Below are positions 1-64,000 of a stretch of 64,000 bases of DNA, piece after piece. Under the pieces are notes generated by a model, which was not told where the DNA came from, did no database searches, and saw only the letters and a program-made list of their open reading frames with translations. The first letter of the stretch is position 1; each line of letters opens with the position of its first letter. This DNA comes from Fistulifera solaris (Eukaryota): NCBI GenBank assembly GCA_030295235.1, contig AP026139.1:1-64000 (forward strand). The letters are read 5' to 3'. Both the position numbers and the translations under genes were made by a program.

Positions 1-276
1 CTCCTAACCCTAACCCTAACCCTAACCCTCTAACCTCTAACCCTAACCCTAACCCTAACCCTAACCCCAACCCTAACCCTAACCCTAACCCTAACCCTAA
101 CCCTAACCCTAACCCCTAACCCTAACCCTAACCCTAACCCCAACCCTAACCCCTAACCCTAACCCTAACCCTAACCCTAACCCTAACCCTAACCCTAACC
201 CTAACCCTAACCCTAACCCTAGCCCTAGCCCTAACCCTAACCCTAACCCTAACCCTAACCCTAACCCTAACCCTAA
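1..276. repeat. Telomeric repeat array (CCCTAA)n, i.e. TTAGGG on the minus strand
   Basis: About 45 tandem CCCTAA units from the window start, with a few variants (CCTCTAA, CCCCAA, CCCTAG). Orientation fits a left chromosome end. Confidence 0.98.
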
Positions 277-859
277 GGAGAACCCTGTCCCTTGAAAAGC
301 AACGCACTCCTAGTTTGTCACGATGCCCCTGGACGCTGACATTTAAGGCCAAGCATGTTTTGGATGCACTGCAAGGAATCGCCTTCCATAATGATTAATG
401 ATGAATCAGTTGTCCACCTCACTACAACAAAGCTCTATGATCATACCCAGCAATTCTACAAAGAGGACACCATTCACATTGGTACAACATTGATCAAAGT
501 CTAACCCTTGATACAACATTGATCAAAGTCTGTGAAATGGATCCAAATGCACCAACTCAGAACTGCAAATGTCTTTGTTGCACAAAATAATTTTGATACT
601 TTGATTTGCATTTCCAATGAAATCTTCTTCTTTTCCTTATTTCCAACATTTCCTTCTATTCCATCTTCCTTTCTCCCTTGTTACTGATTCCTACTTCCTA
701 TTTACCTAGTTCTAAGTTCCTTTTCCAAGTTCCAAGTTCCATATCCCAATTTCCAAATTCCTAACCCTATCATGTCGCAAAGGGCGCCATGCTTTGACAA
801 TATGCGCGGGCTAAGATATAAATAAGAATATAGTTGATAAATAGTACAGATTATTGCTT

Positions 860-3478
860 TTACCCGTGAAGCGAAGTTGTTGCTTTGTTTACTTTCCCTG
901 CAACGGCTGCAACCGGTTTCTTAATTAAATCGATAACCTCTTGCTCTTCTGCAGTCAGCGAAAAGTCACCGTCGACAGATATCATGCATTCCTCATCCGG
1001 GAGATCCATCTTCGTTGAGACATGGTCGGAACAGGTAGCTTGCTGCTTTACCAAAATTGTGCACTTCCAAAGGATCACGACCACTACCATCGCCAAGAAG
1101 TTTTACACATTTCGACTTGACATCTAAAATGATCGGAAGGCCGTTCGGAATTTCAAGCTCAACAATCTTATCCTCCCGGTATATCGCGAAAGATGCATCA
1201 ATAAGCCCCGGATAGCATTCTCGCTGCTGGAAATTAATACACGCTTTCCTTGGTCAACTGCTTGCGGCACGATGCACTCCGTGAAAAAGGGAATTGTCCT
1301 GTCCATGCAATCTTTCAGCGATTCTGATTTGGGAAGTTTGCGAGCAAGTGTTGGTCTCCCCCTTCTCGATACTTCGGATGAGGGACTCTCGCACAGAATA
1401 GCGCAGATCCGACAGGTACTTCGAATACCGTGGGTCGTTACCAGGATAATGAGGAGAAAAAGAAGAGACCTTTGGCGGTGGAGTTTTATAACCTCGCCGC
1501 CATGCTTTGAACTGCGTTTCGCCGTGACGCTGCTTTACCATTTGTTTCGAAAGTCCGGTGAGCTCTCCATACATTCGCTCATTTAGGCGCCAAGTTTTGA
1601 TGATAGGGAGCCATAAACAATCCATTTCCGAAAGCACGTGCCATGCCGTTTCAATCGCTCGTGAAAGCCAGGAAGTATAAACAACATCAAATTCGAATCC
1701 GTACCTTTTCAGCAGCCGGCCAGCTTCTTTGGCTTCTTCAATTCCGTCTTGGGCCAGTCTATGTGGCAAATCATGAGTTCAGTCTGATCAACAAAAAGGA
1801 TACACAAGCTTAACACTTACGCGACATCGTCCCATCCCGTGAATAGTCCGAGCAAGTTGTGACCTGTCTTGCCGTGTCGAATAATAACAATAACTGGATC
1901 GCGTCGAACGGGTGTCTTTCCCATTCCGGGCACCAACACTTGGCTTGGCACCGAAGTCACGCACGGCTTACTCGAGATAACGTATGGAGAAACAGGCGAT
2001 TCATCGTTGTCATCACCGCCCTGCGAAAATTCCATACTTCCATCATCTTTGAAAGTGGGAAGGTCTGGGTCGAATTGGTCTCCGCGCTCTAATGCCTGCA
2101 ATCCGTCGGACCAGATTTGATCTTCAATAAACTGCATGGGCTTTCCGTTATTGCCGCCACTCCCATCGTCTTCCGGAGCTGCGTTCGGGTCGATAAACTG
2201 CCCAGCCCATTCGCCCAGCTCTCGCTCTGCACGCAACTTCAATAGACTTCGCTCGAGAGACGTTAAAGGTACCGACATTTGGCTTGAACTTAGCGCCAGT
2301 GTATTGTTGTATCCAGGGACTTGATTCGCCCACTCCTCTTCACGCTTGAGAGCTTCTTTGAGCAGTCCGGGTTTTTCTAGGAACAAGCCCTTCATGTGCA
2401 CTTGACTCACGGTTGACTTTTCGGCGGAAGGAGGTATGGGCTTCAAATCACGATCGAATTTGTAAATGATGGGAATGCCAGTCGGGATCGAAACCATTTG
2501 AATATCTTCATCTGAAATCCCATCAATTGTCTTTACCAATCCACGCAAGGTGTTTGCGTGTCCCACTACCATGACATTTCGCCCATGGCGCAATTCGTAC
2601 TTGATTTTATCTTCCCAGACAGGTGCTGTTCGCTCCATACAATCCAAAAGCGATTCGGTCATGGGAATTTGCTCCAGCGACAAATCCGCGTATTTCCGGT
2701 CACGACCGGGCCAAAATTCGTCATTGGGTGTCAGTGGAGGAGGTCGTGTACGTAAGGATCCTCGCCATTCCTGCACTAGGTCCGCACCCAACCGTTCCGC
2801 CGTCTCGAATTTACACAATCCAGTCAAGGCTCCGTACATTCGCTCATTCAATCGCCAAGTTTTGAAGACCGGCTTGTAAATTTGTTCCATTTCTTGTAGC
2901 ATGATCCATGACGACATAATGGCCCGTTTGAGGCGAGAAGTAAAGACAATATCAATTTCGTATCCACCTTCTAGTAATAAACGCGCCGCGTGTTCGACTT
3001 CCCGACGACCTCGCTCTGACAAACCCGGATCAGCCCACCCAGTAAACGTAGCATTCGCATTCCATAATGATTCTCCATGACGAACGAGTATTAGTGTTCC
3101 TGGCTCGACTCGTGGTTTTGGAAAGAGAACATTGTTGATGCTCTTTAGCACTGAAATCATTTTGGAAGATTCACTGCGCATCGAGTTGTATCCGTCATCA
3201 TCATCTAACTCCAAGGGCCGTCGACCGAACAACTTTCGTAGCAGTTTCCCTTTCTCTTGCAGACTATTCTGATAATTGCCTGACATTGACATTGAGTATC
3301 CATTGGAAATAGGCCGAGAAAGAGTATTGTTTGTATTGCTTCGACTTTCTGTGTCTGGCGAGGCTTGACGCGCAATAGCGACCGTTCGAGCGACCCCACA
3401 GGGTCTCTGAAAGGCCACAGTGCCATGCTTGCCCGTTGAGAGTAGCAATATACAGAGAATATTGATATAACACAACAT
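860..3478 (-). CDS. Cofactor-dependent phosphoglycerate mutase with two tandem dPGM domains, probably plastid-targeted
   Basis: Domain 1: LVRHGES..FTGW, WRLNERMYGALTG, GHANTLRG, IPTGIP. Domain 2: IIRHGKT..FTGWDD, WRLNERMYGELTG. A GT..AG intron at 1759-1820 joins GWDDVA to LAQDG in frame. Frameshifts near 1360, 1180 and 1000. Hydrophobic N-terminus ending VA-F. Confidence 0.9.
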
Positions 3479-3982
3479 TTTAAAACAAAAACAGTCTCTT
3501 ACGAGAGATTGTGTTCGAGCACAGATTTGCGAGAATACATGGTGAGAAAAAAAACGTCGTGGACGTCGGCTTCCTCAAAACTCAAAACGCGACGAAGACG
3601 ATCGTTGCTTACGTCACATGTAAGAAATCGCACAGAAGATCCAGAAACGCATTTATAAACGTTCTAGCTAGAGTACTTTGCACCAGGTACCGGTACCGGT
3701 ACCTGGTACACATTATACCGCAACCGTCGCCAGATGGTCGGTTCATAGTCGGTTCATCCGTGCGACATTCGCCGCTTGACACCTTTTGATTGTCACACGT
3801 CACGTCACACGAAAGGGGAACGACAGTCACGAGTCACGAATCATCATCATCTCGAAAACCCATCATCACTTCCGCAACAACGCTTTCTCACCTAGACTTT
3901 TTAGTACCTGGTACAACATCACATCACTCTGTACTCCTATTTTCCGTCAAACTCATTCTTTGCCATACTTTAGTATAAAAGA

Positions 3983-6471
3983 ATGAAAAGGGATTGTTAT
4001 TCGTGTTTTCTTTTCATGCTTCTCTGGCAACCGCACGTCAACGGATGGACCATGCCGTCGACGACCTTCGTTTCCAGTGCTTCGCAGCAACAACATTCCT
4101 TATGCGTATCTTCGCAGAAAGATTCCAGCACTGTCACCGGCAACAACAATAGTACACAAGAGAGCACGGCTGTGGAAACTCTGGATGATTGGGAATCGGT
4201 TGCGTCGGGTTCTTTCGGTAATTTGCTATTGCAAATGCAAAGGAGAGGTGATTTTCAACGTGATGTGGTGGATCTGGATCGTCCTGCTTTGAAAACGAAC
4301 GACACGACAAAGAAGGATGCATTACCGGAATCCGATTATGCGGAAGAAATACCTGTGCTGGACTGGGAGACTGCGAAAGAACTGGATGGATCAGTGAAAT
4401 GGCTTGATGGCACGGAGCAAACGCAGACACCGATCCAAGTGTTACCGATGAGTTCGCTCTATCGAAGTCATTACAAGACAGCCAAAGACATCCCGCTTTC
4501 CATCGCTGTTACTACTTCAGAAGCCGAGGATCCCTTTGGAGGACGTTTAAGTCGTGATATGCGTTTCCTTGCACTGAATATTTTAGCTAGTACCGAAACA
4601 GTCGAGCAATGGAAATTACTGGCTCGTGAAACTGACGGTATTTTTCCTCTACTCGAAATCATACGTCATGGAGCGGCTGCCATTCAAAGAGAATCGTCAG
4701 AACAAGCTGATTCGCCCACTGCATACACCTTGGAAAGTACGGAACAAGCGTATCGAGCAGCTTGCAGTGCGTGTCGTGTCATTCGAGACTTGTCGGCATT
4801 GTCGCCCGACCTTGCAGCTGTGATTACGGATACCATTTTGCGTGCCAACGCCGCTTGGAAAGGTGGTCTCATGAGAGACTTTTCCGATATATTGCAGCAT
4901 GCCAATGAATATACGGATAATACGTTTCGAAGAAATCAACGCGAGATCCGGCTGCGATCCAAGCTCTATGTTTGTCAACTTCTGCTGGCCATGGTAGTAT
5001 CTAGTGACAGCGCTATTGATGCGATACGATCTACAAATGGTCTTGCGGATGCCGTCCTGGGATGTTCTTCATACGCTCGTAAAGAGAAGGCTAAACGCTG
5101 GGTTCGTTATCCTGGTGAAATGGCAAAATGGTTGTGGCAGCGAAAAGCACGCGGGCGTCGGGCATTGCGCAGACCTTTCCTAGAGGCAGCAACTCTTGGT
5201 AATGACTTGAATGCAAACGTGAAACGAATAGCCAATCAAATTTTAGCGGCTATCGGCTACAACCAGTGGACTCCAAAGACACCGGGTCAACGCGGGCTTC
5301 GAATTCTTTCTTTGGATGGTGGTGGATCACGTGGGATGGTTGCGGTCACTGCGGTCCGGGATCTTATGGAAAAGATTGGAAACGGTGCAGAGGTCGCCGA
5401 TTGTTTCGATATAGTGGCCGGCACATCCACAGGTGGAATAATTGCGTTTCTCACCGCTATTCGACAAGAAACGTGTGCCGAGGCGGTGGAACGCTACAAT
5501 CAACTCATCAAACAAATCTTCGTCAAATCGGCGCTGAGTACTCCACTAATGTTTTTCACTACAGCGAGTTACGATGAAGCTCATTTTATGAAAGTTCTTA
5601 CCGATATTCTTCGAGATGAGATAATGTTGGATTCACGAGCCGATCCCACTGTCCCCTTGGTGTTCTGCGTCACGTCCAAAATGTCCTCTACGCCGACGCA
5701 TGTGTCGTTGATGAGAAATTATAATTACGCGAATGGAGAATTGGCTGACTCTTTGTTATCAATCCTGACAAAGCAAGAGAAGAGCTGGGACTCGGTTTAG
5801 AGTTGGAAAACCCGATAATTCGAAACGCCGTTTATGCGCGTAAACGCTTGTCTCCCAAAGCGCCCGGAACAGACACGACTACTGGCTCGCGATATCCCGG
5901 ATCTTTTCGTGTCCTACAACGTTTCGCGTTACGGGCATCGACTGCCGCACCGACGGTCTTCAAGCCGGTCATGATGGGAGGTGAAATATACGCGGACGGT
6001 GGAATCGTATCGAGCAATCCTAGCGCAGTGGCAATCCATGAGGCCAGAACACTGTTCCCTGATATTCCGATTGAGCTTCTAGTGAGCGTCGGAACTGGCG
6101 CTTTTGTGGAACAGAAAAGTGCTCCTCGTATCGGCTGGGACGGGATAATAGGTCAAATTGTCAATAGCGCGTGTGATGGGGAGCAAACGCATCATATACT
6201 AGAAGATATTTTGGGCAATCCAGCAGCCGTCAGCTTAGGAAGTAAAACGTCGTCTATGACGCGGTATTTTCGACTAAACCCGGTGCTTGGTTTACCCGAT
6301 GAATTTCCAATTGACGTTACAGACCCAATCAAACTTGAAAAACTCAAACGCATAACGCTGGATTACATGGACCAAGAAGAAAAACAGGTAGAAGAAATTC
6401 GCCGTATACTGGGTGGAGAACGGAAACGACGACGAGGGTTTCTGCGGAGGCTCTTGCGAAAACGACAGTAG
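3983..6471 (+). CDS. Patatin-like phospholipase (iPLA2-gamma/PNPLA8-like) with an N-terminal helical region
   Basis: Motifs LSLDGGGSRG, GTSTG (nucleophile), RASTAAP and DGG. ORFs 3983-5800 and 5803-6471 join via a 1-bp frameshift near 5752. Confidence 0.92.
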
Positions 6472-6528
6472 CTCCCTTACCCCAGCCGTTCTTCATAATA
6501 GTCCAAATGTCAAAATACATGGAAACTT

Positions 6529-8881
6529 TTAGTTGTCGCATAATTCCGGGAATTGCAAATGCCGTTGAACATCGGCTGCATAGCGACGACAAGCAGAAAC
6601 ATCAGCAGTTATTGGAACCACCATTGTCAGTGATAACGATCTCCCGTCCTTCTCAACAACAGCCACGATGGTAACTTCGGGACGAGCCGACACTACGGCA
6701 TCAACTGTAACGAGACTTGTATCATGGGACGCAACTACCAAGCATTGACCAAGTCTCGAATAGTGCGTAGAGAAATAACCTCGATCTCTGTCGTTCTCAG
6801 CTTCGGAGAGTTCGTCTGCAATACTTTGTACAGAGCGCTCTTGTACATTTTCCAAATTGATAACGCTTCCACCATTTTCAGAGACTGAAACAGTAATGGG
6901 TTCCGATGAAATGTCTACGGCCGTATCAATCATCAGCCAGGGTATGTAATGATGTCTCACGCATAGTTGCTTTTCTTTCGTTAAAGCCTTATAATTGCGG
7001 ATATTACGAGATGCACGTGCGTAATATCCTGATGAAAAAGACGTCGCTCTTCATTGTCTTCTTTCGAATTAGTCAAATAGCGACGAATCCCCTTAGCTGG
7101 AACCGATATTCGGCACGTAACAGTAGATGTCAAAGGCGGTTCCAACCCGAGACCACGCGAAAGAACGGGTCCTTGTACCAACTGCAAACAAACGGTCTGG
7201 CGTATTGCAAAAAGACCCCGAGACAAAAGCACCAAAAGGCTAGATTGTCTCGATGGACAAAAGACAACGATAAGTAAATCAAAAGAGGCAAGAAAAGTAT
7301 CAGTGCTTCGGCTTGAAATGCTGAAGGTGGACTGAAAACTTCTTTTGACGCTGATTTCTCGCTCAAGTCACTTAAAGACGTAACATCCGGCGACTCCGGA
7401 ACAGGGGGGAACGAAATCGAGATGTCGTCGTGTGCCGATATCCGCAATTCCCAAAATAGGACCGATGATCATGTCACGAATGGATTCGTTCGATAGTACT
7501 GTAGTCGCACTAGGTACTTTTGTTTGTTCAAAGTACTTCAGTAGTAGCTCTGGCATCGCAGATTGCTGCATAAGGACGACATTCGATAGGCTTTGGCTAA
7601 TACCGCCCATCAAGTCAAACGATGCAATACGTGTCCATCGACTCCCTACACCTATTGCCTCAATAATTCCAAAATTAATGATCAACTTTGCCCGAACGGC
7701 TTTCGAGGTAGATTCAGGAGCAGCTTCCTCTGCCTCGGGACACGAAAAACTATACGCAACAATGGCTGGAGCGGACTTCCATTGAACAACTTGCCAATGC
7801 ACCACCACGGCGAACTCCCGAGACGCCACCGGCCAAACACCCCGAAACTGGTAGACATCCAAAAATGTATGAGGATTGTAAACATGCAATCTTTTTGCGT
7901 CGGAAAGAGTGGGTTCCATGCGCTTACGACGTGATGGATCAATCGATGTAGAAAACAGTTGTGCTGGCGTAATGTTGCGAAATTCCGCAACCGTATAAAT
8001 CATACCGTGACCATCCGGATGGGTTCGAGATAGCGTTTTATAAGAATGGCCACCTTCTAATCGTTTTTTTGGGTGCAGAATCGTCCAGTTGCTAGTCTTG
8101 TCTTGCGCCGCTACCGAGAGATATTTCTCCATAGTTTGGCGTAAACGATTCGTGAGCGCTTCTGGTACATTCAGCGAGTACGGTCCTTCCTGCAGGACGT
8201 CGTTCCAATTAGTAATACGTCCACTTCCCGACCGTGGTGTTGCTCTATCCAAGCGAGATGGAGTACATACTTCTTGAGGAGGAGTCCGAGGTGAGCTCCT
8301 TGGCAGTGGTAAAGTTTGCCCACGCCTCGCAGCTATAATCCGTTGCATCCAGTCGCTTCTCGCAGCGTCGCTTCGTGTGGCTAAATAAAACTTTTCATTA
8401 TTTGATGAAACGACCGTGAACATGAAGAGATCATTCTTCGCCGGAATCCCATTTTTGGAAACTGTGCAATTCTCGAGCGACAAAGACCCCCGAGGTAAAA
8501 TATCGTAATCTAAGCTCTGCTCGGACGCCAAGCTATCAACTGATATTGTGCGACTCCTCGGTGATATATTTGAGGAAGGTGAACGTTGTAAAGATGTGGG
8601 TGTTGCGTTTGCGGGACGACTTTGCGAGGTCAAGAGATAATACGTCAAAGCTTTTCCTCCGGCTGTATTACAAACCAACGCGGTCGCCAATTTTGCTTGA
8701 ATACATCGCGGCGCTTCCAAAGCTCTCCTTGAAAGTGCTGATTCATTCCCGACATGTCACTGTTGATTTCTGCTGATGAATCTCTTTCTTCGTCTCCTTC
8801 AAACGATTCTTCTAATTCGAACACGTCTCTATGCTTTCGCTCCTCTGTCGGACACTTTATCCAGCCAAAAGTAACAGCCAT
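6529..8881 (-). CDS. PH domain + START domain protein with a hydrophobic hairpin and a degenerate 2-oxoacid dehydrogenase acyltransferase-like C-terminus
   Basis: PH: QGELWKRRDVFKQNWRPRWFVI...FYLATRSDAARSDWMQRI. START: YQFRGVWPVASREFAVVVHW...DLMGGISQSLSN. Five overlapping minus-strand ORFs chain by frameshifts. Start codon uncertain. Confidence 0.75.
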
Positions 8882-9444
8882 GAAGGCTAATGCGGGAATT
8901 ATTAAACACAGCTTTTAAACTTTGAATGAAACAATAATGTTGTAGAAAGGCTATAATCTGTAGTCGATTGAAAGCATCGTCACATTACACTTTTTGTTGC
9001 TGTTCATGGTGAGAGGTTGATAATGTGTCTCCGTCTTTGTTCGCTGTTTGTCGCCACGATTGGCGAGAGGGTCGTCCAGTGCGTGTCATAAAGGTTCTTG
9101 AAGTGTTTTTCTTCATAAGCATCAAAAAATTGGCCAAATAATAAGGAATGAGGACAGAGAGGACGGACTACAAGTAAGTACAAGTACTTGCACAAAGCAC
9201 TCACTCATTACTTTTGATCCAGTCGAGGTTAAAGTTCCAAACCACTAAAAATCTATCACTGACTTTCGAAGACCCACAAAGCGTTTCCGAAGTAAACAAT
9301 CATACATTAAACATAATAATTTTCACTAGTCAATCCCACCTATTTTCATGCATCATCGATTGAAAACTATGTAACTACGTAAAAGATCCTAATTAACAAC
9401 TACGATTACTTGCTTTGAGAATCTCGCCCGACTCCTGAAATTTA

Positions 9445-10665
9445 TCACTTTTTTTCCTCGCCTATTACTTGACAGTACATCCTAATTTGCTGTTTCCGCT
9501 CGGCGTTAACCTGAGACTCATCAATAGCGTACATGCCGTATTTGTTTCCACATCGTTCTCGGATAACCTTATTGGGCACAGAATTGCTTGCTTTCCGGTC
9601 CTCAATGTGGGAGGCCAACCAACAAGAACATGCATCGACTTGACAGTTGATTCCGTTCTGCGTACAAGGACAATCGTGGGTACAGCATGGCTCTTCCCTT
9701 ACAATCGAGTGTAAGAGTAGCTCCAACTCTTCTCGATTTTTATTTTCCACGGGCAATTTGTGGCGTTTGCGCAATTCCTCAATGACCTTGTGCACCGACA
9801 GACGACGACTATGAGCTTTCTTACCGCCGCCACCCGGGGGCGGTATGTAAACATGCAATTTGCGACATGTACATCCGGTATGACCCTCCATGGAGCGACT
9901 TGCCCGAAGATTTTCCAATTCATTACGAACATGCAAAACATCAACTTGAGGAAAATCATCCGAGTACTCCTCTGTAACGGATTTCGAGCGTGTTCGGCGG
10001 TTATGAACATGCGCATTCGAGGAATGGTGGACCTCATGCTCGCCAGAGGCCAGAAGTACTTTCATTCGACTGTGCTCGGAGAGAGGTCGAAACAAAAGAT
10101 TGCTGACTCCACGTTTGTAGTCGAGGGGCCTTGTTTCCAGCGTCTCGGGAAATTTATTGTAACAATCCGGATAGCATTCCTTCCAACGATGCTGCAGTTT
10201 TTCAGCCTTGGCATTTTCGTGGTCTTCAATCTTCAAAGTGTGCGAGAGGCAAGCCTTCATCTCCATACCCAAAGGCCACCCACCGTCGCCAGGTATACCT
10301 TCGCCTAGACAACGTTTAAATTCTCGTATAATAACCTTATCGAACGTAACGCTTTTTTTTCGAACATGCTGGTTTGTTTGTGACTGTTGAGGAAGATGCC
10401 ACGTGCTTGTTTTTTCTTCTTATTCTTCTTTTGCGCTTATTCTTCTGCTTTCGTCTTGACTTGCTCGATTCTTGTTCTTCGAGTTTCGTAGCTGATGAAC
10501 CTGTAGAAGAGACGTACTCGGAGCTTTTTCTTCTCCCTTTGACAGAAGGTAATTAATGACATGAGGAGGCGAGGGAGACGAGTCGTCGGTCGAGGAAGAA
10601 GAAGCGGTTGACGAATCGTCATCAAACGTCCAAAGATAAGATTTCGAGGGCGGAGGCGGAGCCAT
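9445..10665 (-). CDS. Cysteine/serine-rich nuclear protein (CSRNP_N-like domain)
   Basis: VTFDKVIIREFKRCLG..PGDGGWPLGM, ELENLRASRS..GCTCR and CPCTQNGINCQVD..CSC..CGN resemble CSRNP_N. Frameshift(s) in the Ser/Lys-rich N-terminus. Confidence 0.7.
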
Positions 10666-10812
10666 ACGGCGTGGTCGCTGTTAATATTAATCGATGGGCT
10701 ACCCTTGCAGGATGACAATAAACAAAATAGAAAAGGATATCTTCTCAGAAATGGCAGAAAAGAAGGTGTCGAAAACTCGTCCGCCAACGTGTGCCGCCCT
10801 ACCAGGTAATGA

Positions 10813-11015
10813 GGGCCATTTCTAACCGGAAGTTTCGTATTTCGTATTTTCGTATTTCGCGTGCTCACCACACTTGCCCAATTTGCCTAAACGGGAGAGA
10901 AATGAAAAGTACTACGTAGAGAAGTTATCGTCTGTCACTTTCTCCGTAAAACCTTTGATACGAACGCAAAATAATGCGAAAATACGAATACGAAACTTCC
11001 GGTTAGAAATGGCCC
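10813..11015. mobile_element. MITE, 203 bp, PIF/Harbinger (Tourist)-like
   Basis: Terminal inverted repeats GGGCCATTTCTAACCGGAAGTTTCGTAT are perfect for 28 bp and extend to ~44 bp with one indel and one mismatch. TGA is present on both flanks (10810-10812, 11016-11018). No coding capacity. Confidence 0.85.
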
Positions 11016-11307
11016 TGAGTACATTTAGTCATGAGCCTAAAGAAATATTTGCGTTATTTGTTATTATTTCTTCTCATTTTCGCAGAGAACTGACGACTCA
11101 CTTAATTATGTTTAGTCCCGGTTATTATTCTATACCGCACTGCCGTACTGACGCCTGGTAATGATCTAGGTCTAGAGCACTCGCAAATGCTTTGAAATAA
11201 TTGCGATTGATCATTATTGCTTGAACATAATTCTTGTTTAATGATGCTGATGATCCAATTAGCTTTTAGTAGTGGGTTACGCTGAGGGCGATCAATTCCC
11301 ACGATCG

Positions 11308-11329
11308 CCCCCCCCCCCCCCCCCCCCCC
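11308..11329. repeat. Poly(C) tract, 22 nt
   Basis: Uninterrupted C run about 190 bp upstream of the ATG at 11521. Confidence 0.9.
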
Positions 11330-11520
11330 GTGTTCAAGTTTTCGTACGGGTAACCTTACTACATTTTTACGTAAAAGTGCGTTTATTTTTCCAGTTCCAG
11401 TGGACGGCGTCGCTCGTCAATAACGATAACATGCGAATGCAAATGTTAGTTGATTCTTGTCGTTCTTTGCTGCATTTTCGACTATATTGTATCGTTGAAT
11501 AGAAGAATTTGAATTGTAGA

Positions 11521-14500
11521 ATGGAGTCGACGAGTCACAATTTGAAAAGGCGAATGATTCAAGTAAAACTGGGCAATCAGGAGGCCAAGTCGATGCTTCC
11601 CAGTGAAGCGGCAGAGTACTTGCAATCGGTGGCTAGTCTCGGAGCGAATGCGGGACGAGATTTGCGTGTTCAATTCGGTAATTTGATTCATGACAGCAAC
11701 AAGAGTTCTTTGCCGAAAAAACCTCCGGGCTTGCCTTGCACGGAGAAAGAAATGAAAGCGCTAATGAGCATGTTTGTCGAAATCATGGGACTGCAAATGA
11801 ACACGGAGCGTCTAAATGAAACCAAGCCACCGCCGGTTATGAAAAACAAAAACAGGAGTAATCTGTTTCAGTTTCCTACAGATATTCCTCCTCCTCCCGG
11901 CGGGTGGCCGGATGATTTGACTTGGCCGAACACGGAAACGTTGCCTCCTTTGTCAACCATTGTTGATGAGGACAACTCACTGGTTGGTCTACCGGCACTG
12001 GAAGATATACCGGAGGAAGATAAACAGGCGCCTCCGACACAGTATGTAGCAACTCTGCAGGAAGACGACGAAAAGTCACAGGGTCGCAAGGAATCGCTCC
12101 TTTCGAATGGGATGCGCTCGAACGTGTGGCTGTAGAAGAGGCGCTCGAACACGAAGAACGAACGCGCAAGAATTTTAGAAGAAACAAAAAGAAAGAGCTG
12201 TGGCGGTTCCAAGTAACGAAACGGCTAAAAAGGTCGAGGAATTGAATCAGGCCGCGCTTCAGAAGGCTGAGCAACTATTTCTTGCCAGAAAGAAAGCTAT
12301 CGTTTCGTGGCGCACAACAGTCATCGCCACCTTTCATCAAGTTTGTCAAAATTCTTCTACATCTTTGTCGCTTTTAGAAGATATATTGGAACACTCGCCC
12401 TTGTTGCAGGATTATGAGAAGGCAAATCCTTTGGAACCGCATTTGGAAGAATTGCTTCCTTTGTTCGTGAAACATAGGCACAAGGGACAGGCTGGACGAT
12501 TGTGTCTGGCTCGGTTCATTCTCCGACTTCGTCCTCTCCTCTTATTGGCACCTATTCCTACCATCGGAAGAAGCGTGCTTCATATTGCTTCATGGTGGGG
12601 TGAGAGTGAACTTGTCGATCGTATTTGCCATGTCAAGAAAGAGTTGATTGAATATGTGCAGAAGGCAGGAACGAAAAAGTCTGGACTAGCAGCAAGCGAC
12701 AATTTTTGGCCCCCTGATATGAAAGTAACAGTGACACTGAATGATACTTGCCAAGAATCGGGCTGGAATGCAGTTCACTATTCAGCAATATCGGGAAATT
12801 TGGTTGCTCTTGAAATCCTTTTACGTGCAGGCTGCAAAGTGGATATGAGGACCAATTCATCGCACACATGGTCGAAATTGACCGGAAACGGAGTTACAGC
12901 CCGTGAGTTAGTGCGAGATGCTCTCTCGAAAGCCAACGACGTGGAGACCCTGGGTACGGCGTGGCTGGAGATTTCCAAAGAGCACCAAAATAACCCAAAA
13001 CTATACACGGCCTTGTTAAATAAAGCAATGACAAGACTCGATGATGTTGCAAGGGGATTATTTGACAAAACGACTGTTGCCAAAGTCGGACGCGAAGTCG
13101 AGACGATCAAAAGGGAATGCGAGAAGGATGAAAGCATTGTAAAGAAAGACGATGTCTCTACAAACAACAGTACTACCAACGACACGAGCAGCAAATCGAG
13201 TATTTCCGGCGCTAAATTTGACGAGACTAACGAAATGGGTGCGGCTCCTACTAAGCGTATTCGGAAGAAGAAAAAGAAGCTTCAAGACGAGCCGCAAGTG
13301 GATAAAGACAGTAAACCATCTGCGATTCTATCGACGACTTCCCCAGTGGTGCCTCGAGAAGATCCAGTTGTGACTGCTTTGTTGGGCATGGGCTTTCAAC
13401 AAGAAGATGTTAAAGCTGCTATTAACGCTTGTGGTGGCCATAGTCGTGCCACCGTTGACAATGCTGTTGCGTGGATTTTTGGCCAGCAAGAGAGTACAGA
13501 AGATAATCTCCAAGTCTCTCGGCGTGAGACGGAGACTCAGATGAAGGCCGAGGAATCCTGGAGCTCCAAACAGCCCAAGAAAAAGGATTCGAAACAGACG
13601 GACAGTCTCCGTAGCAACGAAAAGCCGACGTTTCAAAGAGATGAACAGCTTTCTCGAAATCGCATTGCGAGTCTCCCGAGAGCGCCCGAGTCTAAGCCAC
13701 CCAAGTCAACGAGGCCTACAGTGCCTGTCGCTTCAGAAAAGGAGAAGCATTTGGAATTGCGAAAGTCTGCTCCACTTTTACAAAGGGTTGGCGAAGAAGA
13801 GGCGCCTAACATGCAAGCTGCAAACAGCGGAACTCCTCAAGGATCTGCAACGGCTGCTTCTTCAATCGAACACCGCACAATTGAGATTTTCAACGACGAT
13901 GCTACTGTTTCAACGCTCGGTAGCATTGCCACTCGGTCTACGATTGTGCCACACAATAACGCGCCGCCAGGATTTCATGTTCCACCCACTATGCACGAAG
14001 AGCCCGGTTCCTCGAACTGGAATCATAATGCGTTCGGAGCTAGTTTTGGTTCACATCCTGGTCCACCGGCCATTTCGGAATCAATGGCAATGCAAGGCCT
14101 CGGTATACCTAAGTCCCCTGCGACGATTGGTCATCGAACCGTACAAATGAACCCTATCGGGCATCAGTCGTCACTAGATTCTCATCAACATCACCATCTG
14201 TTCGGAAGATACAACCCCCATAATGGAGCGGGCACCAACAATATGAATCAACATGTTCCTCGCTACGGAGCTGCGCATCGTGTCGATCCTACGCCGCATT
14301 TCCCCACTTTCCACGAGGCTAATCAACATCATCAGTACGGCGCGAGTCTCTCAGCCCAATATCAGTTCTTAGAAAGCAGCAGCAACTTTAGGAGCGATAA
14401 CGAAAGACTCGGTTCGTCTTTGTTTGCGTCCTCGAATGCTTCTGATCCCTTACTTGGTTCAAGTGGTTTTGGAACGTCCGAACCCCATGACTTTCCAATT

Positions 14501-14692
14501 CCTATAGGACTTGGCTTGGAAACGCTCAATCGTGAAAATGAGATCACATCTCTATGGGACAACCAGCCGTTGTCTTTGACTGCAGATCATGGTGACAACG
14601 GCCTCGGTGTTCATTTATTTGGCTTTTCGGATGACGACGAGAAGCAGACACCCAAATGGGGCAGTGACGGCCTAGGTGGGTCTATTTGGTAA
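11521..14692 (+). CDS. Ankyrin-repeat and UBA-domain protein with a long disordered C-terminus
   Basis: Ankyrin-like SVLHIASWWGESELV and GWNAVHYSAISGNLVALEILLRAGCKVD. UBA: ALLGMGFQQEDVKAAINACGG..VDNAVAWIF. Frameshifts at A-runs near 12072 and 12228. Confidence 0.8.
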
Positions 14693-14819
14693 TGAGGTCT
14701 CATGAAGCCATGAGTAGGAGTGAAGCCATTGCTTATCTATATTGCGCTTATATTCGAACGTAATTCTTAGTCAAATCGTGTCGTATCATCGCTAGATATT
14801 TTGCAGATGATACTATTGC

Positions 14820-15265
14820 TTACTGAGCCAAGAGGTTCTTCATTTCGCCGGAAGCAATTGCCTTTTGAGTGTCATCGTTTCCTCCGATGTGCTTTCCATT
14901 GACGAATACATTCGGAACTGTCTTTTGTCCGGTCATTTCGAACAAGGTATCTTGAATATCGGCTCCATCATCCATTTGATTGAGTTCAAAAATCTTGGCT
15001 TCAACGCCGAGCTCCGCGAACGCCGCCTTTGTTTTGCTGCAAAAGGGCAATAGGACTTGGAGAAAATGGTAACTTGATTCGAATTGATTTCAGAGGTGAT
15101 AAAATCTGTTTTCGAAGCCATGTGTCGGACCGTCAAGTAGTTGCTTGTAGGTTGAGTGACGATGGCGTTCGCAGCCGCCAACGGACGACTCATAATGCTA
15201 GGCGCAAAGGCTTTTGTCGACGTTGCAGCGAATGCGAGAAAGCAGGAAAGGGAAGTTACTCTCAT
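14820..15265 (-). CDS. Dithiol glutaredoxin (CPFC), plastid-targeted
   Basis: IFSKSYCPFC after restoring one T near 15042, TVPNVFVNGKHIGGNDD. Signal peptide ends TKA-FAP (ASAFAP-type motif). Confidence 0.93.
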
Positions 15266-15356
15266 GATTGTAAATTGTAGTGATAGAGAGTACGTAATTA
15301 TGACACGGAGTACCTTGTAATCGTTAATCGTTGCGTCCTGCAAAAATAATGAGATC

Positions 15357-15402
15357 TCGTTTCTCGTTCCTCGTTTCTCGTTTGTCGTTTGTCGTTTGTC
15401 GT
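15357..15402. repeat. 7-bp microsatellite (C/G)TCGTTT
   Basis: About six tandem CTCGTTT/GTCGTTT units upstream of the glutaredoxin. Confidence 0.7.
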
Positions 15403-15461
15403 GCGCTATCTTTCCTCCTTCTATCGTGTTCCACCGACTGACGTAGCTGACCGCTTGGTAA

Positions 15462-15548
15462 TCCGGAAACGGCGTTAAAATTCTGCCTCTTCGTAGACGC
15501 TACGTAGAATCTTGTACTGGAGGCAGAATGTTAACGTCCTTTCCTGGA
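15462..15548. repeat. Short palindromic dispersed element, copy 1 (possible mini-MITE)
   Basis: CGTTAAAATTCTGCCTC (15473-15489) pairs with GAGGCAGAATGTTAACG (15520-15536). An inverted near-identical copy lies at ~40952-41040. TAA flanks both sides. Confidence 0.8.
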
Positions 15549-15892
15549 TAATAAATGTAGTTTTGAAATATCTGGTACTCAATTGTACTTTATGCTATCT
15601 TGACTTGTGACGTGGTGTGACATTTCCCGCATCTTCCTGTAAAACTGTAGGTGGAAATGCATCGTGACTGGATTTTAATCATGAGTCGTCGCACTGAACG
15701 ATCTTTCTCAGTTTAAAATAAATCATCATTATAATTCAATGCAAGTTTACTTTACCCTGGAGTATTGACTCATCATTCCTGCCGACAAATGAGTTCGCAA
15801 TGCGCCGAGAACTCGTAATCAAACGACGAAGCTAAAGGGCAATGTCGTCGAGGCTCGGCCGTCCACCATGAACTTTTAGCTCCTGAAAGAGT

Positions 15893-17249
15893 TTAATGCT
15901 GCATGCAGGCGATGAATGCATCGAGATTAGTAGTGAGCAGCAAATGTGAAAGCGCGGGAGCTTGGTACCCTATAGTCTCGGCTAGAGCGGAACTTAATAG
16001 AGTCATGCGATGGCACTGGTCGCTTATTTGCTGACACTTTTCCGCAAAGCAGTGCAATCGATTGTACAATAGTTGTGGCTCAATTTTTTCTCTTTGAATT
16101 CGATGCCAATATTCACCCTTCCCTTGCAACTGAATTTGAAAGTTCCGATTGTGAGTTAACACATCTATGATGTGTTTTATCAGCTGATCAGCATTATCTT
16201 TGCAACAATCCATTAAATTAAGGCGTTGCAGCGAAGTTTGAAGCGAGAGCATTTGCAAGGCTTCCGACCATTGTTGAGGATGCTGAGCATTTCGTAGGAT
16301 GAGGCGCTTTATGCGCTTGTTACCGCGCATTGTTTGCACGGCAAGAGGAAGATGATTGGTGGCATTCCATGTGCTGGGAATATGAATGCCTAGTGTTTTA
16401 ACATTCTCGCAATCCTGAACGGCGCACGATAGCAACTTCCTCCACCAGGGCTGAGCTTGTGTGTTCGCCTCGTCTTCCAGAACAACTGTGTCCGGACCTC
16501 CAGTTTGTGCGAACAATTGACACAAACGTTCTGCTTGATCCGTAAAATTGCAACGTAATAGCGAAAGCTGTGAAGGAACTTTGCTAAGGAAATCCGAATC
16601 TTCCGCGTCAATCGTAATATTCTCCAAGGTCATCTCGTTGACTTGCAACAACGGCAACAAACGCTTCCAGACCATCGGCTCCCAAGGCATTTGATTTAGT
16701 GTAAGCGTTTGCAAGACAGATGTACCATTCAACTCCGTTTCTCGTAAAAAAAGCATGTCCACCGTCGATGAAGGAACAGCAATGTAGCACGATTTTCCCC
16801 CCGTGACAAGCAATAACGATAGATTGCTCCGCTGAAAATATGAAATGATGAAAGCCGACGGTCCGTTGATGTGAACTCGTCAAGATTGTTTGCAGTTGCT
16901 CCGTCGAAAATGCGCTGCACCACAGATTACCATCGTCGTCGTCTGTAGTTTCCTGTTTGCTCCAATCGCGATAACGCCGTATATTCATTCGGTCGTTACT
17001 TGAATGGGGAAGCTGCAAGAGATATGATACGCCTTCCGCCGCTTGTTTGACTGTAGGAGCCGCAATCAGAATTCGTGTGTAAGCTGCTTCCACTTCAAAC
17101 TGCACGGGAAGAACCGCGTGTTGGTGTTTGTTGAGAATAAAAGAGCACTCATTCCATCGGAAGGTACCGTGTTCTGGCAGGAAATGAAGAAGAGAATCAA
17201 AATCAAAAGCCGAATCAGCCGTCTCTTTCTGCTCTTGTTGCATATTCAT
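15893..17249 (-). CDS. Hypothetical protein of a diatom RNI-like/degenerate LRR family (paralog 1)
   Basis: Shares CSFIDGGHAF and the C-terminal NRL..R..LL..AL.E...LL..NLDA with the genes at 46767 and 48304. Frameshift at the A-run near 16750. Confidence 0.7.
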
Positions 17250-17765
17250 TATAATTATAATGATGAGTAAAAATAGAAGGAAGATCAAAGCGAAAAAGCA
17301 TTGTGCTGGGAGCTGGGAGTGAGAACAGAATCGTTTTAATCGTTATCCTGTGGTGATGTGGTGAGAAGAACAAAATTGTGAGAATTGTTATCGCGTGGCC
17401 TTTTGTCTGACGCAGCAAGAGAAAACAGTACTACTACAAATTGGCAATTGACGTCGAGTAAGTACCAGGTATCTCCAAAATCACATATTTATAAAATGTC
17501 TTCAGTACCGGTCTAGTCACGTCACGGCTCACGGCGCGAGGATTTTGAAATATCGGACAAGGGACAAGAACAATTTTCGAGATTGGGCCACGTCGTTACC
17601 CGATGATGTCAATGTCAATGATCTATGAGACAGCATGACAACAAATTCGTTCAGTTAAACGCAAGCGGTTGAGAAGATTCAATGACAATCTTACAAGAAA
17701 TAGAGGTTGAAAAATGAAAATAGCAGGAGAAAAAGGTTCACTTAGGCGTGCTTTCGTTTTATTGA

Positions 17766-18266
17766 TTACTCCGGATTACAACCGACTTCCTGCTCTAGCC
17801 ATGTGATAAAGGCCTCCGTTCTTTCAAGGGAAATAGAAATGCGTGCTTTACTTTCCATCTCTACACGATTAGCTGACGCTTCGAATGTGACCATGGAAGT
17901 CGTTACACTGTTACGATATGGAAACGAGAGATTGCACAGAAAAAATTAGATGAAGAGCGAACAAACACAAACAAACTTGTAACACAGGAACAACGACACA
18001 TACCGCTCTATCCGGGCGATTTGATTGCGTTCCAGCAATAAGGCGGTATCAATCGATACGAGAATCGCTGCTTCCATTGCCACAAAAAGGACACGTTGAT
18101 TGTTTTGCAGATATTGTTTTGCCAAACTATGATAATGAGTTGGTCGTCGACTGGCGGATACATTAATAGTAGGCCTGTCGGAGGATAGTGGCAGATGCGC
18201 CTCGCTCGTCTCTTCTTCGAAAGCTTCGGAATTTAACGATTGCTCTTCCTCTTCTCGCAAAGACAT
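17766..18266 (-). CDS. Alba-domain nucleic-acid-binding protein (paralog 1)
   Basis: INVSASRRPTHYHSLAKQYL..VLFVAMEAAILVSIDTALLLER..A.I.RVTTS..KARISISLERTEAF follows the Alba (At2g34160-type) pattern. Intron 17908-18003 (GTATG..CAG) splices in frame. Confidence 0.8.
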
Positions 18267-18620
18267 GGATCTTCCGCTGCAAACAATTTAATCCTTGCGT
18301 CAAGATGTTGGAATCACTGTTAATTGTCATGACAAGCATTCAGTTTGTTTTATAACAACGAACTTCTTGGTAGATATGGAGTTGATTTTTGAGAATAGCT
18401 TGTTCGTTCCATAGTCTTTCCAAAAGAAAATAGGAGTCTATCCCAATCCTAATCCCAATCCCACGGCCATACCTGGTACTAGAGGTACGGTACCGTACCA
18501 GTAACAATCCTTTTCGTCAGGATGCATCAGTGCCGGTAAGATTCTTTGAGGTTTCAAATTATCAGGGTCATTAGTTAGTTAGAGTTCGGCCAACTAAGGT
18601 CCCTTTGTTCATTGTCTAAC

Positions 18621-18757
18621 AGAAGAGCTTACCAGTCAGAAGAATGATGTGTGTATGCAAACTCTATAAATACAGCCTTACTGATTGTTTAAAAGAAGAG
18701 CTTACCAGTAAAAAAAGTAATGTGTGTATGCAAATTCTATAGGTACAACCTTACTGA
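18621..18757. repeat. Two imperfect ~64-bp direct repeats
   Basis: AGAAGAGCTTACCAGT...ATGTGTGTATGCAAA.TCTATA..TACA.CCTTACTGA at 18621-18684 and 18694-18757, just downstream of the LRR gene stop. Confidence 0.85.
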
Positions 18758-18778
18758 GCTTAATAATACTTAGGCCGC

Positions 18779-21700
18779 CTAGATGCACTCCGAACAACAT
18801 GTCTCTAATTCACAAACCACGGTGCAGTCGACAACTAGAGTGTCTAGCAAAAGTGAAGGATCAGCTGCAACAGCGCATATTTGTTCTGGGACGTTTCCTG
18901 TTAACTGGTTGTTGCCGAGTTGCACTTCTACCAATGTTGATATTTGGCCGAGCTGGGTAGGAATCGGTCCGGTGAGAGCGTTTTCATTAAGCAAAAGACT
19001 CTGGAGTACCGTAAGTTGACCCAGTTCCGCGGGTATTACTCCCGTTAAAGGAGCATTACGTCCCAGGTTCAAGTGCTTCAACTTTGTGAGTGATCCAAAC
19101 TCTAATGGAATAGTTCCAGAAAACAAACAAGCTCGGGCGTTGAACCGCTCTAGATTCGTCAGCAATCCGAGCTCAGGCGGCAGAGGGCCAAATAGCAATG
19201 TTGACTCCAACGCAATGTCTTTAAGGGTAAACATGGTGAAAAGCTCCAATGGAATCGCTCCGCTCAGTGCACTATTTCCAGATAAATGAAGTGTTTCTGA
19301 TTGCAAGAGGGCAAGGGGTGTTAGTCATCGTGTTTGAACAGTTTGTACCCCATGAATGCGCGTCGCAACCTACCTAACGACAAAGCTGTCGCTATTTCCA
19401 CCGGTATTGTTCCACTTATGTTGTTCCGTGACAACCGGAACTCGGTCAGATTGGGCGAAGTTTCCCAGCCAGTGGTCGGAAGGGAACCCGAGAACAGATT
19501 GTCGTCCAAAATTAAGACCTGGATATTTGGTAGACTGAGCAGTTCGGCAGGGAAAGGACCCGTCACACCCGTCCCATTGAGATTGAGCTCTTTCAGCGCT
19601 GTCAAAGAAGTATATTCAGTGCCTAATGTGCTGCCCAGAACGTTCCCCGCTAACGAGAGAATTTCTAGCTCCGTCAAAGCAGCCAGGGTCGGCAGCGGAC
19701 CCACAAGTCCATTCGATTCCAAATAGAGCTCACGCAGCGTCACTATTTCGCCGAGCTCTGCCGGTATCGGGCCGGTGAGAAAGTTGAGATTCAAATTTAA
19801 AACCTCCAATGCCTGTAACTTTGTCAAAACCGCTGACGGCACTGGACCAGTTAATTGGTTCGTATTCAGGTCAAGAACCCTCAATCCTGTAAGCGACCCA
19901 AGACCTTCGGGAAGAGAACCTGAAATCGCATTATCGAATAAGATTAGTTCTTGCAGGTTCGCCATATTCCCCACTTGTTCGGAGAGGGGCCCAAACAACG
20001 AGTTTGATGACAAGTCGAGAACTTCTAGGACACCGTCAGCTGCTCCGTCAAGTACAATCCCTGTGAATGTATTTCGAGCCAATTTCAGAGTTTTCAGCGT
20101 TGAGCTTGACAATAGCTCCGACGGAATTTGACCGAACAACAGATTTTCGCTTAGATCGAGTTCAACCAAGGACGGAATCGAAAAAAGTACAGTCGGTGGG
20201 GAACCTTCAAAGAAATTCAAATATGCACGAACTATCTCGAGACTGCCTAGTCCCCCGATTTCTTCTGGTATCGCAGTGAAACCATTTTCAAAGATATGCA
20301 GTTCCTTCAGACTGGTTAGCAATCCAATCTCGGTTGGAAGCGCTCCAGTAAATACATTACTGGCAAGATTAAGTGTGGCTACGTTAAGAAAACAAAGTGA
20401 GACGTGTTTTGTGCGTATTTAGCTAAAGAGCAAATGAAAGTTTCTTCTTACCCAATGCACCGAGGTTACCGAGACTGGTAGGGAGCTGCTGTGACAGCTC
20501 ATTTCCCTCTACCTCTAAAGTGACTAAATTCGTTAATCTGCCGAGTTCGGAGGGTAGTGTCCCTGTGTGAAAGTTCAAATTCGCCCTGAAGCCGATCAAA
20601 CTAGAAAGCCTGCCGATTTCTGTCGGCAACGTGCCATTGAAAAAGTTATTCGAGTAATCCATTACTTGCAAGAGTGTCAAACTGCTTATGCCAGATGGAA
20701 TCGTCCCGTATAGGTCATTACCGGAAACGTCAAGAATACCTATGTTTTGAAATAAGAAAATCGTGAGATATTTGCACATCAAAAAGTACAAAGACATGAA
20801 CGGACGTGGCCTTTTACACACCTAACGAATTCAGACCACGAATTTCAGAAGGTAGCTCCCCAAAGAGATCGTTTTCACTCAAACTAATTTGTATAACTTT
20901 GCCATCATCGTCACACATCACACCGTACCACGGTGTACATACAGGATCTGGACCGGTCCAACCATCCCGAACACGCCACGAACTCCCATTCGTGGCATAA
21001 AAGAGTGTATTCAAAGCGTAAATCGCTCGGATTTCTTCTTCGTCACCGGGGACGGCCAAGTCGGGAAATGACTCGGTCACTTTTTTATACGCCAGATTCT
21101 GGGCTGTGCCTTCAACATTTATTGATTCGTCATCGGTTAAAGCAAAGGCAAGGAACGCATCGATTGAGTCGAACGCCGGCAGGTGGTTGGCGCACCTATC
21201 AGAGTGCTGGGTGCCGGACTAATTGTAGGTGCAGCTTCAATCAACGTCGAAGGTTGTGTACTTTCCGCAGCTCCAGCCACTGGTGCAGGACTGACTGTAG
21301 GTCCAGTGGCAGCTTGCGTAGCAGGTTGCGAGCTCTCGCCTGTACCAGCGTCCGGAGCGGGGCTCGACGAAGATTCCCCTGTAGCGGGCTGCGAGCTTTC
21401 TCCAGTACCAGCTGCAGGTGCTGGGCTTACAAAAGGCGCGGCGGCAGCTGGCTGGGAGCTTTCTGCAGGACCTGCTGGGCTCTCGGTTGTTCCAAACAAA
21501 ACAGGAGAGCCTGAACCACCCGACCCAACTAGGGAAGGTGCATCAGTTCCCAACGAAGCTGCTGTTGGCAATCCTGTTTGAGAAGATGGCGATGTAGGTG
21601 ATCCCAGAGCGGGTGCGTCAGACCCAGTAGATGGCAATGTCGGCAATACTGTCTGAGAAGCAGGTGTCGGTACTATCGTCAGCGGTGATGAGGGCGTCGG

Positions 21701-22583
21701 AACCAATGTCAACGGGGAAGCTGGTGTCGGTACTATCGTCAGCGGTGATGAGGGCGTCGGAACCAATGTTAACGGGGAAGCTGGTGTCGGCGCGATCGTC
21801 AGCGGTGATGAAGGTGTGGGAACCAATGTCAACGGGGAAGCTGGTGTCGGCACGATCGTCAGCGGTGATGAGGGTGTCGGAACCAATGTTAACGGGGATG
21901 CTGGTGTCGGTTCTATCGTCAGCGGTGATGAGGGTGTCGGAACCAATGTCAACGGGGAAGCTGGTGTCGGTTCTATCGTTAAAGGAGATGAGGGCGTCGG
22001 AACCAATGTCAACGGGGAAGCTGGTGTCGGTACTATCGTCAGCGGTGATGAGGGTGTCGGAACCAGTGTTAACGGGGAAGTAGGTGTTGGTACTATCGTT
22101 AAAGGAGATGATGGTGTCGGCACCAGTGTGAGAGGCGAACCGGGCGTCGGAGCTGGACTTCCCGACGACGACGATGCCGGAGTAGGCTCTCCGGTTTGAG
22201 ACGACGGCAATGAAGGCACTCCTGTTTGAGACGTTGTAGTCGGACTCGCCGTCTGAGAGAGTGTTGTCGGTACATCTGTTTCAATTACTGGTAATGTAGG
22301 AATATCGATAGGTCTATCTCCCGCTGGTGCAGGGGTATCATCCGTCGGCGTTTCTATTGGCGCCGGATTTTCCCCCTGCAGGCGATGGTGCTGGAGAAAT
22401 CGTCGCATCAATATCCGGTGGCGGCTGCCCATGCCGTGCAAATATCAGTTGTTGAGTTTCTTCCACAGATAAGCCGTTAAATAATCTTCTCCATGACTGC
22501 CATGAATTATCGGAAGACGAAAGCAACGCCGCCACAACGAACCCGGAAGCCAGCAAATAGGCTTTCCTTCGTATTTCCCGCAT
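18779..22583 (-). CDS. Extracellular leucine-rich-repeat protein with a Pro/Thr/Ser mucin-like stalk
   Basis: N-terminal hydrophobic segment, then PTPxSPLT repeats, an LRR N-cap (LFYATNGSSW..W..C.PWYGVMC), more than 20 plant-type LRRs (LxxLxLxxNxLxGxIP) and a C-terminal DC..VC...CCSEC. Introns near 20742-20818, 20380-20450 and 19297-19373. Frameshifts near 22442 and 21183. Confidence 0.9.
21650..22150 (-). repeat. Coding minisatellite of 30-bp units with 60-bp higher-order period
   Basis: About 16 units alternating PTPASPLTLV and PTPSSPLTIV; successive 60-nt lines are nearly identical. Confidence 0.95.
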
Positions 22584-24199
22584 CGGTATTGTCGTGTCTT
22601 TGGCTTCCAATGAGCCGATTTTGACAGAAGAAAAGCGCCCGGTCGATTAGCTGTCTAACTGAGATGGCTTTGCCATGGAGGTAACAGCAGATTTGGCTTT
22701 CCGAAGTCGTTTTATCAAAAGACCGATGAAGTCGAAAAATTTGGACCCGAAAATTGTGGCCCGAGGTCACAAAATCGGCCATCGCGGAAAAGGGTCTTCG
22801 AGAAGTCATTTTCAGAGTATACTGTATTGTACAGTCTTATTGATACTCAAACCTATCACTAAATTCCAACGGAAAAGACAACAGACAGCGAGAAGTCCCA
22901 ACGAGGACGGACCGTGACTCCTCTTCAGGACTGCAAACTGCAATTCTGGCATGAGTGCAATACGGAGTATGTTCTCATCCCCAGTCTTCCTTACAATGCG
23001 TTTGTCTGGCTGCTTTGATGAGCTATGGATGATGGATGTCTCTTTATCAGCATAAATACCTCGAACAGCTTCGCAATGCGCGATTCGAATCCTTACAGGG
23101 AAATCTTTGCGGATCATTGTCAGCGTGACTGTAGCGCAAGTGATGGGTCACATAGCCATGACTGGATTCCAGTCACGAGACAAATATGTTTGTTTGTAAG
23201 TCAAGTCTATGCAATTTCCAGTCAGTCCTTCTGAGCATTTTTAACCAAGCTCGAAGGTCGTACTTTACTAAATGTATGTCATGCTGTAATGAATTACCAC
23301 AATGAACTGGTGTATCGTGTATCTATGTACAATAGCGCTCTGCGTACGTGTGTGTATGTGGTTGTGCGCAACGTCAGTCCCAAGTGTCCGGGTTACGGTT
23401 TTGACGTTATCGTTCGTGTTCTTTCGTTGCAGTTGGCTGTTTACCTGGTACCAAGTAATCTTACAGAAAGTCTGTGTAAAATCCAGAAAATCTGAGACGG
23501 TGTGTTTAATCCTTCAGCAATTCTGTGTACGTTCCTAAACTCATGGACAACGCGTGAGCAAAAAGAAATTTTGTGAACGCTCCAGAAATTCTGCTAACGG
23601 CGTCTTTGTACATACAGCATTTCTGTTATATAATCAGAAATGCTGCAGTGTTTTGATCATATTATTGTCAGTGTGTATGTGCATGTCTGTGTGTAACGTT
23701 CGTCCCTGGTGTCTGGGTCACGAATCCGACGTTGTCACACGGGGACCGAGCGCCCCATGCCCTGTGTCCATGTGTGGGGTGTGGGTGTGGGAAGGGCGAG
23801 ATCGAAAAGGCTCTCGAGAGGCTCGCAATCGCAAGGTCTCTAGAGCGAGACGCCGAAGGCGACTAGCGGCTAGTACCGTAATGCATTTTGAAATACAATG
23901 GCGAATCTACATCGAAATTGCCTGTCTATAAGGCGTCCGCCACTGTGTATTATGGAATGAAATGTAGGCGACCTTTTCATCCGACTGGATCCTGGAGGAG
24001 TCACTCACGGTTCTGTCATGTGCCCGGGATGCCGCAATAATACTCCGTACGAGAGAAGCGGATTTTTTATTGCATCGACTTGCATCGCAGATCGCGCAGC
24101 TTGCATCTTTCGCATTCGCTCTTTCTTTCTATTTTAGACAAGCACGACTATTCCTTTTCATCTTTTCTTGGTAACTTCGTTATTCACAAGTTAGACGAA

Positions 24200-27100
24200 A
24201 TGTCAGACATTCAGGAAATAGCATCCTCTAGTAAGATGATTGCGTCGCTTATTACGGAACTCGACAAGCCAAACGGACTATACACGTGGCTGGTGCTTTA
24301 CGGTGAGACGAACTCCTTGACGCGTTATGTTGCGTTATCGAGAACGTTTTGTCAAGAAAAACGTCCTTTACCCAACTTAATGCCAAGTGTATTAGAGAAA
24401 TTGGTCACTACGCAAGAAAATTTAACCTCATTATTTGATTTATGGTGTTGTTTCTGGAATACCTACGAACGGATTCAAGATAATGAGCTGTGGTTGAATT
24501 CTGTCGAACGCCACCCATCGCTTATTCAATTTAATAACTCCATGCGACCTGGTTTGAGGTTTACTAGTGTTGCTTGGAAGATTGCCATCAAGATCCGTAG
24601 CAAACATCCGACACTGGATCCCTGGCTGTTGAGTTTGGCGGCGTTTTCGTTGATTTTGAGAGCCATGAAGAGTCATTCTGCGAGCTATGAACAGTGGAAT
24701 CGACTCTGCGATACACACTTTGAAAATTCTGTTGATGATTATCTAGTGGAGAAATTGTATGGAAGCAATTGTCGATGCTGGCAGGCTCCTCTCGATCCTC
24801 CGCAGGAATTCACCCCGGAAAGAATTACATCTTTCGTGGCAAAATTCATTGTAACACATATTTTTGCAGCAAAAGGAAGCCATGATAAAGGTGAGCCGTC
24901 TCTCGCCCACAATATCACCCAGTGGCTTGACAAGTATGAGAACAACACGGAGAACCTGAATCCCATGATACTCATGTCGGAATACATTAAATTTTTGAAA
25001 ACTCGCAAAGGTCTGAATCCTTTCGTCTTTCTTGCGAAACCCTCTGACGATCTTGTTCAAGAAACAACAACTGATTTTGTTGCAAGTGCGTCTCAAGAGC
25101 CTCCGAAAGAAATGCGGGCATCACAAGGAACCGATGTCAGAGATGGTTCGAAGGAAATAAATACGTCTACTTCGCCGCAACCGCGCGACGAGGAAGGTTG
25201 GGACAAGGACGCCAATGGCATTGCGTCAGATAAAGATTCCGTTGATGATGCTTTTATACAACACGAGAATGATGACGCGGATGAAGTGTCGACGACCTCA
25301 AAGCCCACACCGCAGAACGATGATCAAGTAGAAGGAGCTAGTCGACTGATAGCGATGTTAATCACCGAAGTCGACAAACCGAACGGCTTGTACACGTGGC
25401 TATTGCAGTTCGGCGAACAGTACAGTTTGACAGATTTTGTTGCGTTGTCTACTACATTTTGTAAAGAAAAGAGTCCTTTACAAGATAGCACACCAGTGCT
25501 GTTGAAATCGCTAGTCGAAACTCAGAAAAACCTCGATTCCCTGCATCATTTGTGGTGCTGTTTTTGGAACACTTGCTATCGAATCCAAGATGATCCCTTG
25601 TGGAATGAAGCCGTTGAGTCTCACCCAATGTTAACATACCTCGAAAAGACGTCATCGGCCGGGATGATGTTTGTAACAGTTGCTTGGAAGATTGCAGCTA
25701 AACTACGGCAGAAGGACTCGACTCTGGATCCTTGGATTTTGAGTTTGGCAGCAATTTCCCTCCTTCTAAAAGCGATGAACAGTCATCCCCTAAACTATCA
25801 AAAATGGGTAGAATTTTGCTCGGCGCGGTTTGGTGAGTCATATGATGCATATTTACTTGGCAAACTCTATCAAAGCGATAATCGTTGTCGGGAGTATCCT
25901 CTCGATCCTCCGTCCGGTTTTGCACCGGACCTCGTCTCGTCCCTGGTGAAGACCGTTATCACAACCCAAATTTACAACGATCATACGTCGGTAAGGCCAC
26001 TCGCGGAAACGATTAGGGAATGGCTTGAACATCGTGAGAACAGATGGGAAAATCTCGATCCCACCACATTGATGACTGAATACGTGAAGTTCATCAGGAA
26101 TGGTAAAGGACTCAACCCATTTGTCTTTCTTGCAAAATCTTCGGACATTTTTTTGTCGCAAAGACGAAAGTCTGGTCGTCAATTACTTCTCCCCGTAGCG
26201 CGAACAGGTCTAGAAGCATCAATTCTTAAAGAACATCAAACCGAACGTCGAGGAACGAATGCGTCACCTACTCGAAAGGAACCGGAAACTTCTGATGAGG
26301 CTACGACTAATGACGTTGCCCTCAATCACGAAGCTGATGATGACGTTTCTGTGCAGCAAAACGACGAAAATGAGAACACAAATGGTAGTATCGGCAAACA
26401 TCCCGCAAGTGACGCCGAAGACGAAGCTAATGAAGTAAAGAAGCGAAAGTTAAATCTAAATGCTTCGCGAAGTCAACGCTTAGCCACCGCAATGGCGCTG
26501 GTGGTAAAAGAACTCTCCAAAATGAATCAGGGTTTGCCAGACTCGGCCGCCCAGACCTACGTCTTGTCCGATTCCATGGAATTGAACGAATGGACTGTGT
26601 CTTTGCTGATTGTGGACCATGTTGCGCCGAGTAGCAGATTAGTTCGTTACTTGGACGAAGCGTCGCCAAGACAATGGACCAAAGAATTGATTCCAATACT
26701 CAATCGTGCGTTGCTGCGATTTTCACAGGAGAATTTGGTAGAAAAGGCCACTCGAACGGCACCTGTATCTGTATCAAAATCGGATGGAGTGGTGCAGATT
26801 CATGGAAGTGTTACAGACGATAAGATCATGAGCAAAGCTGTGATACTGCTCTATTATCACGCACTTGAAGCCATTTTGACATCGGAATCGGAACGACTGA
26901 AAGTAACATCACATCCACAAATTGTGATGTACTCTGTCTTTCACAAGGCTCTGTTGGCATGCTGTATGTGGTGTGTGACGAAAGCTATCGGTGCTACACA
27001 AAAACTGCGATCTTCCCCTTGTCTACAAGCATTGTCGATACAATCGACACTGCGAGTCTGTGACAGCAATCCCTACGACTTTCTCAAGGTTTCTGAATCC

Positions 27101-27921
27101 TTTTTGCGCGTACTATGCCTTGGAACTTCGAATCTCAAATTGGGATCACCGTTACCACAGAAATTGCCGCGTCTGTTGCACCGCGATCTCCAATCGATGG
27201 AAGTGACCATTCTGGATTCGTTGCTGTGGTCGACCTCCATCCTGAATGGCACGGCCGGTTCTTTGCCTGAGCAAATCGAAGATTTTATGGGCAAGTCGAA
27301 TGAGAATGTCACCCTCTGGCCTCCGGAGATACTAGCACCGACCTTGCGAGAGGAAGCATCCGAGTCTGGCAAGAATCTCACTTATCCTACACCCGATCAC
27401 GAGGATTTTGCCGAATACAGATGTGTGAATTTTTGATTAGATCCGTGGTAAAACTGTCCTTTTCTCGTTTTGAAGACATCTGCGGTTTGCTGAAAGTTCC
27501 CGTACAGTATCCTTTGGTGACACATGCTTGGGTGGCTTTCCGTCACTTGCTGCGACATCATGTAGAAATGCTGTTTGATCGACATGTGGATCAATGGATT
27601 TTATGTTGTCTTTACGGCGTGGCCAAGGTTTTGTCATTTCCGCTGACCTTTGCGGAAATCATTGAAGCTTACATCAAGTCGCGTGGTCCGGTAGTGGGAG
27701 ATGTGACTTGCCAACACATCTTGCGATATATTCGTATGGATAATACCAGTCACGATTTAACGACAGGTGATGTAATTGCGCTCTACAACCATGTTTGGGT
27801 CCCTAATATGAAAACATACTTGATGGAGAGTGCATCTCTCCGAGAGAGTGCCAAGAAAGTGCAAGAGTTGCTTCGTGGGAAAGAAGCCGCGACACCGGAT
27901 GAACCCATAAATGAGCAATAA
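24200..27921 (+). CDS. Retinoblastoma-related pocket protein with a tandemly duplicated N-terminal domain
   Basis: RB_A: LYYHALEAILTSESERL, FHKALLACC, PYDFLKVSESFLR, ILDSLLW. RB_B: LFDRHVDQWILCCLYGVAKV, FAEIIEAY, DVIALYNHVWVP. Frameshift at the T-run near 27432. Confidence 0.88.
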
Positions 27922-28410
27922 GAACGAAAGTAAATAGTTAATCACCTTACAATGAATACACCTTGTTAAGATTTTGGATTAAATATGGTTAGCGGTCGCG
28001 CCAGACCTTCGCAGAGTGTCTCTCTAGAAGAGAAAACGAACGCAGTGGCCAACTTACGGGACTGAAATAAGATGAGTCGGGTGACGTAGGAACCTACAAC
28101 CTACACTTGTCAAGACAATACAGCAGCCAAGAAAAAAAGGAGGCGAGGAAAACGACTCCTATTTGTCAGAAAATAGAGACGGAAGAGCAAGATTCATCCT
28201 ATCATCTTTAATTGCGACGTACAATAATTATGAATCATCGAGTTGTCTGAATCGAACATTCATCCTTTGTTATCAATCATTCCGGCGTGAGGCGGTTTTC
28301 TTTTGCATGAACTAGAATTAATTTCAGTGCAAACGTAGCTCGCTACTCGACAAACACACATCCTAATTCTATTGCACCTTTCGTCCATTTCGCGAGTGAG
28401 ACAGAACGAA

Positions 28411-30928
28411 ATGAGTAGCCGTGACGAACCTTTACATAGTGCGGGTCACGTACATGCTCCTCTACACAATTCTGACGACAGTGTCGGAAGTTATCCAGTC
28501 GACACGGAAATGAATATTGATGATTTGCTGAGTTTAGGATCCTCATCTTTCGATATGCGATTAACTAATCCGGTACAAATGGAGTTACAAGAGAATGCGC
28601 GGTTACCGACCTTTTACGGAACGGTCGATCGTTCCGGTAGTAGTTCGATTGGTATCTCGCGACGCGTCCCCGAAGCAGCTTTGCACAGTCCGACACGGCT
28701 TCAGCAGCAACAACGACAACACAGTGATAGTACTGACGATCCGGCTATTAATTGGGGTGAATTATTTTTGAATGATCGACATCGTGTCAGCTATCACGGG
28801 AATTACAAAGAAGCGGGTGTTTTGAAGGATAATGTGGATACGTTTCCGATGATCGTACCCACCGAAGTTGAAAGAACGGCGGCTCTGTCCGAAACAATTG
28901 ACATCAATCAAAACACTTACAACGACCCGAATGACCTTATCATTGAAGTGGAACCGACGCCCTTGTCGGAGATTAAACGCCGTGCCGAAGAGCGCCATCA
29001 TCGAGAACAAAAGCACAATGTTGGGGTAAATGAGGGACCGCGACATCATCCTTTCAGTCGGAGTACTCCTCTGCTGGCCTACGATCAGCACCACGGCAAC
29101 AGCGATGCGGTCAGTATGGCACACGCTATTGCTACTGCAGCGGCTTTGGCGTCTACAACGATGCAGCACAGGCCGTCAACAAGTACAGGCATGTCCAAAT
29201 TACCTCCGGCGACTGCCGGTGTTTTAAAAGATATTTCTACCAAGAAAAAGAAACACGGCTTCGGTCCTAATCATATTGTGCCATCGGTTCCTGAAACCGA
29301 TACACGTCGTATGTCGCGGAAGCGCCCGCCTCCCGTCGTTACGACCAATACGAATACTGGTAAAAGCCATAATGCATTTGTTCCCATGGCACCGCCGTTT
29401 GCTTCTGTGGTGACTACAAATCATCACAATTCCGCAAATTATCATATAGGAGGCTCCGAAATGAATGACGCGGATCGAGGATCTCCGACGAATCCAGGCG
29501 ATGCCTACGAGAGGAAAAAAGCAACGAGCGAAGGATGCTCGTGTCAAGTTAAATGAATCAATCGATCGAATGCACATTTCGATACGCCTGGCGTTGACGC
29601 AGTCGCAGCAAAGACTGAAGCAAACACACGAGAGTGACATGTTAACAACGGCACAAAAGGAAAAGATCGGTCCTTTAATGCAGCAAACAATACGCATCGC
29701 AGAGACGGCGAAAAAGTGGGATCGGCCTAGCTTTGTGGGTTCCGCGGCTGATTTAATTCAAATATTAAATGCGCAATGTGAAGCGTTGATGGTCTTGGCA
29801 ATGAAGTCATCTAATCATGAAAGTGAGAATTCAGCGAACTGGAATTCGAATGCAATGAATGCTATTCCAGCTTCGTCAGCCATCTCTCCTTCCAATAATG
29901 GACAGCACAAACGTCTCATCATAGACGAAGCGGGTCCTTTGAACAACAGTGTTGGAGATGTTGGCGCGATTAATATCAATAGCAATAGCAATTTCAAACG
30001 TGTGCGAACTACTCCAATGACCGAGCCTCAAACAATCTTGGATGTTAAAGATGATGGAAGCTGGATTTCAAACGGTCGGATATTGCATTGTATCGCATCT
30101 TTCTTGGATCCTTCTTCACTGTATTGCTGTCACTTCCGCATTTGCAAAGCTTGGATGACTTTGGGAATTTTTAATTCGGATGCTACATGGGAAAGGCTGG
30201 TGTTGCAACGCTTTGGCTACTATTGTGTGCGACAATGGCGTGACAAACTTCAACTGGACGATACATCCGACTATCCTTCATATGCCACTTTGTACAAACG
30301 TATGGACATGGCCAATGCAATGCCCCATATTGCGTCAGTTCATCAAAATGAAGGATGGTTTTTATTGGGCGAAACTCGTTTGCCCGGATCGATTAGTGCG
30401 TGGGTGTATTTAATCGAGCGCAGCAATGGTGAAACGTTACGGAGCGTTCATCACGCCTTGACAAACAAATTTCGAAGTCTACCCATCGTAGAATTACGGA
30501 CTGTGTTACAGAGCACTGGTGGCAAAGAAATCGTTTGGAAGCTGGATCAAATTCAAAGTGTCGATACATCTACGCGACGTCGCGCAGAAGAAATGAAAGA
30601 GTTGCAGGGTGACGATGGTCGATTTGCCAAGCGCGTGTTCCGTCTGGAGGATGGGGCACTCTTTCCCATATCTACCGATACCAATGGTTCCCTTCGCTTG
30701 AATTTGTTCGAAACCGTGATCGTGGTGTCGTACATCCATGCCACGCATTGCAACACAATCTCTAAATTTGTGCAAAAAAGCAACTTTACTCGATGGCTAG
30801 TGCAAGTTAACGGAACGACGGTGCCTTTGGTGATTCCCCTTTCCCAGGGATGCGTTAAGTTTGCAGCACTAGCAGAATTTGTATCGTTTGTCAATAGTAT
30901 GCTTGCACGTAGAACCATTTCTTCATAA
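28411..30928 (+). CDS. bHLH-like transcription factor fused to an F-box-like domain
   Basis: ERKKQRAKDARVKLNESIDRM...KWDRPSFVGSAADLIQIL (bHLH-like) and ILHCIASFLDPSSL..RICKAW...SDATWERL (F-box-like). Frameshift at the A-run 29515-29520. Confidence 0.7.
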
Positions 30929-31236
30929 TGAATGAAAAATGAGCAAGTAAACAAATATACGACTCGTGACTGATTACCAGTTACGGAATCATAGAAAAAG
31001 GGCGCCTACATTTTCTGGCACAGTGACCGCTTCTAGTCACGAGAATCAATGACTGCCAAGCAAGAATAATGACCGAATGACACAAATGACCCTTCAAGAC
31101 ACCGAGGAAAAGAAAACCCAAGAAAGATTGATCATCGTGTTTTTTTTTCATTCGATTGAACATCATTCCTTTCATTCCTTTCTTTGTTGCTTTCCTCTCC
31201 CCTCTATTATCTCTCTTCTATTTTTTCGTAGACAGC

Positions 31237-34200
31237 ATGACCGAGGCGAATAATAACGCAAACTCAACTACAGCCGTCAATCCGCTGAAAACAGATGCCG
31301 ATCTCTTGTCACTCTTGAAACGATTGGATGGCATTCACAAATACAAAACCTTTCAACGATGGAAAGCACGATTCTTGGATCGTCTTGAATCCTTCTTGTA
31401 TGAAGCAGGCATGGGACCAGCGGATGAATCCTGCCAAGCGTTTTCGACTTTATTGCAGAAACAAATCCGGCGTGGGGAAGCAGTACAAACGCACGTCGCC
31501 CACGGCGAATTGAATGCCGAGAAAAAAGACAGTCAAGGCGGCTTTGGCGTTAAATGAAATGTGCACTCTATTAACGAGTACTGTACAAGAAACGGAACTG
31601 TTGATTCCTTCGAATACGAAAGAAGAGAAGCAACGAGGATACACAAAATTCCATTTAGGAGCTGTATTGATTCGACAGGGATTTCATCAGTATCAAGCGA
31701 TGCAAGCCATTGAGGCGGATTTGCAGCAACTGTCGCGTGATTTAGAACAGGTGGCCGACAAGCAGCAGCGAGAACTCTTTCATATGTATCAAACACAGGT
31801 ACAGCGATTTTGTGATGTCATGGCGGATTTGAATTTGTATGAAGTCATGAAGAAGTGTTTGCAATTTGCGCAAGCTCCTGAAGAAGAAGAAAGCAGTGAC
31901 GAAGAACCCGTTGTCATTCAAATTGTCATTCATACACACGATGGAAAGAAGTTGACGTTAACGCTGGATCAGACGGAGACGATTGGGAACATTAAGGAGA
32001 GTATCGTGGCGGCATGTGGCATTCCGGTCGAACGACAGGTACTGACCTTTCAAGATACTCTTCTGAACGATCCCGACGCTACTTTGGTCGGTTGCGGTAT
32101 TCCAGATCAGTCGGAACTGAAAGTCGAACCATTCCGTATACCCATTGCAGTCAAGACAATGGATGGAGTAATTTATTCCCTGCAAGTTGATCCGACGGAT
32201 TATTTATCGAGTGTTAAACAGCAGTTGGCGGAACGAACGGGCATTGCACCCAACAACCAAAACCTCACTTTGCAAGACACGCCACTGGATGACCTAAAGA
32301 CTATAGCAGAGAATGGTATTCCAGCGGAGAGTCAATTAGAAATGGAACCCAAGGTCTTGAACTTAAACGTCACGCTGCCCGGTGGGAAAATTGTGGTAGT
32401 ATCAGCGCTCCCTTCCGATACAGTAGAGGATCTGAAAGAGAAAATTGCGAATCAGACGGGGCTTGCGGCACCAAGACAAGTCATAAAGGTCGCGGAGCAG
32501 ACACTACCTGTAGACCAACCGCTTCGCGAATTGGGTTTGAATGATGGTTCGGATATTGTCGTCGACCTGTTTCAAATTCCGATTCAAGTCAAGACTATGG
32601 ACGGGAAGTCGATATCGTTGAAGATCGAACCTTCCAAATACTTAAGTGACGTTAAGCGACAATTGGAGGCGGATTCGGGTTTGCACGCCGCCAACATGCA
32701 ATTGAGTCGAGACTACGAGGATGGGAATACTGAAATACTGGACAACGATATGAAGACAGCGCAAGATTATGATATCCGGGCGAATACTATTTTGGATTTG
32801 GCACCCAAGAAAATGCCGATCCGGGTTCGACTTCCGGATGGAAAGGAAGTAGAAGTCGAAATCAGTCCCAGGGATACGTTAGGTGTTATCAAACAAGCGG
32901 TTGCTGACAAAAGTGGCTTAGCCCCTTCGCGACAAAAGTTAATGTATCAAGGCGAAGAAATACCGCTAAATGAAACGGCTCAAAAGATGGGTCTACGACC
33001 TGGGGATTTACTTCAAGTGGAATTCAATAAGGTGCCAATTACAGTGAACACGATGGATGGGCGACAAATTAAAGTCGATATTGATCTGGCAGACACCGCT
33101 GGTAATATCAAAAAGCACCTGGAAGTGGAGACAGGTCTTCCTGCAAATAACATTCAATTGTATTTGGATGGGAATGCACTAGATGACGATGAAAAGACCG
33201 CCAAAGACTACTGTGTTGAGGCTGGCAGTGAACTCGACTTGGAGCCTAAATCGATAGCCCTAACGGTTGAGTTACCCGATGGAAAAACAATTGCGCTGGA
33301 TGTTTCACCGCAGGAGACGACTAACAATTTGAAGGCAAAAATTCAGGCCAAATGTGGCTTGGCCCCGGAACGCCAAGTGGTTTGTCATGAAGGCAAAGAA
33401 TTGCCGCCAGATGGAATAAAAGTACGAGAGATGGGTATTCCAGCCGATGCGACGTTACAAGTGGGCTTACATAAAATCCCAATCAGTGTAAAGACTATGG
33501 ATGGACGCAAAATCCAAGTGGACGTTGAACCCGCGACGACTCTTGCTGACCTAAAGAAGCAAATGCAAGACGATGCAGGAATTGCAGCGGACAATATTGC
33601 ATTAAGCATGGACGGCAATCCTTTAGATAATGATGGCAAATCTCTCAACGATTATGGAATACAAGCTGGTAGTGAGTTGGATTTGGAGCCTAGATCGATT
33701 GCTGTGACAGTCGAGATGCCCGACGGTACGAAACATCCTATCACTATTTGCCCCAGCGATACAACAGGCAATTTGAAGCAAGCGATTGAGGACGCAACTG
33801 GGATTCAAGTTCCACGCCAAGTTGTATATTATCAAGGGAGCGAAATAAAACCTGACCAGACAGTTCGGTCCATTGGTGTTCCCGACGGTGCGACGCTGCA
33901 AGTGGAATTTTTCAAAATTCCCATTGTTGTCAATTGCGTTGATGGATCCCAAATGCATGTAAACATTGAACCAAGTGCTACATTAAGCGATATCAAAAAG
34001 GTCATTGAGCAAGAATCAGGAGTATCCGCAAACAATCAGAACTTGAGTATCGACGGCAGTCCACTGGAGGGCGACAATAGCAAAACAGCTGTCGATCATG
34101 GCATTCACGCAGGAAGTGAAATCGATATGGAACCCAACACAATACGATTAAAGGTCAAACTTCCGGACGAATCAACTATATCACTATCCGTCAGACCCGC

Positions 34201-35523
34201 TGATACTACCGAATCGATCAAAGATTTGATTCATAAAGAGACGGGTATCGCTCCCCCGCGGCAGTCCTTGCATCAAACGAACGGTCAACCACTTTGTGGA
34301 AATAAGACCATCAGAGAAATGAATCTCAAAGATGAATCGACAATTCAGGTCTTGCTCTCTAAAGTACCTGTGACAGTAAAAAGTGCCGATGGAAGTGAAA
34401 CTGAGCTCATGGTTGATCTACACGAGAATCTGCTTGTCATTAAAGAGCAAGTCGAAAGAGAACTTGGTTTGCCGGTGAGCAATCAGAATCTATTGATTAT
34501 AGATCGTATTCTCAAAGACAATAACAGGCCTGCCAAAGATCAAGGTGTCGTTTCTGGATCGATTCTTTACGTGGAACCGAAACTCATGACCATCACAGCT
34601 ATCTTACCAAACGGTACGCAACACGTGTTGCAAGTGCAGCCTAGCGACCTGGTCGATTCTGTATCGGATCAAATTGCGCGTGTCTCCGGTTTGGCAAATC
34701 ATCGACAAGTTCTGAAACAAGATTCCCGCACTTTGAATAAGGTCGAGACACTACGTGATGCGCGAGTCCTACCCGATTCTTCAGTCCACGTGAGTATCTA
34801 TACCATTCCCATCAGGGTGCAAACAGAAAACAACCAAAGCTACGATTTGAACGTCGAGCCAACGTCGATGATTAGTGAACTGAAGAAAACACTTGAACAC
34901 GAAACGGGCATTGACGAAAAGAAACAAATATTAATGTACAATGAAACAGAACTGAAAATGGGAACCATTAAAGCCGGTGGTCTCCTACCCAAATCGGTTG
35001 TGCACTTGAGTATTCGCAAGGATTCTATCATCTTTGTGGATGTGAAATGCGGTACCCTCTTGCCGTCGATCGCGATGAAGTGAGTGAACGAAAAATGTTG
35101 ACAGCCAATCAAGGCAATCGTCTCGACTTTCTTGAAGCGACGCAAGACAGCAAAAGTAAAGAGAATATGAAGAAAGCCATGCTGAGTTCCCCATCGCTCG
35201 GTGTAGCACCACAAGTCGTCGTTGTGTCTACCCAAGTAGATGACTACGAGTTGGAAGAAGCCGCCAAAGTCGCGAGTATGTGGGGCGTAAGTTTGAAGAA
35301 ACGTGAAAAGAACAAGAAAGGTGAAGAATTCATTTTTGTGGATCCGAAAACAGGTGCTTGTGGCGAATTGTCTCGCAAAAAGTACCTCGACATGGCCTTT
35401 ATTACATTGGAAACACTATCAAATGGCGAAGAAACTTTGGCTGAACGAGAGATGGATACTATGACTTACGACAAGTACGTGATGGACATTCGTCGCGTTT
35501 TTGACATCAAATCGGCGACTTAA
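31237..35523 (+). CDS. Large protein with 14 tandem divergent ubiquitin-like domains
   Basis: Repeated I.VKT.DG..I.L.V.P.DT...LK..I....G.....Q.L...G..L.D..T...GI..GS.L.L units. Frameshifts near 31524 and 35060 join the N- and C-terminal ORFs. Confidence 0.88.
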
Positions 35524-35607
35524 CGTCAAATACGATAAAAACAAGCTTATAAAAATAGTCACATCGAGAAACTTGGACTTTTTTAAATACTCTACTATTC
35601 GTAACCT

Positions 35608-36624
35608 TTATTCCTTGTTCGCCGTCGAGGCCGCCGAAGCTTGAGTCATTTCCACAATAAGCTTCTTGACATCTCCACGATCTTGTGCCGGACGGGGAAA
35701 CGGTACACGCACTTTGAATTGCTCCGGCAAAAAGGCAATGGCTTCTTCTCGGGTGACTTTGACAAACATCCCTAACGAATCGACGGAAGTAATTTCGGCA
35801 GCGGTAATGGTCGGTCCCTCTTTCATGCCGGGTATCGCGTTCTGTACAATGGCAATGGTGGCCGACTGATGATCATCATTCATGTGTTCGGCAATGTGCG
35901 GACCAAATGCCGAAATAGCATCGGGCTGTGCTTGCGCATATTCGTCGGCAGTGACCGTTCCGGCCCTGGCAAAGCCACCAACAAAACGCACATGCTCTAC
36001 CGACATTCGGAACCAATTGAAATCCCCAAAAGCCGTCCAGAAGGCTCCCGGATGCTTCTGATTGTAGAGTTGTTGAGCTTGTTCAATTTCTTCTTTCGAT
36101 TTAATCAATGTCGCTGTTCCCATGAGATTAACACGTCCATCGGCGGCACCTTTGAACTGCTTGCTGGCAACCGTCAAACTACAGTTGGGGTTCGCGAGAA
36201 TGTCTTGTGTATGCGAGGACATGCCCGAGAAACAAAAGAGCGGCCGCCCTTGCTCATCGACGGAAAAGCCTACTACGGAACCGCCGGGAAATTCGGGATG
36301 CGCTTTACTAAACGTACTCATCACCGCAAAGCCGTGACTGTTTTGCACCAACGTGCGAACATCCGTCGCAAAATCCAATTTGGGGGCATTTTGTTGATGT
36401 TGTTGATACTCCATTAACTGCTTTTGAAGTTCGGGTGATAATTGCGACATCGGATCGCCTCCGACATCATGACGGGGAGCGTTGTTGCGGAGGATCGAAG
36501 CAGAAGACACATGCAAAGTCGACTGTGCGAATTGTTGTGGATGATTGCGATTCGCAACGAAGGCGTGCGCAGTATTCACAGTCAGCAGTGACAGAACAAG
36601 CAAAGAGATCATGTTACAGTTCAT
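35608..36624 (-). CDS. HugZ-like / pyridoxamine 5'-phosphate oxidase-family split-barrel protein with a DUF2470-type C-terminus, plastid-targeted
   Basis: FPGGSVVGF, SGMSSHTQDILANPNCSLTV, GRVNLMG, FVGGFARAG, HMNDDH, VDSLG. Signal peptide ends AHA-F. Confidence 0.85.
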   Translation of the reverse strand: MNCNMISLLVLSLLTVNTAHAFVANRNHPQQFAQSTLHVSSASILRNNAPRHDVGGDPMSQLSPELQKQLMEYQQHQQNAPKLDFATDVRTLVQNSHGFAVMSTFSKAHPEFPGGSVVGFSVDEQGRPLFCFSGMSSHTQDILANPNCSLTVASKQFKGAADGRVNLMGTATLIKSKEEIEQAQQLYNQKHPGAFWTAFGDFNWFRMSVEHVRFVGGFARAGTVTADEYAQAQPDAISAFGPHIAEHMNDDHQSATIAIVQNAIPGMKEGPTITAAEITSVDSLGMFVKVTREEAIAFLPEQFKVRVPFPRPAQDRGDVKKLIVEMTQASAASTANKE

Positions 36625-37197
36625 TGAGACAAGATTAGAGGAAAAGGAATGTACCGGTAACTGGGTCCTGACAGTCAATAAAGATGAGAATGAAGAGAAT
36701 GAAGATGCGCCTTTTTCAATTATTTTGGCTCATTGACGTGGAATGAGAGTAGCGGAGTCCCGCCACCGAATTGGGTCCCGGATTAATGTCGCACACTTGC
36801 GTCATTCGAGGGAACGCCAAAACGACGAGCGACTCCTCCTGGGAATGATTCAAGAGAGAGAATAGTACAATAATTCTTATAGTAGCTCACGGAATATCTC
36901 TTTGTAACATGTGACTGCTCCTCTGGTTTTGGCGTTATTTCTCCCATTGCGTGTTTTGCGTGAAATCGAAAAGGATGGGTACCAGGTACCGTACCGGTAC
37001 AAACAAAACGCAGAGGGCATGTTTCATTGCGTTGCAATAAAACTGTAATTGACCTTTCCGAGTAACCTCATTGACCAGCTTTCATTAATCATCTTTTCTT
37101 CTTTGGCCTATCGCAAAGTCGGAGTGATTCGAACAGTTCAGTATCATTGCAGTGCATTCTATCGTCGCGTTGTCATCATATCAATCATCATTTCATC

Positions 37198-38416
37198 ATG
37201 AGTGCACCCAACAATCACATTTACGCTTCCTCCTCGAGCGAGGAAACCAAGTCTTTCTTGCCCAGCTTTTCTTCGTCTTCCACAGTAGCGGCAGTTCCTT
37301 CTATACTCCCAACAACCGAGGAAGATTTCCGCAAAGCACTCCAGGAAGCATTTCTGCAAGGCACACAGGCTGCAAAATTGCCCAAATCACCGGAAGAATT
37401 TGCACAAGCTTTGCAAGAAGCGTTTGCTCGGGGTGCACAAGCCGCTGTAGGAAGAAAACCAGCACCGGGTGTGTTGAGCTCGGTTGTATCGTGTCCCGAT
37501 TTGTATCGAGCAGCGTCTCCAGTCATTCCCTTTGCCGCGGCGGCGCCTCCTCCGGAGGCTATTTCTGCGGCTACGATTCTTCCCTCACAATGAACATCCC
37601 CAATATCGCGTCGTTCTACCTGCGCCCGTCGAAACACGCAGTTTCTCTATGCCTGACATGACGGCTCTGCAGCAAGAAGACTTGAAACGGCAGAATCGTC
37701 TCGCCCGCAATCGAGCTTCGGCTCGTCAAAGGAGATTGCGTAAAAAACATCTCGTCGAATCCTACGAGGCACAAGTCATTGCTCTGGAACAGCGGCTACA
37801 AAAGTTGCACAACTTGCAGTGGGGAGAGACGTCCACCGAATTGTTGAATGCTTTGAGTTTGGATCGAGGACAGGATGAATTGAAGTCGACCGAACGGCAA
37901 CAAGCTGCTGCGCAAGCGTTAGCGCAACAATTGCAAGCGGTTTTGCAGTTGGAACAAATTATGGAAGAGCAGTTTGCTGTTTATCAAGTCGCAATGGGGA
38001 ATCCGCTATTTCTTGGTGAGGGCAACGAGGACTTGGCGTTGGAATTGACGGACGAACAAAGGCTAGTGTTGCAAGAACAAGCAAAGACGTGGCAAGAGGA
38101 ATGGGACGCTTTGCAAACGACGAAAGAAATGTTACAAGCATTGCAAGAACACGAATGGTTGTGGAAAAATGGTATACACGAAGCGGCAGAACCCTTCAAG
38201 AGTCTTTTGTCGAAGCAGCAGCGCACCAAGTGGTATATTTGGGCCGATGCCAATGGTGATGCTCTGGATGAGCTCTACGTCGTGGAGCCTCAGTACGCGG
38301 ATGGTCCGTTATTTCAGTTTGGTACCGAAGATCTCATGCCAGAAGACGCCGCGAAATTGACGCAAGCGACGGTAGGGGGCGGTGGTGGAGAGGGACAGTT
38401 GGACTGGACTTTTTGA
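37198..38416 (+). CDS. bZIP transcription factor (paralog 1)
   Basis: KRQNRLARNRASARQRRLRKKHLVESYEAQVIALEQRLQKL. Frameshift near 37583. Confidence 0.9.
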
Positions 38417-39080
38417 TGCTATTACTTCGGTACTATAGATAACAAGGGTCATCAATCATTTCGTTTATTCCATTTAACGGAGAGATCCAAATATCGTAGC
38501 GCGGGATGATTTAGTCCTTGGGACTCAGCAGTTCCTGTGATATTTCAAGTCTTGATTAGAAACAATATACTCATGGTCCTTGAGTTGATAAGAATCGAGG
38601 CGTCTGTTGGAAATGATTTTCATGTTGAGATATCTTGTTAAGACATTACTTGCTTTCGACGAGTTCAAAGTTCAAATCGGACTGATTATTTATTCTCCAG
38701 TATCCTCTCAACTCTCACGACTCAAGGTCGGATAGAAGATAGAAGCCGCTTCAGTTTCTCTTACCTGTACTCTGTATACATCTTCTGATTTTGCATACCC
38801 CTCAATTCGTTACTCAGTCAACAACACGTCAAAACAAGTGAAACATGATTTTCGAAATTCCAGCATGTTTTGCGATTCGTTCAAGAATACCCTAGTTTCT
38901 TCGTCGTGGAACGACCATCGCGTGTCTCCTTACTCTGAACTGAAGTGTACCTGGACAAATGTTTCTCGAAATTCGGGGAAAACTCCAGGAATCTCACCGG
39001 CGTTCGGCATCGGAGTATCTCCAACACTAACGATTTCCCCTCAAATTGACACCAACTCTCACTTTTTGAAAACTGCAACC

Positions 39081-39898
39081 ATGCCGCGCAGAAACACTCC
39101 TTCCTTGCTAAAGCAGCGTAAAGAGAAAAGTGACCGAGATACAAGGTCTGGTCGTAGCGAAATAGAGAAACAAAACTCGAATAAAGACGATACTTCTTCG
39201 CTTCAGAAGGACTTGCATCAAGTATTAGTAGTTGCTACGAAACAACTGTCCCTCGTTAATGAACAAACTCCAAGCGGCGAAACAAATCTGTCATTGAATA
39301 GTACCTTCTTGCTTTCAAAGTGCAATCTACCTTCTGAAGCAAGCTCGCGGCCAGGTCCTGTGGTCAGCTCGTCTAACGACGATGTCGAAGTGAACGGAAC
39401 TAATCAACAACCGGAAAACGGGACCTCTAAAACAAGCCAAGTCACGACTGATAATGCAAAAATAGCAACCGATCATGATAGGAACGGCCATGAACAAGAT
39501 TGTACCGCAGTCGATAGGGTGTGCCTTTTCATCAAGTCAAGTCGAATACCTTCAGATTTTTTCAACCTGGCTCGAAAATTCTTAGCCAAGGCGGTAGAAA
39601 TTGATCTCATTGCGATGGAAACGGCCATTATTGTTGCTGTGGATACAGCCAATTTGTTGGAGCGATCGAAGTACGCAACCATACGTCGGTAAGTAAGAAA
39701 AGCGCTTACTTCGTTCGTTTCCTTTACGAAAATGCTAATGTATTCTTCCACACGAGCAGGGTGATAACAGATAATGTGGATACTACGATGGAGTTTCGTA
39801 TCGATACAGGCGCCCCGATCCGACGATCACGCATTTGTATAACAATACGAAGAACCGAGGATTACACCAACTGGTTGAAGGACAACAGCGAAAGCTAG
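39081..39898 (+). CDS. Alba-domain protein (paralog 2)
   Basis: FFNLARKFL..IDLIAMETAIIVAVDTANLLERSKYATIRR|VITD..RSRICITIRRTEDYTNWL. Intron 39689-39759. Start uncertain. Confidence 0.8.
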
Positions 39899-40951
39899 CT
39901 AATAATAGATAGAAGTGGTAAGACAACTTCAAGTCGTATCAAATGAGAAATGAAGTGCGTTTTGTCGAGGAGAGGAGTCGTCGCTCGCTTTTCAAGTTCA
40001 AGGTTCGTTTCTCAATTAAAATGGGAGGGCGGCGGCTAAAAATTCCTCGTCTTGCTGTCGCTGCTTGTTGGGAAAGACCGTTTCGATTAGGGTTTTTATA
40101 CAAGACATCTCCATCGCATTCTCACCCTCGTAAAAAAGACCTCGTACTTCGTCTCTTCGATAAAAAATAGTAACGCGTTTCCCATTATGTCAAACTTTTG
40201 TCCTATGAATTCTACTGTAGGCTTGGTCCACATTTTGAACTATATAAATTTCTGTCAGTGTGTCAAAGGGCTGTCAACGGATTGCATCTGGTACTCGTGA
40301 AAAGCTTCTTTGATTAGCATCGAAAAAACTTTTGCTCCGCCATACTTTGAAGTAGGTCCTATGTAATCTGTAATGCATGAGATTGATGACTTAATGACAC
40401 AATCATGGACAAAGCTATCCACAGGCACCAAACGAGCTGGTTCAACTATTTTAGAGAAAATGAAAATGGACAACCTAAAACAGTCCGAATGTCAAAAGTG
40501 CATTCTGACCATAAGAAACTACAAAGTAGGGAATAAAATTAACTAGAATAGTTAGCTAGTTTACGTCCAAACGAGCTGGTAGCTCAATCATGTTTGGGGG
40601 CATGGGTTGGCCTTTTATTGATCAACTCCTCGTAGTGTTTAAAGAAAGAGGCATTCATTATCAACTAACGTTGGTATCCATGAAAAAAGAAGAAAAAACG
40701 AACAACGAGGCCAGGCTGTTGTTAGAAGTGCGAATCATATGAAAAACAACGCGTTGGTAGTTGTTGCGTGTGTTAGGCGTTCGGAAGCTCGGGAGCCATT
40801 TTTTCAAGTATATAATCCTTTCCCAACGGATCCTTCAACTAGGGTCAAACAAAAATACTACAGAATGGCTGTTAGTCGATTGATGCTTCTGTTTTGATTG
40901 GTTGTCTTAGCTTGAAGTAGCGTTGGCTTTTCCGGATCGCGGAAATCGGAA

Positions 40952-41040
40952 GTCAGGGAAGGACGTTAAAATTCTGCCTCCCAGTACAACATTCTACCTA
41001 GCGTCTACGATGAGGCAGAATTTTAACGCCGTCCCCAGAC
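40952..41040. repeat. Short palindromic dispersed element, copy 2 (inverted relative to copy 1)
   Basis: Perfect 17-bp stem CGTTAAAATTCTGCCTC / GAGGCAGAATTTTAACG. The loop matches the reverse complement of the copy 1 loop with few differences. Confidence 0.8.
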
Positions 41041-41095
41041 AATTATCGTCTACTACTACAGTTTTTTTTTGACAATTATCGTCTACTACTACAGT
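41038..41095. repeat. 25-bp perfect direct repeat separated by a T-run
   Basis: GACAATTATCGTCTACTACTACAGT at 41038-41062 and 41071-41095, with only T8 between. Confidence 0.9.
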
Positions 41096-41437
41096 AGGTT
41101 TTTCGATTTTCGGATGAGGTTATAAAATAGTTCACCGTTGACAGGCATGGTCACGCTTCACGCGTGCGACGTACGTCAAATGTTGAACGAACGAAAAACG
41201 ACGCGTCATGAAGGGCGCTATCAAAGAAACAGTTGCATCGGCTCGTTCTGAATTTCGACTTTCTGATCACGTCGTGCGAATGCTTTCGTCAACGACTTTT
41301 GGATTGAAAATGAAATAATAATGATGACAAGTTTGAAATCGACGATAGTGTCGTCTGACGAACAACAACAGAGTAAGCGTCATTTTTTCTTTTTTTGAAC
41401 GCATCATCGTCTTGCTTCGAAACAAATCATCGCAAGT

Positions 41438-42535
41438 ATGTCATATCCTGCAACAAATGAAGACTATTTAAAGGCTCTTGAAGAAGCGTATCGACAAGGG
41501 GCGGCAGCGGCGGCGCAAATGGCATTGCAAGAACAACAGTCCATCAACAATAATAGAGGAGCATCATGTCCGGATTTTAGCGGGCAGCCGGTGGCTTTAA
41601 ACGGCAATCAGCATGCTGCACTACTACCGTTCTCTGTCCCTGATCCGCTCGTTCATCATGATGTAGCAAGCCAACCGCAACAACAGCAGCAAGCCGAGTT
41701 CATCATGCCCCCTCCGCCGCCCCCCTTCTTCGATGCTACAACACGACATTGTGCCCGCTTTTCCTGCACAGCATCGTAGCTTTTCTATGCCGGATATGAG
41801 TGTTTACGCGTCACAGAAACAAGAAGATATTAAGCGTCACAAGCGCTTAGCGAGAAACCGCGCTTCGGCGCGCATTCGTCGTTTACGAAAGAAACATTTA
41901 GTCGATGCATATGAGTCAGAGGTCAAGTCGTTAGGCAGTACATTACAGCGTTTGAAAGAACACGAGTGGGGAAATGGAGACGATCATCCAAATCTTTTAC
42001 AGTTGCTGAGCATGGAACGAGGACAAGACGACGTTGAAGCCTCACAAAGACAGGAAGTAGTGGCTTCTATTTTGTCACAGCAACTTCAAGTCGTTCAGCA
42101 GTTGCAAGAACTTATGCAAGAACAGTATGCGCTTTATGAGGTTGCAACAAGTGACACCATAGACTTCGAAGAATTGGCCTCGATTTTAGAACTCACGCCG
42201 AGTCAGCGGAATCAAATTCGTGACCAAGCTACAGGTTGGATGCAAGAATGGCAGGCACTGCAAACGGTTGAAGCCTCGTTAATCCGTATGCAAGAAAACG
42301 AGTGGCTATCAAAAACGGTGTGTCCGAGATGGCGGAGGAGCTATATGCGCTGTTTAATAAAAATCAGCTCACTAAATTCTTGATATGGACCGACATCAAT
42401 CGAGACGCTATCGATCTTGTGAACATAGTGAACACAAAGTCAAATATGAGCATCGAGCATGACGGACCTGTCTTTCAATTTGGTGTTGAGAATATCTGTG
42501 ACGACGGCTTTCATCAAAGCGAACTCAATTTTTAA
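41438..42535 (+). CDS. bZIP transcription factor (paralog 2)
   Basis: KRHKRLARNRASARIRRLRKKHLVDAYESEVKSL; collinear with paralog 1 through GPVFQFG. Frameshifts near 41723 and 42312. Confidence 0.9.
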
Positions 42536-43171
42536 TGTCTATACGGTCCTGAACTCTAATAACATACCGCCCCTATTGAAATTACCTTTAAGCGCTAGGT
42601 TTGCCCTTTTTATTCTAGTTTAGTTGATACCAGAAACTAAAAGCAGAACCTTCGAAGACGTTAGACATCGAAGGGCGGATCAGTTATGAGGGTTAAGAGT
42701 TAAGACAGGATGAAATTACACGATACGGGACTGACTCACATGTTACACGGTTGAACTTGAAAAACACAATGTCCGACGTGGAAGGATGCGCTTGCAGTAC
42801 ATCACACGTACACACGGGACGGAAAAGTAGTTCGTCAGAAGTCATGGAATTGAATCCAAGTTGTAAATTGTCGATGTCATCTTGAACCTGAACCACCAGC
42901 ACGAGCAGATAACGTACAAAATAGTGCTTTGTAATGTACGTACCAGGTAGTATGTGTTGCGGGCCAAATCAGCGGAAAAGAAACGAAGCCGATGGCCATC
43001 TGGCCATCTTTGTCAACAACGACGACAACAAAACAACGAAAGCAACACAAAAGTAACAAAGGCGGCCAGAGTCCAGAGTCTTTCAACAACCACAAGTTTA
43101 TCGTGGTAATCAATTTGAGGGGATCCACGCCGGTCGTAGTGGTATGGTGACAGCCTTTCTGGAAAACAAAG

Positions 43172-44175
43172 ATGGAGGAGGGAAATAAGAGTCAACAAGA
43201 ATTGAAAACATCATCTAATTTATCAACGGATGCAGTATCGGAAGACGAAAAGCCAGCAAGCGGCGAAAGAGCACTGGAGGAGCAAAGTTCGCTGGCCGAT
43301 AGTGTTCCGTACAGCTGGGAAGCCATGTCGGTCTCCTCTCTTCTCAGTCAACAACAACAACATCTGCAGCAACATCAACAGTTTCATCCGTCGTTTCATT
43401 CATTTCACACCAGCGGCTATGAAAGCCAGGCTCACCATTACTATGCGCAAGGTGAGCCTCAATTACAGTACTTTCAATCGCATCCCGGAAATATGCAGTC
43501 TTCTTTCCAAGACGACCCGCAATCGCTAGATCACCTGCAGCAGCATTATTATCAAAATCCCCAACAAGAATTTCCACGAACACAAAATAGTCCTCTTCGA
43601 TCCAACTACTTTTCCACTCCTCGAAATGATTCTACCATTCACGTGGCAGCGGGCAAGAGTCCGACCGAAAATGTAAGTTTGTATTGCTAATAATTTCAAG
43701 CATTCTTCTCGCCTATCCCCAAACACAAATACCTCACAAGATTGTTTTGATATGTGCGCGTTCGATCGTTAACAAAGATGAATTTGGCACGAAAGTTCTT
43801 GGTGCATCATGAGATTGTTTATTTGAGTGCCTTCGACGCTGCAATCGTGATTGCTATCGATGCCGCGCTTTTATTGCAGCGATCAAAATATGCTACCATC
43901 GTACGGTATGTCATCTGTTGCGGATGTTTTGTAACATTTTGGTGATTGCTTTGATCACATTCCATACTAATGAATCTTTTCTTTCCCCTTTTATCACGCC
44001 AAGAGTCGAGACCGATACCGAGGACCGCGTCGAAATGCAGCAACACAATCGTCACGACTCATCTCCATCTTTCGCATCTATTGTAAAAAGACCACAAATC
44101 CGTATAACGCTGCAACGCAATGAAGAGTTTGTGCAGTGGCTCACTGAAAACAAGAATGATGCTGGGGCGATTTGA
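43172..44175 (+). CDS. Alba-domain protein with a Q/H-rich N-terminus (paralog 3)
   Basis: NLARKFL..VYLSAFDAAIVIAIDAALLLQRSKYATIVR|VETD..QIRITLQRNEEFVQWL. Introns ~43673-43740 and 43906-44003. A frame problem remains near 43748. Confidence 0.72.
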
Positions 44176-44656
44176 CGGAAGAATGCTCCATCCATAAACG
44201 TGAGTTATGAGAAGTGCCACCGTCCTGCCATCTCAGGACGTTCTATGTGAATGAAATGGGGTGTTGTGCTGTGTCTGTTTCTGTGTTGAGTTGCAACTAT
44301 AAACAACGATACTACCATTATAGAATGAAGACAAGATTAGAAACGGCAAGCAGTACTACCAGTTACTGGTATTTGCATCCAAACGTTGTGCGAGACCGTG
44401 ACTGAATTAAGTCACGTTGTTGCGCGCGATCGAATGCGCGTGAGAACGTGAAAGTTGCTGACTCACAAAAACAGTCACAAAAAGTGACACAGTTTTTTTT
44501 TTCAAACATCACAATCGTTCTTTCTCTCACCATCACACAATACAAGTACAAAATACAAGTGTTTGTAATCGTCGTCTGGATGATATCATTCTACCAGCTC
44601 AACCCCTTTCAAATACTAACACCCGAGTCGTCTTCCTCTACCTTACTACTTTGTAC

Positions 44657-46340
44657 ATGATCGTTCGATTGTTCGTATTGTCAACATTGCTTTGCTTTAC
44701 AATAACTACCAGCATGTCGACTTCTTCCAAGAGAGCGTCCTGTCAAGCCGTCTATTATTGGTTTCGCAACGATCTACGTTTACACGATCATCCCGCACTC
44801 ACAGCAGCCATTCAACGGGCATCTCAGTTGCAAGTTCCTTTCATTCCAGTCTATTGCTTTGATCCGCGTTACTTTGGATCGGAAGCTTATTCGGAATACG
44901 GAAGTTGGAAGTGCAGTCCTCGCCGTGCGCAATTCGTGTTGGAATCGGTCAGCGATTTACAACAGCGTCTCATAAATGCGGGCTCGAACTTGGTTGTGGT
45001 AACAAGACAAACTCCGGAAGACTACTTTGCGGCAGACACGACGAGCCACTATTCCAAAGCGCTTCTCTATTATCAGGAAGAAGTGTGTCGAGAGGAAAGG
45101 ATGATTGCCAAGAAAGTGGCACAGCACTTTGATCGGCAAAATGTACAAGCTATTTGGGGTTCCACCTTGTACGAATTATCGGAATTGCCGTATTATGATG
45201 CTCCCGAAACCATGCCAGATACCTTTACTCCTTTTCGCAATAAGGTCGAAAAGAAATGTGTCATTCCCAAGCCATTACACGCACCCACGAAGCTACCACC
45301 GTTTCCAGCCGATGTGAAAACGCAACCCGCATCGAAACTGACCTTGGTGGACATTGGATACCAAGGATTGTTGGGAAAATTACCACACGATCCACGCGGT
45401 GTCATGGAATTTTTCGGAGGTGAATCGGCCGGTTTGGCGCGTGTCAAAGAGTACATTTGGACCAAAGATTTGTTGCGTCATTATTTTGATACCCGGAATG
45501 GGATGCTGGGTGCCGACTATTCGTCCAAGTTTGCACCTTGGCTGGCCCACGGATGCATTTCACCCCGTTTTGTCGCACAGCAGTGTCAACGCTATGAACA
45601 AGAACGCGTCGAAAACAAGTCGACGTATTGGTTGATCTTTGAATTACTGTGGCGGGACTTTTTCAAATTCTTTGCCTGGAAACATGGGGATACCTTGTTT
45701 CCAGCCCGGTGGTACGATTCAAAGCACGAAGCGTTGGAAAACATTTGAGAAATCCTTGCAAGCGTGGAAAGATGGAAAGACCGGGTATCCCTTGGTCGAT
45801 GCGAATATGCGCGAATTGAACGCCACGGGGTTCATGAGCAATCGAGGCCGTCAGAATGTTTGCTCCTTTCTGTGCTTGGAATTGATGCAAGATTGGCGTT
45901 TGGGAGCTGATTACTTTGAGAGCACGTTATTGGACTACGACGTGTATTCCAACTGGGGTAACTGGTGCTCGGGAGCTGGAATGACTGGTGGACGTATCAA
46001 TCGCTTTAATATTGTGAAACAATCCAAGGACTACGATCAGCACGGAGAATATGTCAAACACTGGTTGCCTGAGTTAAAAGACATTCCAGCGAATCTTGTG
46101 CATGAACCGTGGAAAATGACACAGTTTCAACAAACGGAATACAATTGTCGTCTAGGTGTCGACTATCCTCATCCCATTGTGAAACCTTTTGATGCCACAC
46201 CTAAGCAGGGACCAGACGGTACAGGAGGACGTGCGAACGGACAAAAGGGTAAGCTGGATACTCACAATCCGAACCGCAGTCGAGGACAGCGAAGGGATAT
46301 GAAAAGCCTTAACAAAGGATCCTATAGAGTCGAAGGATAA
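44657..46340 (+). CDS. Cryptochrome DASH (photolyase/cryptochrome family)
   Basis: WFRNDLRLHD, TRNGMLGADYSSKFAPWLAHGCISPR, STYWLIFELLWRDFF, GFMSNRGRQNV, FESTLLDYDVYSNWGNW. Frameshift near 45700. Confidence 0.93.
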
Positions 46341-46766
46341 GTGATTACGGAGTAATAATTAATGATAAAGATGCACCTAGTTTCCATGGACGCCCTAGTT
46401 TTCGGAAAACTTAGTTTGAATATGCTATGCAAGAGGCTCTAGTATGACAGACAGGGCCTTATGACTCAGGCGGCAGGAGGCTATTGACTACATTAACCTA
46501 TTCATCTCACTGCTTCCACAGCCCAGCTCTCATCTCTTTTCGTAAGCCTAAAGGGTACGGAGTATAACGGTAACAACTAACTTTGCGCTGGACATAAAGC
46601 CTTGAGCCTAAAAAACAGCCTTGACTCTAGGCTTTTTCAACGTGTTTCTCGCGCGCTTTTCGCTTTCGCCCATTATTTCGAAAACATCGCCCTTTGAACA
46701 AATTTCCTCACATGCGTTGCATCGGATAGCATTGATTAATAACAATCAAGAAGACGCAGCTTAAAG

Positions 46767-48170
46767 ATGCAAGATTGCTGGTACCGACAAATTCCCGACG
46801 ATGAACTCACTGAAACGCAACGACAAATAGCCGACAGCAGTGAATCGGCAGTCCATCTTTGTATGATCCAATCACCGACGTGTCTTCAAGATGTTTTGCG
46901 GATTATGGACAAGAAGACTATTCTATGGCTATGGGGACTTGAAGGATCTATCACCTTGGCAGACAGCGACTTTATTGACGATAGGTGTAGCTCGTTACGA
47001 GTCGGGCGAGTCGGTGGGGTACGATTTGTGATATATGGATCAACTGATCAAGTGGTGGCGCAAATCGCATCCTTGCTTTGGAGTCTACATGATCGCGAGG
47101 ACGGATCGGACTTTATCGTTATTATTTATGGCTTTCACAATATGTTTGATTTCTCGGTTGTTACCCCGCGGCAATTGGCTTCTCTTTTCGAGAACAACCC
47201 AAACAGAAAAACGCATTTGCATGGATTGTCATTGAATCCGAAGCAGGCGTCGATTCTCGCCTCGCAGCCCTTCAAGATAGATCTGAGACTAGCGAATTGT
47301 GTCTTCCCACCGGAAGATCAGACTTTTTTGGAAGTCTTAGAACGTCGAACATCGCCCTTCGGCAATTTAAGACTGCCAGTTGATAATCCATTTGCACCGG
47401 GCACACAGACTCGGCTATTCGAAATGCCAACTCTCGGCTTTCTCTCTATTTGTCCAGCTGCCCTCGAAAGCAAGAACATGTTGCTGTCGCCCTTTTCTTC
47501 CAAAGTAAACAAACTCAAGTTTAGCTTGGATAAAACAGACGATCAATGGCGACATGTGAAATCGGTCAACATCGTTCCCAAGAAGTGTGTCTTAAAGGTC
47601 CAGTGCAAGTGCTATGGCTTTCCATCGGTCTTTCTACAAGCCACGGGTCACCTGTCCGAATTAGGGCTCATCTATTCTTGCGCTACTCCCTCAAAGCAAG
47701 AACTTGCCGATTTAGCGACGGCCGTCGACACGAATCACAATCTGCGAGTTCTCGAGATCGGAACTCTGGATCGACACTGGGTATCTTCTTGGCAAAATCT
47801 CATGGCTGTCCTCGCACGCCATATTGGCCTGAATACTTTGAAGCTTAAAGTTTCCATTGATGCCACCAGGACTCATAGATTCGCCAAGATTTGCCGCGGG
47901 CTTCTTTGGATGCTAACGGAAAATTACAGAATCGACGTCATTATTGTTTCGCCAAACAAAGGTGTCAACATCATTTGGAATGAAGCATTGCATGAAAGAT
48001 TGACACTCAATCGATTTTTGCGCGGTTGCAAGGGGCTCACAAGGGAGATAGAACTAAATCGGACGGCACTATTGGGTTTAGCATTGATGGAAATTATGCG
48101 CCACGATACTCGCCGCACCGCCGCCTTGCTCGCCGACAACATAGATGCAATTTGTGTTTTGTTGCAATGA
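46767..48170 (+). CDS. Hypothetical protein of the RNI-like/degenerate LRR family (paralog 2)
   Basis: Intact 467-aa intronless ORF, alignable by eye with 48304-49787 (R.TPFG.L, GFPSVFL.A, NRF..G, RE.E..R). Confidence 0.8.
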   Translation: MQDCWYRQIPDDELTETQRQIADSSESAVHLCMIQSPTCLQDVLRIMDKKTILWLWGLEGSITLADSDFIDDRCSSLRVGRVGGVRFVIYGSTDQVVAQIASLLWSLHDREDGSDFIVIIYGFHNMFDFSVVTPRQLASLFENNPNRKTHLHGLSLNPKQASILASQPFKIDLRLANCVFPPEDQTFLEVLERRTSPFGNLRLPVDNPFAPGTQTRLFEMPTLGFLSICPAALESKNMLLSPFSSKVNKLKFSLDKTDDQWRHVKSVNIVPKKCVLKVQCKCYGFPSVFLQATGHLSELGLIYSCATPSKQELADLATAVDTNHNLRVLEIGTLDRHWVSSWQNLMAVLARHIGLNTLKLKVSIDATRTHRFAKICRGLLWMLTENYRIDVIIVSPNKGVNIIWNEALHERLTLNRFLRGCKGLTREIELNRTALLGLALMEIMRHDTRRTAALLADNIDAICVLLQ

Positions 48171-48303
48171 ATGTCATGGTGCGCAGCATAACTTAAGAGC
48201 TAACATTTCATGTCCCACGCAGAACGGAATACTTTATCGACAAATGTCACCGTTATCCGCAATTGGTCTCTCTGCAATCGCCTTCGTTCGTTTACTGTCC
48301 ATC

Positions 48304-49787
48304 TCAAGCTTGAAGTAATACGCATATTACATCCAAATGGTCCAACAAAAGCAACGACAAGCTTTTACGATCATCCTCATGCAGAACTTCCATCATGGCT
48401 CTACAAAGCAAGCAAATTCGATGATGTTCGTTTTCACGAGCTATCCATCGACTCCCTTGGCAAAAGCGATTGAATTGAATCAATTTCTCTAGGTCGTCCA
48501 TCCACTCTTCTCTCTGCTCGCTGACCACGTTAACATTAATCAAGTTACGATTCATCTTTATCATGGATACGAGCACGTCAATCCGTCTCCAATCATCAAA
48601 AACTTGATTGCCACCATCAAATGAAGAACGAAAATAAAGTTTGAGCCTGGTGAGAGTATCATGACATCGAATGGCATCCATGAGCACTTGCCACAACGAC
48701 AGGGACCAATGCCATTCGACTGGTCCTAATTCCAACGTTTCTAAAACGGGATTGCGTTGTACGGCTTGTATTAAATGAAGCTGTGTTTCTTCGGTCATTG
48801 CGTACGTAGTCACTATTCCCAATTCAATCAGTTGGGTGCTCGCACGGAGAAAGACGGAAGGAAAACCGAAACAATCCTTGGTCAGCTTCAAAACGAATCG
48901 ACGGGGAACGATGGTAATAGAATCGATTTCTTTCCACTCGTCGCCCAATACCACCATTTCATACTCCACCTTTTCCGCATCAGCGGCGAATGGTAGTAAG
49001 TTGTTTGTACAAGCGGTCCGCGCGTATGTCACAATCCGCAATGCTTCCCAATGCTTCAATTGATACAGTGGTTGCAGAAAAGTCGTTTTCAGACTACTGC
49101 ATCCATTCAATGTCAATGTCCCGAAGGGAGTGTTTCGTTGCCGTAGTGCTTGTAGGAACGAATTCCCATCATCCGTAAACGAAGAATCGTACAACATTAG
49201 ATCCACAGGCGATGATTGCGAAGCCAACTGTACCGCTAGCTGTTCCGGCAGTTGCACATGCAAGAATGCCAGTCGTCGGTTCCCATGAAGTAACGATTTT
49301 AACGTCAAAGGAGAAGCAATAGCGTTCCAGTCAAAATCAAAACCGTTTGAGGGATAATGAATACTATTCGGGCTGTGCAAGTACAATGTTTCGTTTCCTA
49401 GTTCACCGGGCAGCGAACCAAGTAGGGCCACTGATTGCGCTACATCCTGATCCGAACGACCCGTGAGACAAAAGCGGTGATTCCGTATTGATACATCGAC
49501 TCGACTTCTGGTTGCGCCTGCAGCACCAATCGAAAAGATTCTTGAGAAATGCAAGACGACCAGTGCGTGCTATCTTCTGGTTGCTGCAACCATAAAATCG
49601 AGTGTGTGTGGATATGAAAGAAGAAAATGAGTTCTTGCAACGTATTGGGAGGGCGAATCATCAAAAAATGGTGATAATGTCGGGGTATGGTGGAATTCGC
49701 TGGTAAATTAAACCTCGTTGATTGGTCGGAGCAAAGTAGATAGGCATCATCCTTGAAAAGAATTCTCAAAAACCAAAAAGCGCTCAT
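48304..49787 (-). CDS. Hypothetical protein of the RNI-like/degenerate LRR family (paralog 3)
   Basis: The N-terminal ORF (MIRPPNTLQEL..SILWL) matches paralog 2 (MIQSPTCLQDV..TILWL) and joins the 416-aa ORF by a frameshift around 49530-49560. Confidence 0.78.
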
Positions 49788-50317
49788 TGTGGCTTGTATT
49801 GATCGAATGAGAGGATAAAAGCCGGCGGATCGTCGCTCTCGTTAAACGAATCGTCAGTCAATCACTGTGCCGTCAAGAGGGAACAAGGAAACGTGAAGCG
49901 AAACAGCCGGGAGACAAAGAAGGAGGAGACGTTTTGAAGTCTTTTCTTTCTTCGATCGATCATTTACAGCAAAATGAATTGTTACGGATTCGATTCGAAG
50001 TTCTTCTTCGAAAAGATATCAACAGAAGCGACCGAAACGTCGATGAGAACCATCATTATCCGGAGTTCCCATTTTTGGCATTGTTGTATGTTGTAAAAGA
50101 GTTATCTGGCATTTCATAATGAGAAGAATGCAACAAACAATACGGTAAATGATAATTGAACTAACTTTGCTCGCATGAACTATGAACTCATCATTATTCA
50201 TTCGTTTACTAGCTCGTCGCAATTCCCCGACTAGATTTCAGTCACGAGACAAATCCAAGCTAAGTTCAATGATTGTGCCAGCGCCCGTGCGTGAGAGGCA
50301 GCGAAAAAACACCCCAC

Positions 50318-50425
50318 CCCCATATTTTCTGGGTACGTGAAAACACACCAATCCCATATTTTCTGGGTACGTGAAAACACACAACCCCCATATTTTCTGG
50401 GAACGTGAAAACACCACACGCCCAT
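50318..50425. repeat. Minisatellite, three ~34-bp units
   Basis: CCCATATTTTCTGGG(T/A)ACGTGAAAACAC repeated three times. Confidence 0.9.
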
Positions 50426-51411
50426 GAATTTTTAAACATCTTAGTGCTTCATTGATATTTTGAAATTTTCGCAACTATAAGCTATAGTAGTGATATCAAT
50501 GACCTGTAGCGTGTCATTTTACATACATTCGACCAAAGTAACGTCCAAAATAAGTCTATGGATTCTCAAATATCCCACCCCCACACCCCCCTTGTCACAG
50601 CGAAAGTAAATTTTACGGAATTAGCTGACTTTTGGGCAAGAGTGACGAAAACAATACTTGTACATGCAAAATACTTTTTTATCATAGAGGCAAAAGCGTT
50701 ATAATTGCATTAAAAGCTCAATTTCTATTTTAGCATCGAAAAGCGCCTCGGATATATCCCCAAAGTGTGGTATCAACTTATCTCTGATTGGATTAGTCAT
50801 GAGTCATGGCATTTTAATTAACTTACACTAATTCGCTGACTTTTCTCCAACAGTTGATGAAAGAATATTTTAGCTTCATGGTTTTTATCCTCGATGGAAT
50901 AAAATTGTATTTTTTGGGGGGACAAAATTTGTGTGCGGGGCATCGAAAAGCGCTTCGGATCTACCCCTTTGGACCGGCACCGGTACCGGTACATCCCATT
51001 CAATCACGGGTCCGAGCCCTGTTCGGTGCTAGTGAGACGAAATAGTCCGGCTTTGTCGTGGCTTCTTGCTTCAACGTCACCTCGGGACGTTTGGATGACG
51101 TTTTTCAGCCAACGAAACTAGCATGACCACTCTACTGTAGGTGTAACTGTAAGCCGAATTGCGAATTCTGACACCTTTAGTTCCTTGGTGTTCTGTGGTG
51201 CTGACGTGTGCACACCTCCACTCATAAAGGCTATACAAAGGTCCCTGCAGAGAACAAACCGGAGCGGCAAGATCGTATCTTTTCCATCGATCCAAATGCT
51301 CGCAACGAAAGACGAAAAAAAATCAAAAATACACCGTTCTAATCTTCAAAAAGCATTGCTTTGAATATCACCGTTGAGAGAAATCTATTTTATTCAAACG
51401 ACGCCTTCAAA

Positions 51412-51825
51412 ATGACTAAACAGTGCCTCTTCTTCTTTGCCCTCTTCTTTTTATCTTCGACGTTGGCCTTTCATCCTCCAGCACATCCATCTCGACAGCA
51501 CAATGTTCCTCACAACATGGTGTACGGTACGTGCTGTTCCGTTTTGCTGAGATGACATGCAAATAATAAGAGATTGTGCCGTCGCTCATCATCGTATATT
51601 TTTCATTGCACAGACCCGGAAGCCTTGTATCAAGTCGCGACTCACGCCGGTGATGCCGTCCGTTTGGTCTTTTTGGAATGCAATGGTGTAGAATGTCATA
51701 TCGTTGATGGTTGCAAGGAAGGTGATTACTGGAATTTTGAAGGTCGTCCCGCCACCTTTCCCGATACGGCTGGGCAACATCATCGTTTGGAAGTTCTCAT
51801 GGCGGAAATGGATACGACTGAGTAA
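51412..51825 (+). CDS. Small hypothetical protein with signal peptide, possibly plastid-targeted
   Basis: MTKQCLFFFALFFLSSTLA-F. Intron 51527-51613 (GTACG..CAG) splices in frame to DPEALY...TTE. Confidence 0.65.
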
Positions 51826-52613
51826 AAACTGAAGTAGTAATGAATGAATGAATCATAGAAGGAATACAGGTGAAGGATATTATGTTCATGCACACAAAAG
51901 AAAACAGACAACAAAACTACTATTGCAACAATTTTAGGTTTTTCATTATTTTAGACGTTTAGACAAGCTTTCTAGTTGCTTAAAGGAAAATTTGAAACAG
52001 ACGGAAATTCTGTGAGAGGTGTCTTAGCTTGAGCAGAAAATCTTTATTTAGAAGCAGATGGAATCTTATCATTCGAAGTTGTTCGAAGTATCGATGCCAG
52101 AGAAAGCGACGATGGCATTGATGCACAATAGACCAAAATTTTTTTTGTGATCGCAATTACACGAGATCTGGGTGCCCCCCTCTGTCGATAAATTTTCTTA
52201 CGTGAGCCATGTAAAAAAAAACGTAGACTTGCGAAGTGTTGCATCTTTCGTTCTGTTTACGTATGGAAATCAATCTGTTGACAATTATCGTTTATTGGCA
52301 CTTAATATTCATGTTGAAGAAAGCGATATTTGTCATAGCGATAAAAAAAGTGACTGCCACAACACCGCTAACATCTTTTCCGGCTCTCTAGACGTTAGCT
52401 TTTACGGGGTAATACGTATCTCTTTTGTTGCGACTTTATTAGGGATGAAGTTCACTTGAAAATCGGCAATCGCCCGCGCCGATGATAATGCACTTCGTTC
52501 CAACGCAGAAGCCAATTACAGCGGCAACGAAGCATTGTCAAGATAAAGGACGAAGGGATATTATCCGTTTTCTTAGTTCTCTTTCTCTTTCTTTAACTAA
52601 AGCAACACCTTAC

Positions 52614-53921
52614 ATGTTCTTGTGGCAAAGAACAGTCGGGTATTTCCTTCTATCGTCGTCTGTTTCTTTTATCTCGTCGTCGACTCGTTGTCTCGCCTTC
52701 TTTCATCCTCAACGAGGCCACAGAAGAATGCCTCCCTCGTCGTCCTCTTGCGTCTTGCGCATTACGCGCTCGCAAACAGCCAAAAGTCTGGTAGAGAAGA
52801 ATAAGCAAGTCATTTCATTAGCCCCTCGAAAGCGAAATAGCAAAAGTCAAGACAACGAACAAGAACAAGAAGAAGAAGAAGAAGAAGAAGAAGAAGCAAC
52901 GCATGCTACTCCGATTACTCCTTCCTTGAAAACTACTACGAAAACTTCCATTATCACCACAACGGTGGTAACACCTTCACCAAAGAAGCCCAAAAGAGCT
53001 ACTTTATCACCGAAACAAACAAAGGTCAAGCAGATTTTACCCCCGTCACCCACATCCGAGACGGAGAAAACACCTTCACCCGCGCCCCCGAAAGATTTTG
53101 CAGCTGTTTACAGTCTTGTTACCGAACTACGTAAAGATCGGACAGCCCCTTGTGATAGCATGGGTGCCGAAGCTCTGGCCCTGGCCTACAACAACACACA
53201 ATTCTCCTCGTCAAAAGCCGAACAAGACCAATTGTATCGATTGATTGTGTTGATTTCACTCATGTTGAGCAGTCAAACCAAAGATGCTGTTGTCGCGTCG
53301 GCGGTGCAACAATTGCATCAAAGCAACTTACTGTCGTGGTCGAAATTGGCCGACGCACAATACACGGACCAAATTCATCATTGCATTCGATCGGTTGGGT
53401 TTCACAACAACAAAATCAAGTACATACAACAATCGGCACAAATTTTGCAAACGCAATTTGGAAATGACATTCCTGGGACGGCCGCCGAGATGATGGAACA
53501 TTTACCGGGCGTGGGACCCAAAATGGCGTATTTGTGTGAAGCGTTGGCGTGGCCTGAAAAGGAACCCTCGGGTATTGGCGTCGATACACATATGCATCGC
53601 TTGTTTCAACAAATCAATTGGATGCGGACGAAAACACCGGAACACACACGTCTGGAATTGCAATCGTGGTTGCCCCGGGAGTATTGGCGGGATATTAATC
53701 TTTTGTGGGTGGGATTTGGACAAGAAGTGCAACAGCAGGCACCGAAAGTCTTGTACAAGGCGGTTTATCAATGCAGTCGTCCGAAAAAAGCCTTGCAATT
53801 GTTACAGCGGTGTGGGATGAATGTCAAACAAGTTGCTAAGCAACAGATGCAAAAGGAGGATTATGATGGAAATCGTGATTTGTTGGAACGTGTCGAACAA
53901 CTCTTATCGCGAAACGGATAA
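52614..53921 (+). CDS. NTH1: Endonuclease III-like DNA glycosylase/AP lyase (HhH-GPD family)
   Basis: LMLSSQTKD, VGFHNNK, LPGVGPKMA (HhH Lys), GIGVDTHMHR (catalytic Asp), LQSWLP..W..IN.L.VGFGQ. Start uncertain. Confidence 0.93.
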   Translation: MFLWQRTVGYFLLSSSVSFISSSTRCLAFFHPQRGHRRMPPSSSSCVLRITRSQTAKSLVEKNKQVISLAPRKRNSKSQDNEQEQEEEEEEEEEATHATPITPSLKTTTKTSIITTTVVTPSPKKPKRATLSPKQTKVKQILPPSPTSETEKTPSPAPPKDFAAVYSLVTELRKDRTAPCDSMGAEALALAYNNTQFSSSKAEQDQLYRLIVLISLMLSSQTKDAVVASAVQQLHQSNLLSWSKLADAQYTDQIHHCIRSVGFHNNKIKYIQQSAQILQTQFGNDIPGTAAEMMEHLPGVGPKMAYLCEALAWPEKEPSGIGVDTHMHRLFQQINWMRTKTPEHTRLELQSWLPREYWRDINLLWVGFGQEVQQQAPKVLYKAVYQCSRPKKALQLLQRCGMNVKQVAKQQMQKEDYDGNRDLLERVEQLLSRNG

Positions 53922-53993
53922 ACAATGAGAATTAACAACCGGATACAGTATTTCCTTAATAAAAATTACTTGCTGGATAATCGTTATCGCTTC

Positions 53994-55045
53994 TTATTTC
54001 TTGTTACGCGTCAACCGCAAGACGTGCACGAGGCCTTGTTGTGCCCCCCATTCCACGTTTTGGCGGTGTCAATTGTTGCGATGGCAATTGTTCCACATGA
54101 AAACCGAATTCCTGTTCCGCCATGGGCACAATATTCCAAACATTATCATGATCCGTGTTACCGTGCAAGGCAAACGTCAACAATGCCACACCCTGATCGG
54201 GATCGAGTAATTGTTGGATGGAGGCTAGTAATTGATGGTGCAGCCAAGGCATATAACAACAATCGGCAGCGACAATGACGCGAAAATGTTTTTGCGGATT
54301 GTTTTGGTGTTGTTGCCACAACGAATCCACGGGATCACCCCATCCGTACGGTAAGACTTGTCCTTGTAAGTTCTCATTGGAACAGTGTTGTTGATAATTC
54401 TTCCGTCGTGTCCGTTCCATCCCTTCCGCCATACACCGAATCCGATCCGGAATGCCTTGGTCCGTACATTAACACCCTCGCGCCGCATTGCAGCGCTACT
54501 AAAGACGGTATGGCGGCTCCCGCTCCCAATTCTAGAAACGATACGTTGCGCAGGGGATGTGACGCATCGGACAGCGGCGGCCATTGCAACAAATCTCGAC
54601 ACGTATCCGCATGTGCCAACAGATTCGCCAACCATCGTGACGATGCCCAAACAATATCACCAAAACCACCACCTCGTTCCGAAACAACATACACGACGGA
54701 TATTTCGTCATTTGCAGTGTGATGGTCGGTGCTTTCGATACTTTCGATACTTTCGATCGAATCCGTTTTGATGATAGTTTCAAAACCACCCATTCCATCC
54801 GGATAGATCCGACTACTTTCCCATGTGTGTACACGCTGAAAGATCTCTTCTTTTCCTTCCTGAGTGAATAAATCAAAAGTTCCTTGCTCTTCCATTTCGG
54901 CTTCTAACGCCAAACGTTCTTCTTCGGCGGTTTGCAACCATTTCCAGGTGCTATTAGCTTCTTCCTTGTTGCCAGTAATCCATGCTTTTAAATCAAACAG
55001 TGGCAAATACTTATCATCATCTATCACTTCTGATGTTGTTGACAT
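53994..55045 (-). CDS. Protein lysine/N-terminal methyltransferase (Methyltransf_16, METTL21/EFM7-like)
   Basis: GDIVWASSRWLA, FLELGAGAAIPSL, VIVAADCCY. Frameshifts near 54470 and 54047. Confidence 0.82.
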
Positions 55046-55789
55046 GATAGTTTGATGGAAAAAAAGAGATGAAGAAGAAATAATGAAGGAAAAGAAGTAG
55101 AACGCCGACGACGAGATACAGTACAAGGGTACCGGTACTTGTGTGTTTGCAAAAATAATAATAAATGTTGATGTTCTTTTTCGTTCGATTTATTTTGGCG
55201 GCTCCAAACGGTGGGGGCTGATGGACGTACAGACCAGCCCGCGAGTTGCAATATCCGGGTTTCGCCTATTACCTAGACATTCGAAGCGTTGCATCATTCG
55301 TTCCATTAACGATTTTGTTTTCAAAAATTGGAGACGTTTCATTGCTTCCTGATACGAAGTTAATACGGTGGGAATAAGGGGACTTTGGCAGCTGTACACT
55401 TGAAATCCAATAAATGAAAAACACAATCTCCGGGTACCTTTACATCGTTCAATTTCCGAGGATGGCTACGTACACAGTGTACGCGTAGACACTGGAAGCG
55501 TTGAAGCTTTCTACTATTTCATGAACTGGTCATGTTTCGATAATTATTTAATGGAGTATAACAAATAACAAACCTACCAGGCTACTAGGTACCCGATGTT
55601 GGGCGAAATACTGTTGTCATTGTTTTTGGTGTCCAAAAGACGCGGAAAATGGTTTGATCGAAAGTATACAATATCCGGGTTCCCATTTGTCGATAGAAGA
55701 TTGAGATGTTGTTGATAGCATTTGCATTTTTTCCTGGTCGTCGATGATTGACGATGAAGCAATGATGACTACTATGTAATCCTAGAGGC

Positions 55790-58081
55790 TTGATGATGCG
55801 TCCCACTTATCTTAGCCTCCTATCCTTGATTCTTTTGGAAGCAAGAAAGGTCGTTGACTGTCTTGTCGTCTCAAAATGTCCTTATTGGGTGTCCTCATCG
55901 TCAACAACAAAAAGGTCGTTGCTGTCTCCACATGTTGCAAATCAAATTCCTTCAATACATTCCGCGTCGCTTGTTTCTTCGACGACTGAAAACGACGAAA
56001 CCTATACTTCTTTCGAAGAACGTCTTCTACAGTATTTAGCGCGCAATGAAACAGAAACAGTTCTCATCGTCGAAGGATCCGTCGTTGCTAAACGTTCCTT
56101 AGGAAAACAGCTCGTCTTTGTTGATTTGCAGTTGACGAATGTTTTCGACGACGACGACGACGATTCATTGCCATTCGCTGAAAATGGACTGCTATGTCAT
56201 GCTTTGCTGAAACAAGAAAATTATTTGCTCTACAACACCATCCGAAGCAACAACGATTCCAAATCCACTACTCAGGATACTACGGCTTTATCTTACTCTT
56301 CTTACGAAGGCTACCGAATCTGTTTATTGCCCGGAACACTTGTTCGTGTCACTGGAACAGCGGCACCAACCCGCAATCCCGGAAAAGCGGTTTTGTTGTT
56401 GCGATCGATTCAAATACTGCAAATGCCACGACAACAGCAACACATTACGACTATTTTGCAACACTATCACAAAGGGCATTTACCCTTGAAAGAAATCGCG
56501 GCGGCTTGTGGTAACTGGTCAGCTTCCGTATTACAAACACGATTTCAGGAAATCACTGCCACCATAACTCAAAACCAATATCGTTTGGACCGAGTGGAAA
56601 TCGCGGCATTGTGGCAACCGCTTGCTCAAGAAATCTATGATTCAATGATTACAATGCCAATGCAACCGGAACAGAATCGCTATTCGAGTAAGAAAAAGTC
56701 GTTTGTTCTTCCCGTGGCACCCAGTGAATGGCAAAAGTTACAACTCTTGATGAAAAAGGAATTGTCACCCATGCTATCGTTCACGGGGTGGGTGAAGAAT
56801 CGACAACGATTTCGAGACAATTTTACCATCGTGACAGTCTGCAAAGAAGATGATAGTACGGCAGAAATAAACGAGGAACGATTATCGTGTTTATTACATC
56901 CAGATGTATTGCAGAGCGATGCCAGAGTGTATAGCAACTTGCTAGCAGTCGGTGCGCACGTGCAAGTTCAAGGCGTGTACATCAATCACGATAACAAAAC
57001 AGCTGCAGCCACATTTGTGGTGCAGCACATTCGATTGTTGCAATCCTCTCATCGCCCCGAAACCATTCGATATTTGTTAGAATTAATGGCTCATCCTAAC
57101 AGCATTGATCTGGAAGAAGCCGCGCACGCCTTGCTTTTGTCGTATTCCGAAGCCATCACCATGGTGCAATCGTTGGATGCCACGGAACGGCAGTGGAAAG
57201 CCAATCAGTTGTCGATACAATTGCAGCTACAATCAAACGTTCCACGAGCTCCTAGAATGCATTTAGAGCAAAAGTCATTGCAAATCTTGGAAAGGTATCG
57301 TCCCATTTCACAGAAATATCCCATTCATCTTATAGAGAGAAACGACAACCCTATGTCTACATGTTTACGAGTGGGCGTCCCCGGAAGTCGCTGGATGAGT
57401 CAAAAGAAACCCCAACTGGAATGGATGTGTCAACAAATTCGATCGGTACTGGAATCTCATCCCGAATACGGTCAACGCAAATTACGTATACTGGACATTG
57501 GTGGCGGTCAAGGCTTTCTGGCCAATGCTTTGGGCGGTACGATCAATTCAAACATTGAACAAATTCATGTTGTGGACATTTGTGCCCGCGCCGTACAAAA
57601 TGGTGCCAACCGAGCGCATCGTCTCGGTGCACCCGTCGTCTTTGAAGTGGCCGATGCGAGTCGCACCCTGGACACCATTTCAGCGGACGTCGTTGTGGCA
57701 TTGCATGCCTGTGGTCATTTGTCCGATGTAGCGTTGGCACATGCGGTACAGCGAAAAGCTGGTTTTGTGATTGTGCCATGTTGTTTCAATTCGAATCCGG
57801 ATTTGAAAATACCATTCTATGATGAAACTACAGTAGAGGAGTGGCTGGGCATTTCGGCAGAGGATTGGTCGGCGCTGAAGAAGTTGGCCGAAATGCAAGG
57901 AGACAATGATTTATCCCGTCAATCTATGGAGCTTATTTGTGCGATACGAGCAGATGCTGTGCAAAATCGATGGAAAAAGGAGCCAAAGAGGAACGATAAA
58001 TGTCAGCTCAAAGTGGCGATACGGCAGTTTCCTATTGAATATTCGACGCGTAACACGGTTTTGGTGGGGTCGTACCTGTAA
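55790..58081 (+). CDS. SAM-dependent methyltransferase (Methyltransf_32-like) with N-terminal OB-fold-like domains
   Basis: ILDIGGGQGFLA, VVALHACGHLSD, VPCCF. The N-terminal VEGSVVAKRSLGKQLVFVDL and FTGWVKNRQRF resemble anticodon-binding OB folds. Confidence 0.8.
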   Translation: MMMRPTYLSLLSLILLEARKVVDCLVVSKCPYWVSSSSTTKRSLLSPHVANQIPSIHSASLVSSTTENDETYTSFEERLLQYLARNETETVLIVEGSVVAKRSLGKQLVFVDLQLTNVFDDDDDDSLPFAENGLLCHALLKQENYLLYNTIRSNNDSKSTTQDTTALSYSSYEGYRICLLPGTLVRVTGTAAPTRNPGKAVLLLRSIQILQMPRQQQHITTILQHYHKGHLPLKEIAAACGNWSASVLQTRFQEITATITQNQYRLDRVEIAALWQPLAQEIYDSMITMPMQPEQNRYSSKKKSFVLPVAPSEWQKLQLLMKKELSPMLSFTGWVKNRQRFRDNFTIVTVCKEDDSTAEINEERLSCLLHPDVLQSDARVYSNLLAVGAHVQVQGVYINHDNKTAAATFVVQHIRLLQSSHRPETIRYLLELMAHPNSIDLEEAAHALLLSYSEAITMVQSLDATERQWKANQLSIQLQLQSNVPRAPRMHLEQKSLQILERYRPISQKYPIHLIERNDNPMSTCLRVGVPGSRWMSQKKPQLEWMCQQIRSVLESHPEYGQRKLRILDIGGGQGFLANALGGTINSNIEQIHVVDICARAVQNGANRAHRLGAPVVFEVADASRTLDTISADVVVALHACGHLSDVALAHAVQRKAGFVIVPCCFNSNPDLKIPFYDETTVEEWLGISAEDWSALKKLAEMQGDNDLSRQSMELICAIRADAVQNRWKKEPKRNDKCQLKVAIRQFPIEYSTRNTVLVGSYL

Positions 58082-58464
58082 AAAGGGCTTATTCGAATCA
58101 AAGGGATACAATCTTCCACAATATTTCCCAGAATGATGGGATAAATAGCTACTTACCTCTCTAAAAACTGGTACTTTTGGTTATTGTAACACCCTAGACT
58201 TTCAAACCCCTTGGGGTACCTGGTAGGTGGGTGCATCGCCAGAGGCATCTGAATTAGATCCATAACTCGACTCCTGACTCGCGACATTTCAGTCGGGACA
58301 AAAAGCACCTTCACACTCTGCATCATAGTAACAAATTTAAAAGACCATCCACACTCCACACCTGTGAATTTTTCTCTTCTGTATAGTATTACATTCAATA
58401 ATAAAACAACAAAGACAACTATTGAAGACACTAACACTAAGGTCGGGGCAATGTTAGCACAAGG

Positions 58465-60727
58465 ATGCTCGAAGAGTCCTCCCTAAATGCTAGCGCAGTC
58501 GAAGAGAAGGCAGAACGAATGATTCGACTGCAAAGAAATCCACCGCATCCTTTGACGACGTTTCTTCTCGAAACGAATGTTGATGCATCACTGAACGACG
58601 ATATTGTTGCGGTTCCTTCTATTTTATTGGACTTTTTAAACTGTGCGTCTCGTCGTATTTCCGCACAGTCGAAGGAAAAGGATAGGAAGGATGACTCTCT
58701 CATGATTTCGGAGGGCACGGTATCACTATGTCATCTTGTCGAAGAGGATTCTTTTATGTCAAGCTCAGAGGAGTCGTTCGAATGGTACAAAGATTCTGTT
58801 CCTATAATTTCCTTATCAAAGGTGGAAATAAAGATACGTATACAGATTTTATTGCAAGAAAAAGATGACAAAGGTGAAGAAATAGAAGACGAATCAAAGT
58901 ACGGTGTAGAGGATAATACGAAGTTGTTGAAAGAAGCGTTTCGAGGACGCTTCATACTGCCTCAATCAATTTCTTTACTGCAAGCTCCCTCCCGTTCGTT
59001 GATTGTATTAATTCATGAGATCAGTACAATCGATTCATCATCAATCTGCCCTTCCAATGCCGTTTTTCATTTGGACAAACAGGCACAGCATTACCAACTT
59101 GAACTCATTTCATCACCTTGGGAAAGAATTGATCATCCTATTTTACCAACGTTCATCCATGCTACAATCGATGGAATATACGACGCTCCTGGATACGAAA
59201 GTACTGTGGAACGCATGCGGACACTCCTCCAGTCCCCCATTATGGCACGACCTACGGGTATTGTCGTAACAGGGTGTGCTGGAGTCGGGAAAACGAGAGT
59301 GATACAGGCGGCATTGAACAATGCGTTCATTTATCATTGGGTATCGATTACCGATATGCTGCAATACGCCGCATGGCAATCCGAAGAGGAAGTCTTTCGT
59401 TTGCTTCAACCACCACAACCGAATGTAAATATCGTAGTGTGGGATGATTTACAAGACATTTACACCAGCAATGACGACGATCAGGAGTCCATGGAAATCC
59501 GGTTGCTTAAAAATTGTTTGCTCCAATTCTTGGATCGATCTCGTTCTGTACAACATCAAGTCGTCATTATTGGAATTTGTCGTGAACATCAAGTGCCGTC
59601 TGAATTTACAAAGACGGGCCGTTTGGAGGTTGTATTACAGATACCTCCTCCTACGCAATCACAACGGGAAAAGATTCTCATGAGTTGGTTGCAGTCTTTT
59701 GCGGAACAAGTTGGGGTTGATAATCGGATAATACAAGAGTGGGCGACACGATTGGCTGAGGTGACACCGGGCTGTGTCGCGCAGGATTTGTTTCGGTTGT
59801 GTTCGGGTGCACGGATGCGGTCACGCGCAGATGAGCAGCCAATGGACTGGAACTATTTACGGGATGTTGCCGAGACGTGTGTTCCGTCACAACTTGCCAT
59901 GTTGGATGTAACAAAGCCACGGTTATCGGAATCGATAGTGGATCCCATCGATCGTTATACGGAGTGCTGGAAGGCACTGGCTGGGTACGAGTCGGTAAAG
60001 AAACGTGTGTTTCGTACGGTGGCACTTCCGTGGAAACGCTTCATGGAGTCTCCGGACTCTTGTTCGTCTTTTTCCACCACCCCGGGGGGTCTTGTTTCAT
60101 GGACCCTCGGGCTGTGGGAAGACTTTGGCAGCCCATTGCTTGGGCGAATCTCTAGGTCTCCCCATGATTCTTGTGCACGCATCAGACATTTTGGACAAGT
60201 ATGTTGGTGGATCCGAAGCCTCACTCCGTTCGTTGTTCAGTCGAGCCCGATCTGCTTCTCCGTGTATCTTGTTTATGGATGAAATTGATTCTATCGCTTC
60301 AAACCGGGCAAAAGATGGAGACCAAGTCAATGTTATGTCTCGATTGCTATCGACGTTATTGAACGAACTGGATGGCGTTTCGTCGCAGTCGGGGCAAATG
60401 TTGATTGTTGCATGTACGAATCGCCTCGACTCCCTCGATGCTGCACTGCTCCGTCCGGGGCGATTGGAAGAGCATATACTTCTGGATTATCCAACATGCT
60501 CCGACATTAATGCCATTTTGCAGACATCTTTGTTGCGCATTCCCTGCGACGACGAAGTGAACACAGAGCAACTCGGGGTACATCTGCAAGGATGGACAGG
60601 TGCTCGCGTTGCGGGTGTTGCCAGAGACGCGATTTTGAGTTGGATACGGCAAACACAAGGCAAGCAGCGTCTGATGAAATCTCACTTTCCAGCGGAAGTC
60701 TTGGATGTTTGGTGCCCCTCTAAATGA
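58465..60727 (+). CDS. Double-ring AAA+ ATPase (CDC48/AFG2-related)
   Basis: D1: GCAGVGKT, VVWDD, KTGRLE. D2: GPSGCGKT, LFMDE, TNRLDSLDAALLRPGRLE. Frameshift at the T-run near 60070. Confidence 0.88.
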
Positions 60728-61898
60728 ATGACTTACTGGCGAAAAAATCACGGAATCTATATTGGGCTTGACCCACGATGGACGGTCCGTTTGGAATGGA
60801 GTACTTGGCGGCGCATGCTTTTTGATTTGAGATGAGAGAACTAATTGAGCCTTCACGACTTGGCCCGCCGTCCCTAGATTGCAGTATGTCTATCCTCAGC
60901 ACATAACCTTTGTTGGTTACCGGTAGATCGACTGTTCTCGCTTTACGTAGATGCGAGCAGAAAAAGCATTGTGATTGACCCCCTACGACAATTTACAACA
61001 GTATTATTCTACTCTTTTTTGCTTAATGATTAATGACTAATCTAGGGAACTACCAGGTAAAAAGGGGTCTGGAGTTGAGCAGCTTTTCGTCGTTGCGTCG
61101 GTTAGGGATGCGGATGAACACGGTCAATGTTACGGGACTGAAACTCCTGATTGGAGCAGTCAAGACTACATTTTGTGTCATAGTAACTTGAAAACACAAC
61201 CAAATTACGGAATACGCCTATACGTGGCGCATACTAGAGAGTAATTGCATTGCATCGTAAATCATTGCATGACGAAGCTTTAAGAACTCCAAATACGCAC
61301 AATGCTATCCCAGAAACTCAAACGAATCAATAATAACCTTACTGGATAAGCATGGACCGATAATAGTTTTCCATTAGAGGAAAAGAAAGTCAAAGTTGTC
61401 GAGCGCTGTCGTTTTCCGCTTTCGATCGCATCTTTGAAAACTCGGAGTCTCTCTATCGACTCGACAATCATTCGATCCGTCGATTTCGATCGACCATGCC
61501 GTCAGACGAAAAAGAAAAGAAGTTGTCCGGAGCGCTGTTGTATCTCAATGGATTAAATATTCCCATTCACTCCCACTAACTGTTTTGATTTGTCACGATA
61601 GATTCAATCGGCCGACAAGTCGGAGAGTATCATCGTTAGGATGAGAGTGTAAAGGAATTGAACGACTCATCCCTTTCTTCACCGTCTCACAATTTGAAAA
61701 AATATAATTCGAACACAATCGTAAGGTAAGTGTGCACTCGATGCATCTACGCAATGCAAACAGTGCAGGACCGTGTATAGAGCATGATAAAGTTTCACTT
61801 ACATTCTGTTTCTCTTTTCTTTTTTACACCTTTCAACACGAACAAGTAAAGAACCTCTCAATTTGATTCTCTCGCACACTTATTAAGCTACATCCATC

Positions 61899-62593
61899 AT
61901 GATGCTGACAACTGCCTTCCGTACATTGTGCCTTGGAGCGACCCTCGTGGCGGCGCAACGAGGACGCGACCGCGATGATAAATGCTGGACGTGTGAACAA
62001 TCGTCGGGATGTTTCGAGTGTCTCGGTATCAGTGACAACGGAGATGGAACCGCGATGATTGAATTGGACTTTTCGGATTGCAAGGATGCCGATACGATTG
62101 GATGGGCTTGTTGCACTGGCTCGATGGGCCCCGACGATGAGTTCAACTCGGGTGCTTGTGAAGTGCCTCCGTCCGGATGTTTCGGTAAAAGAACCGTTCC
62201 CGCGATCCCGATGGTGGAAGTGTCAAATGCGAAGGTGTGAGTACCATGTTCCTTCTCGTTCCTTCGGATGCTACCTCGGTTGTCATCAATACACATGATG
62301 GACGTACCGGAAATGATGCTTCGCCAGCGGTGGGAGCGGATCCCATTTGTGCGGGTCGAGAATATCAGGGAGGTCGTTGCGCAGCGCGAGACAATAGTGT
62401 TACCGCACACTGCTTGGAGACGATTGATCTGTCGACGTGTCCCACTATGGATTCGTTGCCCATGACGGCGGTCCCTACTCCCAGTCCATCGGTGTCTTCG
62501 GAATTCCCTTCGGACGTCCCTTCGAGTATGATGTCGGGAGAGTCGGATCTTCCGTCGGTTGTACCCGTCCCGGATGAGTCAGAAGAGGAGTAG
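61899..62593 (+). CDS. Secreted cysteine-rich protein with a Pro/Ser-rich acidic tail
   Basis: Signal peptide MMLTTAFRTLCLGATLVAA, about 14 Cys in the mature part, tail PTPSPSVSSEFPSDVPS..EEE. Adding one A at 62187-62190 joins the two ORFs. Confidence 0.7.
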
Positions 62594-64000
62594 AGAGATA
62601 TTGGGGAAAGGAGCTGCCTTGACGATTGAGGGGTCAGGACCATACTATCTTTCTTTTTGGAAGATTGAGCATGGTAGTACATTTCGCCTTATCAAACGGT
62701 TCAAAACGGATTCGTAAAATACACTAGAAATAAACATTAGACCTAGACGATGGTTAAAAAAAATCAAGCAGGGCAATTCTTCGTTATCCTGGCGGTGCTG
62801 TAGATTTACATGATGTTATGACGAATCCTTCCTCCACCGTGTTTTCTCAGTCCGCTAACGAATAATATCGATAAAGATGGTGAAGCACTACTATTTATGA
62901 GCTACGCTCCATGTGACGACTGGCTGAAATGAAATTGTGATGACTACCTGGTACGTGAAGCCAAAGTTATCTCGAAATCAGAGACTTCACAGGACTTTCG
63001 AAATTTGATTAAAATAGAATGAGTAATGCCTCCTTATTATAAAAAATACACTATCGAAGCGATTTGCTACGTTCCTGGTAGCAATGAAGCGTTGATACGT
63101 AGTACGCAATAGCCGATAGGCGTGGCGCGGGACCAAACCATCTTCTCCGACACTACTATTGAGCACCACTGCACGTATCCTTTCATCCACAAAATGTCTG
63201 GCTGGAATCTTTGCAACCACGACCATCCGAAAAACTTTGTTCGAACAGTATTTGCAACGAATTGGAATAGAATGTCCGCAGACAAAAGTTCAAACAATGC
63301 TTGTCACTGGTGAGAAAGCTGAATTGCAAAGTACTACGTACTGTAAGAGGCGGACTGGGGCTGGACTTGACGGTTTAATTGTCCAGTGGGACTACCTGGT
63401 AGTAGAGAATATTTCATCGTCGTCCTTTTTAAGGAAAAAGGGCTTAGTCATTAAACCCACCTTCTGTGCTGGTCTCATAGCTCAATAATGACAAGCATAA
63501 TTAATTTTCATTGCTTGAAGCAAAAAGGAATGCATAATGCACGGCGAAAGTTAATTGTCAAGTCACGGGTCGGAGTGAAACACTGCTCGGCATCATAAAA
63601 TTTGATGCCACAAGGAGAGGATGCGCAAAATCACATCGCCTCGCATCTCTCATAATCTTAAGTTTTGCTCATTTGTAAAGGTAAGAACGCTCAACCGCAT
63701 CCTCGAATTCGTTTTCACAAGATGCGAGCTGTTGAGTCTTTTCTTTGACCTGTACCTCACATCATTGAAGCTTTGCTTTTCATCTTTGTTCTTTCGTCAA
63801 CAGACTTTCTCTATCGCGTCAAGGTCAACCGATCATGTTCTTTTCTTCGTTGTTTCGAGCTTGTTGCGTAGGAGCAACCCTCTGGACTGTCTCCGGTCAA
63901 CGCCCTAGTCAAGGCAGCAACACCGCGTGCTGGACGTGTGACCAGTCCCCTGGCTGTTTTGAATGCGTTTCGAAGGCCAACAACGGCAACGGGACGTCCA

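Follow-up and report, generated by a model that had tools for sequence, protein, structure and literature searches.

An old tandem duplication of the N-terminal region in the retinoblastoma homologue of the diatom Fistulifera solaris

The stretch of Fistulifera solaris DNA analysed here (64,000 nucleotides, hereafter the window) carries on its plus strand, at positions 24200-27921, a homologue of the retinoblastoma protein (Rb) in which the domain preceding the pocket is present twice. To our knowledge, Rb proteins across eukaryotes have been described with one N-domain before the pocket, and a literature search of limited scope found no paper on a duplicated Rb N-domain or on the F. solaris Rb protein. 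We conclude that the domain duplication is real, old, under selection and specific to its lineage, and that it affects a core regulator of the cell cycle. The best explanation of the whole, to which we assign a probability of roughly 60%, is an old tandem in-frame duplication, in the Rb of Fistulifera, of a probable RbN domain together with its linker.

Results

The Rb gene and its reading frame

Stop-to-stop reading of positions 22000-30000 yielded one open frame on the plus strand at 24041-27436, with an ATG at 24200, followed by a second frame of 205 codons at 27304-27921 that is offset by one base. In a word-indexed search with residues 1-650 of the product, 7999 candidates were scored and three of them reached E <= 0.001. 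One is a deposited protein of 1240 aa (P0002, "retinoblastoma-associated protein [Fistulifera solaris]"), which is 100% identical to the window product over aa 1-650; the others are a second F. solaris protein of 1229 aa (P0003) and a JGI protein of 1234 aa (P0004), each 80% identical. The locus is the Rb (pocket-protein) gene of F. solaris, whose product of about 1240 aa is encoded by a single exon. Its annotation as an Rb homologue is already present in the databases, and our literature searches found no mention of the doubled N-module.

The change of frame falls at a run of T at 27430-27434, just before the RB_B domain, where the window has five T and shows an apparent frameshift, one base short, with a stop codon at 27434-27436. 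Six T are needed at this point: P0002, P0003 and P0004 all read ..AEYRCVNFLIRSVV.. unbroken, and P0002 is continuous at ..CVNFLIRS.. A contig of run X1, one of four runs that come from a single study and whose type we could only guess, has an extra T behind position 27429 at a depth of 21/21; X1 is possibly the sample behind the window assembly, and its contig is independent of that assembly but not of the organism. Because the proteins are unbroken and the X1 contig has the extra T, we read the coding sequence (24200-27921, plus strand) as a single exon of 1240 codons, of which the window is probably one base short through an assembly error. Across 24000-28100, no joints were found in the contigs of the four runs. 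Another candidate way of restoring the frame, a GT..AG intron of 113 nt at 27308-27420, was rejected in view of the three unbroken proteins and the T in the X1 contig.

The pocket domains

The initial annotation had called the product an Rb-family pocket protein, and Pfam matches both pocket families in it. RB_A (26570-27235; aa 791-1012) matches PF01858 with an E value of 6.6e-19 and 69 bits, against a cut-off of 25. RB_B (27427-27813) matches PF01857 with an E value of 1.2e-24 and a score of 87.3 bits (cut-off 26.9); it is read in the same frame as RB_A only when the T missing from 27430-27434 is restored, and it aligns to human Rb chains with an E value of 1.3e-13. The segment clYGvaKv aligns with human smYGicKv, and alYNhvw with vfYNsvf of the B box. 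The proposal that the LxCxE-cleft residues have been kept is borne out in that the YG..K and YN motifs match those of the human B box, where we take the cleft residues to be Y709, K713, Y756 and N757. Almost no C-terminal tail had been noted either, and only about 35 aa and the stop codon (27814-27921) do lie beyond RB_B; a Pfam search for an Rb C-terminal domain returned no further family after RB_B at E values up to 1. The spacer between the A and B boxes, on the other hand, had been described as short and does not appear to be so: it measures about 63 aa by the Pfam limits, which we believe is not notably less than in human Rb.

Extent, age and selection of the duplication

Upstream of the pocket, the N-terminal helical domain occurs as copy 1 (24215-25048; aa 6-283) and copy 2 (25325-26146; aa 376-649). 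When aa 1-287 are compared by BLASTP with the translated segment 25250-26200, nucleotides 24215-25048 pair with 25325-26146 at 53% identity (148/278 aa, E 8e-100), all within one open frame, and tblastn finds exactly two copies within the 64-kb window. The duplicated domain reported in the initial annotation is thus present, with its coordinates and motifs correct. As to its extent, the two copies of about 270 aa stand, but the repeated unit is longer than had been claimed and includes the acidic linker. In windowed self-BLAST, aa 201-379 of P0002 align with aa 571-743 (E 3.6e-22), and the linkers of P0004 align on their own (307-376 with 670-742, E 7e-6). Because the repeat found in this way extends past the helical domain into the linker, we place the duplicated unit at about 370 aa, covering aa ~6-375 and ~376-743.

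Linker 1 (25049-25324) is Ser/Thr-rich and acidic, with 24 D+E against 8 K+R over aa 288-380, and the part of linker 2 homologous to it lies at 26147-26428. Between the repeat and the pocket lie about 45 unduplicated residues (26429-26569), including KKRK at aa 747-750 and a helix kept in other diatom Rb proteins (alignments A1 and A4). In our reading, the Fistulifera lineage underwent a tandem, in-frame duplication of a unit of about 370 codons, encoding an all-helical domain of about 275 aa and an acidic, Ser/Thr-rich, disordered linker, which gave the order N1-linker-N2-linker-RB_A-spacer-RB_B.

In a codon alignment, 593 of 1056 aligned bases (56%) are the same in both copies. The pS between them, 0.74, is saturated; pN amounts to 0.31 for the domain and to 0.51 for the linker. 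Because synonymous sites between the copies are saturated, the duplication is old; and because copy-1 and copy-2 sequences form separate groups in a tree of all six copies, with a branch support of 1.0, it is older than the split of the three Fistulifera-type genes. When P0002, P0003 and P0004 are compared, identity is 84-87% in copy 1, 78-85% in copy 2 and 62-76% in the linkers (62-69% in linker 1), against 97-98% in RB_A and 92-93% in RB_B and the tail. Both copies are under purifying selection, and since both have been kept under it, both are probably functional. The frame of linker 1 is open in all three proteins, with a six-codon indel in P0004; linkers that evolve quickly and yet keep their frame argue, as far as sequence can, for one polypeptide.

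We also weighed other readings of the locus itself. Nothing was found in favour of an assembly artefact, and this explanation is effectively refuted by copies that are only 56% identical in nucleotides, by the same architecture in three diverged proteins, and by the lack of any long DNA repeat here according to Tandem Repeats Finder. It is scarcely credible that the window holds a frameshifted pseudogene allele truncated before RB_B: the five T at 27430-27434 do produce the stop codon that such an allele would have, but the X1 contig has the extra T at full depth, P0002 and the other two proteins run unbroken through the T-run, and the RB_B domain downstream is intact and 92-93% conserved. A further reading is that no protein contains both copies because the locus has two products, such as one protein with N1 only and, from an internal promoter or start codon, an ordinary Rb made of N2 and the pocket. 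The window protein has an in-frame Met in linker 1 (..KEMRAS..) that would suit this arrangement, but the Met is missing from the other two proteins, no stop codon lies between the copies in three diverged genes, the linker indels are in frame and the contigs are without joints, so that we consider two products very unlikely. Contigs on linker 1 that reach copy 2 are present in X3 (25132-25359), X4 (25141-25348) and X1 (24947-25348), but allow no firm conclusion about expression or the ends of the transcript; a search for runs recorded as RNA that contain this stretch found none. We infer that both copies are contained in a single protein product.

Distribution among diatoms

Two pocket-region searches returned 31 and 41 proteins, 47 of them distinct, all with RB_B and all but one with RB_A. 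By windowed self-BLAST at E <= 1e-3, a long internal repeat is present in three of these 47 Rb-like proteins, all of Fistulifera type; P0032 has an internal repeat of 28 aa, and the remaining 43 have none. Among database sequences, only the Fistulifera lineage has the doubled domain, and the architecture, as had been suggested, is unusual and not standard in diatom Rb. When 1,835,955,588 representatives were scanned in full by HMMER with copy 2 as query, there was a single match at E <= 0.001, namely P0004, in two stretches. A tree of the 47 pockets from a quick maximum-likelihood search gives the Fistulifera-type trio 100% support on a long stem of 0.69 and places it inside a nine-row clade (100%) together with P0005-P0007, P0011, P0013 and P0016, each of which has a single N-region.

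Identity of the repeated domain

Pfam assigns no family to either copy, nor any within the first 650 aa. DUF3452 (PF11934), the Pfam model for RbN, matched 0/30 sequences of alignment A1 at E <= 1; this alignment consists of both window copies and P0003-P0025, P0027, P0028 and P0030-P0032, leaving out the window's own protein (P0002) and two proteins with short N-termini (P0026 and P0029). Against PDB sequences, phmmer with copy 2 gave nothing significant (best E 0.39), and the A1 profile matched pocket chains only, with no RbN-only chain among them. The ESM Atlas, where the best score was 0.88 and the matches were to bacterial clusters, provided no lead.

Profile comparisons suggest a tie to the N-regions of other diatoms that is weak but consistent. 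An HMM of 27 other N-termini matches both copies in the three proteins at HMM positions 154-240, with domain E values of 2e-6 to 0.08 in a three-sequence database, and hhalign of the six copies against the alignment of these 27 N-termini gives an E value of 1.9e-4 and a probability of 47%. In a shuffle control with 3000 decoys, five of the six copies came within the first 16 of 3006 sequences, though at no more than 3.5-8.5 bits, and the sixth scored 0.0 bits for its best stretch and fell outside the top 25. Against the six nearest relatives, hhalign gave an E value of 0.023 and a probability of 2%, with an alignment that is collinear over 221 columns; an HMM of the six copies found nothing below E 0.3 in the 44 other Rb-like proteins. 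The blocks seen in the other diatoms (alignments A1 and A3), L..L...F.DFW.VW, AWK..C, L...AA..LL and D.T.LM.YY...G..P, align in the same order with LWCCFWNT, VAWKIA, LSLAA.SL and LM.EY.KF...KGLNPFVFL of Fistulifera.

Two AlphaFold2 models of copy 2 were obtained, model 1 from A1 (pLDDT 69.8, pTM 0.46) and model 2 from A3 (pLDDT 65.2, pTM 0.64), an alignment that sets copy 1 against copy 2 and uses an anchoring row to keep the other diatoms in register. Both are all-helical, with 14-16 helices, and only moderately confident, the first 60 residues being poor and the first lobe badly modelled. With Foldseek, neither model had a PDB match at E <= 0.001. By VIA-align, both models were compared with 48,161 representative chains, and in both lists most of the top rows are proteins with a cyclin fold, namely TFIIB, Brf1, cyclins and Rb boxes. 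The scores have to be read with the program's warning that Z below 8 (below ~13 for helical proteins) is possible by chance: the best row for model 1 is TFIIB (3h4c; Z 8.0, 93 residues aligned), and its list also holds cyclin B1 (Z 7.2, 99 aligned), a Brf1-type protein (Z 7.0, 107 aligned), cyclin A (Z 6.8, 101 aligned), the Rb B box (Z 5.9, 110 aligned) and human RbN (2qdj_A; Z 5.1, 157 aligned, rmsd 4.8, model 25-280 on chain 94-352), while for model 2 the first rank of 48,161 is taken by 4elj_A (Z 6.5, 160 aligned, rmsd 5.2) through chain residues 136-345, its RbN part, and 2qdj_A is matched with Z 5.8 (182 aligned, rmsd 5.9, model 12-259 on chain 69-341). The cyclin-fold rows of the model 1 list cover model residues ~76-206. 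From these models, a cyclin-type fold is likely in copy 2 residues ~65-260. It is plausible that the repeat is equivalent to RbN, since the longest alignments are those with human RbN, which also takes the first rank in one list and shares the position before the pocket; position and weak fold matches of this kind are suggestive, not decisive.

The repeat might instead be a lineage- or diatom-specific helical module that is not homologous to RbN, and the protein would then combine an Rb pocket with a different domain, present twice, that binds partners in an unrelated role. We consider this unlikely, though a serious contender. Pfam and PDB searches give no sequence link to RbN, but the repeat sits where RbN does, directly upstream of the pocket. 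Foldseek is blank and the VIA-align Z scores are only 5-8, values that chance could produce, yet cyclin folds form the majority of the top rows in both lists, and human RbN has the longest alignments (157-182 residues) and comes first for model 2. Likewise, phmmer detects no relative of the domain outside Fistulifera, whereas its motifs follow the same order as those in the single N-region that other diatom Rb proteins have. On balance we favour the view that the repeated domain is most likely the quickly evolving diatom counterpart of RbN, a cyclin-fold module that would be single elsewhere.

Discussion

Judging from membership of the family, the F. solaris protein would bind E2F/DP, repress E2F and take part in cell-cycle control, and a pocket with an intact LxCxE cleft would act as it does in other Rb proteins. 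The Rb and E2F/DP of Phaeodactylum are reported in a passage of one paper only as unpublished data (PMC2872877). The E2F-type motif TTTSSCGC occurs 5 times in the window against 10.9 expected, and 0 times in the 1.6 kb that precede the ATG. When copy 2 (aa 376-660) and the pocket (aa 780-1215) were submitted to complex prediction, in which no alignment was used, the score was 0.00, with no verdict either way.

The window protein has 11 S/T-P sites. Those at S325 in linker 1 (nucleotides 25172-25174) and S822 at the start of RB_A are present in all three proteins, the one at S689 in linker 2 (nucleotides 26264-26266; SPTR in the window protein) in only two of the three, and no S/T-P site of the C-tail is common to all three. 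For human Rb, PMC3597711 describes RB-N as a pair of twin cyclin folds that are related to those of the pocket, and proposes that the domains are rearranged into an inactive form when T356/T373, in the linker from N-domain to pocket, are phosphorylated. By analogy, the N-modules of Fistulifera may serve in docking or regulation, and the linker sites S325 and S689, which are proline-directed, may be CDK-dependent switches; each unit would then be an N-module with its own linker switch, and the duplication would add a second such module. We find it distinctly unlikely that this goes as far as a three-module Rb in which N1 and N2 are separate CDK-gated docking switches or are paired like the A and B boxes. 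If true, E2F release in Fistulifera would integrate two inputs, not one, and the protein would be a natural test of the contribution of RbN to Rb regulation.

The role of the N-domain is the least understood part of Rb, and F. solaris is an oil-producing, transformable and industrially studied diatom. Its Rb, with two diverged N-modules that have long been kept under selection, offers a genetic handle on what the N-module does. Because the effect is confined to one lineage, we regard it as a curiosity with experimental potential and not as a general principle. Standard domain libraries fail to recognise the N-regions of diatom Rb proteins because these evolve so rapidly, which is of relevance to the annotation of cell-cycle genes in algae.

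Comparison with known systems

The 44 other diatom Rb homologues, among them those of Mayamaea pseudoterrestris (P0017), Nitzschia inconspicua (P0025) and Entomoneis paludosa (P0037), resemble the Fistulifera protein in that their N-region motifs (DF..W, AWK and AA..LL) come in the same order and in that the Pfam RbN model is unmatched. In 28 non-Fistulifera diatom Rb proteins, the pocket is 30-56% identical to that of the window protein. They differ in that their N-regions are single, with no long internal repeat at BLAST E <= 1e-3 in any of the 44, and under about 20% identical to the Fistulifera copies. Among proteins with a cyclin-box fold, the single cyclin folds of TFIIB, Brf1 and cyclins superpose on copy 2 residues ~65-260 of the models with Z of 5-8, again within reach of chance, but these proteins show no sequence similarity to copy 2, whose context is an Rb protein and neither a cyclin nor a general transcription factor.

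Human Rb (RB1; structures 2QDJ for RbN and 4ELJ for RbN with the pocket) has in common with the Fistulifera protein the RB_A and RB_B domains and the LxCxE-cleft motifs, as well as an N-terminal helical module before the pocket that is followed by a disordered linker with S/T-P sites. Human RbN shows a weak fold similarity to one modelled Fistulifera copy and no sequence similarity to the copies. A passage of PMC2082274 gives human Rb 16 S/T-P sites in three areas, against the 11 of the Fistulifera protein. Human Rb has a C-terminal domain where the Fistulifera protein has only its tail of ~35 aa, and it has one N-module where the Fistulifera protein has two.

A probable sequence error and a possible second copy of the pocket region

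The T-run at window positions 27430-27434 is short by one base in comparison with the three deposited Fistulifera-type Rb proteins (P0002, P0003 and P0004) and with a contig from sequencing run X1. As assembled, this T-run produces a false stop at 27434-27436, just 5' of RB_B, and we consider the short run to be probably a homopolymer error of the assembly. In runs X2-X4 of the same study there is a second set of contigs that covers the pocket region (26519-26997 and 27735-27956), is roughly 90% identical, and carries 20-45 differing letters per contig. Fistulifera solaris is an allodiploid diatom, and this second set is consistent with a homeolog, or second copy, of the gene.

Neighboring open reading frames

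Upstream of the Rb gene, a reverse-strand ORF at 21137-22444, with a high content of Pro, Thr and Ser, carries a tandem array at 21657-22129 (7.9 copies of a 60-nt unit, 90% match) that encodes a SPLTLVPTPSSPLTIVPTPA-like peptide repeat. The ORF has no Pfam family match and may encode a mucin-like protein, either secreted or of the cell wall. Downstream, two long forward-strand frames, 28339-29556 and 29465-30928, overlap in different reading frames; neither has a Pfam match, and together they could represent a single gene with an intron or with a second homopolymer error.

N-regions of other diatom Rb proteins

In P0032, a distant diatom-type Rb protein, residues 671-698 and 723-750 form a short, 28-aa internal repeat (68% identity) directly ahead of the pocket; this repeat is unrelated to the Fistulifera duplication. 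Across the diatom Rb proteins P0005-P0048, the N-regions (the N-terminal 280-990 aa) evolve very fast, abound in low-complexity inserts, and are invisible to the Pfam RbN model (DUF3452). They nevertheless have in common the ordered motifs DF..W, AWKL.C, L.S.AA.AL and P..KR.R, and are a possible source for a dedicated diatom RbN profile.

Follow-up and report, generated by a model that had tools for sequence, protein, structure and literature searches.

The gene and its reading frame

The gene at positions 31237..35523 on the forward strand of the window (the whole 64,000-nucleotide stretch of DNA analysed) comprises 1428 codons plus a stop, discounting two one-base frame breaks, and corresponds to the Fistulifera solaris protein GAX23339.1 (P0060 in this work), named 'ubiquitin C' in GenBank. 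Its relatives are labelled 'Polyubiquitin (Fragment)', 'ubiquitin family protein' and 'ubiquitin-like protein Nedd8' in GenBank and JGI. The translations of the window matched P0060 at 1179 of 1180 residues (the N-terminal 96 residues were translated from the window, and the start of P0060 was read out as well), and the C-terminal stretch was identical to residues 1276-1428 of P0060 (153/153 residues). The full-length protein has a pI of 4.9, lacks hydrophobic stretches that resemble a signal peptide or could span a membrane, and ends in KSAT after a C-domain of 167 residues downstream of the array described below.

The window gene is split over three frame pieces (from 31237 in frame 1; the open reading frame 31514..35083 in frame 2, whose translation is P0001; and a last piece in frame 1 ending at 35523), because of an extra A in the run at 31522-31527 and a missing T at 35060-35061. 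At the first break (31522..31527, forward strand, frame 1 to frame 2) the window has six A, against five in relatives and in independent contigs: the letter at 31522 was omitted at 33.2/33.2 of the depth in contig X1, 60.2/60.2 in X2 and 18.3/18.3 in X3, a fourth contig (X4) having no coverage there. At the second break (35060..35061, forward strand, frame 2 to frame 1) the window has TT, against TTT in relatives; a T was added after 35059 at 35.7/85.6 of the depth in X1, 66.3/98.9 in X2, 13.8/13.8 in X3 and 10/10 in X4, and the GenBank protein runs uninterrupted across this site. Both breaks are absent from the GenBank protein. Introns were ruled out as the source of the frame shifts: relatives are uninterrupted at both sites, and the contigs differ from the window by one base, with no joints inside the gene. 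This split over reading-frame pieces is absent from the preliminary description of the stretch.

Fourteen ubiquitin-like units of two alternating types

The preliminary description had placed a chain of 14 ubiquitin-like (UBL) domains, built as seven alternating A/B pairs, at 31916..35020. The Pfam ubiquitin family (PF00240) matched 14 stretches of the open reading frame 31514..35083 (E 3.4e-162), and the unit boundaries set by the profile extend over 31910..35020, residues 133-1169 of P0001. The odd-numbered units, all on the forward strand, are of type A: unit 1 (31910..32131; the cap adjoining the N-domain, 97% identical to its homeolog), unit 3 (32351..32569), unit 5 (32807..33025), unit 7 (33248..33469), unit 9 (33692..33910), unit 11 (34136..34357) and unit 13 (34580..34798). 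The even-numbered units, on the same strand, are of type B: unit 2 (32132..32350), unit 4 (32570..32806; 79 residues including a 5-residue insert), unit 6 (33026..33247), unit 8 (33470..33691), unit 10 (33911..34135), unit 12 (34358..34579) and unit 14 (34799..35020; a divergent type B, the cap adjoining the C-domain). Most units are 73-74 residues long and the connectors are about 2 residues, the minimal linkers that had been noticed.

The alternation of the 14 units is confirmed. Pairwise identity among the units ranged from 16 to 52%, with means of 31% between A units, 36% between B units and 24% between A and B units, and the odd/even split was the sole one of the 1716 balanced 7/7 partitions to reach the observed contrast. 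The repeat phylogeny suggested in the preliminary description gave the same separation: when 108 units of 8 proteins were placed in a maximum-likelihood tree, a single change of the odd/even label was enough (UFBoot 91, SH-aLRT 92), the branch between A and B being present in 90% of 200 bootstrap trees, and shuffled labels averaged 36 changes. Of the motifs assigned to the two types, RQV was found in 5/7 A and 0/7 B units, TMDG in 4/7 B and 0/7 A units, and N.[QN]L in 5/7 B and 0/7 A units. 'Mostly' was generous for LPDG in the odd units (2/7 A and 0/7 B units, with PDG in 3/7 A units), and the LDLEP(K/R) ending of the even units is whole at 2/7 B ends, EP endings being found at 5/7. Tandem Repeats Finder detected no tandem repeat in the DNA, so that in terms of its nucleotides the array is old.

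The units share about 30% identity with ubiquitin (units 7 and 8 were aligned to it). In the model of a relative (P0034) they adopt the beta-grasp fold and superpose on ubiquitin at 0.9-1.0 Å over 73-75 residues (Z ~15), and a wide structure search with an 829-residue model returned only ubiquitin folds among the matches listed. The gap from strand 5 of one unit to strand 1 of the next was 2 residues at all 5 of the 5 junctions of the P0034 model. Inter-unit placement was of low confidence in the predicted model (pTM 0.38), so that any rigidity of the array is argued from the length of the linkers and from conserved prolines. The array is acidic (pI 4.8) and uniform.

Processing signals and the ubiquitin recognition surface

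No unit of the window gene ends in Gly-Gly (0/14), GG being found only within units 3 and 14, and in the alignment each unit lacks three tail residues relative to ubiquitin. These two features and the divergence of the units bear out the description of the chain as non-cleavable. Downstream of the array comes the C-domain, and a free or exposable C-terminal Gly-Gly of the ISG15/FAT10 type is absent.

The surface of the units was analysed in 157 A and 157 B interior units from 32 proteins. Unit length was 73 residues in 110/157 A units and 74 residues in 112/157 B units, and conserved residues were specific to each type (PDG, PSDT and RQV in A; NQ.L, DYGI and LDLEP in B). The hydrophobic patch L8-I44-V70 of ubiquitin, needed for UBA, UIM and proteasome receptors, is replaced in both types. 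Among A units, Pro occupies the L8 position (151/157), Lys the I44 position (102/157) and Glu or Asp the V70 position (119/157). In B units the V70 position is Glu (138/157) and the L71 position Pro (152/157), a near-invariant proline at the unit end; the L8 position is bulky and hydrophobic (M, W, Y or L) in 119/157, and the I44 position is F in 60/157 and S in 55/157.

Head and tail domains

The array is flanked by about 210 N-terminal and 167 C-terminal non-ubiquitin residues. The N-domain (31237..31909, forward strand) was described as helical, and models of relatives agree: it is an all-helical bundle of about 210 residues, predicted with high pLDDT, followed by an acidic Ser-rich linker (EEEESSDEE). 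The two FVD.K.G repeats noticed in the C-domain sit in two modules, each of about 60 residues, that are homologous to one another (hhalign probability 99%, E 5e-18) and lie on the forward strand. Module 1 (35021..35202, end approximate) was delimited by a profile match to the C-domain of the family and opens with the first FVD.K.G; the second frame break falls inside it. Module 2 (35320..35520, start approximate) contains the second repeat, lies within the stretch identical to P0060 and is preceded by a basic loop (KKREKNKK) of low confidence in the models.

There is no Pfam family for the N-domain, and when N-C and C-only proteins were scanned permissively against Pfam, only UVR on P0167 passed the cut-offs. 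With a model of the N- and C-domains together, Foldseek found no match in the PDB at E <= 0.001, and a wide structure search, by which the C-domain was barely probed, found only generic helical bundles (Z <= 10.4). The ESM Atlas yielded no usable match for either domain, and the profile of alignment A2 reached a best E of 0.057 against PDB sequences. Predicted docking of the head to the tail, run without alignments and with an uncertain partner fold, scored 0.00, a value that carries no weight for or against contact.

Both domains also occur apart from the array. They are joined directly, with zero units, in the single open reading frames of P0102, P0124 and P0132; the C-domain is also carried by 8 MDR oxidoreductases and by a 2OG-Fe(II) oxygenase, and the N-domain accompanies UVR motifs and is combined with tails of other kinds. 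Identity to the homeolog was 95% for the N-domain, 95% for the C-domain and 78-97% for the units; to P0003, 82%, 77% and 56-83%; and to P0008, 58%, 56% and 27-59%. By these sequence comparisons, the head and the tail are more constrained and evolve more slowly than the interior units.

The family and the evolution of the array

The helical N-domain, the alternating A/B units and the twin-module C-domain were found together in the window gene, and likewise in 38 relatives whose arrays number at least 6 units, a family seen so far, in the sequences compared, only in raphid pennate diatoms. Strict ABAB alternation was scored in 36 of 38 proteins with such arrays. Unit counts among 44 proteins containing both the N- and the C-domain were 0, 1, 6, 8, 10, 12, 14, 16, 18, 22, 24 and 26, even in 43 of the 44; a range of 6 to 26 among relatives, the homolog count that the preliminary description had called for, fits a ruler or a scaffold. 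Some proteins depart from the even count. In P0157 15 units were scored, with one A-A neighbour; its relatives P0023, P0024 and P0064 were scored at 14 units in an N-to-C space that fits about 15. In P0092 1 unit was detected in a span fitting 3.4, and in a paralogous class, about 585 residues long, the array is ABABA (five units) and the C-domain is missing. P0087 was withdrawn as a zero-unit orthologue: its form is probably a gene-model artefact, because the closely related transcript P0162 carries two units at the same place.

Interior units cluster by lineage in the tree, while those at either end of the array fall with their counterparts from other species (2 label changes for the first units of the 8 proteins, 3 for the last, which lie close together). 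These groupings support growth of the array, with its two alternating types, by duplication of neighbouring units, in keeping with the proposed expansion from a di-UBL unit; of the two possible registers, A-B fitted better than B-A in 9 of 19 proteins.

Literature searches, including searches by accession number and with supplementary tables outside their scope, found no paper on the family. The idea of an undescribed system stands to that extent, bearing in mind that GenBank already names the gene 'ubiquitin C'. A hornwort preprint (10.1101/2024.06.24.596764) concerns duplicated ubiquitin-like sequences of hornwort, unrelated to the diatom family.

Discussion

The closest matches of the diatom array, in sequence and in structure, are the UBB/UBC precursors and M1-linked chains, which share with it head-to-tail ubiquitin folds in one reading frame. 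The diatom units differ from these in being of two diverged types, without GG, with a tail three residues shorter and a replaced patch, and the array has large non-ubiquitin domains at both ends. The di-UBL of OASL (7sbi_B) and chains of ISG15 and FAT10 were also among the structural matches; ISG15, FAT10 and the C-terminus of OASL resemble the diatom pairs in having two unlike ubiquitin folds with a short linker. ISG15 and FAT10 have an exposed GG end and are conjugated. These proteins contain one pair, whereas the diatom family contains 3 to 13 internal pairs and shows no sign of conjugation. USP7 and USP47 carry five uncleaved internal UBLs, partly as di-UBL units, on the protease domain that they regulate. 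Several UBLs in a row are common to both, but the diatom arrays reach 26 units; P0001 has no USP protease domain, only ubiquitin-fold families being found at Pfam E <= 0.01, and for relatives of full length the precomputed Pfam matches are likewise confined to ubiquitin-fold families. The Ig/Fn3 arrays of titin and the spectrin repeats are rod, ruler or spring proteins made of small repeated folds. The diatom array resembles them in its many copies of a small stable fold, short linkers, distinct ends and variable copy number; the fold is another one, and the likeness is a functional analogy, a mechanical or ruler role being putative here.

The database names and the Pfam ubiquitin match would suggest an ordinary UBC-type polyubiquitin precursor cut to monomers. 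Such precursors consist of near-identical repeats with Gly-Gly at every unit end, and units that are at most 52% identical, end without GG and lie between two large non-ubiquitin regions leave this explanation practically no chance; at the level of sequence it is already refuted. The preliminary description had offered instead an uncleavable mimic of polyubiquitin, that is, a chain bound by the proteasome, CDC48/p97 adaptors or UBA/UIM proteins and serving as decoy, degradation signal or recruitment platform. Linear polyubiquitins are indeed the solved structures that the sequence matches best (8q7r_U, E 2.5e-110), the units retain about 30% identity to ubiquitin, and sites for cleavage by deubiquitinases are absent. 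However, the surface recognised by ubiquitin receptors is replaced in A units (P, K and E/D) and in B units (E at V70, P at L71), which makes a mimic unlikely; the shorter tail alters unit spacing with respect to M1-linked chains, and a conserved head and tail with up to 26 units would be unexpected for a signal. The mimic was therefore not borne out, and we regard it as highly improbable; the earlier interpretation, which also named a ruler or scaffold, is partly supported.

A periodic multivalent scaffold is a rather unlikely explanation, although a more probable one than the mimic. Each A-B pair would be a binding site, the array lying along or gathering many copies of a partner, with the head and the tail as anchor or cap; nebulin lying along actin is the model for such a scaffold on a filament or lattice. 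The residues specific to each type, kept over the interior units of 32 proteins, the strict alternation, the acidic and uniform array and the B units, with a hydrophobic L8 position and often F at I44, all argue for it. Against it are the faster evolution of the interior units compared with the head and tail, a four-fold variation in unit number between species, and the existence of head-tail proteins without any unit.

The explanation that we prefer, with slightly less than even confidence, sees in the protein a semi-rigid spacer or ruler that is left unprocessed, separates two putative binding modules and grows by duplication of unit pairs. The gene would encode a single intracellular protein of 1428 residues, neither cut nor conjugated, in which the helical head and the twin-module tail may bind other things. 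The 14 ubiquitin folds would form a tightly joined, probably semi-rigid rod, setting the distance between head and tail or linking them mechanically; rod length would evolve by gain and loss of neighbouring interior units, the first and last units remaining as fixed caps. In its favour are the ubiquitin fold, the absence of processing and conjugation signals, the tight joints, the variable unit number between constant ends, the caps that group apart from the interior, the stronger constraint on head and tail, their occurrence as separate modules, and the lack of a signal peptide or membrane span. Against it are the low-confidence placement of the units in the model and the exceptions to the even count. 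The two unit types and their specific residues would be superfluous in a plain spacer, and the residues could be binding sites rather than packing surfaces. Ubiquitin pulled from its N- to its C-terminus is mechanically very stable in single-molecule work. An extension of the ruler, which we consider unlikely, is a putative titin-like ruler or tension-bearing tether of ubiquitin folds linking two cellular structures in raphid diatoms. If so, each species would have its own distance or extensibility, fixed by how many A-B pairs (3 to 13) its array contains, and the link, made through the head and the tail, would be used by raphid, mostly surface-living diatoms.

The public labels 'ubiquitin C' and 'polyubiquitin' on these genes are wrong, which matters for the counting of ubiquitin genes in diatoms and for the use of such genes as expression references. 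Ubiquitin folds have so far been known as signals, single adaptor domains or pairs; a conserved family in which 6 to 26 of them alternate strictly between two types and connect two novel end domains would put the fold to a different, architectural use. Three uncharacterised diatom modules, the head, the tail and the A-B pair, are now directly testable.

Gene structure and integrity

The longest open reading frame of the region (31514..35083, + strand) gives a translation of 1189 residues (P0001), in which the Pfam ubiquitin family was matched by 14 stretches (E 3.4e-162). The remaining Pfam families found on P0001 were ubiquitin-fold families covering the same stretches, and linear polyubiquitins were its top matches among solved structures. 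Full-length relatives start ~95 residues upstream of P0001 and extend ~150 residues beyond its stop; the outer parts of the window gene sit in another frame, in an upstream ORF (31156..31557, + strand, start codon at 31237) and in a downstream ORF holding the 3' part of the gene (35047..35523, + strand). Both frame breaks (+ strand) lie in homopolymer runs: at 31522-31527 the window has six A against the five required by the frame of the relatives, and at 35060-35061 it has TT against a required TTT. When contigs of four public sequencing runs (X1-X4) were compared with the region, the extra A was missing from all the covering depth (X1 33.2/33.2, X2 60.2/60.2, X3 18.3/18.3), and the contigs lacking it include some that match the window in every other respect. 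The extra T was carried by 35.7/85.6 of the depth in X1, 66.3/98.9 in X2, and all the depth in X3 and X4. No joints inside the gene were present in any contig of the four runs. Read in three frames, the gene corresponds to GenBank GAX23339.1, a 1428-residue Fistulifera solaris protein named "ubiquitin C", with 1179/1180 and 153/153 residues matching. Since the independent contigs and GAX23339.1 lack the breaks, we considered the gene intact and attributed the breaks to errors in homopolymer length, or to rare variants, in this assembly. A third one-base difference, from an otherwise identical X1 contig, was seen at 31140 in a T-run upstream of the start codon, and further suggests that the assembly is unreliable in homopolymer length. 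GAX28236.1, 88% identical to the window protein, is the other homeolog or allele; this second copy was also present among the public-run contigs, as a ~90% identical form. The protein is acidic (pI 4.9), with no signal-peptide-like or membrane-spanning stretch.

Other features of the window include a retinoblastoma-like gene (24080..27921, + strand) in two overlapping ORFs of different frames (RB_A in 24080..27436, RB_B in 27421..27921), whose split reflects either a short intron or a one-base assembly difference as in the UBL gene, and a photolyase or cryptochrome gene (44651..46340, + strand), also split over two frames (DNA_photolyase in 44651..45748; FAD_binding_7, in the other frame, in 45639..46340). 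A bZIP transcription factor ORF (41733..42383, + strand) and a leucine-rich-repeat ORF (19321..20322, - strand) are both unremarkable for a eukaryote and fit a diatom nuclear contig. The neighbour of the UBL gene (35608..36678, - strand) encodes a CREG-like/PNPOx beta-barrel and DUF2470 protein that begins with a hydrophobic leader. One X1 contig skips 81 bases at 35526..35608 (ends CA..CT), the spacer between the UBL gene stop and the end of this minus-strand neighbour; the skip may reflect an indel that distinguishes the two genome copies, or else a UTR feature.

Two alternating unit classes

A profile built on one unit pair, chosen by coordinates, split the array into 14 back-to-back UBL units of 73-79 residues at 31910..35020 (+ strand; P0001 residues 133-1169), in agreement with the span of 31916..35020 in the preliminary description. 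Its two alternating classes, A (odd units) and B (even units), were borne out: mean identity was 31% odd-odd, 36% even-even and 24% odd-even, a contrast reached by 1/1716 balanced partitions of the 14 units (the odd/even split only). Maximum likelihood, applied to 108 units drawn from 8 proteins, gave a tree in which a single branch separates the odd from the even units (UFBoot 91, SH-aLRT 92); the odd/even label required one change in 90% of the 200 bootstrap trees, and ~36 changes with shuffled labels. The motifs ascribed to each class are present with uneven strength: RQV occurs in 5/7 A units and no B unit, TMDG in 4/7 B units and N.[QN]L in 5/7 B units and neither in A, and the exact LPDG in just 2/7 A units and none of B. 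No DNA-level tandem repeat was detected in the array by Tandem Repeats Finder.

Aligned residue by residue to ubiquitin, each unit lacks three of the flexible-tail residues and is followed directly by the first strand of the next; as previously described, no unit ends in Gly-Gly, GG being present only inside units 3 and 14. A ubiquitin precursor is ruled out by the diverged units, the absence of terminal GG and the large flanking domains, and on the same grounds the database label (ubiquitin C or polyubiquitin) is almost certainly wrong. The proposal that the array is read as polyubiquitin, mimicking it, is highly improbable, the residues at ubiquitin L8, I44 and V70 being replaced: interior A units carry Pro (151/157), Lys (102/157) and Glu or Asp (119/157) there, and interior B units Glu at V70 (138/157) and Pro at L71 (152/157). 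These interior B units do, on the other hand, retain a bulky hydrophobic residue at the L8 position (119/157) and often have Phe at that of I44 (60/157).

Family members and unit counts

Searches found 40 relatives with the whole protein, 43 with its C-part and 64 with its N-part; an exhaustive C-part search gave 71 cluster representatives. All the named sources, a minority of the matches and with lineages looked up for four, were raphid pennate diatoms (Fistulifera solaris, Nitzschia sp. Nitz4, Nitzschia inconspicua, Mayamaea pseudoterrestris, Seminavis robusta, Amphora coffeiformis, Pseudo-nitzschia multiseries). Layouts were obtained from profiles of the N-domain (head), the units and the C-domain (tail). 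The 44 proteins with both end domains, some sharing one 90% cluster and hence not 44 independent lineages, have 0 (n=5), 1 (n=1), 6 (n=2), 8 (n=4), 10 (n=6), 12 (n=9), 14 (n=11), 16 (n=2) and 18, 22, 24 and 26 units (n=1 each). The count is even in 43/44, and strict ABAB order was scored in 36/38 proteins with arrays of at least 6 units, the two exceptions deviating at a cap (first or last) unit only. Outside the 44, P0157 breaks the even rule, with 15 units scored and one A-A neighbour. Its relatives P0023, P0024 and P0064 scored 14 units, with room for ~15. In P0092 one unit was scored where the span has room for 3.4. A paralogous class of ~585 residues has the head and five units (ABABA) without the tail, and P0037, P0038 and P0039 have the head and 4-9 units, with no clear A/B pattern and no tail.

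Head and tail domains

Neither end domain has a Pfam family, an Atlas neighbour or a convincing structural relative. Models of P0034, a complete 6-unit member (pLDDT 81.9, pTM 0.38), and of P0087 (pLDDT 85.2, pTM 0.68) are confident at the domain level. The head is predicted to be a bundle of ~ten helices followed by a conserved acidic Ser-rich linker, and the tail two copies of a ~60-residue module (strand hairpin, short helix, two strands, long helix). The two modules are homologous (hhalign probability 99%, E 5e-18), and the basic loop between them was modelled with low confidence.

P0102, P0124 and P0132 are single ORFs in which the head is joined straight to the tail; P0167, a transcript, combines UVR motifs with the head and a single tail module; and P0040 and P0041 begin with the head alone and have other tails. 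The tail alone ends eight MDR-type oxidoreductases (ADH_N/ADH_zinc_N) and one 2OG-Fe(II) oxygenase (together P0058, P0059, P0095, P0101, P0106, P0108, P0118, P0120 and P0116), and therefore acts as a portable module at C-termini. P0087 is doubtful as a zero-unit orthologue, a related transcript with flanks 79-90% identical having two units at the junction. P0057 (349 aa, ENA record) contains degraded head pieces (ELNAEKKTV...) and pieces of the first tail module, in an unrelated frame with no units between, and looks like a decayed or mis-called gene copy. Identity to the homeolog was 95% in the head, 95% in the tail and 78-97% in the units, and to the relative P0008 58%, 56% and 27-59%, respectively; by these comparisons, head and tail are the slowest-evolving parts of the protein.

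Evolution and putative role of the array

First units from the 8 proteins cluster with one another in the 108-unit tree, and their last units are found close together; interior units mostly cluster by lineage (in the Seminavis protein, units 3, 5 and 7 together, and units 2, 4, 6 and 8 together). Because the caps group across proteins and the interior units within lineages, local duplication and loss can be said to renew the interior, with the two caps retained. A-unit similarities correlate with those of neighbouring B units (mean r ~0.37), fitting neither an A-B nor a B-A register decisively. Interior unit length is 73 residues in 110/157 A units and 74 in 112/157 B units.

The most likely reading, with a nearly even chance of being correct, is that the array would act as a length-critical connector between head and tail, the putative binding ends. 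It is based on the tight joints, the fixed unit length with variable number and the conserved, independent ends: two residues separate strand 5 from the next strand 1 at every junction of the P0034 model, prolines are conserved where units meet, unit size is held constant while unit number varies between relatives, and head and tail, both conserved, each occur as an independent module. The main rival, rather unlikely, would be a periodic scaffold whose A-B pairs each bind something. In its favour are the conserved type-specific residues and the strict alternation; against it stand the faster-evolving interior units and the occurrence of head-tail proteins lacking units. Neither the ubiquitin fold nor the concept of uncleaved UBLs inside a protein is new. 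As far as our literature searches reach, the conserved family of 6 to 26 units, its two-type alternation and its two undescribed end domains are new, as is, within the searched literature, the evidence for evolution as a length-variable rod; the public annotation of this family as ubiquitin C or polyubiquitin is a mislabel.
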